Shown: one piece after another, positions 1-64,000 of the stretch | Layout of the letters: each line of letters begins with the position of its first letter | Numbering within the stretch: the first letter of the stretch is position 1 | Source: Chloroflexota bacterium | GTDB taxonomy: Bacteria > Chloroflexota > Dehalococcoidia > Lucifugimonadales > UBA3495 | Assembly: GCA_028874075.1 (NCBI GenBank) | Contig: JAPPLU010000049.1 | Coordinates: forward strand, 122,412-186,411 | Length of the DNA: 64,000 bases | Reading direction: 5' to 3' | Made by a program: the position numbers and the translations under genes | The notes under the pieces: generated by a model | The model's input: the letters and a program-made list of their open reading frames with translations, nothing else | Told to the model about the DNA's origin: nothing | The model's database searches: none

Positions 1-184
1 TGCCACACTAACTGCATTGGTATTATATCCCTGATCTCTCTTAACCAGGCGTAGGTATGCGGATTCACCCACTTTACTGCGGACCTTCGGGGGTTCACAA
101 TACCTAGCGTTGCCAAGTCTCCGACCTGTGCAGGCTCCTGGCAAGGCAGCTGTCAAACAATGCTCCATGTGGAAAGGAAGCTAC

Positions 185-1081
185 ATGACCACTCCAAGAA
201 TTTCCGCCCTCGATCCCCATCCCCGCCACCGCGTTGACTGCGCCGGCGTGGATATGGCCTACGTGGATACGGGCACGGAATCGGTCGGCGGCCCGGTGGT
301 CTTCCTGCACGGCAATCCCACCTCGTCCTACTTGTGGCGGAACGTAATACCCCACGTGGAGCCGCTGGCACGGTGCTTGGCGCCAGACCTGGCGGGCATG
401 GGGGACTCGGGAAGGACACCGGATGGTTCGTACCGGTTTGTTGACCACCGCCACCACCTGGACGCGTGGTTCGAGGCTGTGATACCGGAAGGGCCGGTAG
501 CGCTGGTGGTACACGACTGGGGTTCGACCCTGGGCTTTCACTGGGCCTTTCGGCACCAGGACCGAATCAAGGGTCTGGCTTATATGGAGGCCTTAGTGCG
601 TCCCCTGACATGGGAGGAATGGCCCGAGGCGGCCCGGCGAGTCTTCCAGGGGTTTCGCTCACCGGCCGGGGAAGAAATGGTCTTGACCAACAATGTCTTC
701 GTGGAGCGGGTCTTGCCTGGCAGCACCGTGAAAGGCATCAGCGACGAGGCGATGCAGGTTTACCGGCGCCCCTACCTGGAGCCGGGGGAATCGCGCCGAC
801 CTACGCTCTCGTGGCCTCGGGACATCCCCATTGACGGCGACCCCCCGGACGTGGTGGCAGTAGTTGAGGAGTACGCTGAGTGGCTGACTAAATCAAGCGT
901 CCCCAAGCTGTTCATCGCCGCCGACCCGGGCGCCATATTGACCGGAGCGCAGCGGGAGTTCTGCCGGTCCTGGCCCAACCAGCAAGAGGTAACCGTCCCC
1001 GGCCTCCATTTCATCCAGGAAGACTCGCCGGACGAGATTGGCAGGGCAATCGCAGACTGGTACGCAGGCCTCGACGCCTGA
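185..1081 (+). CDS. Haloalkane dehalogenase-like alpha/beta hydrolase (HLD-II type)
   Basis: Track ORF 110..1081; ATG at 185 follows GGAAAGGAAG. Motifs HGNPTSSYLWRN, VVHDWGS (Asp nucleophile plus Trp) and GLHFIQED (catalytic His region) are the hallmark set of LinB/DhaA-type dehalogenases. Confidence 0.85.
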   Translation: MTTPRISALDPHPRHRVDCAGVDMAYVDTGTESVGGPVVFLHGNPTSSYLWRNVIPHVEPLARCLAPDLAGMGDSGRTPDGSYRFVDHRHHLDAWFEAVIPEGPVALVVHDWGSTLGFHWAFRHQDRIKGLAYMEALVRPLTWEEWPEAARRVFQGFRSPAGEEMVLTNNVFVERVLPGSTVKGISDEAMQVYRRPYLEPGESRRPTLSWPRDIPIDGDPPDVVAVVEEYAEWLTKSSVPKLFIAADPGAILTGAQREFCRSWPNQQEVTVPGLHFIQEDSPDEIGRAIADWYAGLDA

Positions 1082-1143
1082 AGTTGCAGAAACATTTCCA
1101 CGGACAAGCAGGAAGGGCAATAGCCCACACAGGAAAATCAGGA

Positions 1144-1160
1144 GGGATTCTGAGAATCCC
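1144..1160. terminator. Perfect 7-bp hairpin between convergent genes (possible bidirectional terminator)
   Basis: GGGATTC-TGA-GAATCCC sits between the stop of the dehalogenase (1081) and the stop of the minus-strand gene (1228). No clear U-tract. Confidence 0.3.
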
Positions 1161-1227
1161 AGCATTGGTTTCCTGGCTTTCTGCTATGGCCATCAGAGCT
1201 TTCGAAACGGTTCCGGGGTGCACGCAT

Positions 1228-2250
1228 CTAACTGACAAACATGGCGTACCCGGCGACGTTCACAGAGCCGTCCCTCCCCTCCATGGGCGCCCACAGATTC
1301 AGCCTGTACACCCCCGGGCCACTCTCACGCCTCACGCTGCCGATGTCCGCGGCTACGGCAAAGCCTTCGGCCGACACATCCCACCGGCTGCACGTTAACA
1401 ATGGGTAGTCTACCTGAACCCGGCGAGGCCGCTCGTTCCTGTGGTAGGCCTCCTGCACGAGAGCCTGAACTTCAACCGGATTGGACGGCACGGGCGAATT
1501 GGACGGAAAGTCCTCGGGTGCAGTGTGCCTTTCCACGGTTAAGCTGGTCCAGTCTTCCAGCCAGTACTGCCCCGCCGGTGGGGGACGCCGAAGGCTGGCG
1601 ATGATGGCGCCGTAATCGTAGGCGTTCACCCTCAGCAGTTGTCCCACAGTGGCAGGTTTGGGCAACGGATCGTACCAGAGATCTGCCGACAGGTCTGCCT
1701 CGCTCTGTATCCTCACCCCGTTCTTCACCCTTCCGGCAAAGGCAAGGACGTGGTTGGCGACGGCTGGCAGACTGTCGAATTCGACGTAGTCTCCTTCCAA
1801 TTCCACCACCAGCATAAAATTGTGCTTGTTCCAAGCTATGCCAATGTTGGCCTTGCGGTACAAGGAGTCGAGAACCATACGGCGATTCCCCATGGTCTCG
1901 AAGATCCAGGTCACTCCATCCTCTATCATCAACTCCAGGTCGGTAATGCCCTCGGGTTCGGGCTTGCCCCACATGAAGGCGGTACTAGCCTGGTACCCTC
2001 CGGCCAGGCTATACCTCATATAGGGCTTCAGGCCCTCCGGGTCCCATTGCGAAACCATACCGATGGCCAGGCACTTGTCGGCGTGCCGCTGCGCCGCAGG
2101 AATGCGTCCCATTTCCACGAAGGGGGCATTCCCCTCCTTTCTGAAGTAGTTGACCAGTTCCAGGGCCCGGTCATAATACTCCGGCCTCACCGGCAGGGGA
2201 GGCACACTGGGCCCGAACGGCGAGTAATACCTGCGCTGTTGGGATGTCAT
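1228..2250 (-). CDS. Hypothetical protein; N-terminal half weakly CAP/SCP (PR-1, YkwD)-like, C-terminal half unassigned
   Basis: 340-aa ORF. ATG 2250 has AGGAG upstream and lies only 22 nt after the stop of the protease gene. The layout ELVNyfR...aaqrHA...NIGIAW resembles CAP domains. No signal peptide seen. Confidence 0.6.
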   Translation of the reverse strand: MTSQQRRYYSPFGPSVPPLPVRPEYYDRALELVNYFRKEGNAPFVEMGRIPAAQRHADKCLAIGMVSQWDPEGLKPYMRYSLAGGYQASTAFMWGKPEPEGITDLELMIEDGVTWIFETMGNRRMVLDSLYRKANIGIAWNKHNFMLVVELEGDYVEFDSLPAVANHVLAFAGRVKNGVRIQSEADLSADLWYDPLPKPATVGQLLRVNAYDYGAIIASLRRPPPAGQYWLEDWTSLTVERHTAPEDFPSNSPVPSNPVEVQALVQEAYHRNERPRRVQVDYPLLTCSRWDVSAEGFAVAADIGSVRRESGPGVYRLNLWAPMEGRDGSVNVAGYAMFVS

Positions 2251-2272
2251 TCCGCACTCCTGCAGATCATTT

Positions 2273-3895
2273 CTACTTTACCCGCCTGGCGCTTAGCAGA
2301 ATCATGTCGCGAAGCTGCTCGTTAGTCAGGCCGAACTCGTTCTGCTCGTGCCGCAGATCGTCGCAAACATCGATGCGGAGGAGGAACGCGGAGTTCCTGG
2401 TGCTGTAGTGAACATAGGCGCCCTTGCGGGTCATCCAGCCAATCAGGCAGCGATCATTTTCGTACTTGTACTGGACTGCGCTGCTGCTGGCGGTGGGCCA
2501 GCCCCGCAGGAAGGGTGCGTCCCGCACTGCCACCACCTTCCTGGCGTTGCCGTCGGTAATGCTGTGGGCCACCCAGTTCTGGGATATCAGGTCCGCGGTT
2601 AGCAGGCTGGAGAAGTTCTGCGTCTTGTAATCGATAAGAATGGCCCCGTCTTTGCTTTGCAGCCTGTAGCCTGGCGGGCCACCCCAGAAGTTGCCGGGTA
2701 TGTCGAAGGAAAACTCAATATCCCCCCTGGAGAAGTTGTGGGCCAGCCATGGCACGGGCGTGGGCGGAGGTATTGGCGTGGCCGTAGGCGTGGGAGTTGG
2801 CAGCGGTGTGGCTGTGGGCGTCGGTAGTGGAGTACTCGTCGGTTCAGGTGCAGGAGTCAGGGTTGGATCGGGGTTAGCGGTCGGCTCCGACGTGGCCGTA
2901 GGCGTCGGGGCCACCGTTGGAGTCGGGGTGGGATCCGGAGTCGAGGTTGGGGTTGGGGTTGACGTTGGCTCCGGGACGATGGTCGGCAGCGCCGCCAGCT
3001 GGCCGGATGCTGGCGGGACGCAGTTTACCATCCGGTTCGGCAACGGGTAAGGGACTTCGTTGACGGGAATGGCCAGACCCACGCCCTCAATGGCGACACC
3101 CCCGGCCTGGCGCAATACCTGGGTGTTGATACCCACGACGCAGCCCAGAGCGTTTACCAATGGACCGCCGCTATTGCCCGGATTCAGGGGCGTATCCGTC
3201 TGAAGGTAGCCGTTGACCCTGCCCGATAGAAGCCCGCCGGTAATGGTCGGTTCCAGCCCAAGAATTTCCGCCAGGGGATATCCAATTGCATAGGCCGCTT
3301 CGCCCAGCCGCACCTGGTCGGAGTCGCCAACTGCCAGGGCCGTCAGAGGAGGGGCATCGACCACTTCCAGGTATGCCAGGTCAATCCGGCTGTCCCGGTC
3401 CAGGACATTGGCGCGATACCGGTCGCCGCCGGTCAGATCGACCCACACCTGGTTGTAATTCCCCACCACATGGGCGTTGGTGATGACGAACCCCTGGTTG
3501 TCCGCCACGAATCCAGACCCCGTAGCGGAAGGGGTGGTGACCAGCACAACCCCCCGGCTGACGGCGCTGTAAATATCCGATGGTTGAGGCAGGGCAGTGC
3601 CGCCGGCAACGGGAGCCGCAAGGGCGGGAGTGGGTTCCGGCAGCACGGGAGCCGCCGGCGCGGGGTTATTGCTCACCTGCGAAGCTGGAACCAGGGGCTG
3701 GGCGCCGCTGCCCGAGTCGGAAGAAAAAGCGAAGAGAAACAGGAGGTAGCCTCCGATCGCCAACACTGCTCCCACACCCCAGAAACGCTTCTGGCCAACC
3801 ATGTTAATGAGGTTTCTCTGCCGGACCCGTTCCTTACAATAGGCACAAAAGAGCCACCAGTCAGGAATTAGTTCATTGCAGTTGGGACATTTCAT
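2273..3895 (-). CDS. Membrane-anchored trypsin-like (S1C/HtrA-type) serine protease with N-terminal zinc ribbon, Pro/Thr linker and unassigned C-terminal domain
   Basis: Zinc ribbon [22 protein letters not shown] segment [19 protein letters not shown]. Protease motifs ITNAHVV (His), RIDLAYLEV (Asp) and GNSGGPLV (Ser). About 80 aa of PTPTPT-type linker. The last ~150 aa have no motif I recognise. Start set at ATG 3895; the track ORF begins at a TTG at 3994. Confidence 0.8.
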
Positions 3896-4091
3896 AGGCA
3901 AGACGCCTGACCTTCGTGAGATTGTCCGGAACAGCGACGTACTCGCGTTACCAGCATGGAAATGGGTCAAGGACAGCTTCTTGTCCCACGGCAAAGAAAC
4001 CGGAGAAAGCTATCGACGGGCAACGTCCATCTATCTATGGCTTACGGATTAATACGCCCAATAATCCCCCTTTAAGCTGGCTCGCATTTCC

Positions 4092-5525
4092 CTATGGCGG
4101 ACCACATCGCGGACAACACTGGAAGTTATCAGGAATTTCTGTCCCGCAACTTCGACAGGGTGAGGTTTTCTGGGAGAGATAGGCCAGGCAATTCGGATTT
4201 TGGCACACAATCTTTGTGTCCTGGTTATCCATCCCGCATTGCGGGCAACTGACCAGCCGCACGATGGGCTGGGCTTGCCGGTTACGAGTTGCCTCCGGGG
4301 TCTGCTGCCGGTTCTGCCGGTTGCGTGGACCCATCGGAGTTTGCTGGCGAGATTGCGTGTGGTGCGGTGCGGACGGATTCTGCTGTTGTTGCGCAGCCTG
4401 ATTCGAGCTGGAATTTCCAGTGTTGTTGCCCGCGCCGGAGATGGTAGTGCTGTAGTTAACCGTGGCCTGCTGGCCCAGGTTATTTCCTCCCTTGCTTGCC
4501 AGGTGATGGCCCAGGTTCAGAACCTCGGCGGCGGAGTAACTTCTGCCACCGGCAAAGGTGTGTCCGAAGTAATTCATCCAATTGGGGGAGAGCTGTTCCC
4601 ACCGTTCTTTAGACCTGGCGGGGGTTGACAGGGTAGGGTGGTGGAAGGGGAATTCACGATTGGCAATCCTCTCCTTGTATGTCTGGGAGCCGCCGATATT
4701 ATCCAGGGGGTGAACACCGTTCATCAAGAGCTTGAACAGGATAACAGCAATGGCAAAATTGTCGTCTTCAGCTAAACGGTCAAAACAGAGAAACTCCTTC
4801 TTGTGCCGCCCCCTGGGTTTCCCCGATGGACACCGGTCCTGGTTGCAGTCATCTGCAGTGAGACCAATAACACGGGGACTGAGAAAGTCCGGCTTGCCCA
4901 CGGGACTGCGGTGAACGGTCCGGTTCTTCTTGTCCTGTACCTGGAATGAATCGGAGTCCACGAAGGCCACCCGACCCTCGTAATTGACGAGAATGTTGCT
5001 TTCGTTAACGTCGCCAATTACGTAACCCAGCCTGTGGATATTGCCGAGTATGGTCAGGATGTTGCGGACTACTACGTTGAGCAGGGTCTCCAGGTCTTCC
5101 CCATCCGTGGGAACTCTCAGGTCCTGCCGCGCCAGTGTGGCGTTCAGTTCCCTTCTTTTGGCGGGGTTGTAATAGTTCAAGATATCTTTGTAGAGGCCCA
5201 TGTCGATTTTCGGCATGGTGAAGCCTGCCATCAGCCCGTCAAAGGGCCCACCGTAGTACCAGAGGATTTCTTCAGGCCACGCCAGGGCCACATTGTTGTC
5301 CGCATCTCTCGTAGGAGGCGCGTTTTCGATCATGGCGGCAAGCTTCTGTTCCTTCCGTTTCCACAGCGCCGTTGGCGTGGGTCCAGTGGGTATATCCTTG
5401 GTGTATATCTTGGCTACCAAATCCGGTTGGTCGTTGACCGCATAAACGACGGCTTCCCCGCCAGAACCCAGGGGACTGTCGGGGGTCTGAATGATCCGCT
5501 TACTGCTGGTACGGCAGGTTGGCAT
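4092..5525 (-). CDS. Ser/Thr protein-kinase-like protein with Q/N-rich spacer and C-terminal double zinc ribbon
   Basis: GSGGEAVVY (Gly loop), VAKIY (Lys), HRLGYVIGDVNESNILV (catalytic loop) and FVDSDSF (DFG equivalent). C-terminal CPQCG..CQNPNC..CRSCG..CPRCG. ATG at 5525, 13 nt after the PP2C stop. Confidence 0.8.
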   Translation of the reverse strand: MPTCRTSSKRIIQTPDSPLGSGGEAVVYAVNDQPDLVAKIYTKDIPTGPTPTALWKRKEQKLAAMIENAPPTRDADNNVALAWPEEILWYYGGPFDGLMAGFTMPKIDMGLYKDILNYYNPAKRRELNATLARQDLRVPTDGEDLETLLNVVVRNILTILGNIHRLGYVIGDVNESNILVNYEGRVAFVDSDSFQVQDKKNRTVHRSPVGKPDFLSPRVIGLTADDCNQDRCPSGKPRGRHKKEFLCFDRLAEDDNFAIAVILFKLLMNGVHPLDNIGGSQTYKERIANREFPFHHPTLSTPARSKERWEQLSPNWMNYFGHTFAGGRSYSAAEVLNLGHHLASKGGNNLGQQATVNYSTTISGAGNNTGNSSSNQAAQQQQNPSAPHHTQSRQQTPMGPRNRQNRQQTPEATRNRQAQPIVRLVSCPQCGMDNQDTKIVCQNPNCLAYLSQKTSPCRSCGTEIPDNFQCCPRCGPP

Positions 5526-5538
5526 CAATTGCCCCCGT

Positions 5539-6303
5539 TTACCTTCTGATGGTCAATAGCAAAGTGATGTCGTCGTCGCTCTTGGACGTAACCCGAGACG
5601 AGCTGAGCAGCCCGGATAGTTCGGCCTCCACCCGTAGCGGGTCCGATTGACCCTCCAGCCACTGGAAGACGTTATTGAAGAAACCAAAAAAGGGCTGTTG
5701 GGTAGCGCGCTCAATCACCAGGTTCTCCAAACCGTCGGAGAACATAGCCAGGTATCTCGGCTGAGCCTCAACCACCTTCACCTCCATCTGTTCCAACCAT
5801 TCCCTCGAGGTAATAAAGGTGGTCTGGTTGACGTACTCGCCGTGCTGGGGCGCGGTGAGGCAATCGAATCCTCCCCGATCGTTGGAAATGACCATACCGC
5901 CATCTCCCACCTGGGCGGCCCCCAGGAGGGTATCCGTCTGGATGGACAGCAGCAGGGTATTGGCGTAGGACCGCAGAGGCTCGCCAGACTGGCGGGACAA
6001 TTCCTCCAGGGACTGCCGGACGCCGTAGGCCGATTCCCTGAGGACTTTTTCCAGATCGGCAGCTGTTGGGGGCTTAGCCAGGTCCAGCATGCGCCAGGCG
6101 GCAGCGCTGGTGGCCCGGGTGGTAGTTACCGTGGCGCCCAGGGCCGCGTTTCGGGCCGAACCGGCGCCGTCGGACACTACCGCAATGGCGAAGTCTGCCT
6201 CTACCCGGTGAAACGCCCGATCCTGCCGCTCGACGCCCCGCCGCAGGTGACGGGCACCGGCCACGGAAGCGCTGTAAGCCCATATTCCACTGCGATTGAC
6301 CAC
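5539..6303 (-). CDS. PP2C-family protein phosphatase
   Basis: Metal-binding Asp motifs VVSDGAGS and MFSDGL. GTG at 6303 shares its G with the vWA stop codon (TAGTG) and has GAGG upstream. An alternative GTG at 6393 would overlap the vWA gene by 91 nt. Confidence 0.75.
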   Translation of the reverse strand: MVNRSGIWAYSASVAGARHLRRGVERQDRAFHRVEADFAIAVVSDGAGSARNAALGATVTTTRATSAAAWRMLDLAKPPTAADLEKVLRESAYGVRQSLEELSRQSGEPLRSYANTLLLSIQTDTLLGAAQVGDGGMVISNDRGGFDCLTAPQHGEYVNQTTFITSREWLEQMEVKVVEAQPRYLAMFSDGLENLVIERATQQPFFGFFNNVFQWLEGQSDPLRVEAELSGLLSSSRVTSKSDDDITLLLTIRR

Positions 6304-7013
6304 TAGACCTCGGCCCAGCCTGCGGGGCTGGACAAGGATACGGCGTCGCTGGGTTGCGACTGAGAAACCGAAGACATGGAGGCGGACAGCCACTGGAACA
6401 TTTCCCTAAAGTTCAGCCCCTGCAACTTCAGGGCTTGCCGGCTGCCTATGCTGTCCAGTTCAGTTAAGTCAGCACCTTCGACGCCGACGGTGAAGAAGGC
6501 AAGCTGCCGGTCGTTCTCGGCCTGCTTGACGCGGGCCTTGGCATTTTCCCAATCGGTGGCTGTGTCATGCTCCGGGTAGCCGTCGCAGATCAACCAAACC
6601 CAGGGCCGGTAGTAAGTGATGCCGTTGTCCCGATACGTTTGCTTCCTTTGTTCAACCAAGTCCAGGGCCATTTCAATTGCACCGGAAATCCTCGTTCCGC
6701 CGCTCACCTCCAGCATGGGCGGGTCGAAGCGGTCCACGGTGGTAAAGTCGTGGATCACCGATGCCTCGTGGTTAAAGGCTATAACTCCTATTTCCGTACG
6801 CAGCGATGCCAGGGTGTCATCTTCGATGCAGGACTTGAAGAACTTCAGGCCGTCGTTCAGTTGCCGGATGGGTATCTCCCCATTTCTTTCGAAACCCATG
6901 GAATTCGACACATCCAGCACCAGAAGGCAGGCGCAGCGAGGTTCCGGGTTATCCGCGAAGATCACCGAGTCTTCCAAGCTGGGAGACTGCGAAAGGTCGT
7001 TCTGTCCTACCAT
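6303..7013 (-). CDS. von Willebrand factor A (vWA) domain protein, TerY-like
   Basis: MIDAS motif LDVSNSM (DxSxS) after NPEPRCACLLV; also GGTRISGAIEMA and WLICDGYP. ATG 7013 is preceded by GGAGGA. Confidence 0.8.
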   Translation of the reverse strand: MVGQNDLSQSPSLEDSVIFADNPEPRCACLLVLDVSNSMGFERNGEIPIRQLNDGLKFFKSCIEDDTLASLRTEIGVIAFNHEASVIHDFTTVDRFDPPMLEVSGGTRISGAIEMALDLVEQRKQTYRDNGITYYRPWVWLICDGYPEHDTATDWENAKARVKQAENDRQLAFFTVGVEGADLTELDSIGSRQALKLQGLNFREMFQWLSASMSSVSQSQPSDAVSLSSPAGWAEV

Positions 7014-7070
7014 CTACTTTCCTCCATTTGTCGTTCGGGTCGGCCGACTGTTCACTGCCTTGCCATCCGA

Positions 7071-7099
7071 TATATAGGTTACCTCCTCCACCCTGTCAA
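7071..7099 (-). promoter_or_regulatory. Sigma70-like promoter for the vWA-PP2C-kinase operon
   Basis: Read on the minus strand: TTGACA (7099-7094), 17-nt spacer, TATATA (7076-7071), about 58 nt upstream of the vWA ATG. Confidence 0.55.
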
Positions 7100-7178
7100 C
7101 CAAAATTCTGAAAATCCCTATTTGCTTATTTCACCTTTTGTCGCTGACCACTTCTCGACTCCGGTTCCCTCACCTGCC

Positions 7179-7709
7179 CTATGGCCCGGAACGCTTCGGC
7201 CACCCGGATGGCCAGTACTTCAGGTAAAGGCCGAACAGCAGCAGGCCCAGATGAATTGCCACCAGGTGCAGCAGCCCTATCTGGGGTATGGGCACTCCGA
7301 ACAGGGCATTGGGCGGGCTGTCCATCATCGGATGGGACGCCACCCGCAGCGCCAGCAAGGGCAGGACAACTATTGCCAGGTGTGTCTTAACTGGGTTCCG
7401 CCCCCGCATTATCGCCAGAAATGCGGTGAAAGACAGCAGAATCGTCAGGGCCGGCGCAATTACAAACAGGAAAGCCCCCAGGGGATTCGCCTGGAACCAG
7501 GCCGCCAGGGAGTCGTTGAACAAGCTGTAGCCCAGCAACCGGCTTCCCGTCATAGAGCCCGTGGGCCCCACCGGCATCCAGGGCAGCAGGATAAATACCA
7601 GGGCCAAACCGGCCAGCGCAGACCTGACCTGGTCAACCCTGCTCTGGTTGGGCAGTGGACTATTAAAGGCTTCCAGCAAACTGGAGCCGATGCTCTTCAT
7701 CCGCTGCAC
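7179..7709 (-). CDS. Integral membrane protein (about 4 TM helices), unknown function
   Basis: 176-aa ORF with several hydrophobic stretches (LAGLALVFILLPW, AFLFVIAPALTILLSFTAFLAI, LAIVVLPLLAL, LLHLVAIHLGLLLFGLYL). GTG 7709 lies 8 nt after AGGAG and 11 nt after the upstream stop. Confidence 0.6.
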   Translation of the reverse strand: MQRMKSIGSSLLEAFNSPLPNQSRVDQVRSALAGLALVFILLPWMPVGPTGSMTGSRLLGYSLFNDSLAAWFQANPLGAFLFVIAPALTILLSFTAFLAIMRGRNPVKTHLAIVVLPLLALRVASHPMMDSPPNALFGVPIPQIGLLHLVAIHLGLLLFGLYLKYWPSGWPKRSGP

Positions 7710-7720
7710 GGTTGCCGCTC

Positions 7721-8629
7721 CTACTGATTGTGAACGACTCCGGGGTTAAAGCTCTGCTGCAGTTGTTCCGACCTGGCCCGGAAGAGCGCCAGGTCGTTGT
7801 GAAGCTGGGAAACGGCATGGGGTATGGTCTGAAACTCCTGGTGCAGGGCCAGGAAGTTGGCCGACAGCCGTATCTTGGTAATCTCCAGGTTCAGCTGCCT
7901 CAGCTCCGCCATGATTAAGTTGGACTGGCTAAGAATGCTGTTGGCCTGCAGTTGCCACTGGCGGTAAAGCTCCTGTTCCTGCCGGTCACGGTTTTGGAAC
8001 AGCGCTTTGCGCTCGGGATTGGTCATCAGGCTGGTCAGATGAGCCTGCCGCTCAAAATACTCGGCGGCGGTTACGTTCGCCCGGTCAACCCGCCACTGAA
8101 ACCGCTTGTGAGCGTCCAAAGCCAGGTTGTACCTGGCAGACCATTCGTCGTAAAACTGCTCCACTGCCATGGTGTATTCGGTCTGCTGAATCCCCAGGTC
8201 CTCCACCATTTCGTCCGCAAAGTCAGCGGCATCGGCGGCGGCCAGGTCCGATGGACTGTTATATTCCGGGTACCGGTCGGGCGTGGGTTCCGGCTCCGCG
8301 CCGACCACAGGGGGCTCGCCGCCCGAAGCGTCGCCCTGAGGGCCTTGCCCGGTACCCGGACCAGACGGGGATCCGGGCACGTCGTTCGCCGTTCCGGGGG
8401 CGCCGCCTGGCAACTTCATACTGATGTTCCGGCCCGGCGGGACCGGGGGCAGTACGTTGGCAAAGGAACTGTCAAGCCTGCCGGCGGTGCGGTTGGTGCG
8501 CGTCACCTCTTCGGTCAACTTTGTGGCGGGACGCTCATTGGGGTCCTGCGACAGGTGGCCGATGGTCTGCACGATAATCACGCCGGCCACAATTGCGGCA
8601 ATGGCGATAAGGCCCATCTTGATCAGCAT
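7721..8629 (-). CDS. Single-pass membrane protein: N-terminal TM, Pro/Gly-rich segment, C-terminal helical/coiled-coil domain
   Basis: TM MGLIAIAAIVAGVIIVQTI. Low-complexity PGGAPGTANDVPGSPSGPGTGQGPQG. The C-terminal ~170 aa are rich in heptad-like Q/L/R/E. ATG 8629 is preceded by GGAGG. Confidence 0.65.
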   Translation of the reverse strand: MLIKMGLIAIAAIVAGVIIVQTIGHLSQDPNERPATKLTEEVTRTNRTAGRLDSSFANVLPPVPPGRNISMKLPGGAPGTANDVPGSPSGPGTGQGPQGDASGGEPPVVGAEPEPTPDRYPEYNSPSDLAAADAADFADEMVEDLGIQQTEYTMAVEQFYDEWSARYNLALDAHKRFQWRVDRANVTAAEYFERQAHLTSLMTNPERKALFQNRDRQEQELYRQWQLQANSILSQSNLIMAELRQLNLEITKIRLSANFLALHQEFQTIPHAVSQLHNDLALFRARSEQLQQSFNPGVVHNQ

Positions 8630-8692
8630 AGTAACCTCCCCGGGCCTCGGGCAGATTCTGGCACCCTGATCTCCCGTGATATTACTACATCA

Positions 8693-8721
8693 TACATAGG
8701 CACGCCATGCTATGTTGTCAA
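8693..8721 (-). promoter_or_regulatory. Sigma70-like promoter for the two membrane-protein genes
   Basis: Minus strand: TTGACA (8721-8716), 17-nt spacer, TATGTA (8698-8693). Confidence 0.5.
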
Positions 8722-9048
8722 CCAGCGACAGCCCGATTCACTCTAACCCGCAACAATTTCTTTTGCGAGCCAGGCTGTAGTTCGTAACGGCTTAGCCCGA
8801 GTGGGGACTTGGGAACAGTCGCGGCTTCAGGGGAGTAGGAGTTGACGGCAGGCGCAATAGGGTGTCAGGGGGAAGTGGATGGCCTGCATGACAGGGGATC
8901 AATAGAAGAGCAGCAGTTGCACAAGTGACGTTACGGCAGGAAAGACCATTGAGGCAACAACGGTAAAAGTCAATCGGCCGCCAGTTAGTGGAGAATTGGC
9001 GTGGGAGGCGGCTGACTTAGATGATGTGGGCGCCCGCCATTCGCGACT

Positions 9049-10827
9049 CTATTGGGGAAAGAAGGTAATTGCCATGCTGGCTCGTATCATTTCCTCATCG
9101 GCGCTGGAGACGATGACCAGAGACCCGAGGCTTGACTCCAGCGCCTCAAAGTCCTCTTCCGTCATATCCATATCTTCGGCATCCAACTCCGCTACGATAC
9201 GCTGCAGGTCCAACCAGAAAAGTAACTGATGCTCTCCGGCCAGGGCCTCCACCGCTCGCTGGTATTCGGCAACCGAAGACAATGCATGCTCATCACCGTT
9301 CTGAGCTCCCACCACATTCTCCAGAGCCTCTTCCGTGGTGCCAAATACGAGGTATCCGTTGTGAAGAACGTATCCGGGAGTGTAATCCGTCTCGATTCCA
9401 AAGAAGTCCGGTCTGAAAATCTCCGCGTCGTTGTCGGCGCCCACATCCTCAGAGTCAATATCAATGGGGACTTCCTCGTGAAGGAAGTCGGAAAAGTCTT
9501 CCAGGCTATCCTCTAACCTTGATTCGGATTCCGGGAGGTAAGACAACATTGCCACGACATTGAGTGTCTCCTCCAAAGGGTCTTCCTCAATGCGGCCAGC
9601 ATCGAACTCTTCCACTGACATGACGAACTCTCCACCGAGGTATTCGATGAAGTCTTTCTCCAAGTCTACATCGGTGTAGGCCTCTACCAATTCAAGAAAT
9701 ATATCAAGCACATCGGCCATGTCAGGGTTTTCCCTAAATCGAGGAGGATTGTCGCTCTGCCACTCTACTTCCCGGTATAGCTCCACATAGATATCTTCAA
9801 CGTAGTAGGAGATTTCGTCACTGGATCCGTAATCTTCCAGTTGTTCCCTCCAGTTGTCCAGGTCCGTGTCGAATGATGCAGCTAGCAACCCCACCGTTTC
9901 AGCAGGTACCAGTTCCGCTGGGTTGTCCAGAACCTGAAGGTCGCTGGTAATGTTTATGGTGTTGGGTGCCAGGAATTCCACCACAATGCCCCTGTCAATC
10001 CACTGGGTCGTAACTGCGGCCCAGTCTGGAAAGTCAGAGGAATCGGATATCGCAGCAAAATCGTACGCTTCTTCTGAAATCAGGTCTGCATCATCAAGCA
10101 GGTCTAACAATTCCTCAATGTTCAGGAAGACTGAGGCGAAACGTCGGTCGGAATATTGTTGCCTGGCAGCCTGAAATTGTTCATCATCTGCAAGGGACCG
10201 CTCCGAACGGCCAGTGATCAAGTCCAGCATATCTTCCAGCGTTTCTTCGGGGTCGTCCGCAAACACGACCAGCAACACTTCCCTCGTTAGCGCGAACGCC
10301 AATCTCTCTCGTTCGTCAGTCCATATATCAATCCCGTCATCATCATCGTAGTCAAAGTCGAAGCCCGACTCGTCCTCAAGGTAGTCTGTCCATTCCTCTA
10401 TGAAGATCTGGGCCCTTTCGAAGTCGCGGACAGACACTGTCACTACGCCAACGGGCTTATCATTCTCTTCCAACAGACCGGCCGAGGCGTCGACGCCTAT
10501 CCATGTCTCCAGTTCTTCCTCGAAATCGAAGCCGGACTCGTCCTCAACATCGTCCTGCAGGTCCTCCAATCTTTCTTCCAGCTCTGGTAATTCATTAATC
10601 CTTTCAAACAGATCCATCATCTGGTCAAACTGACCGTCTTCGGGGTACAGGGTAAGCCACGCATAAGAAATAGTGTCTCGAGGGTAGTAACTGGCTGAAT
10701 GTTCGGGAGGGTCGAGGAAGAGACCAATGAAGGGATTAGGGCCAATGCCAAAATAGATCAGGGCGGCGAAGGCAACAATCAGGACGCCAACGGCGGCCAA
10801 AATAACGCCAGTTATTTTGAGAACCAT
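9049..10827 (-). CDS. Membrane-anchored, extremely acidic protein of unknown function (size and architecture possibly DUF3352-like)
   Basis: 592-aa ORF. N-terminal TM ITGVILAAVGVLIVAFAALIYFGI. The remainder is dominated by Asp/Glu runs (EDLQDDVEDESGFDFEEELE, FDFDYDDDDGIDIW). ATG 10827. Confidence 0.7.
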   Translation of the reverse strand: MVLKITGVILAAVGVLIVAFAALIYFGIGPNPFIGLFLDPPEHSASYYPRDTISYAWLTLYPEDGQFDQMMDLFERINELPELEERLEDLQDDVEDESGFDFEEELETWIGVDASAGLLEENDKPVGVVTVSVRDFERAQIFIEEWTDYLEDESGFDFDYDDDDGIDIWTDERERLAFALTREVLLVVFADDPEETLEDMLDLITGRSERSLADDEQFQAARQQYSDRRFASVFLNIEELLDLLDDADLISEEAYDFAAISDSSDFPDWAAVTTQWIDRGIVVEFLAPNTINITSDLQVLDNPAELVPAETVGLLAASFDTDLDNWREQLEDYGSSDEISYYVEDIYVELYREVEWQSDNPPRFRENPDMADVLDIFLELVEAYTDVDLEKDFIEYLGGEFVMSVEEFDAGRIEEDPLEETLNVVAMLSYLPESESRLEDSLEDFSDFLHEEVPIDIDSEDVGADNDAEIFRPDFFGIETDYTPGYVLHNGYLVFGTTEEALENVVGAQNGDEHALSSVAEYQRAVEALAGEHQLLFWLDLQRIVAELDAEDMDMTEEDFEALESSLGSLVIVSSADEEMIRASMAITFFPQ

Positions 10828-10921
10828 AGAGTAGACTCCGATTCAGGGAGGGGAAATCAATGGTGTAAGTTTGCTATTGCTCGACCATCTTCCTGCTTCA
10901 CCAGCCCGGATGGAAAGGGGG

Positions 10922-10966
10922 AAATCAAAATTGCACGTCGCTTCCGGTCTCCAGGAAACGACGTGC
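10922..10966 (-). terminator. Rho-independent terminator after the TPP-enzyme gene
   Basis: Stem GCACGTCG...CGACGTGC of 8 bp plus 4 inner bp (10933-10966). On the minus strand it is followed by AATTTTGATTT. Confidence 0.65.
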
Positions 10967-11037
10967 ATACACGATCTTCCTTCAAACCCCAACATCCCAG
11001 TTCTCTCGAAATGGGACGGGGCGAGGTTCCGTCCGAT

Positions 11038-12693
11038 CTATCTGCCCACCCAGTCCCCGTAAATCGGGTACTGGCTGCAGAGGAACTCGATGTAGGCCGG
11101 GCGGTTGGACTGGTTGACCTCCAGGGCGCGGCGCAGGGCCGGCTCCACCTCCGACGGTTCCGACACCCGCTCGGTGTGGTAGCCCAGCTCGCCAATTACC
11201 CGGGACATATCCACGTCGTCGGGACCCAGCACCGAGTGGGTGAAGGGGTCGTGGCCGGGACCCCAGAAGCCGGGTCCGTAGCCGGCGAAGCCGCCGTTGC
11301 TGATGTGGGCCACGGTAACGCCCAGATTCTGCCGCAGGGCCACTTCCAGGTTGCCCAGCATGTAGCCCAGACCCGCCTCGCCGGTAACCGTTACCGCCGG
11401 ACGGTTGGGGTCGGCCAGCCGCGCCGCCACCGAACCTGCCCAGCCGAAGCCCAGGGTGGAGACATTGCCCCAGCCCAGGAAGCCCCGGGGTACCAGGGTG
11501 TCGTACACGGTGCTCAGCTGGTCCCGGGTGTTGCCCGACTCGTGGGTTACAAAGGAGTTGTAGGGGTCCAGCACCTCCATCAACCCGGCGTACACCCGGT
11601 AGGGGTTGATGGGCTTGTCGCTGGACGCCATGGCCTCCAGGTACTGGGCCATGCCGGCATCCCGCTCGGTTTTCACCTCCAGGGCCACGTCCTCCCGGGA
11701 GCGGGCCGACTTCACCGGACGGTCGGCGAGCTCTTCGTTCAACGCCTGCAGGGAGTAGCGGGCGTCGCCAATGACCACGCCAGCCGTGTTGTAGACCTTG
11801 TTGACGTGCAGGTCGTCCACGTCGCAGTGGACGATAGTCTTGCTGCCGGCGTTGGGGATTCGGTGGCTGAACCGGCCGGGGGACAGGCTGGTGCCCACGG
11901 CGAACACCATGTCGCAGTTCTCCAGGTAGTTGTTGACCTGGCCGCCCCGCACGCCCACGAACAGGGGATGGTTCTCGGGGAAGGCGCCCTTGGCCTTAAG
12001 GGTGGTGATCACCGGGGCATTGGCCATCTCGGCGAAGGCTACCAGTTCCTCCGCAGCCTCGGCGTAAATCACACCCTCCCCGGCGTAGATAATGGGCCGC
12101 TGGGCGCCGGTGAGCAGGTCAATGGCGTGGGCCACGTCCTCCCGCACGGGGCCGTGCTTCCAGCCCTTAACCGGCTGGTAGGGGTCGGCCGTCTCGTCGT
12201 AGGTTCCGGTGGGGTCGGGAACGGCCAGTACCACCGGGCCAGGGCGACCGCTCCGCAGCATGGTGAAGGCCCGGCGCATGAACTCGGGGACCCGCTCGGG
12301 CCGGTCGATGAAGCCGTACCACTTGGACACGGTGGACAGGGCGTTGAAGACGTCGTACTGGCTGTTGTTGGTGGAGCCGGCCGGAACCCCGTCGGTGATG
12401 CACAGCACCGGCGAACCGTCCTCGAAGGCCTGGGCCATACCGGCGTAGGCGTACTGGGTACCGGCGGCGTTGACGCCGCCCTGGAAGGTGCAGACGCCGA
12501 TCTGGCGACCGGCGGTAATGCGAGAGAAGGCGTCGGCCACGGCCACGGCGTAGCGGTCGTCGCGCATCATCACCATGGGGATGCCCTCGCGGCCCAGGGC
12601 ATTGTTGACCCGGCAGACGGGGAAGGTGGAAACCCATTCAACCCCTTCCTGTTTCAGAATACGGGCTATGCCGGTGGCGGCGTCGATAGTCAT
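11038..12693 (-). CDS. Thiamine-diphosphate-dependent enzyme (acetolactate synthase / sulfoacetaldehyde acetyltransferase-like family)
   Basis: Three-domain TPP-enzyme layout. N-terminal GIARILKQEGVEWVSTFPV. C-terminal TPP-binding region TGEAGLGYMLGNLEVALRQNLGVTVAHISNGGF. ATG 12693 is preceded by GGAAGGGAG; the track ORF extends to 12780. Confidence 0.8.
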   Translation of the reverse strand: MTIDAATGIARILKQEGVEWVSTFPVCRVNNALGREGIPMVMMRDDRYAVAVADAFSRITAGRQIGVCTFQGGVNAAGTQYAYAGMAQAFEDGSPVLCITDGVPAGSTNNSQYDVFNALSTVSKWYGFIDRPERVPEFMRRAFTMLRSGRPGPVVLAVPDPTGTYDETADPYQPVKGWKHGPVREDVAHAIDLLTGAQRPIIYAGEGVIYAEAAEELVAFAEMANAPVITTLKAKGAFPENHPLFVGVRGGQVNNYLENCDMVFAVGTSLSPGRFSHRIPNAGSKTIVHCDVDDLHVNKVYNTAGVVIGDARYSLQALNEELADRPVKSARSREDVALEVKTERDAGMAQYLEAMASSDKPINPYRVYAGLMEVLDPYNSFVTHESGNTRDQLSTVYDTLVPRGFLGWGNVSTLGFGWAGSVAARLADPNRPAVTVTGEAGLGYMLGNLEVALRQNLGVTVAHISNGGFAGYGPGFWGPGHDPFTHSVLGPDDVDMSRVIGELGYHTERVSEPSEVEPALRRALEVNQSNRPAYIEFLCSQYPIYGDWVGR

Positions 12694-12850
12694 TGTCAAG
12701 TCTCCCTTCCTGCTTGGCAGATTCGGATTTGGCGGTTTCGGAGTTTTGCCTACTCTACCATTTAGGTTGGGGGCTGTCATCCTGGACTATTTGGGAACCT
12801 GCCCAGAAATTAAGGGTGTTGCTGCCGCCCACCAGTCTTTCCGGCTCACG

Positions 12851-12930
12851 CCGGAATCCAGAAAGGTACGGCACTGGCCAACGCGCCAGAAGCCGGAAAC
12901 GCTGGATACCGGCTTTCGACGGTATGACGG
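12851..12930. repeat. REP-like intergenic element ('...GFRRYDG / IPAFAGMT'-type) with hairpin
   Basis: Hairpin ATACCG-GCTTTCGA-CGGTAT at 12906-12925. The GGTATGACGG motif is related to the GGGAACGACGG motifs at ~45288, ~53432 and ~58603. Confidence 0.5.
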
Positions 12931-13073
12931 GTCTGGGACCTAGCAGCCCCCTAGGTCTAAACTGTTACGGTCGTTTCCCGTAGGATGCGGCCACCCGGGG
13001 TTTGTATTATGATTGGGCCACAAGACTTTCCCAACGAATAACTCCGGATTCAACAGTAGTACGGAGGTAAAGC

Positions 13074-14621
13074 ATGAAGTACGACGTCATAGTAGTAGGA
13101 GGCGGCTCGGCGGGGTGCGCCATCGCCACCCGCCTGTCGGAAGACCCGGAACGCTCGGTGCTGCTGCTGGAGGCGGGGCCCGACTACACGGATTATGAGA
13201 CCTTGCCCGACGACCTGAAGCTGGGCAACAACGTGTGGCTTTCCGCCTACGGCCCCCACAACTGGGGCTACACCGCCCAGATAACGCCGGAACAGACAGA
13301 GCTGATCATCCCCCGGGGCAAGGCCACCGGAGGCTCCAGCGCGGTGAACGGGCAGGTTATGTACCGAGGCATTCCCGACGATTACGACCGCTGGGCAGAA
13401 TGGGGCAACGACGAGTGGAGTTATACCCAGGTGCTGCCCTACTTCAACAAGCTGGAGACCGACCTGGACTTCGGGGGCGACGACTTTCACGGCACCACCG
13501 GGCCGGTTCCGGTGCGCCGTTCGCCCCGCAGCGAGTGGATGCCCCATGCCCTGGCCTTTGAGCGGGCCTGCCTTGACCTGGGATTCCAGATCAGCGAGGA
13601 CCAGAACCACCCCGAGTCCACCGGCATCTCACCCCGGGCGCGCAACACCATCGACGGGGTGCGGATGAGCATGGCCCTGACCTATCTGGAACAGGCCCGC
13701 CACCGCCTGAACCTCACTGTTCGGGGCGGCGTAACGGCCCGTCGAATCCTGTTCAAGGGCAATCGCGCCGTGGGCGTTGAGGCCGAAAGCGGCGGCGAGG
13801 TTTTCACGGTGGAAGGCGAGCAGATAGTGATCAGCAGCGGCGCCATCGGATCGCCCCACCTGCTGCTCCTCTCCGGCGTCGGCCCTGCGGAGCACGTCAG
13901 CAGCTTCGGCATCGAAGTGGTCCACGACCTGCCCGGGGTGGGCCAGAACCTCAGGGACCATCCCGCGGCCGCCGTGCTCTACCTGGCGGCGGGAGACAAG
14001 CCCGACGTGCAGGCCCCGGTAATCCAGGTGGGCCTGCGCTACACCGTTGAGGATTCCGGCCTGAGCAACGACATGCAGTTGAGTCCCATGCTGATGACCA
14101 GTGAGCATCGCCCAGCCCACGTGGAGATAGACGACGACCTCAACTACATCGGCATGAGCGCCAGCCTGCAACTGGCCCTGGGCAAGGGGGAACTGACCCT
14201 GCAGTCCGCCGACCCCCACATGCAGCCCCGGCTCAACTACAACTACTACCAGGAAGAGGAGGACCTGCGGCGGATGCGGGAAGCCATCCGGCTGGGAGTC
14301 CAGGTTGCCGAGCAGTCCTATTTCGCCGACATGCTGCTGGAACGGATAATGCCCAGCGACGAGGAACTGCAGTCCGACGAACTCTTGAATGAATGGCTGC
14401 GGCGCAACTCGGGCACGTCGCACCACGTCTCGGGCACCTGCAAAATGGGCCCCGACTCAGACCCCATGGCCGTGGTGGACCAGCGCCTGCGGGTTAAGGG
14501 AGTGGAGGGCCTGAGGGTGGCCGACGCCTCGGTAATGCCCGACTGCATCCGCGCCAACACCAACGCCACCACCCTGATGATTGCGGAGAAATTGGCGGAC
14601 TACATCAAGGAGGGGAGGTAG
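13074..14621 (+). CDS. GMC-family FAD oxidoreductase (choline/alcohol dehydrogenase-like)
   Basis: FAD-binding GxGxxG in DVIVVGGGSAGCAIATRLSE; also GKATGGSSAVNG and the C-terminal active-site region HHVSGTCKMG. GGAGG precedes the ATG. Confidence 0.85.
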   Translation: MKYDVIVVGGGSAGCAIATRLSEDPERSVLLLEAGPDYTDYETLPDDLKLGNNVWLSAYGPHNWGYTAQITPEQTELIIPRGKATGGSSAVNGQVMYRGIPDDYDRWAEWGNDEWSYTQVLPYFNKLETDLDFGGDDFHGTTGPVPVRRSPRSEWMPHALAFERACLDLGFQISEDQNHPESTGISPRARNTIDGVRMSMALTYLEQARHRLNLTVRGGVTARRILFKGNRAVGVEAESGGEVFTVEGEQIVISSGAIGSPHLLLLSGVGPAEHVSSFGIEVVHDLPGVGQNLRDHPAAAVLYLAAGDKPDVQAPVIQVGLRYTVEDSGLSNDMQLSPMLMTSEHRPAHVEIDDDLNYIGMSASLQLALGKGELTLQSADPHMQPRLNYNYYQEEEDLRRMREAIRLGVQVAEQSYFADMLLERIMPSDEELQSDELLNEWLRRNSGTSHHVSGTCKMGPDSDPMAVVDQRLRVKGVEGLRVADASVMPDCIRANTNATTLMIAEKLADYIKEGR

Positions 14622-14674
14622 GGGGCGGGCAACTTCAGATCCGGCCGGCAAACCGTTCGCAATAACCCGTTAAG

Positions 14675-14744
14675 CCGCTCACGGCGAGCTTGTCGAACCG
14701 ACCCGGTTTCGGCGGGCATGCTTCGGCAAGCTCACGATGAGCGG
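14675..14744. repeat. Imperfect 70-nt palindromic REP-like element ('FDKLRMSG'-type arms)
   Basis: CCGCTCACGGCGAGCTTGTCGAAC faces CTTCGGCAAGCTCACGATGAGCGG as inverted arms. Single arms recur at ~29866, ~58519 and ~58700. Confidence 0.55.
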
Positions 14745-14814
14745 GCGGGGATACGACCTCACTTCAGCCACCTCTTCCTGGAGGGGCGGAAGCAGAGATC
14801 CATGATGGAACCAC

Positions 14815-15747
14815 CTAACTCGAAGGCACCCTAATTGTAGTCTTGTGGATGATTGGCTCAGTTATAGCCGGCACAGTCCCAGTCGCTGGGAGGCCGCTGG
14901 TCAAGGGTTGATCCTGCGCTACTGATTGTAAGGTGATTGTAGTCCACCCCACATGGGCGGCAAGTTGGTCCTCGCTAAGCACCATCGAGGCTTTCACTCC
15001 GTATTGCGCATCTTCTTCTATCTTTGAATACACGGAGGCAACACGACTCTTGAGAGAACCTCCCGTCGCAAGCGAATTTGCAAAGAGATTCTGCAGATAG
15101 ATACCAACCGTCAGAACAAAGATATTCAGGTACACATCTCTGAAACGCTCATTGATCTGTTGCCTAATGGTATCGTTCCGACGATCCGAGTGCGCCCCCT
15201 GTGTATTGGCGACTTCCGACAGAATTGCTTTCATGTCGTGTCGGTTTCGGTTTATTTGAAGGACGGGCTGCTTCAGCCAACGATCCAATCTGAGGGGAAT
15301 CAGCCTCTCATCGAATGGGCTTTCTGAAACCCACAGGCCGCGACCTTTTTCGAACCGTAGGGCATAAAGGGGATACACGGCTGTTTCGTATTTTACTGGA
15401 GACATATCGATAACCGCTTGCTGCCCCGCCATTGGCTCGTCCAGTTTTGTTATCGTTATCGTGCCATCTCGCATTACAATCACCTGTTCGTAAAGATCAC
15501 CCCCGAGACGGTCAGGACGCATCAGCTTGTGGAGCATCGGTCTGCGTACGCATCTACGCAGACCGTCGCCCAATAACAATTTTCGTAGCTCGACAGATAT
15601 TAGCCTCGAAGCACCCACCAGGTTGTTGCGGTTGGCCTCAATCGCTCTGATTTGACCGAGAATATTGACCATCGTGTAGGCAAGATCTTCAAATTCACTG
15701 TCTGTACTATTTTCATTGGCTTCCCAGGTATACATAGCCGACTCCAT
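14815..15747 (-). CDS. Hypothetical protein, no recognisable family; low-GC gene
   Basis: Track ORF 14815..15783 starts at a TTG. ATG 15747 (MESAMYTW...) has TGGAG upstream. Spot GC counts of 43-55% per 60-nt line compare with about 63% in neighbouring genes. Confidence 0.5.
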   Translation of the reverse strand: MESAMYTWEANENSTDSEFEDLAYTMVNILGQIRAIEANRNNLVGASRLISVELRKLLLGDGLRRCVRRPMLHKLMRPDRLGGDLYEQVIVMRDGTITITKLDEPMAGQQAVIDMSPVKYETAVYPLYALRFEKGRGLWVSESPFDERLIPLRLDRWLKQPVLQINRNRHDMKAILSEVANTQGAHSDRRNDTIRQQINERFRDVYLNIFVLTVGIYLQNLFANSLATGGSLKSRVASVYSKIEEDAQYGVKASMVLSEDQLAAHVGWTTITLQSVAQDQPLTSGLPATGTVPAITEPIIHKTTIRVPSS

Positions 15748-15994
15748 GAGCAAACTCCATTGGCTGTCCCTGCCACGCTGCAAATGATGGAAAGTTGGAA
15801 AGATGGGGGAGCAATCGGCAAGGGGATGTATGAGGGGGTACGCGACAGGGCGACTGCATTCATGCTTTGCAAAGCTTCACCCAAGAGTTCGCATAAGGCC
15901 ATAGACGCCACGGATAGGTGGTACCCCAATCCTCACTTTTCGCCATCAGCGGGAAGGGGACTCTAGGTAACTCCGCTTATAATGCGCAACCCCC

Positions 15995-16324
15995 TCAATA
16001 CTTGAACTCTTCCCGCACGGGACTGAAAACATCCAGGGCCTTGCAGGGCTGGTCCAGGCCCTTGGCGTAGTGCTCCACGCCGCCGGGGATGATGTACATA
16101 TCGCCCACCTTGAGGGTCTGTACCTCGCCGTCGATGCCCATTTCCATCTCCCCTTCCACGACAATCCCCGCCTGCTCGTGGGGGTGGGTATGCAGGGGAA
16201 CCAGGGAGTTGGCGTCAATCTCCACCAGGGACAGGAGCATATTGTCGCCCCAGAAGGTGCGGGTACGGGCGCCGTCGGCCAGTTCCTTGGTGTCGCGGCC
16301 CTGGGCGAATTTGAAGTAGGACAT
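15995..16324 (-). CDS. Cupin-domain protein
   Basis: Two-motif cupin signature HTHPHEQAGIVVEGE ... GDMYIIPGGVEH. ATG 16324 is preceded by GAGGAG. Confidence 0.8.
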   Translation of the reverse strand: MSYFKFAQGRDTKELADGARTRTFWGDNMLLSLVEIDANSLVPLHTHPHEQAGIVVEGEMEMGIDGEVQTLKVGDMYIIPGGVEHYAKGLDQPCKALDVFSPVREEFKY

Positions 16325-16491
16325 TGTTGGTCTCCTCAACTAAGGAAATTGCTGGTTCAGCCTGTTATTGAAGAAGTTAAGACATTACAGCATCTCTGAC
16401 AAACTCCGAACCGCGTCCAGGGAAGGCAAAGGTCTTGGCTGAAATAGAATTGACGCATGACCCTGCCACAAACTGGAGGTGTATAGATACG

Positions 16492-16521
16492 AAAAAATGG
16501 CCGGAGCGCCTGACGCCCCGG
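16492..16521 (-). terminator. Rho-independent terminator of the two-gene mini-operon
   Basis: Minus strand: the stop TAG is followed after 5 nt by the hairpin CCGGGGCGTCAGGCGCTCCGG, then CCATTTTTTCG. Confidence 0.6.
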
Positions 16522-16525
16522 TATT

Positions 16526-16735
16526 CTATTGGCTACTTATAGCCACGATGGCACCGATGGCGACTACCGAAATGGCCGCCACCGCTATGGCTGTCTTTAC
16601 AACATCAAACTTAGCCTTCTCAACGTCCTCTCTCGTTGCTGTATATTCCGCCCTGGTTTCCAACTCCTTTACTCTGTTCTTCATTTCGTTCACGTCCGAT
16701 TCCAGAGCATCTAGACGCTCTCCATCAGACGGCAT
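16526..16735 (-). CDS. Small tail-anchored membrane protein: N-terminal coiled coil plus C-terminal TM (XhlA/holin-like architecture)
   Basis: 69 aa. LDALESDVNEMKNRVKELETR is followed by the TM TAIAVAAISVVAIGAIVAI. The ATG has GGGAGGGGGAG upstream and overlaps the preceding gene by 11 nt. A terminator follows immediately. Confidence 0.5.
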   Translation of the reverse strand: MPSDGERLDALESDVNEMKNRVKELETRAEYTATREDVEKAKFDVVKTAIAVAAISVVAIGAIVAISSQ

Positions 16736-16997
16736 TGGTAGGCTCCCCCTCCCTTACTCGATTCATCCACTCAGAGAATTCAATCACACTCTTTGCCGTA
16801 GGGAAGCTTACATCTACAGACTTTACAAGGAAGTTGAAAGTGTCTTCAGGGAACTCCTTCTGCAGACTCTTTTGGAGATCGTTAATAGCCTCTTCCGGCG
16901 TGCTTCCCCTGCCCAGGAGTCCGAAACCCAGCGGGCTGGCATACCACACTTTCCCTGTTGCGCTGTTTCGTACGTTGACCGGCACCATTTGTTCCAT
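16725..16997 (-). CDS. HicB-like (UPF0150-type) small protein
   Basis: 90 aa. WYASPLGFGLLGRGSTPEEAINDLQKSL matches the Y-x-A-x-x-P-x-L-P-G-x-x-x-x-G-x-T-x-EEA pattern of HicB-family antitoxin N-domains. AGGAG is upstream of the ATG. Low-GC region. Confidence 0.5.
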   Translation of the reverse strand: MEQMVPVNVRNSATGKVWYASPLGFGLLGRGSTPEEAINDLQKSLQKEFPEDTFNFLVKSVDVSFPTAKSVIEFSEWMNRVREGEPTNAV

Positions 16998-17148
16998 AGC
17001 GCCTTTTACTCCTATGCTTTAGCGGATATGCTGGTTGTCTTGCGCTTATATTATCCCATGCCCGAACGAAAACCAATTTGGCGAGCAGTAGGCGCTTTGT
17101 CAACATGGCTGTCTGCCCTTCAGGGACGGGATCCCGATCAACTGCCCC

Positions 17149-17901
17149 CTACTCAAACCCCAGCTTGCGTTCGTTAAGGCTGACGTAGCGGCCGCCGCTG
17201 CCGATTACCAGGTGGTCCAGCAGGTCTATCCCCAGCAGCTTTCCGGCGGACACCAGGTCCCGGGTGATAGCCACGTCTTCCGGGCTGGGCGTCGGGTCTC
17301 CCGACGGGTGGTTATGGGCCACGATGATAGACGGGGCATTGTCGCGTACCGCCGGCCGGAACACCTCCGAAGGCCTTACGATGGAACTGTTGACGTTGCC
17401 CACGTACACCTCCACCGTGCTCAGCACCTGGTTCTTCGTGTTCAGGAGCAGAACTCGCAGGTGTTCCTGCTCCAGCGACGCCATTTCCGCCTGCAGCAGG
17501 TTCGCCACGTCCTGGGGCGAGTTAATGACCGCCCGGTCCTGGGGCGCCAGTGATATAAGACGCCGGCCCAGCTCCAGGGCGGCCATAAGCTGGCAAGCCT
17601 TGGCCTCGCTGAGGCCCCGCTCGGCGCACAGCTCGGCGAAGGTGCTGCGGCCGAGGCCATCCAGGCCGCCAAACCGGCTCAGCAAGCGGTTGGACATCGC
17701 CAGAACGTTCTCTCCCTGTATGCCCGTGCGCAGGAGGATGGCGATAAGCTCGGCGTTGCTGAGGTAGCGCGGGCCGTAGTCCCGCAGGCGTTCCCGGGGA
17801 CGTTCGCCCTGGGGCATGTCGCGGAGTTTGGGCTGGTAGGTGGCAGCCCACCCTGCTTCCAGGTGGGCATTTTCAATATCCGGCGTAACAGTAGCGACCA
17901 T
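17149..17901 (-). CDS. radC: RadC-family (UPF0758, JAB/MPN domain) protein
   Basis: HNHPSGDPTPSPEDV JAMM-like motif. N-terminal ERPRERL...NAELIAILLRTG. ATG 17901 is preceded by GGGAAGGA; the track ORF extends to 17967. Confidence 0.85.
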   Translation of the reverse strand: MVATVTPDIENAHLEAGWAATYQPKLRDMPQGERPRERLRDYGPRYLSNAELIAILLRTGIQGENVLAMSNRLLSRFGGLDGLGRSTFAELCAERGLSEAKACQLMAALELGRRLISLAPQDRAVINSPQDVANLLQAEMASLEQEHLRVLLLNTKNQVLSTVEVYVGNVNSSIVRPSEVFRPAVRDNAPSIIVAHNHPSGDPTPSPEDVAITRDLVSAGKLLGIDLLDHLVIGSGGRYVSLNERKLGFE

Positions 17902-18084
17902 AGTATCCTTCCCGTCCTGCATATTCGGACATTGTGGGGCGGAAGAAACCGATGGCGCAACGGGCAACTGTCAGTGGACCCTTCGGGTCTTATCTATCCA
18001 TGAATAGGCACGAATACTCACTAATCGCTTATTCGTCCTATAACTGCATTCGTGGCCAACTGTGCCTATTCGTAGATTAAGGCA

Positions 18085-19734
18085 TTAGACAAACTGGTAC
18101 TTGGAATACGCGCCTTCCTCCTTGGTTACGTACTCCAGCAGGGCGAACTCGCCGGCCTCGTTTCGTTCCTGGGCGCGCCGCATGGCCGGGGCAATCTGGT
18201 CCGGTTCGGAAATGCGCTCGGCCCAGGCGCCCATGGAACGGGCCATGTCAGCGAAGTTGCCGCCCATGTACTTGGTGTTGTAGCGGGCCACCGCGGTGGG
18301 CATGCGGCTGTCGGGGTAGATGGCCATGGTGTTGTTGTTCAGGACCACAGTGGTGATAGGAATGTTTTCTCGCACCGCCGTTTCCACATCCAGGCCCACC
18401 ATGCCGAAGGCCGTGTCGCCCATGAAGTTGATTACCAGCTTCTCCGGCGCGGCCAGCTTGGCGCCCATGGCCAGGCCCAGGCTGTAGCCCAACTGGGTGG
18501 ACTTCCCCCAGCCGATGAAGCTGCGGGGTGCCCGGGCCTCCCAGAAGGGCGACACCTGCTCCCTGGGACTGCCCGATTCGTGGGTAACGATGGTGTTGTC
18601 CAGGTTCACGGTGTGCATTATTTCCCAGATGACCCGGTAGGGATTCAAGGGCACTTCGTCGGAAGTCAGGCGGGGCAGCCACTGGTCCAGCCATTCCTGG
18701 CGGCTGGCCGCAATCTCGTCTGTCAGTTCTCGGTCGGCGGGACGGGCCTGGCCGCCGGTCTGCCGCTTGATTTCTTCCAGCAACTGGGCCAGCACCAGCC
18801 TGGCGTCGCCCACGACGGGATAATCGGCCCTGTAGTCCTTGTTGATGTCGCCGTCGGAGTTGGTTGTGTGGATGAGGGTCTTGCCCGGCGGCAGGGGCGC
18901 GGTAAAGTTGCTTTTGGTCATGCTGGCGCCCACGGCGAACACGGTGTCGGCGCCGGTGAGGAAACGGTGCACCTGCCCCGTCTGGCTGGAGCCGCCAATG
19001 CCCAGGGACAGGGGATGGTTTTCGGGGAAGGCGCTCTTGCCTTCCAGGGTGGTCATTACGGGAATCTGCAGGTACTCGGCCAGTTCCACCAGCTGCCCGG
19101 TGGCCTCGGCGTAGAGTACTCCCTGGCCGGCGGTGATGACGGGCCGCTGGGCGGATAGCAGGGCGCGGGCTGCCCGGGCCACGGCCTCGGGGTCGCCGGC
19201 AGTGCGGATGGCCTGGGGCGGCGTGTAGTCGAACTGCTCCTCGCTGATATCTTCAGAGATAAGGTCGCCGGGGATTTCCAGCAGGACGGGGCCGGGCTTG
19301 CCGGAGCGCAGCTTGGTGAAGGCTTGGCGCATAAGCTCGGGAACGCGGTCGGCGTAGTTGATCTGGGCGGCCCACTTGGTGATGCTTTCGTAGCTGCGCG
19401 TGGGGCTGAATACAGGGTCGACGCCCTGTCGGTGGCGGGCAGCGCCGGCGGGAAGCAACAGGATAGGGACCGAGTCGGCGTAGGCCTGGGCAACCCCGCC
19501 AAAGGCATTTTCGGCGCCGGGGCCGGCCTGCATCAGGAAGATGCCGGTGCGCTTCCCGTTATTAATGCGGGAGAAGCCGTCGGCCATGTGGACGCCGGTG
19601 CGCTCCTGGCGGAAGACTATGGGCCGGATGCCGGCCACGGCAGCGGCCTCGATGAGGGGGCTGGAAGGCATGCAGCCGATGAAGTCCACGCCTTCCAGCT
19701 TGAGTACGTTGGCAATTGCGGTTACGCCGTCCAT
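18085..19734 (-). CDS. Thiamine-diphosphate-dependent enzyme, paralogue of 11038..12693
   Basis: Same three-domain layout. TPP motif MGDTAFGMVGLDVETAVRENIPITTVVLNNN. ATG 19734 is preceded by GGAGGAATG. Confidence 0.8.
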   Translation of the reverse strand: MDGVTAIANVLKLEGVDFIGCMPSSPLIEAAAVAGIRPIVFRQERTGVHMADGFSRINNGKRTGIFLMQAGPGAENAFGGVAQAYADSVPILLLPAGAARHRQGVDPVFSPTRSYESITKWAAQINYADRVPELMRQAFTKLRSGKPGPVLLEIPGDLISEDISEEQFDYTPPQAIRTAGDPEAVARAARALLSAQRPVITAGQGVLYAEATGQLVELAEYLQIPVMTTLEGKSAFPENHPLSLGIGGSSQTGQVHRFLTGADTVFAVGASMTKSNFTAPLPPGKTLIHTTNSDGDINKDYRADYPVVGDARLVLAQLLEEIKRQTGGQARPADRELTDEIAASRQEWLDQWLPRLTSDEVPLNPYRVIWEIMHTVNLDNTIVTHESGSPREQVSPFWEARAPRSFIGWGKSTQLGYSLGLAMGAKLAAPEKLVINFMGDTAFGMVGLDVETAVRENIPITTVVLNNNTMAIYPDSRMPTAVARYNTKYMGGNFADMARSMGAWAERISEPDQIAPAMRRAQERNEAGEFALLEYVTKEEGAYSKYQFV

Positions 19735-20365
19735 GGGTTCATTCCTCCAGTGTTGTTCAGTTTGTTTTCGCGTAAGGCTAGTATGGAGCCGGTTGGTGGA
19801 CACCATATTAAATGCCCAGGCCCTTTATGCCAATGGACGGGAATACCAGCCGCAGAGGCATAGTCGGCTCTCGTCAGCGGGAAAAGCGGAGGACGCAACG
19901 AGGATTAGTGCCAATACCATCGGACCAACTATCGAACTTAAAACCATCCAACCCAGCCTGCAGCAAGAAGGGCGGACTCCCCTGGGCAATTGCCCCAAAA
20001 TTCCCGCTTCGCCGTCGGTATCAATTTCGTGGCCGGCCTCTTGATTCACTGTCAAAGACTTCTTGCCTTCTTGGCTGGCGCTTCACTAAGCTGAAAATGG
20101 GCACCTTCAAAAAGGCTTGTTTATCCCGAATTTCTCTAAGGGCGCCCGCGCCACAGCAATGAAAAACAGAGGGTGGCCGAAACTTTGCCAGGAACCAGGG
20201 GCTGACTGGAAATGAGCGAATATGAGCGATAAATTATAAATTTCTCCCCTCCGCAAAGCTGAATCCTATCTGGAGACCTGCCGCCATATCCCACCGAAAT
20301 CCATGTTGTCGGCCCAACTCGGCTCCACCGTCTTACATAAGCCTTCCCAAATCCCATTGTCTTGA

Positions 20366-20394
20366 TTGACATTCGGCAACTATTCGTTTATAAG
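20366..20394 (+). promoter_or_regulatory. Sigma70-like promoter for the solute-binding protein gene
   Basis: TTGACA (20366-20371), 17-nt spacer, TATAAG (20389-20394), about 120 nt upstream of ATG 20513. Confidence 0.5.
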
Positions 20395-20512
20395 TAACGA
20401 TTACACTACATATTCCCGCAATATATTAAGTGATGGAGGTGAATATTTAGAATTTACCAAGTGTTTTCCATAGCACTAACGGCATCTCTATACCATTCCC
20501 GGGAGGAGATGT

Positions 20513-22462
20513 ATGAAGAGCGCAAAATCCAGCATACTTAAGCCCCTGAGAATGACCCTCTTTCTCCTGCTTGCCCTGCTGGCGGTTGTGGCCGTAGCGT
20601 GCGGCGCATCCGCCCCAGAGGAGGCCAGCCCAGCCGCCGCAGAACCGGCCGCAGAGTCCCAACTGGCGGCGCCGGCGGCCCTGGAGATTCCGGCCACCGC
20701 CGCTCCGGCGGCCCAGGAAACCATGGCTCAGACTACCGAGTCCCAGCCCGCGGAGGCCATGGCCAAACCGTCTGATTCCACCCAGGCCCAGCCGGCCGCG
20801 CCGGCGGCCGCGCCCACCGCGGCGCCCCAGGCAACGCCCGCCCCGCAGGCGCCCGTGGCCAGCGTACGGGACACCCTGATACTTGTGACCAACGAAGAGC
20901 CTACCACCATCGGCGCGGCCAGCCCCAACTGCGGCGGGAACATCCAGAACACCATCTGCGACGACATGGCCAGCGACCCTCTGACCTGGATTGACGACCA
21001 CAATAACTTCCAGGTCGTCGGGCTGACCGGCATCGAAGGCTGGGAACAGATTGACGCCGACCGCTGGCGCTTTCAGTTGCGCCAGGGCGTGACCTTCCAC
21101 AATGGCGCACCCTGGAACGCGGAGCAGGCGTCCTTCTGGATTGATTTCTTCGGTGACGAGGAGACCAGCGGCCACCATAACTCCAACGACTTCAGCTTCC
21201 ACGGCGTTATCGGAGGCGAGGTGGTGGACGACTACACCCTGGACGTGGTCTGCGGTAAGGCCTGCCCCATTCTGCCCCGCACGACCATCTTCACCAAGTT
21301 CCAGGACGTGGGGTGGTTCCTGGATGCGGTGGGCGCGACCTCGATAGACGATCTGCCCATTGAGTTCCCCCCTGAAGTCCACCGCAATAGCGAGGGTCTG
21401 GGACCCTACAAGATTGTTGAATGGCGTTCGGGCATAGAAATCGAACTGGAAGCCTATGAGGACTACAACCCCAACCCGGCCACCAGTTTTTCGCAAGCCC
21501 CGTCCATCAACACGGTTATCCAGCAGTGGCGCAACGAGCCCGCCGTCAGGGCTTCAATGCTCCAGGCCGGCGAGGCGGACTGGACGGAAATCGCCATTGA
21601 CGACCGGGACCGTGTGCCCAAGTGGGTCTCCGCCACCAACAACGAGGTCTTCCGGTTTACCATTGACACCATCTTCGACCCGGAACTGTCTAAGAAAGAT
21701 GTCAGGGCGGCTTTGAACCACGCCGTTGACTGCCAGACCATCCTTGAGCAGATCTACGGTGGCCTGGTAAGCTGCTACGGCAACATCGCCCAGGTTGGCA
21801 CCGTGGGCATTACCGATTACAACTCAGCCCCCCATGCCTACGACCCGGACCTGGCCAAGCAGCTGCTCCAGCAGGCCAACTTTGACCCCGAGCACGAGAT
21901 CGTCCTTACCATGCGGTCCAACCGCATCCCCAAGGACGTGGAGGTGGGCGAAGCCTACGTGACTGCCTGGAACGAAATAGGCATCAATGCCACCCTCAAC
22001 GTCGTGGAGTCCAGCGTCTACAGCCAGATACACCGCTCCACCTGCGGACACCAGCGGACGCGGGAAGAAATCGCCAACGCCGCCGGAGCGGACCTCCACG
22101 CCAAGTGCGCTACCCTGGGACCAGGGCCCCCGCGGCACGCATCTCTGTCCATCGCCGCCGGTCCCACTTCCACTGAGTCCCTGGACTACTCCCGGCAGGC
22201 CGTCCTGCGGAATAGCTGCTACAGCCGTTCCAGCGGGGTCTGCTATCAGGACTTTCAGGATTTGATGGAAGAGGCCAACGCAACGCCCACCGGCGACCTG
22301 CGTCGTCAGCGGATGGAAGTCCTCGCTGATTACGTGCACGACAACTTCCATTTCGTGCATGGCTTCCAGGTAGTATCGGTGTATGCCCTCTCCGAGGGAC
22401 TGGAATGGACACCCCACTATGCACCGCGCGTCCGGGCCAACACCATGTACTTCAGCAAGTAG
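20513..22462 (+). CDS. ABC transporter substrate-binding lipoprotein, family 5 (peptide/nickel/opine type)
   Basis: Lipobox LLAVVAVACGAS, a ~95-aa Ala/Pro/Glu/Gln tether, then a family-5 SBP body (LVTNEEPTTIG..., YKIVEWRSG, ...). GGGAGGAG precedes the ATG. Confidence 0.85.
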   Translation: MKSAKSSILKPLRMTLFLLLALLAVVAVACGASAPEEASPAAAEPAAESQLAAPAALEIPATAAPAAQETMAQTTESQPAEAMAKPSDSTQAQPAAPAAAPTAAPQATPAPQAPVASVRDTLILVTNEEPTTIGAASPNCGGNIQNTICDDMASDPLTWIDDHNNFQVVGLTGIEGWEQIDADRWRFQLRQGVTFHNGAPWNAEQASFWIDFFGDEETSGHHNSNDFSFHGVIGGEVVDDYTLDVVCGKACPILPRTTIFTKFQDVGWFLDAVGATSIDDLPIEFPPEVHRNSEGLGPYKIVEWRSGIEIELEAYEDYNPNPATSFSQAPSINTVIQQWRNEPAVRASMLQAGEADWTEIAIDDRDRVPKWVSATNNEVFRFTIDTIFDPELSKKDVRAALNHAVDCQTILEQIYGGLVSCYGNIAQVGTVGITDYNSAPHAYDPDLAKQLLQQANFDPEHEIVLTMRSNRIPKDVEVGEAYVTAWNEIGINATLNVVESSVYSQIHRSTCGHQRTREEIANAAGADLHAKCATLGPGPPRHASLSIAAGPTSTESLDYSRQAVLRNSCYSRSSGVCYQDFQDLMEEANATPTGDLRRQRMEVLADYVHDNFHFVHGFQVVSVYALSEGLEWTPHYAPRVRANTMYFSK

Positions 22463-22500
22463 TTGGTCCGTCAGGGGCAAACAGTGGTTCCAGTTAAGGA

Positions 22501-22538
22501 AGGCGGCAACCCGATTTGGGGTTGCCGCCTCCTGTTTT
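22501..22538 (+). terminator. Rho-independent terminator
   Basis: GGCGGCAACCC-GATTTG-GGGTTGCCGCC (11-bp stem) followed by CCTGTTTT, 40 nt after the SBP stop. Confidence 0.7.
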
Positions 22539-22598
22539 GGGCATACAAGGGGCACATAAACTACGAAGAAGTTGACGAAAACAAGTGCGTCGCGCTCT

Positions 22599-23051
22599 CT
22601 AAATCGCCTCCCACAAGTACTCCACGTCATACTCCGCCACCAGCACCCCCTCCTGGTTGTGGGCCCTAATCGTGAAGGTCAGGCAGCGGCCACCCTCCCC
22701 TTCCTCCTTACCAGCAAGGGTGGTTTGGGCGGTGATGATGTCCCCGTGGGTTACCAGTACTCCCTGGAAACGGATGGTTATGCCGACAGGGTTCAGCGAC
22801 AGGCCCTCGGGCAAGGCGCACCCCTGGGCGGCGGCCAGGCTGGCCGGTCGGGGCGGCGCAAAGGCCAATACCATGGCCGGCGGGGCTATGATGCCCGGCA
22901 GCCCCGTCTCCCTGGCAGCCGGCTGGTTGGTATAGACCAGGTTTTCGTAACGCGCAGCACGGCAGTAGTCGGCAATCTGTTGATCCGTAATCTCCGCGGC
23001 TGTGGGCGGCGAGGTGTCGCCAACTTTGGCTCTGTCCCATGTATAAATCAT
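22599..23051 (-). CDS. MaoC-like / hot-dog-fold dehydratase domain protein
   Basis: 150 aa. The N-terminal pattern (DYCRAARYENLVYTN..AARETGLPGIIAPP) resembles the N-terminal half of MaoC dehydratases. Family call by eye only. Confidence 0.55.
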   Translation of the reverse strand: MIYTWDRAKVGDTSPPTAAEITDQQIADYCRAARYENLVYTNQPAARETGLPGIIAPPAMVLAFAPPRPASLAAAQGCALPEGLSLNPVGITIRFQGVLVTHGDIITAQTTLAGKEEGEGGRCLTFTIRAHNQEGVLVAEYDVEYLWEAI

Positions 23052-23091
23052 GGGGAGTAATTTAGCACAGACAGGAACGTCTGGCAGGGCG

Positions 23092-23550
23092 CTACGGAGT
23101 GAGTTCGGGGGTGTAAGCCCAGGCCGCGACCCGGCCGGGCGTTATCTTGATAACGGGATTCTCGTCAATGTCCATTTCCCGGTATTGGGGATATTTACGG
23201 CGGAGCAGTTGTACGGCATGGCGGCGATAGTCGTCTTCCACTTCTTCCAGCACTTCGGCGGCGCCGGTTACCAGGATGTACCACAGCTTGGCCCAGTCAG
23301 CCTCATAGTGGTCCACCACCAAGGCTACCTGCGGGTTCTCCAGGATGTTGCGCACCCGGCGCAGGCGCGTGAGGGGGGCCCGCTTGGGCTTCTGGTCCAG
23401 GGCAATGTAGATGGCCGCGCCGTCCTTACGGGAATCCAGGGCAAAGCAAACGGGGATGACGTGAGGGGCGCCGCCCTTGCCGGCAGTGGATAGATGGCCC
23501 ACAGGGGCATTAGCAAGGAGTTTCATCTGATTCGGAGACAGTGATTGCAA
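23092..23550 (-). CDS. Pyridoxamine 5'-phosphate oxidase-family (possibly F420-dependent) protein
   Basis: LANAPVGHLSTAGKGGAPHVIPVCFAL and ...VVDHYEADWAKLWYILVTG are typical of PPOX-class split-barrel proteins. TTG 23550 has GAAGGGG upstream. Confidence 0.6.
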   Translation of the reverse strand: MQSLSPNQMKLLANAPVGHLSTAGKGGAPHVIPVCFALDSRKDGAAIYIALDQKPKRAPLTRLRRVRNILENPQVALVVDHYEADWAKLWYILVTGAAEVLEEVEDDYRRHAVQLLRRKYPQYREMDIDENPVIKITPGRVAAWAYTPELTP

Positions 23551-23663
23551 GCCAGCCCCTTCTTTCGGGTGGGCGCCCTCCGACAGGCTCAGGGTGAGCG
23601 GATATGGGGTCGCTTTCCGTCCTCAGCCGAACCCTTTCAGCTCTCTCACGGGATGAACAGCCC

Positions 23664-24587
23664 CTAAACCTCCGCCGAAAAGGCCATGGGGTCTTCCAGG
23701 AACTCCACGTTTTCCAGGGCGACCCGGGCGGCCTCCTCCAGAGAGGCGTCCCCCTCCTCTATGCAGCGCGTCAGGGCCCGCTTGGCCAGGGACCCACCAA
23801 TCTTGCCCAGGGCGTTCAGCGCGGCAATCTGCACCTGGTAGTCCTCGTCTTCCAGCAGGTCCATCAGATAGGGAACAACGTCCTCCTCTCCCAGGTCGCC
23901 GCAGGCGTTGGCCGTCTCGTATCGTATAGAAGGCTCACGGTTGTCCAGTTCCTTCACCAGGGTGGGCAGCCAGCTAACATCGCCGGTGCGGCCCATGGCG
24001 AATATGGCGCTGGTCTTGAGGTCCAGGTCGTCGCTCTGGTAGGCCCAGCAGACGTAATCGCGGATGTCAGGGGTATTGAAGGGGGCCACCGCCTCCAGGC
24101 AGCGGCGGCGCACTTCCAGGCTTTCATCCGGGTCCTGGAGGATGCTCATGAGGGTGGAGTGAATGTTGACTGCATCCCGGGCCAGCAGGTACCCCTCCTG
24201 GGCCAGCAGGGAGAACTTTCCCAGGGCCGAGGCTGCGGCCGCCCGGACGGCGGCCCCGCGCGGGGAGGTCAACACCTGCATCAGTCCAGGCAGCACCGAG
24301 CGGTCTTCATACTCCCAAAGCCCGTCGATGGCCTTTTCCTGCAGCCATTCGTCCTCATCCTTCAGGCACATCTTGTAGATGGTGCAGAAGTCCAGTTCGG
24401 TACTGTCTTCCGCCAGTTCCACCAGGGTGGTAAGCAAGGCGCGCTTCCGTTCCCGGGACAGCAGGAACCAGTGTCGGGCAAATACGCCCAACTCGGACGG
24501 TGAAAGGTCGGAAAGCTCAATAAAGTCGGAATTGCTCAGAGGGATTGCCGGATCGGAAATGTTTTCCAGGAATTGTTCCAGAGACAT
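23664..24587 (-). CDS. HEAT-repeat protein
   Basis: Recurrent ~31-aa units ending in ..VR..A..ALG.. (AAVRAAAASALGKF, LEVRRRCLEAVAPF, PSIRYETANACGDLG, YQVQIAALNALGKIG). Confidence 0.6.
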   Translation of the reverse strand: MSLEQFLENISDPAIPLSNSDFIELSDLSPSELGVFARHWFLLSRERKRALLTTLVELAEDSTELDFCTIYKMCLKDEDEWLQEKAIDGLWEYEDRSVLPGLMQVLTSPRGAAVRAAAASALGKFSLLAQEGYLLARDAVNIHSTLMSILQDPDESLEVRRRCLEAVAPFNTPDIRDYVCWAYQSDDLDLKTSAIFAMGRTGDVSWLPTLVKELDNREPSIRYETANACGDLGEEDVVPYLMDLLEDEDYQVQIAALNALGKIGGSLAKRALTRCIEEGDASLEEAARVALENVEFLEDPMAFSAEV

Positions 24588-24894
24588 GGCACCCCCTCAC
24601 ATCATGCGGCCCTTGACGGCTGCGCCGGCGCCGCAGCCCGGTATTCAGGCGAAATTTTGTAGCTGAGGACGTAACTAGAATATAACATAACCTACCTTGT
24701 CAACAGCCCTGCCGGGTACCAGTTTCGCTCATTTTACGGGTTTATGTTCACCATGGACGACGCGCAGGGTCGCAACCGGACCGGACTCTCCTCTGCATGC
24801 TGGGCTCTTCAATTCCCGGCCCGGTCGCCGGGCCGGCGCACCGACGGAGGCAGACCAACCCGAAGCGGCACCGGACAAGGTACCGGCAACGAGT

Positions 24895-25192
24895 GAGCCC
24901 TGGCTGGCAATAAACTGCCTGAAAACGCAGATTGAGGAGGGTGAGGACTTCCGGCTCATTGTTAGCAACAAGCTTGACTCCGAAGGCTCGCTACCAGAAA
25001 GGTCGCGTGTTCTAGTACACATACCCGATCGCGGTGGACGAAAGCGACTACGAGCGCCTGTACGACGAAGGGCAGGCCAGCAACGGCTACCAGTCCAAAC
25101 ACGGCAGGATGGGCCGGGGCTACCATACCCGCCAGGACGATTAACCCGAAATCGATGAGACCTTCACCGCTCGCTTCAACAATGTCAACTAA
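24895..25192 (+). pseudogene. Degenerate remnant of a Calx-beta-like repeat-domain gene (frameshift plus in-frame stops)
   Basis: Frame 1 gives IEEGEDFRLIVSNKL. Frame 2 gives YPIAVDESDYERLYDEGQ...HTRQDD*PEIDETFTARFNNVN*. The (V.EGE.F ... DY ... DD.PE.DETF) order is Calx-beta-like but interrupted. Confidence 0.25.
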
Positions 25193-25335
25193 CAGGGCCA
25201 CGATGGCCAGTGGGGAAATAACCGGCACCGACCACGACATGGGGACTTACAGCCCGGAGGTCACTTTGAGGCCCCCTTTGCCCCGTGTTAGAATTGGCCC
25301 GAATTTCACCCGTTATTCGGAGCAGGGGAGGCTGA

Positions 25336-26223
25336 ATGGCCAATATTCTGGACGGCGCCGTACTGGGCCGGGAAGTGCGGGCCGAGGTGGCCTCCGGGGT
25401 CTCTGAGATGCAGGAGAAGCACGGCGTTACCCCGGGCCTGGCGGCCGTTCTGGTTGGCGGCGACCCCGCTTCGGCCATCTACGTGCGCAACAAGGGCCGC
25501 GCCTGCGACGAAGCCGGCATGTTCAGCGAAATCTTCCACTTGCCGGAGGAGACTACCCAGGACGAACTGCTGGACCTGGTGGCAAGGCTCAACGCCGATT
25601 CTCGCTTCCACGGCATCCTGGTCCAGCTTCCCCTGCCGCCCCAGATTGAGGAGACGGTCATCATCGAAGCCTTGGAACCGGCCAAGGACGTGGACGGCCT
25701 TCACCCATTCAACCTGGGCAAGCTGCTGCAGGGCATTCCCGACTTCATACCCGCCACCCCCGCCGGCATCCAGCAGATTCTGGTGCGCAACGGCTACGAC
25801 CCGTCCGGCAAGCACGTGGTGGTGTGCGGCCGCAGCAACATCGTGGGCAAGCCGCTGGCCACCCTGCTGCTGCAGCGGCGCGAAGGCTCCAATGCCACCG
25901 TCACCGTCACCCATACCCGCACCGCCAACCTGCCCGACATTACACGCCAGGCCGACATCCTGGTGGCAGCCATCGGCCAGCCCCGGGCCATCACCGCCGA
26001 CATGGTCAGGGAAGGGGTGGTGATCATCGACGTGGGCGTCAACCGGGTGGACGACCCCAGCCGCCGCCGGGGCTACCGCCTGGAGGGAGACGTGGACTTC
26101 GACGCCGTATCCGAAAAGGCCGAGGCCATAACCCCCGTACCTGGGGGCGTGGGCCCCATGACCATCGCCATGCTGCTGGTCAACACTCTCACTGCTGCTC
26201 GCATCAGCATCCACGGCCGGTAA
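25336..26223 (+). CDS. folD: Bifunctional 5,10-methylenetetrahydrofolate dehydrogenase / methenyl-THF cyclohydrolase
   Basis: ILDGAVLGREVR...GVTPGLAAVLVGGDPASAIYVRNKGRAC..., GKHVVVCGRSNIVGKPLA and PVPGGVGPMTIAMLL are canonical FolD blocks. Confidence 0.9.
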   Translation: MANILDGAVLGREVRAEVASGVSEMQEKHGVTPGLAAVLVGGDPASAIYVRNKGRACDEAGMFSEIFHLPEETTQDELLDLVARLNADSRFHGILVQLPLPPQIEETVIIEALEPAKDVDGLHPFNLGKLLQGIPDFIPATPAGIQQILVRNGYDPSGKHVVVCGRSNIVGKPLATLLLQRREGSNATVTVTHTRTANLPDITRQADILVAAIGQPRAITADMVREGVVIIDVGVNRVDDPSRRRGYRLEGDVDFDAVSEKAEAITPVPGGVGPMTIAMLLVNTLTAARISIHGR

Positions 26224-26315
26224 GATTGGTGAGGGAGTGAAACTTACATCGTAGAGGCAGCCCTTATGGCTGCCTTGTCCACACGGGATAACCACTCCCG
26301 AGGAGAAGACCACCC

Positions 26316-26729
26316 ATGACCGAACCGCAACAATCAGGCGAGGAAGAACAAGGCCTTGAACTGCCACCCGTTGGCAGCATACCCTGGCAGGACCTTACCG
26401 TTCCCAACGCACCAGAAATCCGCGACTTCTACTGCCAGGTGGTTGGCTGGACCTACACCGACCACGACATGGGCGAGTACAACGACTACAACATCAACCT
26501 TCCCGAGGGCGGCCATACCGTAGCAGGCATCTGCCACGCCAGGGACAGTAACGCCAACATCCCGCCCCAGTGGCTGGTCTACATCGTGGTCGAAGACGTG
26601 GCCCAGAGCGTTCAGCGCTGCCTGGACCTGGGAGGTCAGGTGGTGGACGGGCCCCGCGAAATGGGCGGCCAGACATTCTGCGTAATCCGTGACCCGGCCG
26701 GCGCCGTGGCAGCCCTGATCGGCGGCTAG
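26316..26729 (+). CDS. VOC (glyoxalase/bleomycin-resistance fold) family protein
   Basis: 137 aa. FYCQVVGWTYTD...WLVYIVVEDV..CLDLGGQVVDGP...FCVIRDPAGAVAAL matches the paired beta-alpha-beta-beta-beta VOC pattern. Confidence 0.6.
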   Translation: MTEPQQSGEEEQGLELPPVGSIPWQDLTVPNAPEIRDFYCQVVGWTYTDHDMGEYNDYNINLPEGGHTVAGICHARDSNANIPPQWLVYIVVEDVAQSVQRCLDLGGQVVDGPREMGGQTFCVIRDPAGAVAALIGG

Positions 26730-26754
26730 CCAGGCTCCCACAGCAAGTATCGCC

Positions 26755-27855
26755 GTGCGTACCGATGACTTTGACTACCAACTGCCCCCGGAACTGATTG
26801 CCCAGACTCCTGTGGAACCCCGGGACGCCTCCCGCCTGCTGGCGCTGGATCGGGCTACCGGACGGGTGGAACACCGCCAGTTCACCGATATCCAGGAACT
26901 TATCCCCCCCGGCGCCGTGCTGGTGCTGAACCGCAGCCGGGTTATTCCCGCCCGCCTGTATGGCCGGCGCAAGGGCACAGGGGGGCGGGTGGAACTGTTG
27001 CTACTGCGCCGCGAGGAGGAAGGAGTGTGGCAGGCCCTGGGCAAGCCCGGCCGCAGCCTGCGCCCCGGATCGGTAATAAGGCTGGAAGCGCCAGCCACAT
27101 CCGGGGGATCCTCCCATGCGGGACCGGCGGCATCCCGAATCATTGCCGAAACTGCGGTGGTGGAGGCCGAGGTGCTCTCAGTTGGAAGCGACGGTATCCG
27201 CCGCCTGCGTCTCTCCGTCGAGTCCGGCATCGACCGGTTGGGAGAAATGCCCCTACCACCTTACATCCACCAGCGCCTGGAGGACCCTGAGCGGTACCAG
27301 ACCGTGTATTCCGACCGGCCGGGCAGCGCCGCCGCCCCAACCGCGGGGCTGCACTTCACGCCGCAATTACTGGAGTCCCTGAGCAGTAAGGGAGTAGAGA
27401 CCGCCTACGTAACCCTGCACGTGGGCCTGGACACCTTCCGTCCCGTCTCCGAGGACAACCCCCAGGAGCACGCTATCCACACCGAGTACTACGAACTTAC
27501 AGAGGATACTGCGGACGTCCTCACCCGTGCCCGGGCCGAGAACAGACCCATAATTGCGGTCGGCACTACCTCGGTGCGGACATTGGAGCAGGTGGGGAAG
27601 GACATGCAGGATAGTGGCACGGTGGGCGGTTACCCCATCCGAGCGGCCAGCGGGCAGGCCGACCTGTTCATTCTGCCAGGGCACAAATTCAGGTTGGTGG
27701 ATGGGATGATTACCAACTTCCACCTGCCCCGCTCAACCCTGGTGATGCTGGTATCGGCCTTCGCGGGGCGGGAGAACATCCTGGCGGCCTACCGGGAGGC
27801 CATAGTAGAGAAGTACCGCTTCTACAGCTTTGGGGATGCGATGCTGATCCGGTGA
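26755..27855 (+). CDS. queA: S-adenosylmethionine:tRNA ribosyltransferase-isomerase
   Basis: DFDYQLPPELIAQTPVEPRDASRLL, MPLPPYI, YQTVYS..GSAAAPTAGLHFT, AVGTTSVRTLE and FYSFGDAMLI are QueA blocks. GTG start at 26755. Confidence 0.9.
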   Translation: MRTDDFDYQLPPELIAQTPVEPRDASRLLALDRATGRVEHRQFTDIQELIPPGAVLVLNRSRVIPARLYGRRKGTGGRVELLLLRREEEGVWQALGKPGRSLRPGSVIRLEAPATSGGSSHAGPAASRIIAETAVVEAEVLSVGSDGIRRLRLSVESGIDRLGEMPLPPYIHQRLEDPERYQTVYSDRPGSAAAPTAGLHFTPQLLESLSSKGVETAYVTLHVGLDTFRPVSEDNPQEHAIHTEYYELTEDTADVLTRARAENRPIIAVGTTSVRTLEQVGKDMQDSGTVGGYPIRAASGQADLFILPGHKFRLVDGMITNFHLPRSTLVMLVSAFAGRENILAAYREAIVEKYRFYSFGDAMLIR

Positions 27856-28326
27856 CTACTGCTTCCTGTTGGGAGGTACGGGCGGTGGCTCAGCAAAATC
27901 CTCTCCCCGTTTCCCGGCCTCCACCATACGATCGTACCAAGCCTGCCATTCCTCGTTGGCCTCCTGCCGGCCTTCCTGCCGGCCCTTGGCCTCGCCGGCG
28001 TTAAACCGGTTGTTCAAGTATTTCTCCAGAATCAGCTTCGATAGCACCATATAAGCATCCACCGTACCTACGATGTAGATTCCCAGCGCCGCGGCCGCTA
28101 CGGCGTCGATCAGAATTGCCTTGACTGTTGCCGAGGTGGAGTCGTTTACCACGTAGTATATCTCATACCACACGGCCACGGCAGTGAGCAGGTTGCCGAT
28201 GAGAATCGCCGCCAGGATATGGAGGGAAAAGTCTTCAATCTTCTGGTACAAACCGCCGCCACCTCGCGCCGACGTATACCTGCGGGCGCAGGATAAAAGG
28301 TACACGGCGAAACACCTGACCGACAA
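27856..28326 (-). CDS. Small membrane protein with charged C-terminal tail; start uncertain
   Basis: Two hydrophobic helices (LHILAAILIGNLLTAVAVWYEIYYV, AVAAAALGIYIVGTV), then KGRQEGRQEANEEWQAWYDR...PPPVPP. Only TTG starts are available (28326, or 28250 with GAGGTGG upstream). Confidence 0.45.
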   Translation of the reverse strand: MSVRCFAVYLLSCARRYTSARGGGGLYQKIEDFSLHILAAILIGNLLTAVAVWYEIYYVVNDSTSATVKAILIDAVAAAALGIYIVGTVDAYMVLSKLILEKYLNNRFNAGEAKGRQEGRQEANEEWQAWYDRMVEAGKRGEDFAEPPPVPPNRKQ

Positions 28327-28365
28327 TAAGCCGGTGTCAGTAGTTATGCGAGGTATGGCAACTGG

Positions 28366-28728
28366 TCAGTTGGGGAACTGGAGCATCTGCAGTACGTTGC
28401 CGTCGGGGTCCTTGAAGGTGGCCACCCAACCGCCCCAGTGCTCCTGCTCCGGGGGGCGCAGGAACTCCACCCCGGCCTCGGCCAGGCGGCGGTGTTCCCC
28501 GTGGATGTCCAGCACTCCCAGGTGGGGCATCATTCGGTAAGGGTCCCTGCTGGCGCCGCTGACACCGTCGTGGATGCCGATGTTGAAGCGCATATTCTCG
28601 CCCAGCTGGAAGGAGATAAAGTCGCCGTGGTTGGAATGGAGAGGCAGTTGCAGCAGGTTGTGATAGAACCGGAACAACCGGTCAAGGTCGTCGGTCCACA
28701 GGGTGATGCCAACAACGCTGTTAATCAT
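28366..28728 (-). CDS. VOC (glyoxalase-fold) family protein
   Basis: 120 aa. VVGITLWTDDLDRLFRFYHNLLQLPL ... VATFKDPDGNVLQM is a typical VOC pattern. Confidence 0.65.
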   Translation of the reverse strand: MINSVVGITLWTDDLDRLFRFYHNLLQLPLHSNHGDFISFQLGENMRFNIGIHDGVSGASRDPYRMMPHLGVLDIHGEHRRLAEAGVEFLRPPEQEHWGGWVATFKDPDGNVLQMLQFPN

Positions 28729-28788
28729 GCTTCCTTGTCCCGCTGGAGAAGAGGGGAAGAGACGGTAGGAAAGGTATGAACCGCCCCT

Positions 28789-29241
28789 CTACGCGGGGGA
28801 GGCTTGCTCCCGCTCCTCTCGTTCCGCAGCGCAGCGACGGCACCACCCGTGGAAATCCACCCGCTGCCAGGCCACGTCGAAGTTGGATTCCTGGGAAATC
28901 AGCGATTTCAACCGCAGCACCGCTTCCTGGCCCAGGTGGGTGTCCACCACGTTGCCGCACTCGATACACACCAGGTTGACGTGGGGCTCCAGGTTAGATT
29001 CGTAGCGGGACAACTTGGCGAAGGGAAGTTCCTGTATCAGGCCGCTCTTTTCCAGCACCCCCAGGGTTGAATAGATGGTGGCCAGGGTCATCGAGGGGAA
29101 ATGGTCCCGTACTCGTTCGTAAATCTGCTGCACCGACGGGTGGTCGGTGGAGTTGAGTACGGCCTCGGCGATAGCCAGCCGCTGGGGCGTTACCCGTACC
29201 CCCCAGTCGCGTAACCAGGCCACCAGTTCTTGCTGTGTCAT
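28789..29241 (-). CDS. Fur-family metalloregulator (Fur/Zur/PerR type not resolvable)
   Basis: RVTPQRLAIAEAVLNSTDHPSVQQIYERV...TLATIYSTLGVLEKSGLI winged helix. CIECG and CRRC zinc pairs. ATG 29241; the track ORF extends to 29280. Confidence 0.8.
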   Translation of the reverse strand: MTQQELVAWLRDWGVRVTPQRLAIAEAVLNSTDHPSVQQIYERVRDHFPSMTLATIYSTLGVLEKSGLIQELPFAKLSRYESNLEPHVNLVCIECGNVVDTHLGQEAVLRLKSLISQESNFDVAWQRVDFHGWCRRCAAEREEREQASPA

Positions 29242-29326
29242 AACCGCTCCAGGACAGTAGTGGTACGGAGCCCGTCCCACACAGGCGACGTTCCAGGAAT
29301 TGTGCGTCGCCTTGCTAGTTCAATAC

Positions 29327-29344
29327 ATAGTGATAAACAACTAT
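29327..29344. promoter_or_regulatory. Possible Fur-box-like operator upstream of the Fur-family gene
   Basis: ATAGTGATAAACAACTAT is an inverted repeat ATAGT-N8-ACTAT containing the TGATAA hexamer, about 90 nt upstream of ATG 29241. Confidence 0.25.
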
Positions 29345-29430
29345 AACCCCCACGTAAAGGGGGACGCAAGTTAAGGCTTCACTCGGGCGGGTCAATTGGA
29401 CTTCAACTGCAGACCACGAGTCACGGTTCG

Positions 29431-29826
29431 TTATGCCATGGTGAACCAGGGAGACCAGAGCAGACGAAGGTTGGACCTGGGTTCCGGCGCCGGCAGTTCC
29501 CGCATAAGCAGGCAGTCGTACTTGCTCTCCCAGGCCCAGGGAAGCAGAGCCAAGAGCATCCTCCGGGGTTCGGGGACGTCGCCCGCTTCCCGCACCTGGT
29601 CCAGGTAGTTGTGCAGGTGCATCCAGGTGGTTAGCCGGAAACCTTTGTCGGCGATTCTACGAATAATCTCCAAAGGCTTGGGCGTTTCCTGTTGGTCGGC
29701 CACGGCCCGGGTGTAGTCGTAGTGGACCTCTTCGGTGACGCGGCGCATACGGTAGATGGCCAGTTCCTTGTGGTACTTGCGCTGGAGGGCGCGGATTTCT
29801 CTTCTGATTTCGCTGAGGGTTCTCAT
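29431..29826 (-). CDS. Hypothetical protein (131 aa, Arg-rich helical N-terminus)
   Basis: ORF with a strong RBS (AAGAGGAGACAACC-ATG). No motif recognised. Confidence 0.5.
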   Translation of the reverse strand: MRTLSEIRREIRALQRKYHKELAIYRMRRVTEEVHYDYTRAVADQQETPKPLEIIRRIADKGFRLTTWMHLHNYLDQVREAGDVPEPRRMLLALLPWAWESKYDCLLMRELPAPEPRSNLRLLWSPWFTMA

Positions 29827-29905
29827 GGTTGTCTCCTCTTTCTGTTTTGTCCACGAAGGGCACGTCCTTCGACTGGCTCAGGATGAGCGGGATAAAAGGA
29901 GATGA

Positions 29906-30108
29906 GAATTTTTTGAAAAGTGTCCCATCCTGTCCCATTTTGGGCCGTTCTTGCCGTCACCCCCGGCCCCTTCCGCCAGAGGTGGGCGTTCCGCACCGTC
30001 AAGGAGAAAGGGACTATTTGCCGGGCTGTCATGCGTGTCAGCCCTTACGGGGATTAGCCTATATTCTTAATGGTGGAGATGGGTTATGCAGGTTGGCAAG
30101 GGGGGAGC
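29906..30108 (+). promoter_or_regulatory. Conserved intergenic module, copy A (two conserved blocks flanking a REP-like hairpin)
   Basis: Block 1: GAATTTTTTGA...TGTCCCATCCTGTCCCATTTTGGGCC (29906-29946). Block 2: TATTCTTAATGGTGGAGATGGGTTATGCAGGTTGGCAAGGGGGGAGC (30062-30108). Both blocks recur with the same order and similar spacing at 39183-39395. Confidence 0.5.
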
Positions 30109-30372
30109 ATCAGTGATTTGGCGAGCAGAGCAATGGCAGGAGTGTACCACCTTTTCTCTGGTCATTGCAGAGCAGGCGAGGATCACGGTTCTACCCTGGC
30201 AAGGTTCCCGCCCACGGAGGGGAAGGACTGGCTCTGCCAAAGGGGCGCTAACCCGGCCTGGATAACCGCCAACCCGACAATGCTCAATGCAGCTACCGAC
30301 CTTTTGCGCTATACTACCTCCGGCACTCAACCGGTTAGTTACGTTGCAATTAATTGATTCAGGGAGCGTGGT

Positions 30373-31506
30373 ATGGACCTGGGTCTGACCGAAATTCAGC
30401 AGATGTTAAAGAGCAGCGCGCGGGAGTTCCTGTCCCAGGAATGCCCGCTGACGCTGGTGCGGGAAATGGAAGAGGACGACCGGGGCTACACCGACGAACT
30501 CTGGCGCCAGATTTCCGGTCTCGGCTGGCCCGGCATCGCCTTCCCCGAGCAATACGGCGGTACGGGAGGCAGCTTCCTGGACCTGGCCGTCCTGCTGGAG
30601 GAGATTGGGCGGTCCCTGACCCCTGGGCCCTTCTTTTCCACCGTGGTCCTGGGCGGCTTTACCGTGCTTGACGCCGGGACCGATACACAGAAGCAGTATA
30701 TCCTGCCCGGCATTTGTAGTGGCCAGACGCTGATGACCCTGGCCCTGACGGAAGCCACCGCCAGCTATGAACCCTGGGGTATTGAGACCACCGCCATCCG
30801 GGAGGGAGAGGGGTTCCGCATCGATGGGCAGAAGCTCTTCGTTCCCGACGCCCACGCTGCGAGCGTCCTGCTGGTGGCCGCCCGCACCTCTCAGACCCAG
30901 GACCCGGCCCAAGGTATCACCCTGTTCTTTGTTAACGCCGACACTCCGGGCCTGACCATAAACAAGCTAAGTACCATCTCTTCCGACCGTCAGTGCGAAG
31001 TGGTCCTGGATGGCGTTACCGTCCCCGCCCAAGCCGTGCTGGGCGAGGTGGATGGCGGCTGGCCCATTATCCAGCGGGCGCTGCAGCGCGCCGTGGCCGG
31101 CAAGTGCGTTGAAATGCTGGGCGGAGCCGATGCCGTGGTCGAGAGGACCGTGGAGTACGCCAAGCAGCGCACCCAGTTTGGCCGGTCCGTGGGTACCTTC
31201 CAGGCGGTCCAGCATCACTGCGCCAACATGGCCACCGACGTGGAGGGCTGCCGCCAGATTGCCTACCAAGCGGCCTGGAAAGTTTCGGAGGGGGAACCTT
31301 CAGAGAGGGAGGTGGCCATGGCCAAGGCCTGGGTCAGCGCTGCCTACCAGCGGGTCTGCAACCTGGCTCATCAGTGCCACGGGGCCATCGGCTTCACCAA
31401 GGAACACGACCTTCAGCTTTATACCCGCCGCGCCAAGGTCCAGGAACTCACCTACGGCGACGTCAACTACCACAAAGAACTGGCCATGCGCCAGATAGAG
31501 GGCTAA
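30373..31506 (+). CDS. Acyl-CoA dehydrogenase
   Basis: 377 aa with the typical ACAD layout: LGWPGIAFPEQYGG, TEATASYEPWGIETTA, QFGRSVGTFQAVQHHCANM, and the C-terminal YTRRAKVQELTYGD. Confidence 0.85.
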   Translation: MDLGLTEIQQMLKSSAREFLSQECPLTLVREMEEDDRGYTDELWRQISGLGWPGIAFPEQYGGTGGSFLDLAVLLEEIGRSLTPGPFFSTVVLGGFTVLDAGTDTQKQYILPGICSGQTLMTLALTEATASYEPWGIETTAIREGEGFRIDGQKLFVPDAHAASVLLVAARTSQTQDPAQGITLFFVNADTPGLTINKLSTISSDRQCEVVLDGVTVPAQAVLGEVDGGWPIIQRALQRAVAGKCVEMLGGADAVVERTVEYAKQRTQFGRSVGTFQAVQHHCANMATDVEGCRQIAYQAAWKVSEGEPSEREVAMAKAWVSAAYQRVCNLAHQCHGAIGFTKEHDLQLYTRRAKVQELTYGDVNYHKELAMRQIEG

Positions 31507-31722
31507 ATACCTGTCTCAAAACCTTCTACCCTCATTTTGGGGAAGGTCAAAGCGTGTCGTGAGCCTGCCAGAACAATGGGCGCAGCAGGTGGTAGCGGCG
31601 CACGGACGTGGTTCCCAATCCAGATACGTAGAGATTCGAGTGATAAAGACCGCCTTTCTACCTAACCCGTAGTCAAGAGCTTCATTCTCGATGAAAAAGC
31701 AATCTTTTCAAGGAGCGCCCCG

Positions 31723-32079
31723 ATGACCATGATTCCCGCCCGAAGTTCGCCCTTCGCCGCCATGGCCGGCGACCCGGCTCATCCCGACGTCATATACCGG
31801 GATGACCGCTGCTTTGTAGTGCGCGACATCAACCCCCAGGCACCGGTGCATCTGCTCATCATCCCCAATATGCCGATCAACGGCCTGGACTACATCAGCC
31901 CGGCCATGGAAGCCACCATGGGGCATCTCTTCGTAGTGGCTGCGGAAATGGCTCGCCGTGAGGGCGTAACGATCAGCGGCTATCGCCTGGTAGTAAACAA
32001 CGGCGGAGGCGCAGGCCAGACCATTGCCTGGCCCCACATGCATCTGCTGGGCGGTCGCGAACTGGGATCGATGGGTTAG
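31723..32079 (+). CDS. HIT (histidine triad) family nucleotide hydrolase/transferase
   Basis: VHLLIIPN and the histidine triad WPHMHLLGG. AAGGAG precedes the ATG. Confidence 0.8.
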   Translation: MTMIPARSSPFAAMAGDPAHPDVIYRDDRCFVVRDINPQAPVHLLIIPNMPINGLDYISPAMEATMGHLFVVAAEMARREGVTISGYRLVVNNGGGAGQTIAWPHMHLLGGRELGSMG

Positions 32080-32086
32080 GTCGCCA

Positions 32087-32719
32087 ATGCAACCGCGAAC
32101 CGGCGCCCGCCAAACTAATCCGACCTTACAGTCCCGCATTCAGCAGCGGGTAGAAACCCTGCCTGCCGGATTGCAGGCCCACATCGGCCGCGCCCAGGAG
32201 TTAGCCCGAGATCTGGCCCCTTACCACAACGTAGACCCGGAACGAGCGGCCCTGGGCATCCTGGCTCACGACGTTGCCCGGGCAATGCAGGGTCCGGAGC
32301 TGATTGCCCAGGCGACTCGCTTCCACCTGCCCATCAGGCCCGTGGAAGCAAACGCTCCATTGCTGCTGCACGGGCCCGTGGGAGCGGAAATCCTGCGGGT
32401 GGAGGACGGGCTGGCCGCCGAAGATGAGGAAGAGGACCTGTACCAGGCCGTCTACTGGCATACCACCTTTCACCCCACAATGGTAGACGAGATGGGCAAG
32501 GTGGTTTTCCTGGCGGACAAGCTGGACCCCAACAAGCGGAAGCGAATACCCTACCAGCCAGAGCTAATGGACCTGGCCCGGGAGAACCTTGACGCCGCCA
32601 TCCTAGAGTTCCTCACCCGCCAGGTGATTGACCTGACCGACCGGGGCAGGGAAGTCCACCCCATGATGCTGGAAGCCAGGGATGCCCTGGCCGGCAGGAT
32701 CAGCGGGACACTTCCTTAA
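32087..32719 (+). CDS. HD-domain phosphohydrolase, YqeK-like (Ap4A hydrolase family)
   Basis: ILAHDVAR, LLLHGPVGAEIL, AVYWHTTFHPTM and VVFLADKLDPNKRK follow the YqeK block order. ATG 32087 lies 8 nt after the HIT stop. Confidence 0.7.
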   Translation: MQPRTGARQTNPTLQSRIQQRVETLPAGLQAHIGRAQELARDLAPYHNVDPERAALGILAHDVARAMQGPELIAQATRFHLPIRPVEANAPLLLHGPVGAEILRVEDGLAAEDEEEDLYQAVYWHTTFHPTMVDEMGKVVFLADKLDPNKRKRIPYQPELMDLARENLDAAILEFLTRQVIDLTDRGREVHPMMLEARDALAGRISGTLP

Positions 32720-33461
32720 GGTGGGCTCCGGCCCCTGCAGAAAGCAGGGCAGTCAGGTGGGTGTACAGATAGGTTACGCCCTGGTCCAGGTAACCCAGGG
32801 TTGCAGCAGCATTGCCGGCCGACCCCGATATCTTGCCTCTGCCCCGCACCGTCGAGAACACGTGCTCCATCGCCTCCCGCACTATTGGCGTATCGGGCCT
32901 GCCCGGGTAGCCCAGGGACTGGGAGAGGTCTGACGGGCCGACGAAGTACACATCCACCCCCTCCACGCTCATGATCTCATCCACGTTCCTGACGGCCTCT
33001 CCCTCCTCCAGCTGAACGCATACCAGCGTCTCCCGGTTGGATTCTTCGGCGTACTCGGACATGGAGACGCCGAAGCCGTAGGAGGACGACCTGAGCCCGG
33101 CAGCCAGTCCCCGTTCGCCCAGGGGGTGATACTTGACGGCCTCCACCGCCCTCCTCGCGTCTGCCGCGTTGTTGACGTGGGGCACCTGCACCCCCATGAC
33201 CCCGCGGTCCATCAACTGGCAGATAGCCTCAAAGGAGTTCACCTGGGGCCTGGCTATGGGCGTGATGCCGGCCGCCTCCGCTGCCAGTACCATAAACTCC
33301 ACGCTTTCGATGGAAATGGAGCCATGCTCGCAGTCTATGAGTACCCAGTCGAACCCCAGCCTTCCCACCATATCAACGACATGGGGCGACGGGAACATTA
33401 CCGATACGCCGAACGCCGGTTCTCCGGCCAGCAGCTTCCGTTTCATGGGGTTGGAAAGCAT
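32700..33461 (-). CDS. HpcH/HpaI-family aldolase
   Basis: KRKLLAGEPAFGVSV...GFDWVLIDCEHGSISIESV...ITPIARP...DVYFVGPSDLSQSLG are typical class II aldolase (HpcH/HpaI) blocks. Confidence 0.8.
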   Translation of the reverse strand: MLSNPMKRKLLAGEPAFGVSVMFPSPHVVDMVGRLGFDWVLIDCEHGSISIESVEFMVLAAEAAGITPIARPQVNSFEAICQLMDRGVMGVQVPHVNNAADARRAVEAVKYHPLGERGLAAGLRSSSYGFGVSMSEYAEESNRETLVCVQLEEGEAVRNVDEIMSVEGVDVYFVGPSDLSQSLGYPGRPDTPIVREAMEHVFSTVRGRGKISGSAGNAAATLGYLDQGVTYLYTHLTALLSAGAGAHLKEVSR

Positions 33462-33478
33462 AAGTAACCTCTGAAAGG

Positions 33479-33524
33479 TCCCTTCCCCCTCTCTGGGAGG
33501 AAGGCTGGGATGGGGGTGGTGGCG
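33479..33524 (-). repeat. REP-like element, family 2 ('CACCCCCAYCCYAGCC + hairpin')
   Basis: The reverse complement CGCCACCACCCCCATCCCAGCCTTCCTCCCAGAGAGGGGGAAGG parallels the copies at 57549 and 63225. Confidence 0.5.
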
Positions 33525-33607
33525 CTCATTTTATAACAGACAATCATGGGACGCCCTCCTGGATTGGGGCTTTCGAAGCAATGACGATGACTTGTTCAGG
33601 GGGGTTA

Positions 33608-34579
33608 TTAAATGCCGTTGTAATTCACAAAGGCGTTCAGGGCTTCCATGGAGGTGTATTCGAAGCGAAAGTTCAGCGTTTGCTTAAGCTTGCCGGTGCT
33701 CATGATGATGGGATAACGGGTGAGGTGCAGGTTCCAGTAGCCGGTGGTCTGCTGCTTCCGTTTGGATGCCAACCAGTCTGCAGGATACGCCAGGAGGGGG
33801 GGCAGTTGGGTAAGCTTCCGGTTGGTGATGTCCGCCAGTTCCCGGAGGAAGACCACCCCTTCCCCGGCCACGTTGAACACCCCTTCGGCCTCCTGCTCTA
33901 TTACCTCTTCCAGCAGTTCCGCCAGGTCGACCTCGTGCAAGAATTGGTAAGGAGGATTGTCGCCCGCGCCCCAGAACCGGTTAGGAAATATTCGCTCCAC
34001 CCGCTGGTGGTCATCCGAGTACCCCAGCACCGGGCAGGTCCGGAGGATGGTAACCTTGGTTGGCTGCAGCTCGGCATCCTGCAGATTCTTAGAGAGGAAA
34101 TCCAGTATGGAAAGTTCAGAGACCACGCTGGCCTCTCCCAGAAAATCCCCCGGGCGGTCGCGGAGGGGAGCAGCCTCGGTCAGCGGTACGGGATTGTCGG
34201 GAAAGGCTCCGTAAACCGTGTGGGAGCTCAAAAAGATCGCCTGCTTTACTCTCGCATCCACGCAGGACTCCTGAATCGCATCCAAGGTAGTCTGGTCAAG
34301 AGCAGTCTCCTCGGCCCAGTCCTGGTAGGTGCTGGTGTGAGAATAGGCGCTGGCCAAGTGTACCAGGGTTTCCACTCGATGCCGTACCAGGAATTCCGTG
34401 ATGGGTTGCGACACATCGAACTGATAATAGGAGATGTTGTGGATGGGGTAGGGCAGGGGCTTCTTGTCGAAGGCAATAACCCTGCCTATGTTGGGATTGG
34501 ACTCCAGTTGCCGCAGCAACCTGCTGCCGATATAGCCGGCTGCGCCGGTGATGGCTACTGTCTTGGGGGGCCTCTGCAT
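33608..34579 (-). CDS. NAD-dependent epimerase/dehydratase (extended SDR), last gene of the hpn operon
   Basis: VAITGAAGYIGSRLLRQL Rossmann motif. The ATG lies 4 nt after the hpnE stop. Confidence 0.75.
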   Translation of the reverse strand: MQRPPKTVAITGAAGYIGSRLLRQLESNPNIGRVIAFDKKPLPYPIHNISYYQFDVSQPITEFLVRHRVETLVHLASAYSHTSTYQDWAEETALDQTTLDAIQESCVDARVKQAIFLSSHTVYGAFPDNPVPLTEAAPLRDRPGDFLGEASVVSELSILDFLSKNLQDAELQPTKVTILRTCPVLGYSDDHQRVERIFPNRFWGAGDNPPYQFLHEVDLAELLEEVIEQEAEGVFNVAGEGVVFLRELADITNRKLTQLPPLLAYPADWLASKRKQQTTGYWNLHLTRYPIIMSTGKLKQTLNFRFEYTSMEALNAFVNYNGI

Positions 34580-34583
34580 GAGT

Positions 34584-35975
34584 TCAGAGCCTCGAATTTC
34601 GGCTGACGGCCCGGGCGGCCTGTTGCCCGCTGCGTACCGCGCCTTCCATGGTAGAAGGCCAGCCCGTGTTAGTCCACTCCCCCGCCAGGAAGAGGTTGGG
34701 CAGGGGAGTTACGGGGCCGGGGCGCAGGCTGCCCGACCCTGGGAAACACCTGAAAGTCGCCTCTCGCTGCTTGACCACCGTCACATTCAACACGTTAGCC
34801 TTTCCGGCGGCAGGGAAGGCCGCTGCCATTTCCGCCAGGAATACAGGAGCCAGCTCCTCCCGGGGCATCCCAATAAAGTCCCAGGCGGCGCTAACCGAAA
34901 TGGTGACCAGCTGCCCGCCGCCGGCCGGGTCGCCGGCAATGGCGTTACGGTTGAACACCCACTGCAGCGGGCTGTCCACGAAGGCGCAGAGGGGCAGGGA
35001 CATTACCGGCCGGTCGTAGAGAACGTGCAGGTTGAGGATGGGCGACCATTCCAGCCGGCCAATGCGGCCGAAGAAATCCAGGTCCGCCACCTCCGGCGGC
35101 AGCAGGCGCAGAAGGGAGGAAAAGGGCAGAGCGCTGACGAACTCCCTGCCGACGATGCGCCGCCCTGAGGCCAGTTCCACGGCGGCCACGCTGTCCCAAG
35201 GTCCGTTGGTTGCAGGTTCGGGGGAAACCACCACACGCCGAATGGCGTCACCCAGCAGCAGGGTTGCGCCCCGCTCTTCCAGCAGCCTTCTTGCCGGTTC
35301 ACCTATGCTGGCCAGCAGGCCGTTCCGGGCGTAGCCCAGGTTGCCGCTTCTGGTTGAAGAGAGCATACCTTCCTGGACGATCATCAGGCCCATGGCGGCG
35401 CTGACTTCCCGCACATTGTCGTTCAGGGTAGGCTCTACCACCAGGTTCCAAAGGTTGTTGATGGCCCTTTCCGGCTGGCAGTTATTCCGGAGCCATTGGT
35501 AAAAGGTAATATCATCCAATTCGGGATCATCCCGGTTGGCGAATCCGGCTCGCGCCATTCCCCACACCACCTTTACCTTGTCCAACGGGGACAGGTGAGG
35601 ATAGGCCAGGAAGGAAGGCAGTAGATGCAGGGGCGAAGGCAGGCGGGACGCGGCCAGTTTTCCCTTCTTGCCGTTACGGCTGAAGACGGGAATGCGCAAT
35701 CGGTCCTGCAGGAACCAGCGGTCGTGTACCCCAAGTTGGTCCAGGAAAGCTATAAACTCCGTGCAGCACCCGACTATGACGTGCTGCCCGTTATCCAGGG
35801 TAAGACCGGTATTCACATCCGTGAAGGAGAAGGCACGACCGCCCAGGAAGTTGCGGGATTCCACCAGGGTGACCTTACGGCCGGCGTCCAGCAGTTCCAG
35901 CGCGGCGGCGATTCCGGCGATTCCTCCCCCAAGAATTACGACGCCGGACGGGAAGCCTGGATCAGAAGGAGACAT
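34584..35975 (-). CDS. hpnE: Hydroxysqualene dehydroxylase (FAD-dependent amine-oxidase fold)
   Basis: VVILGGGIAGIAAALELLDAGRKVTLVESRNFLGGRA dinucleotide-binding start. About 460 aa. Lies directly after hpnC-hpnD. Confidence 0.8.
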   Translation of the reverse strand: MSPSDPGFPSGVVILGGGIAGIAAALELLDAGRKVTLVESRNFLGGRAFSFTDVNTGLTLDNGQHVIVGCCTEFIAFLDQLGVHDRWFLQDRLRIPVFSRNGKKGKLAASRLPSPLHLLPSFLAYPHLSPLDKVKVVWGMARAGFANRDDPELDDITFYQWLRNNCQPERAINNLWNLVVEPTLNDNVREVSAAMGLMIVQEGMLSSTRSGNLGYARNGLLASIGEPARRLLEERGATLLLGDAIRRVVVSPEPATNGPWDSVAAVELASGRRIVGREFVSALPFSSLLRLLPPEVADLDFFGRIGRLEWSPILNLHVLYDRPVMSLPLCAFVDSPLQWVFNRNAIAGDPAGGGQLVTISVSAAWDFIGMPREELAPVFLAEMAAAFPAAGKANVLNVTVVKQREATFRCFPGSGSLRPGPVTPLPNLFLAGEWTNTGWPSTMEGAVRSGQQAARAVSRNSRL

Positions 35976-35990
35976 TGGGGGGGCGACCTG

Positions 35991-36878
35991 CTATAGCTGG
36001 CGGGGAGGCTCGGGCGTCCGCCGCGGCCACATGCTGGCTGCCCAGGACTGGGCCATAACCCCCAGCTTCTCTGTAGTGGACAAGCTTACCCGCTGGCTGA
36101 AGACGTCGTAGTCGGCGGCCTCAATCCGGTCCAGCAACCTGCTATAAATCCTGCCCAGGACGGTGACACAGGCGCGGGACCTGGGATTGAGATAGGGAAG
36201 CAGCAGAAAGCCGCTTTCAAAGAGGGCCCGGGCCCGCTGGGTCTGGAATCGCATCAGCTCCCTGAAGGCATCGTTCACTTGTCCCGCGCGCAGGTCGTCT
36301 TCGGTACAGCCAAAGCGGGCCAGTTCATCCTGGGGCAGGTAGATCCGGCCGAAATCCAGGTCTTCTTTCACGTCGCGGGCAATGTTCGTTAGCTGCATGG
36401 CCAGGCCCAGGTCAATGGCGTGAGCCCGGGCCCGCTCGTCCCGGAACCCGAAAATGTGGATGCAGATCAGGCCCACCGCCGATGCTACCTGGTAGCAGTA
36501 CCGGCGCAGTTCGTCAAAGTCCTGGTAGCGGGTCTTGACCAGGTCCGCCTCCATGCCAGACAGCACGTCATCAAAGTACTCTTGGGGAATGGCGTAGTCC
36601 CGGGCCACCTGGGAAAGTCCCACGAAGACGGGTTCATCAGCGCGACCCTCATAGCACAGGGCCAGCATACGCCGCAACTCCGCCAGGCGTCCGAGTTTCT
36701 CGTCGGTAGCTGACTCGCTGTCCACCGCGTCGTCACAATAGCGGCAGAAGGCATAAGAAACGTAGATAGCCCGCCGTCGCTCCGGTGGCAGCAGGACAAA
36801 GGCGTAGTAGAAATTGCGGGCTTCCCGCCGGGTGATTCGCCGACATTCCTGGTAGGCTGCTTGCAGGTCAGTTACCAT
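35991..36878 (-). CDS. hpnD: Presqualene diphosphate synthase (squalene/phytoene synthase family)
   Basis: RNFYYAFVLLPPERRRAIYVSYAFCRYCDDAVD, plus the second Asp-rich region NIARDVKEDLDFGRIYLP. Confidence 0.8.
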   Translation of the reverse strand: MVTDLQAAYQECRRITRREARNFYYAFVLLPPERRRAIYVSYAFCRYCDDAVDSESATDEKLGRLAELRRMLALCYEGRADEPVFVGLSQVARDYAIPQEYFDDVLSGMEADLVKTRYQDFDELRRYCYQVASAVGLICIHIFGFRDERARAHAIDLGLAMQLTNIARDVKEDLDFGRIYLPQDELARFGCTEDDLRAGQVNDAFRELMRFQTQRARALFESGFLLLPYLNPRSRACVTVLGRIYSRLLDRIEAADYDVFSQRVSLSTTEKLGVMAQSWAASMWPRRTPEPPRQL

Positions 36879-36947
36879 GACCCCGCCTGTTTGCTGGTGG
36901 TTGGGCGAAGAGAAGCCCTTCCGAAAAGGTAGAGTCCGGGCATGGTC

Positions 36948-37958
36948 TCAATCCCGGGGCATCGTGGGAAGTCGGAAGCCCAGCCCCAACCTCCAGCCAA
37001 GCCATGTGGAAAGAAACAGCCCCGCCTTGCGCGCACGGGACAGGGAAGGACGAGCAGTTAAAACATCATATCGTTGTTTCCGTATGGCTTCAAGGACGGC
37101 CACGCCGCCCCGGGTGAACAGGGCCACGTCGAGCCTGGCCACGCCGTCCAGTGTGGACGCCAGGGGCGCTCCTTGCCGGAACAGGTCCATGGCCCGTTCC
37201 ACTTCGAACGCCAGCAGTTGGCTGAACTCGGGAGTGACAACGCCCTGGGCCAGTTCTTCCTCGGTGTAACCGAACCGGGCCATGTCCTCCAGGGGCAGGT
37301 AGATGCGGCCCTTGCGATAGTCGCGGGCCACGTCCTGCCAGAAGTTGGCCAGCTGCAGGGCAGTACAGGTGGCGTCGGCCATCTTCTGCCGTTCCTCGTC
37401 CCGGTAACCGAAAAGATAGAGGAACAGCCGCCCCACGGGATTGGCCGAATGGTCGCAGTAGTGGAGCAGGTCGTCGTAGATAGGGTAGCGCTGGCTCCGC
37501 TGGTCCATTCGGTTGGCTTCGATAAGCTTGAGGAGGGGCTCCGCAGGAAGGTCGAAGGCATCGATGGATTCCCGGAGGGCAACCATTACCGGGTGACTGG
37601 GGGTTCCCGAGTAGCAGGCTTCCAATTCCGCCTGCCACAGGTCCAGCAGGGCCAGGCGGTAGGCACGGTCGTCGCCGCCAAATCCGCCGGTCGAACCCTC
37701 CAGCCTGGCCGCCAGCAGGGAGACGGTGTCTACTTCCAGCGATGAGGGGTCACTCCCCTCTAAAGCAGCCTCGTCGCCCAGGTCGTCCACGGTGCGGCAG
37801 TAGGCATAGACGGCGTAGATGTGGCGCAGCTTGTCCTTCGGTACAAGCCAGGAACCAACGGTGAAGTTCTCATAGTGAGACCGGGCCAGCCGCTGGCAGT
37901 ACTGCCGGGCAGCCTCAGTGGTCCAGGTTGACGGTGTTGCCGTTGCTTGGCTGGTCAT
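36948..37958 (-). CDS. hpnC: Hydroxysqualene synthase (squalene/phytoene synthase family)
   Basis: HYENFTVGSWLVPKDKLRHIYAVYAYCRTVDDLGDE, plus NFWQDVARDYRKGRIYLP. First of the two tandem SQS-like genes, as in hpnCDE operons. Confidence 0.8.
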   Translation of the reverse strand: MTSQATATPSTWTTEAARQYCQRLARSHYENFTVGSWLVPKDKLRHIYAVYAYCRTVDDLGDEAALEGSDPSSLEVDTVSLLAARLEGSTGGFGGDDRAYRLALLDLWQAELEACYSGTPSHPVMVALRESIDAFDLPAEPLLKLIEANRMDQRSQRYPIYDDLLHYCDHSANPVGRLFLYLFGYRDEERQKMADATCTALQLANFWQDVARDYRKGRIYLPLEDMARFGYTEEELAQGVVTPEFSQLLAFEVERAMDLFRQGAPLASTLDGVARLDVALFTRGGVAVLEAIRKQRYDVLTARPSLSRARKAGLFLSTWLGWRLGLGFRLPTMPRD

Positions 37959-38017
37959 GGGGCCTTTTCACAGAGATGCGCTAAGGAGCGCAGTTGCACA
38001 GAGAACCGGGCACAGCC

Positions 38018-39088
38018 CTAGAACTCCCGTCGGGCCAGGAAGTCCACTAACTGGTCTACCTCGTCCCGTACCCACCCGGGCAAGTCCACACCGGCCAGGG
38101 CCAGGGTGGCCTGTTCGGCGCTCTCGGAGGTCAGGCGGTTGGCGTACTGGGGCGCGCCCAATTCGTCCATTATGGTCATCACCCGCTCGACATCGGAATC
38201 GGACAGTTCCTCCTGGGCATAGATGCGGTGCAGGTCCTGGCGGGCTCCGCCGCTGGCGCGATCCAGGGCAAATACGGCGGGAAAGGACTTCTTCCGGCGG
38301 CGGATATCACTTTCAGTGGACTTGCCCGTGGCAACCTCATCTCCCCACACACCCAGGTAATCGTCGCGTATCTGGAAAGCCCGGCCCAGGTAGTCGCCGA
38401 AGCTGGCAAAGGCGGCGGTAACCTGCGGATCGTCATTGGCCAGCACCGCCCCGATCTCCACGGAGCAACGGATGAGCGCACCCGTCTTGCAGGCAATCAT
38501 GTGGAGATACTCGTCGGTGGTGATTGTGGTGCGGCCCTCGAACCCCAGGTCCAGGCACTGGCCCTCAATCATATCCAGGTAGCCTTCGGTCAGGATGCGG
38601 GAGACGCGGACGGCGGTTCCAGGAGAGACCCCAAGCTGGGCGCCCCGCAGCACGGACAGATCGCCCAGGCACTGCATGGAGTCCCCGGCCACCAGGGCTT
38701 TCGGCTGGCCCCAGATGGACCAGACGGTGGGCTGATGGCGGCGCTCCATATCCTGGTCCTGGATGTCGTCGTGAATCAGCGAGAAGTTGTGAATCAACTC
38801 GATGGCGGCGGCGGCGGAGACTGCGTGGGCCAGATCGCCACCCAGGGCCTCGCAGGCGAACATGCACAGGGTGGGACGCAGGGCCTTGCCCTGGGAAGCG
38901 GGCGTGGCTGCGGGGTTGCCGTCCTGGTCAACCCAACCCAGGTGGTACTGCAGGGGAACGTTCAGTTCGTCCAAGCCGGGGAATGGCACTATGGCGGCCA
39001 GCCCCTCCTCCACCAGGTCCTTGTACCTGGCAAACATAGCGGGCAAAGGCGGGCCCGGGGGAACAGCGGGAGGAATCTGGCTGCTCAT
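38018..39088 (-). CDS. Polyprenyl (farnesyl/geranylgeranyl) diphosphate synthase
   Basis: First Asp-rich motif LIHDDIQD; second FQIRDDYLGVWGD. Confidence 0.85.
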   Translation of the reverse strand: MSSQIPPAVPPGPPLPAMFARYKDLVEEGLAAIVPFPGLDELNVPLQYHLGWVDQDGNPAATPASQGKALRPTLCMFACEALGGDLAHAVSAAAAIELIHNFSLIHDDIQDQDMERRHQPTVWSIWGQPKALVAGDSMQCLGDLSVLRGAQLGVSPGTAVRVSRILTEGYLDMIEGQCLDLGFEGRTTITTDEYLHMIACKTGALIRCSVEIGAVLANDDPQVTAAFASFGDYLGRAFQIRDDYLGVWGDEVATGKSTESDIRRRKKSFPAVFALDRASGGARQDLHRIYAQEELSDSDVERVMTIMDELGAPQYANRLTSESAEQATLALAGVDLPGWVRDEVDQLVDFLARREF

Positions 39089-39182
39089 GGCTTAACGCGC
39101 CTGTGAGTTGATGAGAAGATATGGTGCATTCAGGGTAACATAGTTTCATCCATCCACGAAGGACATCAAGGGGCGCGATGGT

Positions 39183-39395
39183 GAAAATTTTTTGATTATT
39201 ATCCCATTTTGTCTCAAATTGTCTCATTTTTGCCCTTGGCCGGGACCTCGTCCCGGTGTGGGTCAAGGGGTATGCCATCAGGAACGGGAGGCCACAAGGC
39301 CCGCCCCTACGACGGGCAGGCCAAGGCGGCGGTTCCTGTTCCATGGTCTGTATTACTATAATGGCGATGGGTTATGCAAGGTGGCAAGGAGGGAG
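39183..39395 (+). promoter_or_regulatory. Conserved intergenic module, copy B
   Basis: Block 1: GAAAATTTTTTGA...ATCCCATTTTGTCTCAAATTGTCTCATTTTTGCCC (39183-39235). Block 2: TATTACTATAATGGCGATGGGTTATGCAAGGTGGCAAGGAGGGAGC (39351-39395). Contains a TATAAT box. Confidence 0.5.
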
Positions 39396-39610
39396 CCAGG
39401 GCAATCGCGCTTTACGCAGATTTGACGCTGATCGAAGTCGAAGGATCAAGGGTAATTCCTCTGAGGCTCCCTAAAGTTCTCCAGCGGTTTCAGACGAAAG
39501 GGATTCAAGCCCTTCTGCAAGCTCAGGGAGACATGATTTCGGACCGCAGCAGACCGGGCCCTCAAGGCGCGTTTACGGTGGCGTTTCCGGGCGCACGGTT
39601 GCTGTTGGAC

Positions 39611-39656
39611 GGGAAGACAAAGAAGCGGCCTGGCGTGCTCATAGACGCCAAGCCGC
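39611..39656 (-). terminator. Rho-independent terminator of the SBP gene (possibly bidirectional)
   Basis: Minus strand: GCGGCTTGGCGT-CTATGAGC-ACGCCAGGCCGC (12-bp stem, one G-U) followed by TTCTTTGTCTT. Confidence 0.75.
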
Positions 39657-39684
39657 TCTGTTCTGGCAGCAGGGACGGCCGCGC

Positions 39685-41679
39685 CTATTCCCGGTGGGGC
39701 ACGTCCTCCCAGTTGCTCAGCCAACTTACGTTGCCGGCCATGACTTCCCACTCGTCAATGTTGGGACCGACGGGCCAGACGGAGTTTTCCTCGTAAAGGA
39801 CAATCTGGGCCACGTTCTCGAACATCCACCGGGCCATTTCCGCGGTCTTGGCCCAGCGTTCTTCCTCGTTGGTCAAGTCCGACGCCTCGTCAAACAAGGC
39901 CTCCAGGTCCGGGTGTTCGAAGCCGAAGTTGAAGGAGCCCTTGGGGCTGTAGATGCGGAAATAGCCCAGTACCGGCTCCACGCTGGGCCCTGCATTATGG
40001 CCGCTAACGCCCAGAGCGGTGCGATCCACGGTGCCCGGCCGGAAGCCGGAGTAGGGGCTGGTGCTTTGAACGGTGGTTATGCCCACGTCTTCCCACATGG
40101 TGGCCACGGCCTTGGCCGCCTCGATGTTGCCGGCCTGGGGCCGGGGGTACAGGTACATGTTTATGGAGAAGCCGTTGGGGTAGCCGGCCTCGGCCAGAAG
40201 CTGCTTCGCCATTTCGGGGTCATACTCGTAGGTCAACTGGTCCAGGCCGAACTGCTTGATGCGCTCGTCGTGACCGCTCCAGCCCTGGTGGTAGAAGGGA
40301 CGACCCTCGCCGAAGGCCAGGTTGTTGACCAGCTTTACACGGTCGATGGCCATGCTCATGGCCTGGCGCACCTTGCGGGCCCGGTCCCACTCCGCCGAGT
40401 TTACGTCGCGGTCGCAGGCCACCCAGGGAGCGTCGGCCCCGCACTGACCAGGAGCGCTGTAGGCGGCGGTGGCGCCCAGGGGCACCTTGGGCGATGTCCC
40501 GTCGGCTGCGGGCTGGTGGAAGGGGTGGTCGGGGTAGTACTGCTGGCCATGCACGTTCAGAAACTGGTAGGCGCCGCCGGGGAAGCGCATGAACTTCACG
40601 CCGGGCAGGTTCTCCTGCTTGATGGCCTGGATGGACTCGGCGCTGAAGGAGCCGGTGTCCAGCTTGCCGACCTGGAAGTTGGCGACTCGGGTGGCGTCCT
40701 CGGCAATCTCCCACCAGACCATTTCCTCCCAGTCGGGGGGACGGCGCCAGTGGTCGGATACGGCGGCCATGCGACGGAACTCGTCGGTCTTCACCTCCAT
40801 CAGCTGCCAGGGGCCGGTGCCGATGGAGTCCAAATTGGCCTGGTCGGGCCCCACCTGGTCGAAGTGGGCCTTGCTGTGGAAGGCCATGGAGGTGCTGGGC
40901 GCCTGGCTGTACCAGGTGACTTCAAAGGTTGGCTTGGGGCGGGACAACTGAACGGTGTGCTCGTCGATCCTGGTGATTTCGCAACCGTCGCAGCCGAAGA
41001 GCCGGCGCATGCCGCCGGCCGATGTATGCACCGAACCCTCTTCAATCACGCTTTCCACAGTGAAAATAAAGTCGTCGGCATTGAAAGCGCCGTAGCCGTC
41101 GTGGAACTGGGCCGTGTCTTCCAGGTAGAAGGTAAAGGTATCGGCATTCGGGCTGGCTTCCCAGTTTTTGACCAGGCGGGGCAGTCGCTCTCCGGTGGGC
41201 GACGTGGCCCACATGGGTTCGTGGGTGATGAAATACTCGAACCTGGCGTTGAGGAAGGGCATGTTCTGCAGTATTCCCACGAAGGGGCCGATGTCGGTCA
41301 TGCCCACGTTAAGGGTGCCGTGGGCCATCATGGCCTCGGCCGGGGCGTCTGAAGCCACCGGGGCGGGAACGGGCGTTGCAGCCGGGGAACTGCTGGCCGC
41401 CGCCGGCGCGGAAGACCCGGAGGCGGGGGCGGAAGACGGCTGCGATGCGCTGCTGGCCGGAGCGGCGGACGGTGCGGACGCTGCAGGTTGGGAAGAGGGG
41501 GCGCCGGAGGCAGCCGGAGCTTCTGCGGCGGGGGCGGCCCCTGATGATGACGCAGCCGGCGCTGCGGCGGGTTCCTGGGCAGCCGATTCTTCCGGAGCCG
41601 CGGCCCCGCAGGCGATGAGCAACCCTGCCATCAGGATAAATATTCCAGTAAGACTGAGCCTGGGCCAACCAATGGTCAT
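39685..41679 (-). CDS. ABC transporter substrate-binding lipoprotein, family 5
   Basis: Lipobox LMAGLLIACGAA, a ~110-aa Ala/Ser/Pro tether, then a family-5 SBP body. GAAGGAGG precedes the ATG. Confidence 0.85.
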   Translation of the reverse strand: MTIGWPRLSLTGIFILMAGLLIACGAAAPEESAAQEPAAAPAASSSGAAPAAEAPAASGAPSSQPAASAPSAAPASSASQPSSAPASGSSAPAAASSSPAATPVPAPVASDAPAEAMMAHGTLNVGMTDIGPFVGILQNMPFLNARFEYFITHEPMWATSPTGERLPRLVKNWEASPNADTFTFYLEDTAQFHDGYGAFNADDFIFTVESVIEEGSVHTSAGGMRRLFGCDGCEITRIDEHTVQLSRPKPTFEVTWYSQAPSTSMAFHSKAHFDQVGPDQANLDSIGTGPWQLMEVKTDEFRRMAAVSDHWRRPPDWEEMVWWEIAEDATRVANFQVGKLDTGSFSAESIQAIKQENLPGVKFMRFPGGAYQFLNVHGQQYYPDHPFHQPAADGTSPKVPLGATAAYSAPGQCGADAPWVACDRDVNSAEWDRARKVRQAMSMAIDRVKLVNNLAFGEGRPFYHQGWSGHDERIKQFGLDQLTYEYDPEMAKQLLAEAGYPNGFSINMYLYPRPQAGNIEAAKAVATMWEDVGITTVQSTSPYSGFRPGTVDRTALGVSGHNAGPSVEPVLGYFRIYSPKGSFNFGFEHPDLEALFDEASDLTNEEERWAKTAEMARWMFENVAQIVLYEENSVWPVGPNIDEWEVMAGNVSWLSNWEDVPHRE

Positions 41680-41769
41680 CAGGGTACCTCCTTCAGTAAC
41701 TGCTTGGGACAGTATGGGTCTTCAGGGGCGCCGTCAGACAAGCCCAACTCCGGCCTGTCTAGCCAGTTT

Positions 41770-42831
41770 TTAATTGATCTGCTTCTCCAGGACGGGAGCT
41801 ACCTCCTTGCCCAGGAGTCTCATGGACTGCAGCACCTGGTCGGGCGGCACCCGGCCGCCGGCGTTTACATCGGCCACTACCATGCCTATGCCCAGTTCCT
41901 TCTGCAGGTGGCGGAACTGGCCCACCACCTCGTCCGGAGCGCCGAAGACGACCCGGGAGTCCAGGACTTCCTCGTAGGAAAGCTGGGCCAGGGCCTCGGC
42001 CCGGCGGCGCATGCCCTCGGGGTCGGTTACGCCCTCGTCGCCCAGGCGGGAGATCATCAGGTTGGACTGGCGCTGATAGAAGGCAAGCATGCTCTCCCTG
42101 GGTTCCTCGCGAGCCCGCTCCGGGTCGGAGGCGGTGTAGACCGGCACACGGATGCCCACGTCGGGCTCACCGGCGATGCCCGCTTGCCGCCAGGCCTCGG
42201 AAAAGTGGTCAATGCGGGCCTTCAGGTCCTCAAAGGTCCCGAAGCCCACGTTGACGAAGATGGGAATGCCCATGCTGCCGGCCCGGGCAAAACTCTCCAG
42301 GCTGGCGCAGGCCATGCGCAGGGGCGGATGAGGTTTCTGGACGGGCTTGGGCATCAGCCGGACATTGTGGAAGTTGTAGAACTCGCCCTCGTAGCTGAAT
42401 TCGTCGGTGGTCCAGGCCTTGAGTATGACTTCCAACGCCTCCCAGAAGCGGCCCCTGCTTTCGGAATAGGGGATGTTGTAGCCGCTGTAGGAGATGGTGA
42501 GACCGCTGCGGCCGATGCCGAAGTTGAACCTGCCCTGGCTTATCTGGTCCACGGTGGCGGCTTCCTCGGCGATGCGGATGGGATGGTTCAGGGGCAGGAC
42601 CTGGACGGCGATGCCCACGCGCACCCGTTCGGTGCGGTCGGCGATGGCGGCGGCCACGGTTATGGGCGAGGAGAGAACGGAACGCTGGGGCTGGAAGTGG
42701 CGCTCGGCCAGCCAGATGCTGTGGAAGCCCGACTCTTCCGCCACGTCCACCTGCTCGAAGCTGTCGCGGAAGGCGGCGGGCTGATCGTTCACGTCGCGGA
42801 TGTCAAACTCAATAGCTGCGGTAAGTTCCAA
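41770..42831 (-). CDS. LLM-class (luciferase-like) flavin-dependent oxidoreductase
   Basis: GFHSIWLAERHF, VGIAVQVLPLNHPIRIAEEAATVDQISQGRFNFGIGRS. TTG start with AGGAGAA 5 nt upstream. Confidence 0.8.
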   Translation of the reverse strand: MELTAAIEFDIRDVNDQPAAFRDSFEQVDVAEESGFHSIWLAERHFQPQRSVLSSPITVAAAIADRTERVRVGIAVQVLPLNHPIRIAEEAATVDQISQGRFNFGIGRSGLTISYSGYNIPYSESRGRFWEALEVILKAWTTDEFSYEGEFYNFHNVRLMPKPVQKPHPPLRMACASLESFARAGSMGIPIFVNVGFGTFEDLKARIDHFSEAWRQAGIAGEPDVGIRVPVYTASDPERAREEPRESMLAFYQRQSNLMISRLGDEGVTDPEGMRRRAEALAQLSYEEVLDSRVVFGAPDEVVGQFRHLQKELGIGMVVADVNAGGRVPPDQVLQSMRLLGKEVAPVLEKQIN

Positions 42832-43186
42832 GGTTTTCTCCTGTAGCGCGGAAAAGATGTCGTCCGGGAAAGGCAGGTTACGGATTCCTTCTACTAACCT
42901 TCAATTGAAGGGGCTGACGGCTTACTTCAGCGTCTCTGATGAAAAATCCCGGTCAGTATGTATTTGACCAATACTTAAAGTCAAGCTGGCCTGGCACCTA
43001 TCGCTAGGTGTGTGCCATTCGGTAAATTTTTGGGCAGTTTTAGCAAGTTTTGGTGCAAATCAGTTCTCCTAATCGCAACAAATTTCGCCGGATTTCCTTT
43101 CTTGACAGTGCATTTCGATCGGAATAGAGTCTTGCTAATTCAAAGGATGTCCGGGTCCGAAGGCGGGCCCGATGCGGCGGGTGGGC

Positions 43187-44125
43187 ATGTACAGATTCCT
43201 GTTGCGGCGACTGGTGGCGTCCCTGTTTACGCTGCTGGTTATTTCCCTGCTGGTGTTCCTGCTGGCCAGGGGTTCCGGAGACCCCCGCTCCCTGATGCTG
43301 GACGACTACGCCGACACGGGACAGTGGGAGGAGGTAGGGGCGAAGCTGGGCCTGGACAAACCCTGGTTCGTGGCCTGGCCGCCCTGGGAGTCGCAGTATG
43401 GCATCTTCCTGATTAACGCCGCGCGTCTGGACTTCGGCAACGCCATCAGCGACCCGCGCACGGTGTCCGAGCTGATCATGGAGCGGCTGCCCGCCACCCT
43501 GCAGCTAGGGCTGGCCGCCTTCATCTTTTCCATCATCATCGGCGTGCCCCTGGGCATACTGTCGTCCCTGAAGCGGAACAGCATCTGGGACAACATGGGC
43601 AAGCTGGTGGCCCTGCTAGGCCAGTCCATGCCGCCCTTCTGGCTGGGCATAATGCTCATCTTCCTGTTCGCGCTGCGGTTCGAGTGGGTGCCACCATCGG
43701 GGAGGCAGGACTGGAACAGCTTCATCCTGCCGGCCATCACCCTGGGCTGGTTCTTCGTGGCGGCCAACATGCGGCTGATACGGTCGGCCATGCTGGAAGT
43801 GCTGGACTCGGAGTACATCAAGCTGGCCAGGGCCAAGGGGGTGTCGCCGCCGGCGGTGGTGTGGAAACACGCCCTGCGCAACGCCCTGATTCCCCCGCTC
43901 ACCTTCATGGGGGTAACGCTGGGGCTGCTAATTACCGGTTCCATCGTGGCGGAGACGGTATTCCAGTGGCCTGGCCTGGGCCTGCTGGCGTACACGGCGC
44001 TGATCCGGTCCGACTACCCGACCCTGCAGGGCATAGTGATGGTCTTCTCGGGGATGTACCTGATCATCAATTTCCTGGTGGACATCCTTTATGCTTACAT
44101 TGACCCCCGCATCAGGTATTCCTAG
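43187..44125 (+). CDS. ABC transporter permease (DppB/OppB type)
   Basis: MYRFLLRRLVASLFTLLVISLLVF start typical of this family. EAA-like loop YIKLARAKGVSPPAVVWKHALRNAL. Confidence 0.85.
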   Translation: MYRFLLRRLVASLFTLLVISLLVFLLARGSGDPRSLMLDDYADTGQWEEVGAKLGLDKPWFVAWPPWESQYGIFLINAARLDFGNAISDPRTVSELIMERLPATLQLGLAAFIFSIIIGVPLGILSSLKRNSIWDNMGKLVALLGQSMPPFWLGIMLIFLFALRFEWVPPSGRQDWNSFILPAITLGWFFVAANMRLIRSAMLEVLDSEYIKLARAKGVSPPAVVWKHALRNALIPPLTFMGVTLGLLITGSIVAETVFQWPGLGLLAYTALIRSDYPTLQGIVMVFSGMYLIINFLVDILYAYIDPRIRYS

Positions 44126-44143
44126 ACGGCTGGGAGCCGATTG

Positions 44144-45259
44144 ATGGCCGGTGTTGCTGAAACTCGTCAACTGGAAGTAGGACGGTCGCTGTCCGCCGGG
44201 GCGGGACTGTCCCTGCAATGGCTGGGGCGCCGCTTCACGCTGATTTTCTCCCTGGTCATCCTGGGAGCCCTGGTGGTTACGGCCATATTGGCCCAGTGGA
44301 TGGCGCCCTATGACCCGCGGCGGGGCGACCTGGACGACAAGAACACGCCCCCGGCCTGGGTGAGCGCCGAGACGGTGCAGCGTCAGGTAGTGGACGGTTT
44401 TCCCGACAATGAGAACACCGAGATCTCGGTGAACCGGGCCTCCAACCTAGCGGTTTCCGGCAAGGTGGTGGGACTGGACGGTAGCGCCCTGACCCGCGAC
44501 CAAATTGCGCCAGGCGACCAGGTGCTGGAGGTTATCCGGCCGGCGGGCAGCACGAAGTTCCTTCTGGGGGCCGACGACCAGGGCAGGGACCTGCTGAGCC
44601 GCATTATCTGGGGCGCGCGGGTGTCGCTCATCGTGGCGGCAGTCACGATCCTGGTGGGCGGCTCCATCGGCACGGCCCTGGGGCTTATCTCCGGCTACTA
44701 CGGAGGGTGGGCGGACGAGGTCATCATGCGGATGGTGGACATCTTCCTTGCCCTGCCGTTGGTGATGGTGGCGCTGGTGCTGGCGGTGGTGGTGGGCAAC
44801 TTCAGCATCCCCTGGCTCCCCATGAAGGAAATCCACATGATCGCCATCGTGCTGTCCCTGTTCATCTGGGTGCGGTTCGCGCGGCAGGTGCGGGGCGAAG
44901 TGCTGGGGTTGAAGACCATGGACTATGTGGCCCTGGCCCGGGTGGCGGGGGCGTCCACCCGCCGCATCCTGCTGGTACACCTGCTGCCCGGGGTGATGAA
45001 CACGGTCATCGTAGTGGGGACGCTGCAGGTGAGCGTGGTGATCCTGCTGGAGTCCATCCTCAGTTTCCTGGGGGCCGGGGTGGCCCCGCCAACGGCGGCC
45101 TGGGGTTCCATGGTGGCCGACGGTCGGGACTTCCTGAAGACGGCGTGGTGGGTAAGCACCATGCCTGGCCTGGCGCTCTTGCTGACGGTGATGGCGTTCA
45201 ACCTGATGGGAGACTGGATACGGGACGCACTGGACCCCAGGCTGCGGCAGCAGCGGTAG
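44144..45259 (+). CDS. ABC transporter permease (DppC/OppC type) with an enlarged periplasmic loop
   Basis: LLGADDQGRDLLSRIIWGARVSL, DYVALARVAGASTRRILLVHLLPGV. About 90 extra residues lie between TM1 and the GxDxxGRD motif. Confidence 0.85.
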   Translation: MAGVAETRQLEVGRSLSAGAGLSLQWLGRRFTLIFSLVILGALVVTAILAQWMAPYDPRRGDLDDKNTPPAWVSAETVQRQVVDGFPDNENTEISVNRASNLAVSGKVVGLDGSALTRDQIAPGDQVLEVIRPAGSTKFLLGADDQGRDLLSRIIWGARVSLIVAAVTILVGGSIGTALGLISGYYGGWADEVIMRMVDIFLALPLVMVALVLAVVVGNFSIPWLPMKEIHMIAIVLSLFIWVRFARQVRGEVLGLKTMDYVALARVAGASTRRILLVHLLPGVMNTVIVVGTLQVSVVILLESILSFLGAGVAPPTAAWGSMVADGRDFLKTAWWVSTMPGLALLLTVMAFNLMGDWIRDALDPRLRQQR

Positions 45260-45414
45260 GGCGCATGGGGCGAGGCTCCCGACCTCGCGGGAACGACAGT
45301 ATAGACAGGCAGCAAGCGGGGCGCCTAAGGGGCGACCTCAATGATGGTAACGGAAAGGGCGCCGGTTCGACGGGCGCTCTTCGTCGTTGCTATCCCTTTT
45401 CAGACAGGGATATG

Positions 45415-46548
45415 TTACCGGGCCACGAACCCGAACTGCTCAAACTGGCCGTGAACGATGGGGTCTGGGTCCAGGCCCAGCCACCGGTCAAGGATGGTGG
45501 CATAGGTAGAGCGGAAGTCGGTGGTGTAGGCCAGGTCTCCCTCGGAGAGGTCTGCTTCACGCAGGGACGGGTACTGGCCGTACTGCCCCCCCTGTATGGA
45601 CCCGCCCAGGACGAAAGCCACGCCGCCGGAGCCGTGATCGCAGCCCGTGCCGTTGTCCCGAACCCGCCTGCCAAACTCGGACCAGACGAATACCAGGGTA
45701 TCCTGCCACAGCCCCTGTTCCTTCAGGTCGTCCGTGAAGTCGGCGATGGCGGTAGAAAAGTCCTGCCACAGCTTGGCGTGGGTCTGCAATTCGTTGCTGT
45801 GGGTGTCGAAATTGCCGTGCTGAGCATAGAGAATGCGGGCGCCGAGACCCGCGCTCATCACCTGGGCCGCACCCTTGAGGCTGTTGGCGATAGGAGTGTC
45901 GCCGTACTCCACGGAGGAGGAGTAGAGTTCGGGCGCGGTGCGCAAGATATCGGCGCCCATCAGCGCCTGGGCCCCGTTCTCGCTGAGGGCCTGGGCCACA
46001 ACATCCCGGCCGCCCTCAGGACCGTACATCCGGCCCAGGGCGTCGAGGGCGTGCAGCCGAACGTTCTCGTCGTCTATGTCGGGCAACAGGCCATAGGTTT
46101 CCAGGTTGCCCACCGATGCCACCGGCGCGCCCTTGCAGACAAAGGCCCGGGGCAATCCCCGGCCGAAGTTGACACCGGTAAGGACGTTCTCTCCACGGGG
46201 GTCCAGATCGCGAATGGCAGCGCCCAGCCAGCCCTGGCTGCCGATGGTTTCCGGTTCGGCGGTGTACCAGATGTCCCGGGACCGGAAGTGGGAACGGTTG
46301 GGCTGGGGGTAGCCAATACCCTTGATGACGGCTAATTCGCCCTGGTCCCACAGGGCCTTCATCTCCCTCATGCCGGGGTTGAACCCCAGGGTGTCGTCGA
46401 TGGGAAAGACTTCCTGCTGGGGAATACCAATGCCCGGGCGGTTGTCGTAATAGAGGCCATTGCCGTAGGGGACCACGGTGTTCAACCCGTCGTTACCCCC
46501 AACCAGTTCGATAACCACCAGATTGCGTTCCTTGCTGGTTGATACCAT
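45415..46548 (-). CDS. DUF1501-family protein (sulfatase/alkaline-phosphatase-like fold)
   Basis: VVIELVGGNDGLNTVVPY, GIGYPQPNRSHFRSRDIWYTA, HGNFDTHSNE and SEFGRRVRDNGTGCDHG are the DUF1501 blocks. No Tat/Sec signal at the N-terminus. Confidence 0.85.
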   Translation of the reverse strand: MVSTSKERNLVVIELVGGNDGLNTVVPYGNGLYYDNRPGIGIPQQEVFPIDDTLGFNPGMREMKALWDQGELAVIKGIGYPQPNRSHFRSRDIWYTAEPETIGSQGWLGAAIRDLDPRGENVLTGVNFGRGLPRAFVCKGAPVASVGNLETYGLLPDIDDENVRLHALDALGRMYGPEGGRDVVAQALSENGAQALMGADILRTAPELYSSSVEYGDTPIANSLKGAAQVMSAGLGARILYAQHGNFDTHSNELQTHAKLWQDFSTAIADFTDDLKEQGLWQDTLVFVWSEFGRRVRDNGTGCDHGSGGVAFVLGGSIQGGQYGQYPSLREADLSEGDLAYTTDFRSTYATILDRWLGLDPDPIVHGQFEQFGFVAR

Positions 46549-46604
46549 GGTCCTGCTCCTTTAATCGTAATTCGCCGACCTGCCCGGCACTGCAGGCGGC
46601 CGGG

Positions 46605-47618
46605 CTAACCGCCTCTGCGGTAAACCTGGATACGGTGCCTGTTGGTTTCGGTTACGTACAGGTAGCCCCGGCTGTCGAGCCTGACGGAGGCCGGGCACCA
46701 GAAGTATTTTTCAATGTGAGACGATTCCTCGTGGGGATCGTCAATAACGTAGTCAATGTTCATTTCCAGGTTGGCGGTGGCGCGGGCGGCGGCCTCTTCC
46801 CGGTTGATGTTGAGGAAGTTGGCGGCCCATTCCGATATGGTCCCCTCTCCCCGGAGCTTGGTTACGAAGCTGCCATTGGCATCCAGCACCTGCACTCGCT
46901 CGTTGCCCCAGTCGGCAATATAAATATAGCCGTCCTTGTCCACCGCCACCGAGGCGGGGCGGGTGAACTGGCCATCCCTACGGCCCGATTGCCCAAAGGC
47001 TGCCAGGAACCGGCCGTCACTCGAGAACTTCTTGATGCAGTCGTTGCCGAAGTCGGCCACGTAAAGGTTGTCTTCACTGTCAACGGCCAGGCCCCAGGGC
47101 AGGCTGACAGCCTCAGGCCCCTCGCTGCCAATTACCCGGATAAACTCACCGGCGGCGGTGAACTTCTGGACCCGGTTATTGTAGGCGTCGGCCACGTAGA
47201 TGTGGTCGGCGCTGTCGAAAGCCAGCCCGGACGGGGTGTCAAGCTCGCCTTCGCCGGAACCCGCAGCGCCCCAGTGGAACAGGTAGCCGCCATCGGAATC
47301 GTAGGCGGTGATACGGTTCAACCGCTCGTCGCTGATGAAGAAACGGCCCTGGCCGTCCACGGCCCCACAGGCCGGCCAGACAAATTGCCCGCCGTCGAAT
47401 CCGTAGCTGCCGAAGTTGCCGAAGTACCCACTGTCCAGGTCGCACATTGTGACGCGGATACCCCGGACTGTCTCCTCCTTGCTGCGGCTGATCACATAGA
47501 GCCGGTCTTCGATACCGGCAATGGTGTCTACCGGATAGTAGAAACCCTTGCCCTCCATGACCGTCATGCCCAGGGTCCGGTCGTAAACGAGGAAATCGGT
47601 TTGCTGTGCGGTTGTCAT
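46605..47618 (-). CDS. NHL-repeat beta-propeller protein
   Basis: Repeats of the type PSGLAFDSADHIYVADAYNNRVQKF, PWGLAVDSEDNLYVADFGNDCIKKF and PASVAVDKDGYIYIADWGNERVQVL. ATG 47618. Confidence 0.85.
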   Translation of the reverse strand: MTTAQQTDFLVYDRTLGMTVMEGKGFYYPVDTIAGIEDRLYVISRSKEETVRGIRVTMCDLDSGYFGNFGSYGFDGGQFVWPACGAVDGQGRFFISDERLNRITAYDSDGGYLFHWGAAGSGEGELDTPSGLAFDSADHIYVADAYNNRVQKFTAAGEFIRVIGSEGPEAVSLPWGLAVDSEDNLYVADFGNDCIKKFSSDGRFLAAFGQSGRRDGQFTRPASVAVDKDGYIYIADWGNERVQVLDANGSFVTKLRGEGTISEWAANFLNINREEAAARATANLEMNIDYVIDDPHEESSHIEKYFWCPASVRLDSRGYLYVTETNRHRIQVYRRGG

Positions 47619-47665
47619 GGCTGCGCCTCGGTTCAAGCTTATTGGGTGATGCCTACCAAAACCGG

Positions 47666-48319
47666 CTACCAGATAGGCGTCAATTCCAAGGTAAATCCTG
47701 GCAACTCCGGGTCGCCAGAGATGGACTCCGGGGCTTCCAGTATTTCAACAGGCGTATTGGGCCGGTAGATATATACCCGACGCCGACGATCTAGCCGGTC
47801 AATGAGCCAGCCTAGCCGGACGCCATTTTCCATGTACTCTTCCATCTTGGCCATTGCCAACCTGAGAGGGTCCGAGGGAGACCGCAGTTCTATCACAAAA
47901 TCTGGGTTGATGGAAGGAACCCCCTCTTGCTCTTCATGCGATAGTGTCTCCCAGCGGCTCTTTAAAACCCATGCTCCGTCGGGTGACCGTACTGCGCCGT
48001 TCGGTAATTTGAAACCTGTAGAAGAGTCGAACGCTTCCCCGCTGCCTTCACTCTCCGCCCAGATGCCCAACCGAATAAAGATACGGCCGTTTCTATTCCC
48101 GGTAGTCCCGCCGGTAGGCGCCATAAGTTCCACATCCCCCCGAGCACTGAGTTCTATGCGTAAGTCATTGTTGAGCGCACACAACTCGAAAAACACGTCG
48201 TCGGTCAGAGGCACCGCAGGAGGCAGCTTGAGGACGATGGGACCGTAAGGTTCCGGCACGACCGGATCCGGCTCCATTTGAATGGGAGCTTGCCCCGGTT
48301 TCTTGCTTTGGGTGGTCAC
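47666..48319 (-). CDS. Uma2-family (DUF820, PD-(D/E)xK-like) putative endonuclease
   Basis: NPDFVIELRSPSD and GVRLGWLID are typical Uma2 blocks. GTG start with AAGGAAGG upstream. Confidence 0.8.
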   Translation of the reverse strand: MTTQSKKPGQAPIQMEPDPVVPEPYGPIVLKLPPAVPLTDDVFFELCALNNDLRIELSARGDVELMAPTGGTTGNRNGRIFIRLGIWAESEGSGEAFDSSTGFKLPNGAVRSPDGAWVLKSRWETLSHEEQEGVPSINPDFVIELRSPSDPLRLAMAKMEEYMENGVRLGWLIDRLDRRRRVYIYRPNTPVEILEAPESISGDPELPGFTLELTPIW

Positions 48320-48355
48320 GTGAACGACACCTTCCTTTACCGCTGGGACGGAAAT

Positions 48356-49768
48356 TTACGCCCGCTGGAATTCCTGGGTTGCCGCCACCATTTGGAGCAC
48401 GTCTGCGATGTGCTGGCGGTCGGTATTGTCGCCGCCCCTGGACGAGAAGTCCACCAGCACCCTCCGGGTATCTTCGTCCACCTCCAGTGCGCCCACCTCT
48501 TCCAGGCAGGCGTCCACCAGGCGTTCGGGGTAGGATGCATCGTTCAATTCGACGCTGATGCGGTCCACCATGCCGCGGATGCCCGGCTTGGCGGGGTCGC
48601 CGATCTGCTTGCTGACAAAGTTAATCCGTTCCACCAGCGTACCGCTGTTGAGCCAGTCGGTGCCGGTGTGCCAGCCCTCCACGCTGGGCGGGTTATTGAG
48701 TATCTGACCCATGTAGGACGCCTGGCTGAAGCGCTCGAGGATTTCGTAACGGGGACGGTCGAACTCACCCGTCAGGCGCAGCACCCCGGCGACGAGTTCT
48801 ACCGGACTCTTGACCTTTCGGTAGCGGGCCTCTTCGGCTTTGAAGAAGTCCGAGTTGAAGAGAACCCGCAGCATGGCGCCGATGTTGTAATCACTGTCGA
48901 AGTAGGCCTGGGAGAGAGTGTCTATGGCCTCCTGGTTCGCGGGCGGCGTGTAGGGCCACTCCGGCACCGGCGGCTCATCGGCAACAAAGAAGCTGTAGAG
49001 GTGGCGGGAGATGAAGCGGGCCGTGGCCGGCTGCCGGCAGATAATGTCAACGATATCCTCGCCGTTGAAGTTGCCCCGCTGGCCCAGAAACTCCTTTTCC
49101 TCGTCGTCGTGGTCTTCAGGATGGTACTCAAAGTGCCAAGAGATCCGACCGTAGGGCCAGTCTGAGTCCCGCTGGGACCGCAGTTCCATGTACTCCCGGT
49201 TGGCGATGGTCCAGCCGGTGAATGCCCGGGCGCACTCCTTGATGTCCTGCTCGGTGTAGTTGCCCACGCCCATGGAGAAGAGCTCCAATAACTCCCTGCC
49301 GTAATTCTCGTTGATGGCGCCCTTGTGATTGTCCTGGTTGTCCAGCCAGATGATCATGGCGGGGTCTCGGGACAGTTCCAGCAGCAGGGTGCGGAAGTTG
49401 CCCATGGCGTGCTTGCGGAACATCCTGGTCTGGTCGGACAGGGCCTTGCCATGGATAACCTTGTTGTAGCCCGTGGCGAAAATGCCATGCCAGAAGAGGG
49501 TCATCTTCTCCTGCAGGGGAGCCGTGGTGGTAGCCATGCGGTAAAGCCAGTTTTCGCCGGGAGCCAGGGGGCCCATCATGCCCGACAGTTCGGGGTGGAA
49601 GCGCCGAATAAGGTAATCGCTGAGCCGCTGCTCATCTCCAGGGTTAAGCAGGTCCTCCACCGTGGCCTCGTATCCCCTGGCGGCGCGGGATTCCAGTTCC
49701 TCGCGACCGGCCCCGAAACCGGCCCGCCGCATCAAATGCGCAATCAACTCTGCATTGGCATCCAGCAT
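48356..49768 (-). CDS. DUF1800-family protein
   Basis: AHLMRRAGFGAGREELE, MTLFWHGIFAT, MIIWLDNQDN...NENYGRELLELFSMGVGNYTEQDIKECARAFTGW. Confidence 0.85.
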   Translation of the reverse strand: MLDANAELIAHLMRRAGFGAGREELESRAARGYEATVEDLLNPGDEQRLSDYLIRRFHPELSGMMGPLAPGENWLYRMATTTAPLQEKMTLFWHGIFATGYNKVIHGKALSDQTRMFRKHAMGNFRTLLLELSRDPAMIIWLDNQDNHKGAINENYGRELLELFSMGVGNYTEQDIKECARAFTGWTIANREYMELRSQRDSDWPYGRISWHFEYHPEDHDDEEKEFLGQRGNFNGEDIVDIICRQPATARFISRHLYSFFVADEPPVPEWPYTPPANQEAIDTLSQAYFDSDYNIGAMLRVLFNSDFFKAEEARYRKVKSPVELVAGVLRLTGEFDRPRYEILERFSQASYMGQILNNPPSVEGWHTGTDWLNSGTLVERINFVSKQIGDPAKPGIRGMVDRISVELNDASYPERLVDACLEEVGALEVDEDTRRVLVDFSSRGGDNTDRQHIADVLQMVAATQEFQRA

Positions 49769-49808
49769 CAGTCCTCTCCTGAAGAAACAATGCTACCGAA
49801 TCATCCGC

Positions 49809-49839
49809 ATTCTACCATTTTCCAGGAAGAACACGTCAA
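49809..49839 (-). promoter_or_regulatory. Candidate extended -10 promoter for the DUF1800 operon
   Basis: Minus strand: TTGACG (49839-49834), 19-nt spacer ending in TGG, TAGAAT (49814-49809), about 40 nt upstream of ATG 49768. Confidence 0.4.
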
Positions 49840-50014
49840 ACATAATGAGTTGGCAATCGTTTACAAACCAGCGGGCACCGGCGAGTATCGGTAGTTTTCG
49901 GCGCGTGCTCACCTGGTCTCTAGCCGTTTTTCCTGCATTAGACGGTTACGCATACTGTCATACGATTTCCTGCAGCCGTGGACGACAGCCGGATGATTAT
50001 GCAGCAGTGCGGGT

Positions 50015-50272
50015 TTAGTTGTTGCTGATGGGGCCCATGCCCTGATGACCCCGGCCCTTGAGGTCGTCGAGGTCGGACCCGTCGTCCTGGTGCTTTCCCC
50101 GCAGGACGCAGTGGCGGCAGACCTTGCATACGGGGTGCAGACCGCCGAAATCCTGGTGGTACTGGGGACACAGGGGGGCGCCGGAATCCTGGCACCTGGG
50201 GCAGCCATCGCAGCGTCCCTGGTCCTGTCCTTGTCCGGCGCGGGTTTCGGGTTCTCGCACCAGGGTGGTCAT
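50015..50272 (-). CDS. Small Cys-rich protein (85 aa, 7 Cys), putative metal/Fe-S binding
   Basis: ATG 50272 has GAGGAG 8 nt upstream. CDGCPRCQDSGAPLCP (CxxCxxCx7CP) plus CKVCRHC. Lies 61 nt downstream of the hydantoinase gene on the same strand. Confidence 0.5.
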   Translation of the reverse strand: MTTLVREPETRAGQGQDQGRCDGCPRCQDSGAPLCPQYHQDFGGLHPVCKVCRHCVLRGKHQDDGSDLDDLKGRGHQGMGPISNN

Positions 50273-50333
50273 AGTTGTCGCTCCTCTTGTTTGTTGCAGG
50301 GTCTGCAGATGTCCGAGTACCAATATTCGGCTA

Positions 50334-51776
50334 CTAGACGGAAGGCTGGGCAACCACCCGCGGGGCTACTTTGCGGGAGAGCCAGCGGCCATCGGCAGGG
50401 CTGCCCAGAAGCTGGCCATCGCGGACGATGACCTTGCCCCGCAGCAGGGTCATTACCGGGTAGCCTTCGCACTCAAAGCCGTCCCAGATGGAGTAGTCGG
50501 ATTCGGCGTGCAGTTCGTCCACCGTGATGGTCTTCTTGAGATTGGGGTCGAAGATTACGATGTCGGCGTCGCTGCCCACGGCAATGGCGCCCTTCTGGGG
50601 GTACATGCCGAGAATCCTGGCGGCGTTGGTGGAAGTGATGGCGGCGAACCGCTGCAGGTCGATGCGACCGGTGGCGGCCAGCTTGGTGTAGGTAACGGGC
50701 ATGCGGGTCTCGATGCCGTTATGGCCGCCGCAGAGGGTGCGGATGGTATCGCCGGCCAGCTTGATGTTCTTGTAGGTGGTCCACTCGTCGGTGGCGGTGG
50801 TGCAGATGGGGCCGTCCACCAGTCCCTGCTGCAGGGCATCCCGGTCGTCGGAGAACTTGATGGCGGGGTAGGTGTGAATGGCCAGGCCTTCGGGCTTCAG
50901 GTAATCGTCGCAGGTGAACTCAAGGTAGTTATGCAGGGCCTCGCCGTAGACGGGCAGCTGGGCGGCGCGGGCCTCAGCAATAGCGGCCACGCCCTCCCTG
51001 GCGGTGGTGTGAACAAAGTAGATGCCGGTCTCGGTGCTCTGGGCCAGGCGCACCACCTTGCGGAAGGAAATATCCTCGGAAATGTTGTTGTGGGCCAGAT
51101 GCAGGTTGGACCCGTGGTCGCGGCCCTCCCGCTCCAGCTTGTTTTCCATGTAAGTTACGATGTCGTCCTCTTCGGCGTGGACGGCCATTATCCCGCCGTG
51201 CCGGCCCACCTCCTGGAATATCTCCCACAGGTGTCCCATGGGCACCCTGGCGTGGAAGGTGGTGAAAATCTTGAAGCTGGCAACCCCGGACTGGATGGCT
51301 TCGCCAATTTCGCCCATGGTGCTGGGCGGAACGGCGCCGGCGAGGATGTAGTGGAAGGTGTAGTCGGTGTAGGAATGGCCGCGGAAGGTGTCGCGCCGGG
51401 TTTCAATCTGGCTCATGATGGGGTCGGAGGGCGGGACGGCGCCCGGCGTAAGGGGAAGGGCCCCGGCGAAGTCGACATAGGTGGTTACCCCACCGAAGGC
51501 GGCGGCCCGGCTGGCCGCTTCGGGCGGCTGGGTGAAGACGCCGGCATCACCGCCGGCCCAGTAGTCAGGAACGGGCACGTTGATGTGGGTATGGGGTTCG
51601 ATGCCGCCCGGCAGGACTATCATGCCGGTGGCGTCGATGGTTTCTCCCGCTCCCATCTCATCCAGGATTCCCGGAGCGGCCACGGCCACGATATGCTCGC
51701 CCTGAACGCCCACGTCCATCAGGCCCACGCCTTCGGGCGTAACTACGGTACCACCCCTGATAATCGAGTCCAGCAT
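50334..51776 (-). CDS. Dihydropyrimidinase / D-hydantoinase (cyclic amidohydrolase)
   Basis: IIRGGTVVTPEG...VLPGGIEPHTHI, ...ASFKIFT..., MAVHAEEDD, YFVHTT and the C-terminal GSDADIVIFDP. ATG 51776 is preceded by GGGAGG; the track ORF extends to 51953. Confidence 0.85.
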   Translation of the reverse strand: MLDSIIRGGTVVTPEGVGLMDVGVQGEHIVAVAAPGILDEMGAGETIDATGMIVLPGGIEPHTHINVPVPDYWAGGDAGVFTQPPEAASRAAAFGGVTTYVDFAGALPLTPGAVPPSDPIMSQIETRRDTFRGHSYTDYTFHYILAGAVPPSTMGEIGEAIQSGVASFKIFTTFHARVPMGHLWEIFQEVGRHGGIMAVHAEEDDIVTYMENKLEREGRDHGSNLHLAHNNISEDISFRKVVRLAQSTETGIYFVHTTAREGVAAIAEARAAQLPVYGEALHNYLEFTCDDYLKPEGLAIHTYPAIKFSDDRDALQQGLVDGPICTTATDEWTTYKNIKLAGDTIRTLCGGHNGIETRMPVTYTKLAATGRIDLQRFAAITSTNAARILGMYPQKGAIAVGSDADIVIFDPNLKKTITVDELHAESDYSIWDGFECEGYPVMTLLRGKVIVRDGQLLGSPADGRWLSRKVAPRVVAQPSV

Positions 51777-52069
51777 AATTGCCTCCCGAACTGCCAATTT
51801 GGGTGGACTGAGTGCACCGGCCAAAGCACTTTGCGGTTGGCGGCCGGGTGCGGTTTGGTGAATTATAGCGTAATGGTGGAAATATGGACTGGTATTGGCC
51901 TGAAGTCCAGTACACTGAGTAATCATGGCGGTGGAAGGGGGAGGCCTGTACAATAGCGGCGGAGTTCATGCCTCAAGACATTCGTGATTCCTGCTGCGTA
52001 CTTACGAACTATCAGTCTCCGGGGCCGGCGACTTTGACCCAGGCGCTGGCCTGAAGTAGAGGACACAAG

Positions 52070-53305
52070 ATGAGCAACCAGCAAGTTGGAACCAAAGAAG
52101 AGATGGCCGGCCGGTCCAACTCGGCAATAGAGACTTCGCGCCAGGAGCTATTCGACCTGTCGCTGGACGTGCATGCCCATCCGGAACTGAACTACCAGGA
52201 ATACTACTCCTCCAACGCCCTGGCGGGGTTCCTGGAGAAGCGCGAGTTTGCCGTCGAGCGGGGTATCGGCGGCGTGGAAACGGCTTTCCAGGCGACCATC
52301 CCCGGGGGTGGCGGCGAGGGCCCGACCATTGCGGTGCTGGCGGAGTACGACGCCCTGCCTGAGATTGGGCACGGCTGCGGCCACAACCTCATTGCCATGG
52401 CCGCCATGGGCGCGGCGCTGGGCCTGCAGGCCAACGCCGCAGAGCTGCCAGGGAACGTGGTGGTGATTGGAACCCCGGCTGAGGAGGGCGGCGGCGGCAA
52501 GATACGGCTACTGGAGGCCGGGGTGTTTGACGGCGTAGACGCCACGCTTTCCTCGCACCCCTTTTCCAACCGGACGGTGATACCCGCCACGGCGGCCAGA
52601 GGCGAAAGCTGGAGCTTGGCCATGGTGGGGTACCGGTACCAGTACCACGGGCGGGCCGCCCACGCCGCGGCGGCTCCGGAGGCGGGCATCAATGCCTTGA
52701 ACGCGGTCATCCACCTGTTCACCGGCATTGACGCCATGCGCCAGCACCTGAGGGACGACGTCCGCATCCACGGGGTAATAACCGACGGAGGCCTGGCGCC
52801 GAATGTGGTGCCGGAGTTCGCCGCCGCCAACTTTATGCTGCGGTCGAGGGACGGGCGGTACCTGAGCGACGAGGTGGTGGGCAAAGTACGGCAGGTGGCG
52901 GAAGGGGCGGCGGCCATGACCGGGGCGCGGCTGGAAGTGGAAGAGTTCTATCCCTTCTACGAGAACGTCCAGCCCAACGTGGCGCTGGCCCAGGCAGTGG
53001 GGGCCAACGCCCAGTCCCTGGGGTTCAAGCTGGATGAACCGGTAGCCGGACGGCCTGGCAGCGGGGCATCCACGGACTTCGGCAACGTAAGCCAGGCAAT
53101 GCCGGCCTACGAGCTTCGGTACGCGGTCAGCGAGACCCCGGTGGCATCGCATACCCGAGACATGTGCGAGACGGCCACTACCGGGCTGGCCCTGTCCAAC
53201 GCCCTGCTGGTGGCCAAGGCTCTGAGCCTGACTGCCAGCGACCTGCTGCGGGACGGCGCACTGCTAGAGGCGGCGAAGGCGGAGTTTGCCGAGCGCAGCA
53301 GTTAG
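52070..53305 (+). CDS. M20-family amidohydrolase/peptidase (AbgB-like)
   Basis: HAHPELNYQEY, IAVLAEYDALPEIGHGCGHNLIA, GTPAEEGGGGK. Confidence 0.8.
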   Translation: MSNQQVGTKEEMAGRSNSAIETSRQELFDLSLDVHAHPELNYQEYYSSNALAGFLEKREFAVERGIGGVETAFQATIPGGGGEGPTIAVLAEYDALPEIGHGCGHNLIAMAAMGAALGLQANAAELPGNVVVIGTPAEEGGGGKIRLLEAGVFDGVDATLSSHPFSNRTVIPATAARGESWSLAMVGYRYQYHGRAAHAAAAPEAGINALNAVIHLFTGIDAMRQHLRDDVRIHGVITDGGLAPNVVPEFAAANFMLRSRDGRYLSDEVVGKVRQVAEGAAAMTGARLEVEEFYPFYENVQPNVALAQAVGANAQSLGFKLDEPVAGRPGSGASTDFGNVSQAMPAYELRYAVSETPVASHTRDMCETATTGLALSNALLVAKALSLTASDLLRDGALLEAAKAEFAERSS

Positions 53306-53749
53306 CCGGAATTTGGTGAGAGAGGGACTATTGATGTAACCATGGTGGGCGGTCCTTGTGGCCGCCCATACGCACGTTTGGGCGGTGTTGGCGGCAGCGA
53401 GTTTATAGCAGGCGCGGAAACGACCGACTGGTCGGGAACGACGGTTTGAGTGGTAGGCGGGGGGATTGGGAAAAGGGCGTGGCCGCATAGCATCGCCCCC
53501 ACACAAGGCCACAATGAGAGGATGTCATCGCCTCCAACTGACGGTCCCCGGTTGCCGACGCTCCCCGGCTGCACACGGCCCCGGCGTCGGGGCATCGTTA
53601 AGGGCATGGCAACGATGCCGCTGGCCCGGCGAATTTGTCAGCAAAACAGGGCAGTCCTATACTTTGATGCCGGGTTGGAACGACGTATTGCAGCCCAGCT
53701 TATGAGGGACAAGGGCATACTTACCGCAAGACTCCCCAGGAGGCCACAG

Positions 53750-56700
53750 TTGTTCAAAATCGGCATTGACGTGGGCGGCACTTTTACTGACTTTGTGGTG
53801 GCCGGTGATGGAGGGCAGCCCCGGTTCTTCAAGACTCCATCCACGCCCGACGACCCCTCCGTGGGGGTCATGGCCGGGTTGGCGGAAGCCGCCGAAGGTT
53901 ACGGGCTATCCCTGGATGAGTTCCTGGGGGACACTGACCTGGTCATCCACGGGTCCACAGTTGCCACCAACACCCTGGTGGAACGGAAGGGGGCGAGGGT
54001 GGGCCTGGTCACTACCGAGGGTTTCCGTGACTTGCTGGAGATGCGGGAGGGCCTGAAGGAGGACCGGTACAACCTGCGCATGACGCCCGTAGAGCCCCTG
54101 GCGGCGCGCTACCTGCGGGTAGATGTGCCGGAACGGGTGCGGGCCAGCGGCGCGGTGGAACGTCCCCTGGACGAGGCCGCACTGGCGGAAAGCCTGGATT
54201 ACCTGGCGCGGGAGGGGGCCGAAGCCCTGGCCGTCTGTTTTCTCTTTTCCTACCTGAACCCAGCCCACGAGCGGCGGGCATCGGAGATTATCAGGGAGCG
54301 CTTCCCCGACACATTCACATCCCTTTCCCACGAGGTGATCCCCCAGATCAAGGAGTTCGACCGCCTCAGCACCACGGTGATTAACTCATACGTTGGGCCG
54401 GTGTTCAGCCGCTACCTGTCGCACCTGGCCGAGCGGTTTGCGAACTATCCCCAATTGCGGGACGTGCTCATAATGCAGTCCAACGGTGGAGTGGCCCCCA
54501 TCGAGGACTCGGGGCGGATGGCAGTGCGGGCCATCCTGTCGGGTCCGGCCGGCGGGGTCAGCGCCGCTGCCTGGCTGGGCCATTTGCTGGAAGAACCCCG
54601 CATTATCGCCTTCGACATGGGAGGCACCAGCACGGACATTTCCCTCATCGAGAACGGCGTCCCCCACATCACCAACGAAAAGTTCGAGGCCGGCTGGAAA
54701 ATTGCCGTCCCAATGATAGACATTCACACCCTGGGAGCCGGCGGGGGCAGCATCGCCCGGGTGGACGAGGGAGGCATTCTTCACGTGGGGCCGGACAGCG
54801 CGGGAGCAGAACCGGGGCCGGCCTGTTACGGCAAGGGCGGGACCAGTCCCACCGTTACCGACGCCAGCCTGGCCCTGGGCTACCTGGACCCAGCCAACTT
54901 CCTGGGCGGCAGGGCTACGCTCGATCCGGCGGCCGCCGAGCAGACACTGAGTGAAGAAGTAGGAAGGCCCCTGGACCTGTCCACCGTGGAGGCCGCCTAT
55001 GGTGTGTACCAGGTGGTGTGCACCACGATAGCCGAGGGCATCCGGCTGATGTCGGTGCAACGAGGGGTGGACCCCCGGGAATTTACCCTGATGGGCTTCG
55101 GCGGCGCGTCCGGCCTCCACGCCGCTGAGGTGGCCCGCCAGTTGCAGGTGGAAAGGGTGTACATTCCGGCCTCAGCCCCGGTGCTGTCGGCCTACGGCAT
55201 GCTGAACACTGACATCAAGTACGACTTCTCCCGCTCTTATCCGGTAAGCCTGAACCGGCTGGACCTGGCGGAACTACGCCTTATTCTGGACGAACTGGCC
55301 TCCCAAGGCAGGGACAAGCTATTCGCCCAGGGGATGCCTGAGGAAGCCGTGGAGATTCACTACTCCGCAGATATGCGTTACCTGGACCAGATCTACGAAG
55401 TTACCGCGCCCCTGCCTGATCCCGCGCTGCCGGACTCGGATTTTCTGTCCCAGCTAACTGCCAATTTCCACCGGCGATACCAGGAACTCTACTCCTACAA
55501 CCAGCAGGACCAGGAGGTACGCCTGGTTACGTTGCGGGTTGCAGCCGTGGGCAGGCTGCCCAGAGTCGCCCACTTGGACCGTGGCGACACCCATGCGGCG
55601 GCCGTACCCACCGGCACCCGCCAGGTCTACCTCGGCGAGTGGCGCGAGGCGCCCACCTATACCGCTGATAGGCTGCCCACCGGAATAGAAATCACCGGCC
55701 CGGCCATCCTCGAGTCCGACTTCACAACGATCCTGGTGCGGCCCGGCGACTCCGCCACCGTGGACGCCATGGGTGGCATTGCGTTGCGGGTTAACCTGGA
55801 AACTCCGATCTCTCCGCCGGAGGGAGAGTTTAGTGACGGCATGACAGGTGACCGGCCTGAACAAGGCCATGCCGACCCCATCACACTGGCGGTGGTCGAG
55901 CACCGGCTGGAGTCCATCGCCCGCGAAATGACCGACGCCATGCTGCGCACGGCCATGTCCCAAATCCTCAACTCCAGCCGCGACTTCTCCACAGCCATCC
56001 TGGACGGCGAGTGCCAACTGGTGGCCCAGGGCGAGGGGATCCCGGTCCACATAAGCGCGCTGCCCGTGGCGGGCGGCGCCGTGCGGGACTACTTTGGCGA
56101 CAGTATTTCCGAGGGCGACCTGTTCATTCTGAATGACCCCTATTTTGGCGGCAGCCACCTGCCGGACATCACCATAATCCGGCCCATATTTCATGATGGG
56201 AGGCTGCTCTTCTATGGCGTGAACCGCGCGCACCACAGCGACGTGGGCGGCGGAACCCACGGCGGCTACAACCCGGGAGCCAACGAAATATTCCAGGAAG
56301 GCCTGCGCATCCCTCCCCTGAAGCTTTACGACAAGGGTGTGCCCCGGGAGGACCTGCTCCAGATGCTGGCGGCCAACGTCCGGCTACCTGAGAACTTCCT
56401 TGGCGACCTCAACGCGCAGATAGGCTCGGTTATGCTGGCCGCCCAGCGCATCCAGTCCCTGCTGGCCGACTACGGCGCCGACCGGTTGATGGCAGTGGTA
56501 TCCGAGATCCTGGCCGCCACGGAACGGCAGGTGCGCCGCTTCATCTCCGGCTGGCCGGACGGCGTTTATTACGGGGAGTCGCTGGTGGACGACGACGGCT
56601 TTAACAGCAAGCTGGTGCCCATCCGGGCCAAAGTCACCATCGAAGGTGACGGCATGACCATCGACCTGGGCGAGTCCAGCCCCCAGGTTGAGGGGTTTAT

Positions 56701-57505
56701 CAACAGCGCCTATGCCAACACCCGTTCCCTGGCCCACGCCGCCATCATGTACCTGGCGCCCCTGGACGTGGCCCGCAACGAGGGTTCGATGCGTCCGGTC
56801 CGGATAGTCGCCCCGAAAGGCCTGGTGGTCAACGCCAACCCGCCGGCCCCCGTGTGCATGAGCACCAATCACTGTGCTGAAGAGGTGGTGGAGGCGGTGT
56901 TCAAGGCGCTGGCCCCGGCCATCCCCGAAGCAGTCTCCGCCGGCTTCTCCCGGCGCCTGCGCTACGCCATCACCGGCAAAGACCCGAGGACCGGCCGGAA
57001 GTTCATCTGGCACTTTTTCCTGGCCCGCGGTGGCGGCGGAGCGTCTTACGGATACGATGGCTGGCCCAACGTGGGCGAGATTAACGTGGCAGGGGGAATC
57101 CGGTCGCCCAGCATCGAGGTAACGGAGGAACGGTTCCCCCTCTTCGTTTTGCGCCACGAACTGCGTCCCGACTCGGGTGGTGAAGGAGAGTGGCGCGGGG
57201 GCCTGGGCGCGGTGTGCGACCTGGTGTACGAGGGTGACGGCCCGGCCCTGCTTAACACTGCGGGCGACGGCATTGTGGTGCCGCCGTTCGGCCTTTTTGA
57301 AGGGGCCGACGGCCTGCCGCACCACTACAAGATTGTTTCCGATGGCACGGACCGGGTCCTCGGCTCCAAGGAGGTTGGGGTGGTGGTGAACTCGGGCGAC
57401 CACATTGTCTGCCTGTCCTCGGGCGGCGGCGGTTACGGCGCCTCGCAGAAGCGGGACAAGAAGGCAAGGGCCTGGGACTTGCGGAATGGGTATGTGACGG
57501 AGTAG
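53750..57505 (+). CDS. Fused hydantoinase A/B: N-methylhydantoinase (ATP-hydrolysing) / 5-oxoprolinase-like
   Basis: FKIGIDVGGTFTDFVV (HyuA start). After about residue 700, DPITLAVVEHRLESIAREM...SRDFSTAILD (HyuB). TTG 53750 lies 6 nt after AGGAGG. The upstream 100 codons of the track ORF run through REP-like sequence. Confidence 0.85.
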   Translation: MFKIGIDVGGTFTDFVVAGDGGQPRFFKTPSTPDDPSVGVMAGLAEAAEGYGLSLDEFLGDTDLVIHGSTVATNTLVERKGARVGLVTTEGFRDLLEMREGLKEDRYNLRMTPVEPLAARYLRVDVPERVRASGAVERPLDEAALAESLDYLAREGAEALAVCFLFSYLNPAHERRASEIIRERFPDTFTSLSHEVIPQIKEFDRLSTTVINSYVGPVFSRYLSHLAERFANYPQLRDVLIMQSNGGVAPIEDSGRMAVRAILSGPAGGVSAAAWLGHLLEEPRIIAFDMGGTSTDISLIENGVPHITNEKFEAGWKIAVPMIDIHTLGAGGGSIARVDEGGILHVGPDSAGAEPGPACYGKGGTSPTVTDASLALGYLDPANFLGGRATLDPAAAEQTLSEEVGRPLDLSTVEAAYGVYQVVCTTIAEGIRLMSVQRGVDPREFTLMGFGGASGLHAAEVARQLQVERVYIPASAPVLSAYGMLNTDIKYDFSRSYPVSLNRLDLAELRLILDELASQGRDKLFAQGMPEEAVEIHYSADMRYLDQIYEVTAPLPDPALPDSDFLSQLTANFHRRYQELYSYNQQDQEVRLVTLRVAAVGRLPRVAHLDRGDTHAAAVPTGTRQVYLGEWREAPTYTADRLPTGIEITGPAILESDFTTILVRPGDSATVDAMGGIALRVNLETPISPPEGEFSDGMTGDRPEQGHADPITLAVVEHRLESIAREMTDAMLRTAMSQILNSSRDFSTAILDGECQLVAQGEGIPVHISALPVAGGAVRDYFGDSISEGDLFILNDPYFGGSHLPDITIIRPIFHDGRLLFYGVNRAHHSDVGGGTHGGYNPGANEIFQEGLRIPPLKLYDKGVPREDLLQMLAANVRLPENFLGDLNAQIGSVMLAAQRIQSLLADYGADRLMAVVSEILAATERQVRRFISGWPDGVYYGESLVDDDGFNSKLVPIRAKVTIEGDGMTIDLGESSPQVEGFINSAYANTRSLAHAAIMYLAPLDVARNEGSMRPVRIVAPKGLVVNANPPAPVCMSTNHCAEEVVEAVFKALAPAIPEAVSAGFSRRLRYAITGKDPRTGRKFIWHFFLARGGGGASYGYDGWPNVGEINVAGGIRSPSIEVTEERFPLFVLRHELRPDSGGEGEWRGGLGAVCDLVYEGDGPALLNTAGDGIVVPPFGLFEGADGLPHHYKIVSDGTDRVLGSKEVGVVVNSGDHIVCLSSGGGGYGASQKRDKKARAWDLRNGYVTE

Positions 57506-57643
57506 GGGGCGGGTTTGAAATCCGCCCCTACGTGGGTTGGCCGGGTACCATCACCCCCACCCTAGCCCCCCCGTCGAGGGAGAAGGGACTATTCGGGGTT
57601 GCCAGGGCAGCACATAGGTCTGCCCCTACGTGGGTTGACCGGG
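57502..57643. repeat. Cluster of REP-like hairpin elements (families 1 and 2)
   Basis: GTAGGGGGCGGGTTTGAAATCCGCCCCTACGTGGG; CATCACCCCCACCCTAGCCCCCCCGTCGAGGGAGAAGGGA; GGGGTTGCCAGGGCAGCACATAGGTCTGCCCCTACGTGGG. Confidence 0.65.
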
Positions 57644-58420
57644 GGACTGGACGCCCGGGCCCCAGGTAACACCGAAGTCCGCTCTTGCCGCCAGTTGACC
57701 GGTGAAGGTGGAGGCGTCCTGGAGGGCCAGGTAGACGGCGCTGGGACCAACGGCGCTGGGGTCCACCCTTTCGTGCCAGTCGCGCTGGGTCCAGGGGATG
57801 GCGGCCGAGCCTTCGCTGCGGAGGGAGCCGGGGCTGAGGATGTTGACAGCGATGTTGTAGTCGCGCACCTCGTCGGCCAGGCAGAGGCTGAACATGTGGA
57901 CGGCGGCCTTGCTGGCGCTGTAGAGAACGCCGCCGCCCTGGGCCGGGTCGGTGGCCATGCGGGAGCCGATGTTGATGATGCTGCCCCGCCGCTGTTCCAT
58001 CATTACGGGCAACACGGCCCGGGAGCACAGGTAGGGGCCGCCCACGTTAACCCGTATCAACTGGTCCCAGCGGGCGGGGTCAATTTCCAGGATGGACTCC
58101 CCCAGCACCATGGTTCCGGCATTGTTGAACAGCACGTCGATCCTGCCGTAGCGCTCCTCTGCCAGGCGGACCATTTCGTCGACCTGAGCCTCATCGGTAA
58201 CATCGCAGTTGGTGGCGGTAACCTCTCCCCCCGCCTGGCGGATATCCTCGACGGTCTCTTCGATGGTGCCTGGCAGGCCGGTGGGAGACTGGCTGCGGGC
58301 GCTAATGACCACACTGGCCCCCTGGTGAGCGAACTCCCTGGCTATAGCCCGTCCCAGGCCCCGGCTGGCGCCAGTTACGATGGCCACCATTCCGTTCATC
58401 TGACCGTCCCTTTGACCCAT
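57626..58420 (-). CDS. Short-chain dehydrogenase/reductase (classical SDR)
   Basis: VAIVTGASRGLGRAIA (TGxxxGxG), NNAG, YSASKAAV (YxxxK). ATG 58420 is preceded by GAGGAGG. The last ~8 codons run into a REP element. Confidence 0.85.
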   Translation of the reverse strand: MGQRDGQMNGMVAIVTGASRGLGRAIAREFAHQGASVVISARSQSPTGLPGTIEETVEDIRQAGGEVTATNCDVTDEAQVDEMVRLAEERYGRIDVLFNNAGTMVLGESILEIDPARWDQLIRVNVGGPYLCSRAVLPVMMEQRRGSIINIGSRMATDPAQGGGVLYSASKAAVHMFSLCLADEVRDYNIAVNILSPGSLRSEGSAAIPWTQRDWHERVDPSAVGPSAVYLALQDASTFTGQLAARADFGVTWGPGVQSPGQPT

Positions 58421-58481
58421 AGTCGGCCTCCTCAGACGTGGAAGTTACCCGTGGCAGTCATTGTCGCAGGTGTGGGGTGCT

Positions 58482-58730
58482 GGGGGAAGGGGATTCGGAC
58501 GTGGATGGGGAGGGTGATCCTTCGACGAGCTCCGGATGAGTGGGGAAAGGGGTTGGGACGGGGTTGCCAGGGCAGACACATAGGTCTGCCCCTACGCGGC
58601 GGACGGGAACGACGGGTTTTGGGAAAGGGGTAGGGCAGGGTTGGAGCCCGCCCCTACGTGGGTTTCCGTCCTTCGGCCCGCCAAAGGTCCGCCAGAGGCG
58701 GATTCCGCAGGCTCAGGATGAGTGGGGACG
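58482..58730. repeat. Cluster of REP-like elements (families 1 and 3)
   Basis: CCTTCGACGAGCTCCGGATGAGTGGGG; GGGAAAGGGGTTGGGACGGGGTTGCCAGGGCAGACACATAGGTCTGCCCCTACGCGG; GGGAAAGGGGTAGGGCAGGGTTGGAGCCCGCCCCTACGTGGG; CGCAGGCTCAGGATGAGTGGGG. Confidence 0.65.
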
Positions 58731-58960
58731 GCTTAGGTCGTGAGCCCAAAGCTGCCCTTTGGGGCCTGTCTGGAGATTACAAGCCAGATGTAGGGGCACT
58801 ACTGGCGAACATTCCTGGGTTCAAAGACTGTGGAGTAACCAACGAGGTGAATCCTGCTTTGCTTTGCAGCCACAGTCACTTTCTGAGCGGTTTGCGCGGG
58901 CAACCGATTAAACCTGAATAAAGTGACCTGCGGCTGAAGCGCCACCCAAGGCGTTGGCGA

Positions 58961-59002
58961 CCGTCAAACGGAAACCGGAGACCCGGAAATCCTCCGGGCC
59001 TC
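58961..59002 (-). terminator. Candidate terminator after the S8 protease gene
   Basis: Minus strand: GAGGCCCGGA-GGATT-TCCGGGTCTC (10-bp stem, one G-U) followed by CGGTTTCCGTTTG. Confidence 0.5.
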
Positions 59003-59050
59003 GGTAAAGCGCATTTATTTGGCAGCCTGTGAACCGGCCAGCCCGTTAAC

Positions 59051-62000
59051 TTAATCCAGCCCCGAGATGGTCAGTGTGAAACTTCCCGCCGTCCCCGGAC
59101 TGTAGGTCGTCGCCTCTATGGTGTAGGTCCCTGCGTCCAGGGTCTCACTTATCCGCGAGTTCAGGTTGACGCCGCCGCTTTCTATGTCGTCGTTTTCGTG
59201 TTCTGCGTCCCCGCTACGGGCTTCCCCTTGTCTCAGGTATAGGTAGGGGTCAACGCTGGATACAAGCTCGATCGTTATTTGGGAAGCCTCTTCCAGCGTA
59301 AAGGTGTAGTAACGGGCATACCCACGGCCCGACACCTGCGACTGGCAACCCGCCACCCAACTGCCACCGACAGAACCATCAGCGCTAATGGTGGACCCGC
59401 ACTGGTCGGTTTCCGTTCCACTGCTGTCGTCCGTGCCGCCTCCCAGGCCAGAAATAGTCAGGGTAAAGGCACCAGTGCTGCCAGCAGCATAGGTCGTCGC
59501 TTCGATGGTGTAGGTCCCTGCGTCCAGGGTCTCGCTTATCCGCGAGTTCAGGTTCACGCCACCGCTGGCGATGTCGTCATTTTCGTGCAGGGCATCGCCC
59601 GCTCGGGCGTCGCCGGGCCGCAGGTACAGGTAGGTGTCCACGTCGGAGGTCAGCTCCATGGTTACCGCCGATTCCTCGGCCAGGGTGAAGGTGTAGTAGC
59701 GGGCGTAGCCCCGGTCGGGGACTGATGATTCGCAACCCGGGGCCCACGTGCCGGTGGTGGCGCCGTCCGTAGTGATGGCGGTGGCGGCGCAGTTGTCCGT
59801 TTCTTCATCTCCGGGCTCTGTTTCCATTTCATCCTCGCCATCGCCGTCCAAGCCGGTGAAGGTGAGGGTGAAGGTTCCGGATTGGTCTCCACCGTAGGTT
59901 GTGGCTTCGATGGTGTAGGTACCGGCGGCCAGGGTCTCGCTGATCCGCGAGTTCAGGTTCACGCCACCGCTGGCGATGTCGTCATTTTCGTGCAGGGCAT
60001 CGCCCGCTCGGGCGTCGCCGGGCCGCAGGTACAGGTAGGTGTCCACGTCGGAGGTCAGCTCCATGGTTACCGCCGATTCCTCGGCCAGGGTGAAGGTGTA
60101 GTAGCGGGCGTAGCCCCGGTCGGGGACTGATGATTCGCAACCCGGGGCCCACGTGCCGGTGGTGGCGCCGTCCGTAGTGATGGCGGTGGCGGCGCAGTTG
60201 TCCGTTTCTTCATCTCCGGGCTCTGTTTCCATTTCATCCTCGCCATCGCCGTCCAAGCCGGTGAAGGTGAGGGTGAAGGTTCCGGATTGGTCTCCACCGT
60301 AGGTTGTGGCTTCGATGGTGTAGGTACCGGCGGCCAGGGTCTCGCTGATTCGGGAGTTGGTATCCGTCCCGGGCGCCACGTCGTCATTGAAGGCCACCGC
60401 GACTCCGGTCCGGGCCGTTCCGCTCCGCAAGTAAAGGAACGGGTCTACGTCGGACACCAGGTCAATGGTCACCGCAGACTGCTGGTCCAGGGTGAAGGTG
60501 TAGTAGCGGGCGTAGCCCCGGTCGAGGACTGATGATTCGCAACCCGGGGCCCAGGTTCCGGTGGTGGCGCCATCAGTGGTGAGGGTGAAGCCGCAGCCGT
60601 CCGGCGTAGTTTCCTCCTCTCCAGCGCCGCCGCCAAGGCCGGAGATGGTCAAGGTGAATTCGCCCGATTGGCCGGTATCGTAGGTGGTGGCTTCGATGGT
60701 GTAGGCACCTGCCGTAAGGGTAGCCGTTATCCGAGAGTTGGTGTTTGCCCCGGCCTCTATGTCGTCGTTCTCGTGGAGAAAGTCTTCCGATCGGGAGTCT
60801 CCGGCTCTCAGGAAGAGGTAGGGGTCCACGCTGGAGTTAAGCTCGATGGTTACCTGGGTGGTCTCCTCCAGGGTGAAGTTGTAGTACTGGGAGTAGCCGC
60901 GGTCAGCGGCGGTCGACTGGCACGACGGCGACCACGAGCCGGTGGTGGCGCCATCGTTGGTGAGCTCGTGGACGCAGTCGCCTACGTCGGTGGCGGGAAG
61001 CTTGGCGAGGCCGTAGCCCCAGGTATTGTTGGGGACGGCGCCCCTGGGTTCGGCGTTGTCCTTGAGGTAGGCGGCGGTTTCCTCAGCCGTCAAGTCGGGG
61101 AAGCGCTGGCGGACCAGGGCGGCCATGCCGGCCACGTGAGGGGAGGCCTGGCTGGTACCGGGGAACCAGCAGCCCTGACCGTTGTCGCGCCGGGTGCGGT
61201 ACTCGTAGCTGACGGATGCGGCGCAATCGATCCCTACGATGTCGGGCTTGATGCGACCGTCGGGGGTGGGGCCCTGGCTGCTGAAGGGCTCAATGGTATT
61301 GACGTCGTAGAAGGGCGATGCTCCCACTGCCAGCAGGCCGGGGTTGGCGCTTTCGGCCGGGTTGGCGATGCTGCCATTGCCGGTATGGATCCCAAGTCCG
61401 CCACGACCCGAGAACATCTCCAATTGGATCCAGTTGGGGACGGGCCCACCGGCGTGAACTATGATGACGCCAACATCGTTGCTGTCAATTGGTGACCGAA
61501 GAGAGAAGAATTCAAAGGGCTCATGGTCGCTTGCTCCCGACTGCGGCACTCTGCTTCCAATGAATCCCCATCCCGCTGGGATGCTCAAGAGGGCGTCGGT
61601 GCTTCTGTCCCACAGGTACATGTCCAGGTCCGTGCTGGCGCCGCCCCAACTGTCTTCCCAGCGCAGCTGGAAGGTATAGCGCTGGCACTCCAAGAGGGTA
61701 ATGGGGTTTATTTCGACGCCGGAACTGTTGAAGCTCATTATGCCATCGCCGTCGTGGTCAGAGAGACTTCCGAACCAGGTGTCTTCCGCAGAGTTTCCTG
61801 CTGCGTTCACCCAAATGATGCCGTCATCGACAGCCTGGTCAATTGTGTTCAAGGGACTGCTGCTGTAGGGAGAGGTTCCGTCTCCGCGACTGCCGTAGTG
61901 GGTCCAGCCCACGGAGTAGTTGATGACCTGTACTCCCTGGGAGGCCATCCACGCAGCGGTTGCCTGCAGGTCTCCCCATGACCCGGGCTGGGAGATGTAG

Positions 62001-62767
62001 AGGATGGCATCGGGGGCGATGTCAATGACCGCTTCGGCGACGGCCGTGCCGTGGACGCTGCCAGAGTTACCACGAGAGCATTGGTTGAAGTCCGGCAGCG
62101 GCTCTGAGGCCTCGCAGTCGGCGAGGTTGGAGGTGTAGACGCCCACGTCGGTGTAGCACCGGGCGACGACGGTAGAGGGGAGTTCGACGCCCATGAGGCC
62201 GGAGTAGCCGGTGAAGCCCACGTCGATTACGCCGACCTTGACGCCCTGGCCCTGGTAGCCGGCGTCCTGCCAGGAGTCGGCCAGGTGGAGGGCTACGGCC
62301 TGGCTGGTTACGTTGCCGTAGGCCGGCTGGGGCGGGATGATCTCCTGGACCTGGGTTACGCCGGGCTGCAGGGAGAGGGGGCCAAGGAGGGACACGGGCA
62401 CGTAGGCCTCGACGTAGTCGCTACCCACGTTGCGGGGGTCGCCGCCGTTGTCTTCCAGGTAGGTGACCACGTCGGAGACATGGCCATCCAGGTAGATGGT
62501 GACGGCGACGGAGCCGCCGGAGTGGACGGGGGCCTGGCCCGCGGCCTGGCCCTGGGACATCCGGCCGGAGCCGTAACCTTCGGCCAGGTGGTTGAGGTGG
62601 GCGCTGAGGTTGGGGTAGGCGTAGCTGGGCTTGGGGGGGACTGCCGGGTCGTCGCCGCCCTGGGCGAAGGCGCTGGGGATGAAGAGGGACAGGGTTACCA
62701 GGAGGGCGACGGCCACCAGGACGGCGGCGGCCAGGGCGAGTTTAGCAGGGGGGTCCAAGTGTGCCAT
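59051..62767 (-). CDS. Secreted subtilisin-like (S8) serine protease with five C-terminal PPC-like (pre-peptidase C-terminal) domains
   Basis: Signal peptide ...LSLFIPSAFA-QG. Catalytic motifs VGVIDVGF (Asp), HGTAVAEAV (His) and PGTSQASPHVAGMAALV (Ser). Five repeats of ~115-135 aa with C..DG...G.W...C.S...RGYARYYTFTL....YLYLR.G....END....NSRI..L.AGTYTIEATTY. Start at ATG 62767, or GTG 62788. Confidence 0.85.
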   Translation of the reverse strand: MAHLDPPAKLALAAAVLVAVALLVTLSLFIPSAFAQGGDDPAVPPKPSYAYPNLSAHLNHLAEGYGSGRMSQGQAAGQAPVHSGGSVAVTIYLDGHVSDVVTYLEDNGGDPRNVGSDYVEAYVPVSLLGPLSLQPGVTQVQEIIPPQPAYGNVTSQAVALHLADSWQDAGYQGQGVKVGVIDVGFTGYSGLMGVELPSTVVARCYTDVGVYTSNLADCEASEPLPDFNQCSRGNSGSVHGTAVAEAVIDIAPDAILYISQPGSWGDLQATAAWMASQGVQVINYSVGWTHYGSRGDGTSPYSSSPLNTIDQAVDDGIIWVNAAGNSAEDTWFGSLSDHDGDGIMSFNSSGVEINPITLLECQRYTFQLRWEDSWGGASTDLDMYLWDRSTDALLSIPAGWGFIGSRVPQSGASDHEPFEFFSLRSPIDSNDVGVIIVHAGGPVPNWIQLEMFSGRGGLGIHTGNGSIANPAESANPGLLAVGASPFYDVNTIEPFSSQGPTPDGRIKPDIVGIDCAASVSYEYRTRRDNGQGCWFPGTSQASPHVAGMAALVRQRFPDLTAEETAAYLKDNAEPRGAVPNNTWGYGLAKLPATDVGDCVHELTNDGATTGSWSPSCQSTAADRGYSQYYNFTLEETTQVTIELNSSVDPYLFLRAGDSRSEDFLHENDDIEAGANTNSRITATLTAGAYTIEATTYDTGQSGEFTLTISGLGGGAGEEETTPDGCGFTLTTDGATTGTWAPGCESSVLDRGYARYYTFTLDQQSAVTIDLVSDVDPFLYLRSGTARTGVAVAFNDDVAPGTDTNSRISETLAAGTYTIEATTYGGDQSGTFTLTFTGLDGDGEDEMETEPGDEETDNCAATAITTDGATTGTWAPGCESSVPDRGYARYYTFTLAEESAVTMELTSDVDTYLYLRPGDARAGDALHENDDIASGGVNLNSRISETLAAGTYTIEATTYGGDQSGTFTLTFTGLDGDGEDEMETEPGDEETDNCAATAITTDGATTGTWAPGCESSVPDRGYARYYTFTLAEESAVTMELTSDVDTYLYLRPGDARAGDALHENDDIASGGVNLNSRISETLDAGTYTIEATTYAAGSTGAFTLTISGLGGGTDDSSGTETDQCGSTISADGSVGGSWVAGCQSQVSGRGYARYYTFTLEEASQITIELVSSVDPYLYLRQGEARSGDAEHENDDIESGGVNLNSRISETLDAGTYTIEATTYSPGTAGSFTLTISGLD
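59538..60349 (-). repeat. Perfect tandem duplication (2 x 405 nt) inside the S8 protease gene
   Basis: 59538-59944 is identical to 59943-60349 wherever I compared the lines. Off-frame track ORFs ending at 59725 and 60130 have identical C-terminal translations. Confidence 0.85.
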
Positions 62768-62951
62768 CTTTGCCACACCACACCTCACAACTTCAGAGAT
62801 GGCGCCCCTGGCGGCCGGGCCCGGAGGCGTCGGGCTGCAAGGGCAAAGCTATAGTAGCAGGTGGGAGATGGGTTGCGCATCAATATGACGGGCGGGTTTG
62901 GGGGAATTGGGGCGGGGGTGTGACCGCGGAGGCGCGGCGGTTTGCAGAGGT

Positions 62952-63080
62952 GGGGGAAAGGGGTAGGGGCGGGGTTGCCAGGGCAGACACGTAGGTCTGC
63001 CCCTACGCGGGTTGACGGGTTGGGGGGTTGGGGGAAAGGGGTAGGGGCGCACAACCGTGCGCCCCTACGGGTTGCCAGGG
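62952..63080. repeat. Two REP-like family-1 elements
   Basis: GGGGGAAAGGGGTAGGGGCGGGGTTGCCAGGGCAGACACGTAGGTCTGCCCCTACGCGGG, and GGGGGAAAGGGGTAGGGGCGCACAACCGTGCGCCCCTACGGG (12-bp perfect stem). Confidence 0.65.
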
Positions 63081-63089
63081 GGGGATGGG

Positions 63090-63224
<135 letters not shown>

Positions 63225-63265
63225 CATCACCCCCACCCTAGCCCTCCCCCGTCGAGGGGGAGGGG
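63225..63265 (+). repeat. REP-like element, family 2
   Basis: CATCACCCCCACCCTAGCCCTCCCCCGTCGAGGGGGAGGGGA, with hairpin CCCTCCCCC-GTCGA-GGGGGAGGG. Near-identical to 57549-57587. Confidence 0.6.
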
Positions 63266-63287
63266 ATTTTTCGTTGCCAGCCGTTGG

Positions 63288-64000
63288 TTAGCGGCGGGGC
63301 ATTACGAAGGGCATGGCGATGGCGATCACCGCGGCCACGATGGCGATGATGATGGCGATGATGCCAGTGGTGCCGGAGGCGTCGGCGCCGGCTGCGCCAG
63401 CGGGGCCGGCAGGACCCTGGGGGCCCTGGGGGCCAGCGGCGCCGGCTGCGCCGTCAGCGCCAGCGGGACCGGCAGCGCCGGGGTCGCCCTGGGGGCCTAC
63501 GGGGCCACGGGCGCCGTCAGCGCCAGCGGGACCGGCAGGGCCATCGGCGCCGGCAGGTCCAGCGGGACCCTGGGAGCCAGCGCCAGCAGCGCCACGGGGA
63601 CCGGCGGGGCCAGCAGGACCGGCGGGGCCAGCAGGACCGGCAGGACCGGCGGGGCCCGGAGGGCCGATGCGGCCCACGGTGCCGGAGGCCTGGGCGCTGA
63701 GGTTGAAGCCGGGCTGGATTTTGCCTATTTCATAGTTGTTGAGCTTTTCCATGGCATCCACACCGGCGACCATGAAGCTGATGGGGCCGGAGCCGGAGGG
63801 CTGCATTACCTGGAGAGAGAACTTGCCGCCAGCCATGGTCATGGCGGAGCCGAGCTTCTGGCTGCCCTGCATGGCGACGATATCGGTGTCAATGGGCGGC
63901 GTTGCGCCGTTGAGCATGGCCGTGCCGAGCAGGACGTGGGGCGGGCTCTGCTGCGCGAATGCCGTGAGAGGCAGCGCAGAAAGCATGGCCACTATCGCAA
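63288..64000 (-). CDS. Collagen-like (G-X-Y repeat) protein with C-terminal TM anchor; 5' end runs off the window
   Basis: ...[12 protein letters not shown] signal-like N-terminus (reading frame still open at 64000). A ~110-aa globular part. About 100 aa of [20 protein letters not shown] triplets. C-terminal [21 protein letters not shown] followed by PRR. Confidence 0.75.

Follow-up and report, generated by a model that had tools for sequence, protein, structure and literature searches.

In PMC10542128 and PMC11090510, which take up the work of Anantharaman, Iyer & Aravind (2012), the TerY-P triad is defined by three members, a vWA protein of the TerY type, a phosphatase of the PP2C class, and a Ser/Thr kinase carrying a Zn ribbon at its C-terminus, and is predicted to act as a phosphorylation-dependent switch. 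Triads of this type are widespread and are found in stress-resistance and anti-phage contexts (PMC10542128, PMC11090510), and TerY-P-like modules have been reported to form stand-alone antiphage systems or to occur alongside systems of the restriction type (Gao 2020, Anantharaman 2012, both cited via PMC11090510). Neither the triggers of these triads nor the association of a triad with a membrane protease and the C-terminal domain (CTD) considered here is described in the available parts of PMC10542128 and PMC11090510.

The window analyzed in this study is a stretch of 64,000 nucleotides from an uncultured Chloroflexota bacterium of the class Dehalococcoidia (assembly GCA_028874075.1, contig JAPPLU010000049.1, positions 122,412 to 186,411). 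It contains all three members of the TerY-P definition, i.e., a vWA gene, a PP2C_2 gene, and a kinase gene ending in DZR, and the target gene follows them directly (Table 1). Based on this conserved triad context, on kinase fusions in relatives, and on the loss of the protease domain in orthologs that keep the ribbon, TM helix, linker, and CTD, the target protein is proposed to span the membrane and to serve the adjacent TerY-P-type triad of vWA, PP2C, and kinase as a receptor-like partner, with a PsbP-like binding head and an accessory protease, at a probability of about 0.5.

Table 1. The target gene, its parts, and its operon neighbors in the window
Feature	Coordinates	Strand	Remarks
Whole target ORF	2273..3895	minus	540 aa + stop; Zn ribbon, TM, S1C protease, PT linker, CTD; orthologs with the same architecture
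N-terminal Zn ribbon, predicted cytoplasmic	3824..3895	minus	residues 1-24; CxxC...CxxC at C3, C6, C17, C20
Single TM helix	3722..3784	minus	residues 38-58; Kyte-Doolittle 19-residue mean 2.0; sole hydrophobic segment
S1C (HtrA-like) protease domain, predicted extracytoplasmic	3008..3580	minus	residues 106-296; H142/D172/S242; conserved Cys252/Cys292 pair
Pro/Thr-rich (PT) linker	2759..2998	minus	residues ~300-379
CTD	2276..2758	minus	residues 380-540, 161 aa; conserved Cys483/Cys511 and an 11-residue motif
Ser/Thr-kinase-like protein	4092..5528	minus	upstream gene; Q/N-rich tail, C-terminal double Zn ribbon (DZR); TerY-P-type kinase
PP2C phosphatase	5539..6393	minus	PP2C_2, E 6.8e-41
vWA (TerY-like) protein	6303..7013	minus	DxSxS MIDAS motif (LVLDVSNSM) in sequence
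176-aa hydrophobic protein, predicted membrane	7179..7709	minus	travels with the operon
302-aa protein	7721..8629	minus	N-terminal hydrophobic helix, P/G-rich spacer, long heptad-like helical C-terminal region; travels with the operon
CAP/SCP-like protein, 340 aa	1228..2250	minus	22 bp downstream of the target; conserved neighbor

Domain layout and topology of the target protein

The target ORF starts at an ATG at position 3895 and ends with a stop codon at 2273–2275. A longer form starting from a TTG at 3994 is unlikely because the orthologs share the start at M-x-C-P. The ORF recurs in P0004 (99% identity), in P0005 (100%; an NCBI Chloroflexota MAG), and at more than 10 orthologous loci, and its presence in these independent assemblies indicates that it is not an assembly artifact. 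P0134 is likewise 100% identical to the window kinase. The annotation of P0005 is merely “trypsin-like peptidase domain-containing protein.”

An earlier reading of the same DNA, made from the sequence alone (the sequence-only reading), had claimed a cytoplasmic CxxC...CxxC ribbon and one TM helix, and both were recovered. The Zn ribbon is kept in the complete orthologous ORFs of the target. The topology check returned one segment with an N-in/C-out orientation, which follows from the net charges of its flanks, +5 before the helix and −1 after it. These positive-inside flanks and the conserved Cys pairs of the S1C domain and the CTD agree with one another, and together they fit an extracytoplasmic position of the protease and the CTD. 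A juxtamembrane YPSQVPP motif is present in most orthologs and is missing from the window copy.

The trypsin-fold domain with its His, Asp, and Ser motifs, which had also been claimed, is matched by Pfam Trypsin_2 at residues 126–256 (E 1.3e-29) and aligns with DegP/DegQ/HtrA1 chains (E ~1e-27), with His142 (TNAHVV), Asp172 (RIDLAY), and Ser242 (GNSGGP) in register with the catalytic positions of DegP/DegQ. The match to the NCBIfam HtrA/DegP/DegQ/DegS models is limited to residues ~123–291 and reaches 80–151 bits against cut-offs of 408–800. The S1C domain is under purifying selection, with a dN/dS of 0.10–0.20. Pfam detects no PDZ domain in the target, and the ~80-aa Pro/Thr linker that was said to take its place is borne out by the composition of residues 300–388, in which 30 of the 89 residues are Pro and 25 are Thr. 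This linker shows a dN/dS of 0.12–0.21. It gives rise to truncated gene calls and to spurious antisense Gly/Val-rich ORFs such as 2691..3050 on the plus strand of the window; the practical lesson is that gene callers split PT-linker genes and add such ORFs.

The architecture as a whole had been described as unusual for HtrA-type proteases, which stands when it is compared with textbook HtrA but not when it is compared with the nearest relatives of the protease. The best 120 protease-domain matches were clustered by their tails, and nearly all of them run from the S1C domain through a PT linker to a small non-PDZ tail, so the absence of PDZ is common to the protease relatives and not peculiar to the target; the exact CTD, on the other hand, is very rare. 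At least four tail types occur among the best 120, namely three ~140-aa tail families (family A with 40 clusters, family B with 32, and the present CTD family with 21) and RCC1 repeats (14), in addition to several small groups. One representative of each of families A and B gave no Pfam match. Homology of the CTD with family A was rejected, with hhalign showing no relation, and the similarity to family B was too weak to be accepted, as it covers only the last ~50 CTD residues (hhalign E 0.003, probability 10%). Judged by these sequences, relatives of the target protease commonly share the plan of S1C domain, PT linker, and small non-PDZ tail, which has gone unannotated. In its Chloroflexota relatives, PDZ would then be replaced by PT-stalked tails of several unrelated kinds, which matters for the annotation of many “trypsin-like peptidase domain-containing proteins” of uncultured bacteria.

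The C-terminal domain and its predicted fold

The final domain, given as ~150 aa and left unrecognized in the sequence-only reading, contains no PDZ domain, peptidoglycan-binding module, or any other Pfam family. The 18 family members searched gave zero Pfam matches at E<=10, the PsbP, Mog1, DcrB, and LpqN families included, and a CTD profile found nothing among the PDB sequences. In an exhaustive search of 1.84 billion representative proteins, the CTD profile returned 13 matches at a threshold of E<=1e-3, and 7 clusters remained at E<=1e-10. A survey of species genomes (one per species) with a 4-sequence alignment located the CTD in 7 of 185,579, all of them Dehalococcoidia MAGs of 3.6–4 Mb. 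P0127–P0131, which are Calx-beta-like and other repeat proteins, were discarded as spurious because they share only a short repeated strand motif of the “DGAILVDYRTQ” type. A word-indexed search with the CTD alone yielded 3 clusters, all truncated gene calls, and the orthologs surfaced with the full-length search. Likewise, the free-standing 142–160-aa proteins under which the CTD is publicly listed (P0001–P0003) are truncated calls due to the PT linker. In comparisons with close orthologs, conservation is highest in the CTD (90–95%), followed by the S1C domain (79–84%) and the ribbon and TM helix (46–57%), and both the S1C domain and the CTD are under purifying selection where they are present (dN/dS 0.10–0.35). 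The CTD is best regarded as a new, small, lineage-restricted family of predicted ectodomains.

An AlphaFold model of the CTD built with 18 diverse members reached a best pLDDT of 84.4 and a pTM of 0.81, with the five models being uneven (84/76/62/41/41); a model built from the 4-sequence alignment was discarded (pLDDT 37). In the best model, three strands precede a first helix, and four further strands precede a second. When the model was compared with the PDB by Foldseek, no strong match was obtained (best E 1e-3, TMq 0.45–0.57, identity ~10%), and the nine best matches comprise plant PsbP, yeast and human Mog1, LpqN of M. tuberculosis, Jonesia 3lyd, and the immunity protein Tsi3. The strand and helix order of PsbP (4rti), Mog1 (1eq6), LpqN (6e5d), 3lyd, and Tsi3 (4luq) agrees with that of the CTD model. 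On the basis of this model, the CTD is predicted to be an alpha-beta sandwich that remotely resembles the PsbP/Mog1/LpqN fold. The earlier remark that no motif was recognized in the CTD therefore holds for sequence matches in Pfam and the PDB and is qualified by this remote structural likeness. To our knowledge, PsbP, Mog1, LpqN, 3lyd, and Tsi3 are non-enzymatic binding modules.

Operon context, architectural variants, and kinase fusions

Membership of the target in the vWA-PP2C-kinase operon, which is absent from the sequence-only reading, is what points to function. The target lies directly after the triad in all loci recovered (the window, L001–L006, and L008–L019), except that in L018 an IS605/TnpB element lies between the two. 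All loci that reach far enough contain vWA, PP2C, and kinase genes, bar L009, in which PP2C was not found. The synteny of target and triad persists down to ~45% target identity in tblastn searches with the window proteins, and the loci include ones reached independently via distant kinase orthologs. In L007, the gene set of the operon is retained in a changed order. The flanking housekeeping genes (DUF3352, gamma-glutamyltranspeptidase, and AhpC) form a stable synteny across species. The kinase-target spacer (85–196 bp) is not conserved, and a promoter/terminator scan stayed at background level.

The window kinase belongs to a divergent family and falls below the Pfam Pkinase cut-off; its remoter relatives are annotated as “protein kinase and helix-hairpin-helix.” The CAP-like gene is found 3' of the target in most recovered loci. 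Orthologs of its 340-aa product match PF00188 CAP (E 1e-7 and 2e-10); for the product encoded in the window, Pfam gives no match, and no signal peptide or export signal is visible in this protein. The 302-aa protein is also encoded in L007, in another gene order.

The operon has a mosaic structure. The window and L010 share 94–97% DNA identity across the operon, with one exception between ~4500 and 2750, a block in which identity drops to 35–80%; a narrower dip is located at the 5' end of the kinase gene. The divergent block comprises the Q-rich tail and Zn ribbons of the kinase, the spacer, and the ribbon, TM helix, S1C domain, and PT linker of the target. Since dS is 0.92 in the S1C domain and 0.20 in the CTD, the block has a separate history, and it likely reflects recombination between alleles and not positive selection. 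The low-complexity linkers are plausible crossover sites. Linkers also flank the recurrent deletions of the protease domain.

When occurrences of the CTD in other architectures were sought, as the sequence-only reading had suggested, the domain was found without the protease, with FN3 in its place, and fused to a protein kinase, which gives four arrangements: (a) that of the window, shared by numerous orthologs with identities as low as ~40%; (b) Zn ribbon-TM-PT-CTD without the protease, in L001/L013, L005, and L011; (c) kinase-TM-S1C-PT-CTD, in P0017 and P0126; and (d) kinase-TM-FN3-PT-CTD in P0064, with TM-FN3-PT-CTD in P0125, the sequence of which is incomplete. The CTD is therefore the constant element, and the membrane-stalk module is variable (S1C, FN3, or nothing). 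In arrangement (b), the S1C domain is deleted in frame, with the ribbon or TM helix, linker, and CTD intact, and the three deletion junctions of L001/L013, L005, and L011 differ, so three independent losses are probable.

In L007, the fused P0017 takes the place of the kinase after vWA-PP2C. The kinase domain of P0017 shares 45% identity (E 7e-92) with the stand-alone kinase of L008, which precedes the unfused ortholog P0015, and by this comparison the two loci constitute a genuine split-versus-fused pair. The fused kinase family shows no BLAST similarity to the window kinase; thus, the fusion evidence applies directly to a sister sub-family of kinases and reaches the window by synteny and position only. 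L011, which had appeared to be a fusion of a kinase of the window type to TM-PT-CTD, is probably degenerate and is not counted as fusion evidence because the N-lobe of its kinase is missing at the contig start.

Zn ribbons are distributed in accordance with the split and fused forms. Each of the 11 stand-alone orthologs of the kinase that were checked terminates in Zn ribbons, as does the L008 kinase when a frameshift in its 5x long-read contig is allowed for, and unfused receptors with complete ORFs start with a Zn ribbon. No CxxC pair at all is present in the fused P0017, P0126, and P0064; P0019 keeps one despite its fusion. This pattern of presence and absence in a handful of clusters suggests that the ribbons may be docking surfaces of the split form.

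Proposed role and comparison with known systems

The proposed role as a receptor-like partner draws on domain composition, topology signals, the intact triad, synteny, kinase fusions, recurrent protease-domain loss, and purifying selection. The target would be a bitopic protein with its small N-terminal Zn ribbon in the cytoplasm and the protease, an ~80-residue stalk, and the 161-residue domain outside. The CTD would serve as the constant head, whose most likely function is to bind a ligand, either a protein or part of the envelope. Occupancy of the head, proteolysis by the S1C domain, or both could be transmitted through the membrane to the soluble kinase, which probably docks onto the Zn ribbon of the receptor via its own C-terminal double Zn ribbon. 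PP2C may then reset the switch, with the vWA protein being a phospho-target or adaptor. The protease would be an accessory extracellular module that processes or trims what the head has captured, or that releases a signal, and not the core of the system. Because both the S1C domain and the CTD are under purifying selection, the protease is not junk and may itself be the real output. The function overall, together with ligand binding, ribbon-ribbon docking, and the direction of signaling, is read here from context. A more specific and decidedly tentative version of the proposal is a split receptor kinase, in which the TerY-P switch obtains extracellular input via a Zn-ribbon-anchored protein with a PsbP-like head and an HtrA-like module that processes the ligand, and in which ribbon-to-ribbon docking is a non-covalent link that becomes dispensable upon fusion.

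A different explanation is that the target is an HtrA-type envelope quality-control or processing protease of monoderm Chloroflexota, with the CTD replacing PDZ for substrate capture or anchoring and with the kinase genes being linked indirectly or merely co-regulated. The intact S1C core and triad, the alignment with DegP/DegQ, and the selection on the domain are as expected for such an enzyme, and the S1C-PT-tail plan of more than 100 related clusters, with its varied tails, suggests interchangeable substrate or anchor modules like PDZ. However, an enzyme of this kind would hardly lose its protease domain three times with the remainder kept, or have FN3 in its place as in P0064 and P0125; strict adjacency to the triad and kinase fusion in relatives also argue against it, and a housekeeping role is not expected of a domain confined to so few species genomes, so that this explanation is considered unlikely. 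The joining of a protease gene and a small CTD gene through low-complexity sequence by annotation or assembly, with the CTD translated from a GTG (Val381) before PWLAHNF, is very improbable. The public listing of separate CTD proteins would agree with such an artifact, the Val381 codon could act as a start, and a frame break separates protease and linker in L006. Nevertheless, the reading frame runs uninterrupted across the PT linker both in the window and in over 12 independent assemblies, the “separate” CTD calls are truncated and have spurious antisense GV-rich ORFs placed on the linker, and the linker itself is under constraint; the L006 break lies in a 7x long-read contig, whereas the near-identical L016 is intact.

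Still less likely than a quality-control protease is an effector arm of a TerY-P-type conflict or defense system, in which a signal such as phage infection or metal stress would pass through the kinase switch to a membrane protease that damages the envelope proteins of its own cell or the proteins of an invader. The antiphage and restriction associations of TerY-P-like modules would suit this role, and at the domain level the S1C domain matches the PADLOC protease-fusion model RT-Protease_XI (E 5.5e-16), but the vWA and PP2C proteins have no PADLOC match at E<=0.01 and the kinase only weakly matches PD-T4-6 or MkoA. The divergent block from kinase to linker in an otherwise nearly identical operon resembles the variability of conflict genes; its high dS, by contrast, points to recombination and not to positive selection, and the operon lies in stable chromosomal housekeeping synteny across species and not in a variable island. 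Furthermore, the protease faces outward, away from a cytoplasmic trigger, and is dispensable in three lineages. The probability left after these four readings falls to something not considered here.

With the HtrA/DegP/DegQ/DegS proteases (MEROPS S1C), the target shares the chymotrypsin-fold core, the His-Asp-Ser triad, the predicted extracytoplasmic site, and an N-terminal anchor; DegS is anchored in the membrane at its N-terminus. Members of the HtrA family form trimer-based oligomers with regulated activation loops and have one or two C-terminal PDZ domains. In place of PDZ, the target has a PT stalk and a PsbP-like domain, a Zn ribbon is added on the cytoplasmic side, and in its family the protease is dispensable, unlike in HtrA/DegP. 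LpqN and DcrB are located outside the membrane, as is predicted for the CTD. The PsbP, Mog1, LpqN, and DcrB types are lipoproteins or free subunits, whereas the CTD is attached through a PT stalk to either a protease or a kinase and has no detectable sequence relation to their Pfam families. What makes the target interesting is not so much an “odd HtrA” architecture as its place as a conserved membrane-bound part of a switch built from kinase, phosphatase, and vWA proteins, with a rare ectodomain.

The layout of P0017, P0126, and P0064, with the CTD outermost, is shared with bacterial receptor-type Ser/Thr kinases, in which a kinase, a TM helix, and an extracellular sensor follow one another (e.g., PASTA kinases such as PknB). 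Those receptors are one polypeptide, whereas the window kinase and ectodomain are encoded by separate genes, the ectodomain of the window includes a protease, and its kinase family is divergent; the window version looks like a receptor kinase split into two polypeptides. Elsewhere, the associates of TerY-P triads include Ter genes, restriction systems, and CoCoNuTs, and none of these accompanies the window triad. Its partners are instead the membrane-anchored target, with its extracellular protease and PsbP-like head, the CAP-like protein, and another two membrane proteins. The TerY-P switch has so far been regarded as a cytoplasmic module linked to metals or nucleic acids, and a conserved membrane-spanning operon partner that is fused to kinases in relatives offers a testable input route for it. 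If the split receptor kinase is correct, it would be the first concrete input device of TerY-P triads, with a new ectodomain family.

Divergence between the window and L010

When the window was compared with L010, a related locus in another assembly (OZ219949.1), a block extending from the kinase tail to the Pro/Thr-rich (PT) linker of the target gene was found to share only 35–80% DNA identity, against 94–97% for the remaining operon. Because the dS between the two loci is 0.92 for the HtrA-like protease domain (S1C) and 0.20 for the C-terminal domain (CTD), comparison of the coding sequences suggests that the divergent block originated by allelic recombination.

In the target protein, a motif [RH]-x-[YF]-P-S-Q-[VL]-P-P is located between the Zn ribbon and the TM helix in most orthologs, including the distant P0015 and P0020, and might serve as a docking or phosphorylation site. 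The motif is absent from the window copy (window 3806–3823, residues ~25–30).

Features of the window and of related loci
Feature	Locus	Coordinates	Strand	Remarks
Divergent block	window	~2750–4500		spans kinase tail and Zn ribbons, spacer, receptor (target gene) ribbon, TM, S1C, PT linker
Spurious antisense ORF over PT linker	window	2691–3050	+	
Spurious antisense ORF over PT linker	L001	7730–7978	-	
Spurious antisense ORF over PT linker	L005	5513–6048	-	
Spurious antisense ORF over PT linker	L006	9610–9999	-	
Conserved 340-aa downstream protein	window	1228–2250	-	CAP/SCP-like via orthologs
1245-aa secreted-looking protein	window	59051–62788	-	subtilisin-type Ser motif GTSQASPHVAGMAAL
234-aa ORF	window	63288–63992	-	signal-like N-terminal segment, collagen-like repeat, hydrophobic anchor

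Variant and interrupted loci

In L011 (JAJEDS010000296.1), a single ORF (187–2259) joins a window-type kinase C-lobe directly to TM-PT-CTD and possesses neither Zn ribbon nor the protease. This locus may be degenerate because the kinase N-lobe is absent or interrupted at the start of the 3.4-kb contig. In L018, the kinase and the target gene are separated by an inserted IS605/TnpB-type element (8523–9884; OrfB_IS605, Cas12f1-like_TNB), and the call for the target gene begins downstream of the Zn ribbon. Apparent frameshifts, which are probably sequencing errors, were found in two long-read contigs of low coverage: in L006 (~9570–9630, 7x) the break separates the protease from the linker, and in L008 (~7700–7990, 5x) it lies ahead of the kinase C-terminal Zn ribbons, which are read through in another frame.

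Neighboring genes and the far end of the window

Neither a signal peptide nor a TM segment is visible in the 340-aa downstream protein, of which ~190 C-terminal residues have no assignment; its gene is present in two copies in L007. At the far end, the Ser motif of the 1245-aa protein precedes five repeats of ~125 aa that are nearly identical to one another ('TDGATTGTW...RGYARYYTFTL...TYTIEATTY'). A homopolymer-like G-rich tract of 71 nt (63114–63184, 82% G) is located in this window end, where the GC content is 71% and the GC skew is strong. The collagen-like repeat of the 234-aa ORF is a long G-P-A/G-x-y repeat with the anchor located C-terminally, and a 260-aa collagen-family gene also occurs near the operon in L001.

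The PT linker and tail families

The PT linker causes two kinds of misannotation, namely the shortening of the real gene by gene callers to a 142–160-aa 'stand-alone' CTD (P0001–P0003) and the calling of spurious Gly/Val-rich ORFs on the strand opposite the linker. Among the S1C relatives (P0021–P0123), the tails of ~140 aa that come after the PT linker contain Cys and fall into at least three unrelated families, including family A ('EWEAMVLEW...YRIGD'), family B ('GRPF...DCxYxVV...GxCE') and, as the third, the CTD of the target protein. No Pfam match for the tail was obtained with one scanned representative each of families A and B. Other S1C relatives of this set possess RCC1-repeat tails.

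Follow-up and report, generated by a model that had tools for sequence, protein, structure and literature searches.

In a 2009 survey, HicA and HicB occurred strictly as unique pairs (PMC2701414). Other type II toxins carry a C-terminal transmembrane (TM) region and depolarize membranes, i.e., PanT-D11 of the PanT-D11:PanA pair and RmrT-D5 of the RmrT-D5:RmrA pair of Gordonia phage Kita; they are neutralized by cytosolic antitoxins, which are predicted to contact the region preceding the TM segment (PMC10440598). C-tail anchors are also found in YqjD, ElaB and YgaM (DUF883), which inactivate ribosomes, and active proteins of the YqjD type act as inhibitors of growth or translation (10.1101/2024.08.16.608256). 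XhlA (PF10779), a lysis accessory protein of the PBSX/SPP1 type, consists of an N-terminal cytoplasmic coiled coil and one C-terminal TM helix. In the operon of GhoST, a type V toxin-antitoxin (TA) system, the gene of a small membrane toxin follows that of a small soluble protein, GhoS being a ferredoxin-like-fold RNase that cleaves the toxin mRNA and GhoT having two TM helices.

Here we describe a pair of genes, A and B, in a 64-kb stretch of Chloroflexota DNA (64,000 nucleotides, hereafter the window), which matches no described family. Like HicAB, the pair is a small two-gene operon; the β-β-β-α core of the A model superposes on HicB N-domains, and in one related locus (L018) the module shares a variable island with a genuine hicAB. 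It differs from HicAB in that A is unmatched by HicB sequence models and is without the C-terminal RHH/HTH domain, in that the partner of A is a membrane protein and not the dsRBD-fold RNase HicA, and in its gene order, with A first. The layout of a soluble protein upstream of a membrane protein is that of GhoST, which is unlike A-B in the RNase nature of GhoS and in the two TM helices of GhoT. With PanT-D11:PanA and RmrT-D5:RmrA the module shares a small protein with a C-terminal membrane segment encoded beside the gene of a cytosolic protein, in a bicistronic and often overlapping arrangement, and this precedent counts for a TA function (PMC10440598). The antitoxin folds differ, however (Panacea/DUF4065 and Rosmer versus the HicB-like A), there is no sequence relationship, and those pairs have been validated experimentally, A-B being a predicted one. 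B resembles XhlA in architecture and length but is found without phage, holin or endolysin context and without viral copies. With YqjD/ElaB/YgaM and the CCDC90-like family (PF07798) it has the C-tail anchor and the cytoplasmic coiled coil in common, and these differ from it in not being encoded with an overlapping HicB-fold partner. We propose, with a probability of roughly 0.45, that the two genes A and B form a self-contained cassette, open to horizontal exchange, with a function like that of a type II TA pair.

The module lies on the minus strand in DNA of lower GC content than the window as a whole (0.51 vs 0.61), with radC (PF04002, 1.3e-43) directly upstream, and both genes start with ATG in the ORF list (Table 1). 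The earlier note had described an overlapping two-gene pair in low-GC DNA beside radC, with an internal ribosome-binding site (RBS) for the second gene, a terminator behind it, a second product made of a coiled coil and a C-terminal TM helix, and no HicA at the locus; all of this was borne out. The overlap implies translational coupling of B to A. Runs equivalent to AAGGGAGGGGGAG, reading GGGAGG or GAGG, are found inside the 3′ end of A in L001, L002, L005, L009 and L013, and the AGGAG of gene A is invariant across six aligned relatives. The hexamers of the promoter-like element, TTGGTT and TAATAT with a 17-nt spacer, are likewise invariant in six related upstream regions, the mean identity of which is 86%. 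They match the sigma-70 consensus at 8 of 12 positions, which is below the scanner threshold of 9/12, and the element may serve as the promoter of the module. Of the 9 bp in the terminator stem, 7 are GC pairs; CCA and UUUUUU follow (centroid -15.9 kcal/mol), and the hairpin sequence is kept 3′ of B in L006, L007 and L020. A conserved promoter-like element together with an own terminator points to an autonomous unit and counts for a TA role.

Table 1 Features of the A-B module, positions as numbered in the window.
Feature	Position	Strand	Basis
Promoter-like element, within invariant block GGGATAATATAA	17048..17076	minus	alignment
-35 hexamer of the promoter-like element	17076..17071	minus	
-10 hexamer of the promoter-like element	17053..17048	minus	
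Gene A RBS AGGAG, 11 nt before ATG	17009..17013	minus	read from sequence
Gene A, 90-aa soluble protein, HicB-N-like predicted fold	16725..16997	minus	ORF, AF2 model, Foldseek
Gene B Shine-Dalgarno run AAGGGAGGGGGAG, within 3′ end of A, 7 nt before B ATG	16743..16755	minus	sequence
A/B overlap, 11 nt, ATGCCGTCTGA	16725..16735	minus	sequence, ORF list
Gene B, 69-aa C-tail-anchored mini-protein	16526..16735	minus	ORF, alignment, hydropathy and heptad analysis
B heptad coiled coil, residues 5-29	16723..16649	minus	
B conserved motif EYTATREDVEKAK, residues 30-42	16648..16610	minus	
B hydrophobic/TM helix, residues 47-67	16597..16535	minus	
Intrinsic terminator after B	16492..16521	minus	sequence, folding
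Terminator stem	16521..16501	minus	
Terminator U-run	16497..16492	minus	

The gap between B and the neighbouring cupin gene holds only ORFs of up to 35 aa, and no HicA-sized or HicA-similar ORF lies beside A. Rfam and tRNA scans of the window gave no matches, PADLOC defence models gave no meaningful match, and no inverted repeat resembling an operator was found in the vicinity of the promoter; the sole palindrome (16704-16721) falls within the B coding region. In the sense frames, synonymous codon differences outnumber non-synonymous ones (21:7 and 23:9 for A; 13:7 and 21:9 for B), indicating purifying selection on both genes. Together with the conservation of the pair in related loci, this argues that the A and B ORFs are more than chance. 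A 232-aa antisense ORF (16479..17177, plus strand) was rejected as a shadow ORF: codon shuffles reproduce it, and its differences are mostly non-synonymous (17:31, 22:37 and 16:33).

The AF2 model of A (pLDDT 89.2, pTM 0.74) has a β-β-β-α-β-α topology, with predicted elements β1 (residues 2-11), β2 (18-22), β3 (29-31), α1 (34-48), β4 (53-62) and α2 (71-82). In Foldseek comparisons with this model, the high-probability matches were HicB-type antitoxins alone (3k6q_A, probability 0.99, rmsd 1.3 Å over 45 columns), and the first A model matched 6u0i_B, 6hpb_B and 6g1n_C, also HicB-type antitoxins, with probabilities of 0.85-0.89. The core superposes on HicB N-domains, which have a β-β-β-α-β fold resembling a partially degraded RNase H, with an rmsd of 1.3-1.7 Å over about 45 of the 90 residues; E-values were all weak (0.006-0.6, and 0.14-0.6 for the HicB-type antitoxins of the PDB), and RNase H and dsRBD folds were found among the other matches. 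Models of phage 'HicB-like antitoxins' also match the A structure (probability 0.91-0.96). The fold match to HicB-type antitoxins counts for a TA function.

By sequence, A is not a HicB member. The HicB family (PF15919 and PF15970 in Pfam; COG1598) matched neither window A (E≤1) nor 16 family members (E≤10), NCBIfam and the PDB profile search returned no HicB for A, and PADLOC gave no match. In hhalign comparisons, A reached a probability of 1% against one Pfam-verified HicB and of 57% (P=1e-4) against a profile of four HicB N-domains, the A motif G-x-[ST]-x-EEA-[IL] being placed on the β3-α1 region of HicB. The HicB/UPF0150 signature given by the earlier note is thus unrecognized by Pfam, NCBIfam and the PDB profile search, and the HicB likeness holds for the predicted fold only. 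A single helix (71-82) follows β4 in A, with neither the C-terminal RHH/HTH domain that HicB antitoxins often, but not always, carry nor an HTH/RHH match in Pfam, so that A shows no sign of the autoregulation common among type II antitoxins. The missing DNA-binding domain and the absence of HicB sequence membership count against a TA function. The A family comprises 15 clusters and about nine distant representatives, all of 81-95 aa, and R10, N11, W18, S60, F65 and P66 are invariant residues of A. RCC1 and EF-hand proteins retrieved as relatives (P0028, P0030-P0034) are not homologues, as they represent repeat-amplified matches to 'YGxLGxG' and 'SVDxxxDGxIDxxEF' motifs, and the likeness to A of a further stretch in L011 (6049..5921), in frame within a luciferase-like monooxygenase, is due to chance.

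B starts with an acidic N-terminus, MPSDxER, followed by a heptad coiled coil with L8, L11, V15, M18, V22 and L25 at a/d positions, the conserved motif EYTATREDVEKAK and a single hydrophobic helix (KD19 = 2.63), after which two residues remain. The motifs of B can be written as MPSDxER and EYxATRED. The same architecture is present in 41 relatives of 47-90 aa. In their alignments the TM helix is poorly conserved and the cytoplasmic part is well conserved, which is more in line with an anchor than with a pore; this anchor-like variability counts against a TA toxin. Judged from its sequence, B belongs to none of the families considered. XhlA matched with E=0.63 and 10.7 bits against a cut-off of 34.7 bits, and only two of ten B members match it even at E≤1. 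The earlier note had likened B to XhlA and holins, which is justified for the architecture; given the score and the context, an XhlA, holin or phage origin was rejected. CCDC90-like/DUF1640 (PF07798) gave 15.6 bits for window B (cut-off 33.5), and sub-threshold matches to it occur in five of ten B members (best E=0.0022). The ssr2422 thylakoid protein family also stayed sub-threshold (E=7.5e-4). DUF883 was absent from the Pfam matches of window B (E≤1) and from the list of the 25 families most often matched by ten B members. Among PHROG families, B weakly matched the 'hemolysin' phrog_1193 (E=0.29) and PHROGs 6136 and 5211 of unknown function (E=1e-3 to 5e-3).

A search for the same pairing elsewhere, as the earlier note had suggested, found A together with B in every relative examined (~18 lineages, with identities of A down to ~30%). 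In all loci an ORF with a B-type coiled coil and C-terminal TM overlaps or abuts A, with A/B junctions of -14, -11, -29, -4 or +2 nt in relatives, and the loci represent at least five different gene neighbourhoods; sites of the module include radC-cupin, DUF1800-luciferase-like and DUF6623-chrA. B was always the partner of A in the ~18 loci; the sole hicA seen (L018 4319-4507) has its own hicB. A scan of JGI metagenomes added one locus, L025, identical to L021. The TA features listed in PMC2701414 include a conserved two-gene operon of small proteins, as A (81-95 aa) and B (47-90 aa) form here, and occurrence on plasmids and phages, as was not found: module relatives were absent from IMG/VR, PLSDB plasmids and INPHARED phages. 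For a non-uniform distribution with marks of mobility, another such feature, the observations point both ways, with foreign GC3, oppositely oriented cassettes between near-identical flanks and several neighbourhoods on one side, and synteny in the window's clade and hosts from Chloroflexota only on the other. The family is apparently confined to Chloroflexota/Dehalococcoidia, in genomes and metagenomes. This one-phylum confinement and the lack of plasmid, phage or viral copies count against a TA function. In five contexts, other TA genes lie within 6 kb of the module, i.e., PIN/AF2212-like, HigB, MazE, BrnTA and hicAB, which counts for it. Several of the source records are sponge metagenomes.

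Codon usage of the module is foreign to its surroundings. A has a GC3 of 0.58 and B one of 0.54, compared to 0.79-0.85 for neighbouring genes, and in nine of nine lineages tested the module has a GC content of 48-55% and its flanks of 60-64%. A comparison of L017 and L018 indicates that the A-B cassette can be replaced as a unit at one chromosomal site: the flanking proteins are 91-98% identical, the segment between them is without nucleotide homology, and A-B (A 39% identical) lies at the same site in opposite orientations. The L018 segment also carries canonical hicA (PF07927, 50.9 bits) and hicB (PF15919, 56.9 bits). L014 and L003 give a similar picture, with identities of 85% for a neighbour, 39% for A and 28% for B. 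Members of the window's own clade retain the module in synteny, and it has diverged there about as much as its neighbours (identities of 87-92% vs 88-95%), implying vertical inheritance in this clade, which counts against a TA function.

B is disrupted repeatedly among relatives. L006 carries an IS605-type TnpB insertion after B codon 5, L007/L008 a nonsense mutation at B codon 30 (E30) that is present in two samples, L021/L025 a 600-nt insertion in B with truncation of the TM, and L011 a stop just before the TM; L017 also has a B lesion, and further TM-less variants are P0060, P0068 and P0071. A is intact in several relatives with disrupted B, and the 4-7 nucleotide differences in A of L005, L006 and L007 are all synonymous. 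This asymmetry is biased because the loci were retrieved through A; the look-ups of disruptions went via intact A or intact B proteins, and several frameshifts stem from low-coverage long-read contigs. The reverse case, an intact B beside an A with a 1-nt deletion, was seen in L026; the deletion, located within a run of T, is probably erroneous, and if real it would contradict the TA model. Conservation is higher in A than in B, opposite to most TA pairs, and this too counts against a TA function. On the other side, the conserved pairing, the persistently foreign codon usage, the single-site replacement beside a real hicAB and the repeated inactivation of B strengthen the idea of a non-canonical TA module.

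A new TA-like variant is therefore plausible. In the mechanism that we propose, A and B would be transcribed as one mRNA from their own promoter to their own terminator, with A encoded first and translation of B coupled to that of A, so that B would never be made without A. B would enter the cytoplasmic membrane via its C-terminal helix as an N-in, tail-anchored protein and self-associate via its cytoplasmic coiled coil. Unrestrained B would be harmful or growth-arresting, either through membrane depolarization or through another membrane-proximal activity. Soluble, HicB-fold A would bind the conserved cytoplasmic segment of B and keep it inactive, and B would be set free once A is lost or proteolysed. 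More tentatively, we suggest an undescribed TA family, in which a HicB-fold protein without DNA-binding domain may have exchanged the RNase HicA for a new partner, a membrane effector with a coiled coil and a C-tail anchor, and in which a low-GC cassette may circulate among Dehalococcoidia and land in variable islands beside classical TA pairs.

Among the alternatives, a benign membrane-tethered complex survives best, although we regard it as less likely than a TA-like pair. B would then be a C-tail-anchored scaffold or regulator that recruits A or is regulated by it, neither being a toxin of the TA kind, similar to YqjD/ElaB/YgaM or to DUF1640/CCDC90-type proteins and with, e.g., a stress or stationary-phase role at the membrane. 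Physiological roles have been described for C-tail-anchored proteins with a coiled coil (bioRxiv 10.1101/2024.08.16.608256), and such a role agrees with the cytoplasmic location of the conserved part of B and the plain anchor-like variation of its TM, with the repeated sub-threshold coiled-coil-plus-TM matches (CCDC90-like, ssr2422), with the lack of a DNA-binding domain in A, with the vertical inheritance and kept synteny in the window's clade, and with the purifying selection on A that persists where B is broken. It accounts poorly, however, for a GC3 that is foreign in all lineages, for the replacement by an oppositely oriented cassette between near-identical flanks beside hicAB, and for the repeated loss of B; moreover, no anchor family reached its threshold and DUF883 was not matched at all.

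The remnant of a phage lysis cassette, with B as a holin-like protein or a holin accessory of the XhlA type and A as its cytoplasmic, antiholin-like inhibitor, is highly improbable. The XhlA-like layout of B, its weak matches to XhlA, phrog_1193 and PHROGs 6136 and 5211 and the presence of the A fold in small phage proteins speak for it; the XhlA score far under its cut-off, the absence of phage genes, endolysin or a holin partner from all ~18 neighbourhoods and the absence of relatives from IMG/VR and INPHARED phages speak against it. Equally improbable is that A is an orphan HicB-type antitoxin or regulator of a HicA encoded elsewhere and B an unrelated small membrane protein sharing its transcript, as might be suggested by the fold of A and by the canonical hicAB beside the module in L018, since A is overlap-paired with B in every lineage and never with hicA, the L018 hicAB is separate and complete, A has neither the sequence signatures of HicB nor its C-terminal DNA-binding domain, and HicA-HicB pairs were strictly unique in the 2009 survey (PMC2701414).

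If the module is a benign complex, a new C-tail-anchored protein and its partner would be defined. If it works as a TA pair, it would represent a compact, testable two-gene system of Dehalococcoidia that are known only from metagenome assemblies, in which the recurrent natural knock-outs of B serve as ready-made genetic controls. HicA-HicB has so far been regarded as a closed pair without partner swapping. If a HicB-fold protein neutralizes a membrane-anchored effector here, the partner swapping of TA systems would apply to this fold as well, and a new family of small membrane effectors would be added.

The module is made up of two overlapping reading frames on the minus strand, one encoding a 90-aa soluble protein (gene A) and the other a 69-aa tail-anchored coiled-coil mini-protein (gene B). 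Upstream of A, a 151-nt non-coding spacer separates it from radC (PF04002, 1.3e-43). The two frames share 11 nt, ATGCCGTCTGA, and the internal ribosome-binding site ascribed to B in an earlier note on this DNA corresponds to a purine run, AAGGGAGGGGGAG, lying 7 nt before its ATG within the final codons of A. A hairpin begins five nucleotides 3' of the B stop codon. Within the upstream spacer, the hexamers TTGGTT and TAATAT, as well as AGGAG before A, are invariant in six related sequences with an overall identity of 86%, and the hexamer pair may serve as a promoter. Thus, the conserved upstream element, the coupled frames and the hairpin point to one unit of promoter-like element, A, coupled B and terminator. 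The overlapping pair, the terminator and the low-GC DNA beside radC (0.51 for the module, 0.61 for the window) were all described correctly in the earlier note, and so was the missing HicA: the window holds no ORF of hicA size at the module.

Coordinates of features in the window and, where an L number is given, in related loci carrying the A-B module
Feature	Position	Strand	Remark
Gene A, 90 aa	16997..16725	-	ORF
Gene B, 69 aa	16735..16526	-	ORF
Terminator hairpin	16521..16501	-	9 bp, 7 GC; then CCA-UUUUUU
Promoter-like element	TTGGTT 17076..17071; TAATAT 17053..17048	-	17-nt gap
RCC1-like stretch	16896-16958		A residues 14-34
Antisense ORF, 232 aa	16479..17177	+	whole module and both flanks
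orf322, 322 aa	14815-15783	-	between cupin and GMC-oxidoreductase genes
L017 variable island	3806-4621		816 nt
L018 variable island	3414-4967		1554 nt
L018 hicA	4319-4507		PF07927, 50.9 bits
L018 hicB	4517-4903		PF15919, 56.9 bits
L006 TnpB genes	3693-5021; 6277-7680; 10329-11444		one after codon 5 of B
L021 insertion in B	5356-5949		~600 nt; same in L025
L021 ORF, 110 aa	5557-5889		within the insertion
L026 damaged A	3001-3174		1-nt deletion

Three lines of evidence argue that A and B are real genes. At 90% clustering, 15 relatives of A were found (57-95 aa), and profile searching across 1.84 billion representatives added about nine more divergent ones (81-92 aa). Close relatives differ mainly by synonymous codons in the sense frames, the synonymous to non-synonymous counts being 21:7, 23:9 and 26:12 for A and 13:7 and 21:9 for B. 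B, on whose conservation the earlier note had made its reading depend, has 41 relatives (47-90 aa). The long antisense ORF was rejected as a compositional shadow: codon-shuffled A and B yield antisense frames just as open, its differences are mostly non-synonymous (17:31, 22:37, 16:33) and it is not kept across clades. Relatives, too, have long open stretches on the antisense strand (100-238 aa).

The pairing, which the earlier note had proposed to look for elsewhere, recurs throughout. A coiled-coil ORF with a C-terminal transmembrane (TM) helix follows A in every locus with readable downstream DNA, at junctions of -14, -11, -29, -4 or +2 nt, even where A is just 30-42% identical to that of the window. 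Gene neighbourhoods vary by clade. The order TPP enzyme, radC, A-B, cupin marks the window's own clade, where the module is fully syntenic and as conserved as its neighbours; other settings are molybdopterin oxidoreductase, DUF4349, DUF6623, A-B and chromate transporter; DUF1800/DUF1501 with luciferase-like monooxygenase; GntR/ferredoxin contexts; and BrnTA with type ISP restriction. In five contexts, classical toxin-antitoxin genes are found no more than 6 kb away. Records that carry a name belong to Dehalococcoidia or Chloroflexota MAGs, and several are of sponge-metagenome origin.

The HicB signature reported for A held at the level of fold but not of sequence family. Profile searches of A against Pfam, NCBIfam, PHROGs, PADLOC and PDB returned nothing meaningful, and relaxing the cut-off to E<=10 gave no match to a HicB family of Pfam for any of 16 A-family members. 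An AlphaFold model from a broader alignment (pLDDT 89.2, pTM 0.74) has the topology b1(2-11), b2(18-22), b3(29-31), a1(34-48), b4(53-62), a2(71-82), and HicB-type antitoxins were its sole high-probability Foldseek matches in the PDB (3k6q_A, probability 0.99, rmsd 1.3 A over 45 columns; with the first model 6u0i_B, 6hpb_B and 6g1n_C, 0.85-0.89). In BFVD, the 'HicB-like antitoxin' of Gordonia phage Skog and Mycobacterium phage Nibb matched at 0.91-0.96. The other matches were to folds of the RNase H-like and dsRBD types, known relatives of HicB (PMC2701414). Foldseek E-values were weak (0.006-0.6), since A is short and just half of it aligned. A marginal hhalign match to a four-sequence HicB N-domain profile (57% probability, P=1e-4) places precisely the motif singled out earlier on HicB b3-a1. 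A carries no DNA-binding domain of the RHH or HTH type. The model thus suggests a HicB-like fold in a protein whose membership of the HicB family cannot be demonstrated, and an orphan HicB is a very improbable description of A; HicA-HicB has been reported strictly as a unique pair (PMC2701414). The stretch TGKVWYASPLGFGLLGRGSTP mimics an RCC1 repeat (xGxVWxWGxNxYGQLGxG) and makes profile searches pick up RCC1-repeat proteins (HERC2 among those in the PDB); homology was rejected in favour of local motif convergence.

B starts with an acidic N-terminus, MPSDxER, constrained in part by the overlap with the C-terminus of A, and continues as a clean heptad coiled coil, followed by an EY-x-ATRED-[VL]-EKAK motif conserved in window-like clades. 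Its single Ala/Gly/Ser/Ile/Val-rich TM helix ends two residues short of the C-terminus, and the lysines preceding it predict an N-in, C-tail-anchored topology. Between clades the cytoplasmic part is conserved and the TM sequence poorly so; overall, A is more conserved than B. All profile matches of B were below threshold (CCDC90-like/DUF1640, ssr2422, DUF2730, synaptobrevin, XhlA) and share its architecture. The proposed XhlA/holin likeness, which scores 10.7 bits where 34.7 is the cut-off, goes no further than that, and a phage lysis remnant is highly improbable; no A-B copies turned up among plasmids, phages and viral contigs. Neither A nor B falls into any described family, and we found no account in which a protein of HicB fold is partnered by a tail-anchored membrane protein.

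The composition of the module is foreign to its surroundings. A and B have GC3 values of 0.58 and 0.54; leaving orf322 aside, the five flanking genes examined have 0.79-0.85. Each of the nine lineages examined, among them clades whose A is only 35-58% identical, has a module GC (48-55%) below that of the flanks (60-64%), so that compositional amelioration is not seen even in divergent clades. A housekeeping gene long passed down by vertical descent would presumably have drifted towards genome composition. The deficit amounts to 8-15 points even in clades at 35% A identity, and ancient vertical descent leaves it unexplained.

Comparison of L017 and L018 points to replacement of the cassette at a single chromosomal site. 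Their flanking genes are 85-91% identical in nucleotides and 91-98% in protein, whereas the segments between DUF1800 and luciferase-like monooxygenase (GC 48-51%) have no detectable nucleotide similarity. A-B is oppositely oriented in the two, A is only 39% identical, and the L018 island also holds canonical hicA and hicB. Between L014 and L003, a neighbour is 85% identical, A 39% and B 28%. In the window, orf322 is as foreign in composition as A-B (GC 0.50, GC3 0.54), has no match in Pfam, NCBIfam, PHROG, PADLOC or PDB, is missing from its position between the cupin and GMC-oxidoreductase genes in syntenic L005 and L009, and looks like a separate strain-specific insertion.

B appears to be lost recurrently while A stays intact, an asymmetry that is biased because the loci were retrieved via A proteins. 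L005, L006 and L007 encode an identical A despite 4-7 silent nucleotide differences; B is intact in L005, interrupted past its fifth codon by an IS605-family TnpB element in L006, and carries a nonsense mutation at codon 30 (GAA to TAA) in L007, seen also in L008 (two samples). An insertion disrupts B in L021 and L025, where its downstream TM is truncated too; in L011 a stop codon stands directly ahead of the TM, in L017 B is frameshifted, and in three B relatives (P0060, P0068, P0071) the frame is lost at the TM or shortly ahead of it. Several B frameshifts come from low-coverage long-read assemblies. With P0049, four independent variants show frame loss or a stop at or just before the TM start; this clustering may be fortuitous, stem from an A-rich stretch prone to error (GAAAAGGCAAAG) or reflect selection against the anchor. 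Two damaged A sequences were found, P0023 and P0015. In the latter (L026), one nucleotide of a T-run is missing (GGAGTTTCC to GGAGTTCC) and downstream B is intact; elsewhere the long-read contig differs hardly at all from L020. A sequencing error is the probable cause, but if the deletion is real it is a counter-example to a toxin-antitoxin model. The L021 insertion encodes an ORF that matches a winged-helix family weakly (HTH_45, E=0.0023) and has a hydrophobic helix of its own at the C-terminus, hence a second tail-anchored-looking small protein. The 7.9-Mb L006 contig carries three IS605-family TnpB (OrfB_IS605/Cas12f-like) genes in 12 kb, and a HigB/HTH_3 pair lies at the edge of the locus.

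The main rival is a non-toxic complex of a tail-anchored scaffold, B, and its partner A, with an architecture comparable to YqjD/ElaB/YgaM (10.1101/2024.08.16.608256). It would account for the conserved cytoplasmic part and variable TM of B and for vertical inheritance in one clade, but leaves foreign codon usage, cassette replacement and repeated loss of B unaccounted for, and we consider it unlikely. The non-canonical toxin-antitoxin module suggested by the earlier note is partly supported and gains from the comparative evidence of pairing, foreign codon usage, cassette replacement and B loss; we tentatively favour a toxin-antitoxin-like cassette, at a probability of roughly 0.45. Type II toxins with a C-terminal TM region depolarise the membrane in PanT-D11:PanA and RmrT-D5, whose cytosolic antitoxins contact the region preceding the TM (PMC10440598); these are the nearest validated analogues of the mechanism proposed here. 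A and B would be made from a single mRNA, with translation of B coupled to that of A, and B would insert into the membrane by its tail and oligomerise via the coiled coil. Bound to the conserved cytoplasmic segment, A would keep B inactive, and free B would harm or arrest the cell at the membrane.

Follow-up and report, generated by a model that had tools for sequence, protein, structure and literature searches.

A probable remnant of a mobile p131 cassette abutting a decayed MITE, in place of a dedicated RNA gene, in an SBP-synthase spacer of an uncultured Dehalococcoidia bacterium

The window analyzed here is a 64,000-nt stretch of a Chloroflexota metagenome-assembled genome (MAG), which holds two copies, A and B, of a related intergenic module. 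Copy B (39183-39656) lies in the spacer between two minus-strand genes, one for a polyprenyl synthetase and one for a solute-binding protein (SBP), where a preliminary description had placed an orphan RNA gene of about 300 nt on the plus strand. As that description stated, no plus-strand gene follows block 2 in copy B, the next gene being the convergent SBP_bac_5 gene. The features of the region are as follows.

38018..39088, minus strand: polyprenyl synthetase gene
39127..39143, minus strand: the synthase's own promoter-like -10 region (CTATGTTACCCTGAATG on the minus strand), a motif conserved in relatives
39154..39232, minus strand: block 1 of copy B, aligned with copy A; the same block lies upstream of the p131 gene in about 20 loci
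39240..39312, no strand: variable spacer with a small hairpin and a REP-like unit
39350..39396, plus strand: block 2 of copy B, the conserved outward end of the cassette
39391..39471, plus strand: extended GGGAGCC/GGCTCCC stem of about 20 pairs (MFE, centroid and three-sequence consensus)
39397..39580, plus strand: decayed 184-nt MITE of the CAGGGCAATCGCG inverted-repeat family
39623..39658, minus strand: intrinsic terminator of the SBP gene with a 14-bp stem (terminator scan)
39685..41679, minus strand: SBP_bac_5 solute-binding protein gene, convergent to block 2

Copy A is an intact cassette.

29431..30120, no strand: copy A, comprising p131, block 1, hairpin and block 2
29431..29826, minus strand: p131 gene of copy A (131-aa ORF)
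about 29903-29940: block 1 of copy A
about 30023-30048: REP-like hairpin of copy A
about 30057-30118, plus strand: block 2 of copy A
30373, plus strand: acyl-CoA dehydrogenase gene after copy A

The spacers of copies A and B have only two blocks in common. The common block 1 consists of an A/T tract followed by TGTCYCAT repeats at 10-nt spacing, and the common block 2 reads TATT..T.AT..GATGGGTTATGCArGkTGGCAAGGrGGGAGC; its 24-nt core, GATGGGTTATGCArGkTGGCAAGG, is found in the window at 30078 and 39366 and nowhere else, against an expectation of 0.00 from shuffled sequences. In copy B, block 2 reads GTATTAC, TATAAT (39357-39362), GGCG and then ATGGGTTATGCAAGGTGGCAAGGAGGGAGC. The hexamer falls within TACTATAAT (39354-39362), and it had been described as standing directly before GATGGGTTATGCAAGG; the two are indeed close, but three nucleotides (GGC) intervene before GATGGGTTATGCAAGG starts at 39366. 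Block 1 of copy B comprises a CACGAAGG motif (39154-39162), an A/T tract and three iterons phased at 10 nt (TATCCCATTT, TGTCTCAAAT and TGTCTCATTT, at 39200-39229); read on the minus strand, it presents GAGACA (39215-39210), a 17-nt spacer and AAAAAT (39192-39187), and points at the synthase gene. Between the blocks lie a small hairpin, CCGGGAC-CTC-GTCCCGG (39240-39256), and a REP-like unit, GGGAGGCCACAAGGCCCGCCCCTACG (39287-39312), and the equivalent spacer of most other cassette copies is occupied by units of the GGCGGCCACAAGGGCCGCCCCTACG and GGGCAGACACATAGGTCTGCCCCTACG types. Related REP-like units are also present elsewhere in the window (repeat families D5 and D15). At the SBP end of the region, the strong hairpin noted previously is real and serves as the predicted terminator of the SBP gene, but the terminator scan scores it on the minus strand only, where its tail is CTTTGTCTTC; the plus-strand tail, CTCTGTTC, has 4 T in 8 positions and falls under the scan threshold. 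The hairpin could stop plus-strand transcripts weakly. A related hairpin also follows the SBP gene in locus L037, which has no module, and the 8-nt loop of the window terminator is exactly inverted relative to that of the syntenic loci L008 and L118.

We searched one genome per species for exact occurrences of ATGGGTTATGCANGNTGGCAAG, a 20-of-22-nt pattern, and obtained 25 matches, all in Dehalococcoidia MAGs and up to 7 in a single genome (OY761558.1). Pattern scanning gave 27 block-2 copies and further copies were reached via p131, whereas a profile search for diverged copies in the window and the loci added no extras and viral contigs searched with block 2 gave no match. Block 2 (TATAAT plus GATGGGTTATGCA..GGCAAGG) is a ~60-nt element with more than 30 copies, present only in a clade of uncultured Dehalococcoidia. 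Stacked on the block-2 ATG, the copies have the consensus gTATTnnTATGGTGGAG followed by ATGGGTTATGCAGGnTGGCAAGGGGGnAGTGTCAGnAATT and share no similarity beyond about +45; homology between paralogous cassettes stops +27 to +50 after this ATG. Pattern-found and p131-found copies alike keep TAYGRT, GGCAAG, GGG and AGTGTCAG, with differing flanks. The hexamer TATGGT varies to TATAAT, TATGAT, TACGGT and TATTGT, and T1, A2, T3 and T6 of TAYGRT are kept in nearly all of the >30 copies, the exception being CATGAT in L016. Such retention across diverged subfamilies is the signature expected of a -10 hexamer. The earlier view of block 2 as promoter-like is in agreement with the conserved TAYGRT and with the perfect TATAAT of copy B, in which block 2 appears to be a putative -10 promoter with about 30 nt of initial transcribed sequence, cut by the MITE at +31.

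A two-hexamer sigma-70 consensus scan called no promoter on the plus strand at block 2, because block 2 has no recognizable -35; upstream of the hexamer, the copies split into subfamilies without a common -35. A sigma-54 promoter (TGGCAC-N5-TTGC; GG at -24, GC at -12) was rejected, given that the -12 GC is not kept in the family: TGGCAAGGAGGGAGC fits in the two window copies, but most family copies have GT, TG, AT or others at the GC position, and the spacing of TGGCAAGG.GGGAGC is likewise not retained. The roughly 45 would-be transcribed bases of block 2 are very strongly conserved across species, which a simple outward promoter leaves unexplained. Block 2 and the gene that follows it point in the same direction at 17 of 22 distinct loci (our own count, with orthologous loci counted once), which fits an element sitting at, or tolerated at, the 5′ side of genes. 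These downstream genes encode, among others, acyl-CoA dehydrogenase, UvrA, SecA, SDR, GGT, DUF1800 and YtxH, and a regulon defined by function was discarded because they are functionally unrelated.

The intact cassette has the order p131, block 1, a variable spacer with REP-like hairpins and, at the far end, the outward-facing block 2. The divergent, multicopy p131 gene encodes 131 aa and normally lies 210-360 nt from block 2; by tblastn, it is divergent to block 2 in at least 14 of the 27 copies (six in one genome). Its paralogues are 70-85% identical, and the homology between them runs from the p131 stop codon through block 2, or, in some genomes, extends from a more remote, distal block of iterons near -1,000 to -1,100. 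The p131 proteins are a real conserved family: we found 81 clusters at 90% identity, all "hypothetical" or unnamed and including the window's own protein, an alignment with 29 invariant columns, and 245 representatives in an exhaustive profile search. The AlphaFold model is all-helical (pLDDT 83.5); it retrieved nothing with E below 1 from the PDB (Foldseek), and the protein had no match in Pfam or PHROG. A profile match to a helicase-associated (HA) repeat protein is a weak lead.

Block 1 is always upstream of p131. On the p131 strand, an iteron ends in a -35-like hexamer (GGCACA, GGAACC, GGGACA or GAGACA) and is followed by 17 nt and AAAAAT, an arrangement that is constant in the 19 copies listed, suggesting that block 1 is the p131 promoter with operator repeats. 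In four divergent copies (L106, L107, L111 and L112), an extra gene for a helix-turn-helix (HTH) protein of 141-156 aa lies just upstream of p131 and co-oriented with it; the protein is similar to terminase small subunits (phrog_2538, E = 1e-7 to 4e-6), and a distance of 75-110 nt separates the start of the HTH gene from the diverged block 2, which faces away from it. A block-2 RNA acting as antisense partner of the p131 mRNA was also considered and rejected, there being no second block-2-like sequence inside the cassette.

In locus L015, an 807-bp element with the ends CAGGGCAATCGCG and CGCGATTGCCCTG encloses a p131 homologue (42% identical) together with block 2, and is flanked by a perfect 10/10 target duplication, GAATTGTTCA. 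These inverted repeats and the 10-bp duplication indicate that the cassette has been mobile. In L108, the left end (-950) is degenerate and the right end (+74) is good; right ends lie at +86 to +214 in L109, L010 and L019. The CAGGGCAATCGCG-type ends of L015 and, roughly, of L108 enclose a passenger gene without a transposase. Neither copy A nor copy B of the window has terminal inverted repeats within 2 mismatches, so that mobility is demonstrated for their relatives rather than for these two copies.

The same type of end bounds the segment that follows block 2 in copy B, and we identify 39397-39580, from its sequence, as a decayed MITE. Complete members of this family are 166-218 nt long, have no ORF and take the form CAGGGCAATCG...CGATTGCCCTG. 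The left repeat of the window MITE, CAGGGCAATCGCG (39397-39409), is perfect, whereas the right repeat, CGCGTTTACGGTG (39568-39580), is degenerate and matches the consensus at 9 of 13 positions; L118 has CGCGATTACCGTG in its place, with 11 of 13 matching. Inside the window MITE lies a dispersed core, GGGATTCAAGCCCTTCTGCAAGCTCAGGGAGACATGA (39500-39536), and the core GCCCTTCTGCAAGCTCAGGGAGACATGA, contained in the window MITE, is present in other family members as well. In a global alignment, 39397-39580 matches the complete MITE L001:7108-7302 over its full length (z = 6.7 against shuffles of the internal sequence). Seven elements bounded by these repeats, six MITEs plus the L015 cassette, were checked for target duplications, and four are flanked by duplications that match at 8-10 of 10 positions; none is found around 39397-39580, whose flanks, AGGAGGGAGC and GCGTTTCCGG, do not match. 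The MITE makes up about three-quarters of the transcript body that had been proposed.

Copy B occurs with the same gene order in three loci only, namely the window, L008 (OZ219949.1) and L118. Four relatives with an 87-93% identical synthase (L037, L114, L115 and L117) have no module and instead carry a gene for a 381-aa Meth_synt_2-like protein between the SBP and synthase genes; in L116 this gene is truncated and occurs together with MITEs, and L113 has a different neighborhood. The restriction of copy B to three loci and the presence of the 381-aa gene elsewhere point to a recent, lineage-specific replacement. A pseudogene remnant of the 381-aa gene was sought in the copy B interval and gave no tblastn signal. 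The SBP terminator hairpin and the synthase -10 region are the sole parts of the spacer common to all compared loci. The motif A(A/T)ATATGGTA(A/C)(C/T)CTGAAT is found upstream of the synthase in L037 and L032 as well; homology to these loci ends just upstream of the synthase -10 motif, and 39127..39143 is the last stretch that the window has in common with relatives lacking the module. Copy B places the promoter-like region of block 1 directly upstream of this -10 region. In the literature library searched, no paper linked Dehalococcoidia with MITEs and insertion sequences.

With regard to RNA structure, the preliminary description had seen no similarity to RNase P, tmRNA, SRP or common riboswitch cores, and our scans agree: Rfam gave 0 matches at gathering score over the whole window, the best match in 39050-39750 at E up to 10 was CyaR on the minus strand (21.7 bits against a threshold of 47), and a tRNA/tmRNA scan found none. 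The pairing of GGGAGCC (39391-39397) with GGCTCCC (39465-39471) that had been put forward is upheld, since the two segments are complementary and are paired in both the MFE and the centroid structure. They form part of the ~20-pair stem that joins the block 2 end and the MITE left repeat to an internal segment of the MITE. Pair 39395/39467 of this stem changes from G:C (window) through G:U (L118) to A:U (L008). Outside the stem, pair 39569/39582 displays the same series; in both cases, the G:U intermediate pairs in the plus-strand RNA only. Over the three sequences, 98 pairs contain 3 double changes, these two series included. A long-range helix between block 2 and the MITE core (columns 3-20 with 144-160) never varies, and is therefore uninformative either way. 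Segment 39366-39665 folds with an ordinary energy (z = -0.8 for the plus strand, -1.5 for the minus strand). Over the transcript body, the window and L008 have an identity of 0.88, compared with 0.83-0.91 in other spacer parts upstream of the SBP terminator and 0.76-0.90 (pooled, 0.81) at the four-fold sites of three neighboring genes. We treat the signal of RNA structure as real but weak. A dedicated ~300-nt RNA gene, as first proposed, is not supported, in view of this spacer-like conservation and unexceptional folding, of the absence of anything shared among paralogues past about +45, and of the nature of the segment, a decayed MITE within a lineage-specific replacement.

A different possibility is that the MITE was exapted, such that block 2 drives a stable, MITE-built plus-strand RNA of ~260-300 nt whose fold is under selection and which might function as an sRNA or else oppose the convergent SBP gene, either as an antisense element or as a roadblock. 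The plus-strand MFE structure contains 3 compensatory double substitutions between the window and L008 where 0.38 are expected (P = 0.004), while the minus-strand MFE structure has 1 and no excess; controls with slid partners give 0 double changes, the third orthologue completes the two plus-strand series, and variable columns account for 10% of paired against 18.7% of unpaired positions, a marginal difference (P = 0.055). The compensatory changes for which a comparative alignment had been suggested are present in part and, like the two series, hint that an RNA structure is under selection, something that an incidental transcript could do without. Eight pairs, however, are broken, in one sequence each, and a shuffle control attains the observed value in 80 of 500 runs. 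Moreover, the three orthologues are 85-96% identical and give low power, the consensus structure was built from these same sequences, which biases the counts in its favor, and the counts of broken pairs and paired substitutions are non-significant once the terminator is left out. Given in addition the ordinary folding energy, the lack of an Rfam family and the recent origin of a MITE that is missing from relatives with 87-93% identical neighboring synthase genes, we regard such an RNA as unlikely. We give hardly any credence to block 2 as the start of a small protein or leader peptide, either MGYAGWQGG... (ATG 39367) or MQGGKEG... (ATG 39374). Among the pattern-selected copies, the two freely varying positions are third positions of Gly codons in the MGYAGWQGG frame, but these were the only positions that the search pattern left free. 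ORF lengths range over 13-200 codons in that frame and 8-140 in the other, conservation ends at about codon 12, GTCAG is kept despite frame-shifting indels in the G run, and copies reached without the pattern have lost the ATGs (AAGGGTCTTCC in L107, TTATCC in L110). ORF 39374..39796 does exist and had already been judged unlikely to encode a protein; its stop at codon 23 in the syntenic orthologue L008 means that it is not a conserved one.

Block 2 might also not be a promoter at all but a site of recombination or protein binding, such as an operator bound by p131 or by the HTH protein that resembles terminase small subunits, or a subterminal mobilization site, in which case copy B would make no plus-strand transcript. 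This would agree with the conservation of ~45 nt past a -10-like hexamer that has no -35, with the position of block 2 only ~12 nt inside the right terminal repeat in the main family (L108), with its distance of 75-110 nt from the start of the divergent HTH gene in the divergent copies, which is the usual place of an operator, and with ATGG(T/G) motifs that, in our reading, resemble inverted block-1 iterons. However, T1, A2, T3 and T6 of TAYGRT are kept across diverged subfamilies in the manner of a -10 hexamer and the downstream gene is co-oriented in 17 of 22 loci; furthermore, a promoter and a binding site are not mutually exclusive. We hold this reading of block 2 to be improbable. Quite improbable, in our estimate, is a scheme in which the cassette is a regulatory module distributed by transposition, p131 or the HTH protein binding the iterons and controlling block 2 and its 45-nt leader, unrelated neighbors (acyl-CoA dehydrogenase, UvrA and SecA, with the synthase through block 1) sharing this control, and the MITE-derived transcript of a gene-less copy B being retained as a structured RNA.

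The reading that we favor, and hold to be reasonably probable, is that copy B is a p131-less remnant of a mobile cassette, that its block 2 is probably a -10-type promoter directed outward through the MITE to the SBP terminator, and that the RNA is incidental. According to this model, the p131 cassette would have spread through an uncultured Dehalococcoidia clade and one copy would have decayed to copy B, with the MITE directly against the presumed remnant. As the p131 gene is absent from copy B, block 1 now faces the polyprenyl-synthase gene; block 2 faces the convergent SBP gene at its 3′ end. Should block 2 be active, transcription would begin near 39366-39369 and RNA polymerase would cross the cassette end (30 nt), the 184-nt MITE (39397-39580) and a further 40 nt of spacer, stopping, probably inefficiently, at the SBP terminator hairpin. 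The combination of a broken cassette end and an adjoining MITE suggests that any such transcript is probably a by-product of mobile-element insertion rather than the product of a dedicated RNA gene.

The MITE family can be compared with insertion sequences of the ISAs1 family, which are recognized by a DDE transposase, ends beginning with CAGGG and direct repeats of 8-10 bp. ISArsp11, a member of this family, has repeats of the form CAGGGCTGATGC... and a 10-bp direct repeat (PMC6305408). The relatives of 39397-39580 likewise share CAGGGC-starting repeats and 10-bp duplications and occur in many copies per genome; no matching transposase or autonomous partner was seen here, and an assignment to ISAs1 would be a tentative one based on the ends. 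In the window copy, the right repeat is degenerate and a target duplication is not detectable. Mobile insertion cassettes (MICs), as typified by MIC231 of Bacillus cereus (Chen et al. 1999, as cited in PMC6542083), are summarized in that source as passenger genes with IS-type inverted repeats and a target duplication but no transposase. The L015 element is alike (807 bp, a p131 homologue and block 2, 10/10 duplication), whereas most p131 cassettes, both window copies included, have no recognizable terminal repeats; the p131 passenger also comes with its own iteron-bearing promoter-like region and a conserved outward block, a combination that is not known as a feature of MICs.

Outward promoters are a known property of the ends of IS elements and MITEs, as in IS10 pOUT and the Correia elements of Neisseria. 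The promoter-like block 2 resembles them in lying within ~100 nt of a mobile-element end, facing outward and upstream of unrelated host genes, but its conservation for ~45 nt into the putative transcript is atypical of such promoters. The divergent copies L107, L111 and L112, with an HTH gene followed by p131, recall phage-type divergent regulatory regions in which an HTH gene faces the promoter that it regulates, and L106 is situated in a series of small genes that share one orientation, together with a gene for a DNA methyltransferase; in contrast to phage regions, no phage structural genes were seen and block 2 had no match among the viral contigs. The main family and the window lack the HTH gene.

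Taken together, these results remove a candidate noncoding RNA gene and put mobile-element debris in its place, and they illustrate how a conserved promoter-like box beside a gene-less spacer can mislead. They also document, in a clade of uncultured Dehalococcoidia, an unannotated multicopy p131 family with an iteron-bearing control region and a MITE/MIC family with ISAs1-like ends. These elements lie repeatedly directly upstream of housekeeping or metabolic genes, and in one lineage replaced a gene between the SBP and the carotenoid/polyprenyl genes. Should blocks 1 and 2 prove to be active as promoters, these cassettes would reshape the transcription of their neighbors in organisms that have no genetic system, and the conserved 60-nt block would serve as a marker of the clade and as a candidate promoter part.

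The 131-aa protein p131, encoded by the intact cassette in the window (copy A), is all-helical and is hypothetical or nameless in every database entry. Its gene and its relatives, the L numbers denoting related loci, lie as follows:

window 29431-29826, minus strand: p131 gene, with relatives among L001-L024 and L106-L112

The family is multicopy, with six copies in one genome and at least three in the source MAG, and is confined to one clade of Chloroflexota/Dehalococcoidia. Comparison of p131 with Pfam, PHROG and PDB folds gave zero matches, and the p131 profile weakly matched a protein made up of helicase-associated (HA, PF03457) repeats. In divergent cassettes, p131 is paired with an HTH gene:

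L106:2009-2434, L107:1970-2431, L111:729-1199 and L112:921-1391: HTH gene of 141-156 aa, directly upstream of p131

The HTH protein shows likeness to phage terminase small subunits (phrog_2538). Because L106 lies within a string of small co-oriented genes that includes an N6/N4 DNA methyltransferase, a phage or satellite origin of the HTH and p131 pair is suggested.

The spacers of the window and of related loci harbor several dispersed elements:

window 57507-57636, 58542-58664 and 62953-63010, and also 30023-30048 and 39287-39312: REP-like hairpins
window 29865-29895 and 39500-39536, and L001, L023, L024, L109 and L111: short dispersed motif
L001:5679-5844, 6361-6569 and 7108-7302; L024:640-857; L025:7118-7333; L116:1888-2054; window 39397-39580: MITE members

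The REP-like hairpins have the form GGGCAGACACATAGGTCTGCCCCTACG, in which CCCTACG follows a stem; they are scattered among the window spacers and occupy cassette spacers in relatives. The short motif, (G/C)CCTTCG(A/G)CAGGCTCAGG(A/G)(T/C)GA, which may resemble a repeat known from many phyla, recurs in spacers and within MITEs. The MITE family, whose members are 166-218 nt long with 10-bp target duplications and terminal repeats CAGGGCAATCGCG/CGCGATTGCCCTG, splits internally into several subfamilies. Elsewhere in the window, five tandem repeats of ~381-405 nt each, with identity up to 100%, occupy 59050-60981, and a GC-rich array with a 9-nt period (63365-63685) resembles minus-strand coding sequence for a collagen-like Gly-X-Y repeat. 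At 63078-63194, very long homopolymers (~24 C, then ~25-30 G) form perfect inverted repeats; either an artefact of assembly or an unusual structure may account for them.

The acyl-CoA dehydrogenase orthologues of the window and of the related locus L005 (OY761558.1) are 94% identical. In the window the gene follows block 2 (spacer 29827-30372), and in L005 it is divergent from block 1; with respect to this gene, the module is therefore inverted in L005. Copy B, the p131-less copy, lies between the polyprenyl synthase and SBP genes. The SBP terminator hairpin has the 8-nt loop GCTCATAG in the window (39633-39640) and CTATGAGC, its exact reverse complement, in the syntenic orthologues L008 and L118: a hairpin-loop inversion. 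On its other side, copy B retains a putative promoter that now faces the synthase gene:

window 39187-39215, minus strand: gene-less putative block-1 promoter of copy B (GAGACA, 17 nt, AAAAAT)

Since the homology of module-free relatives to the window stops just upstream of the synthase -10 (region 39089-39143), the polyprenyl synthase may owe its upstream promoter region, or a change in it, to the cassette.
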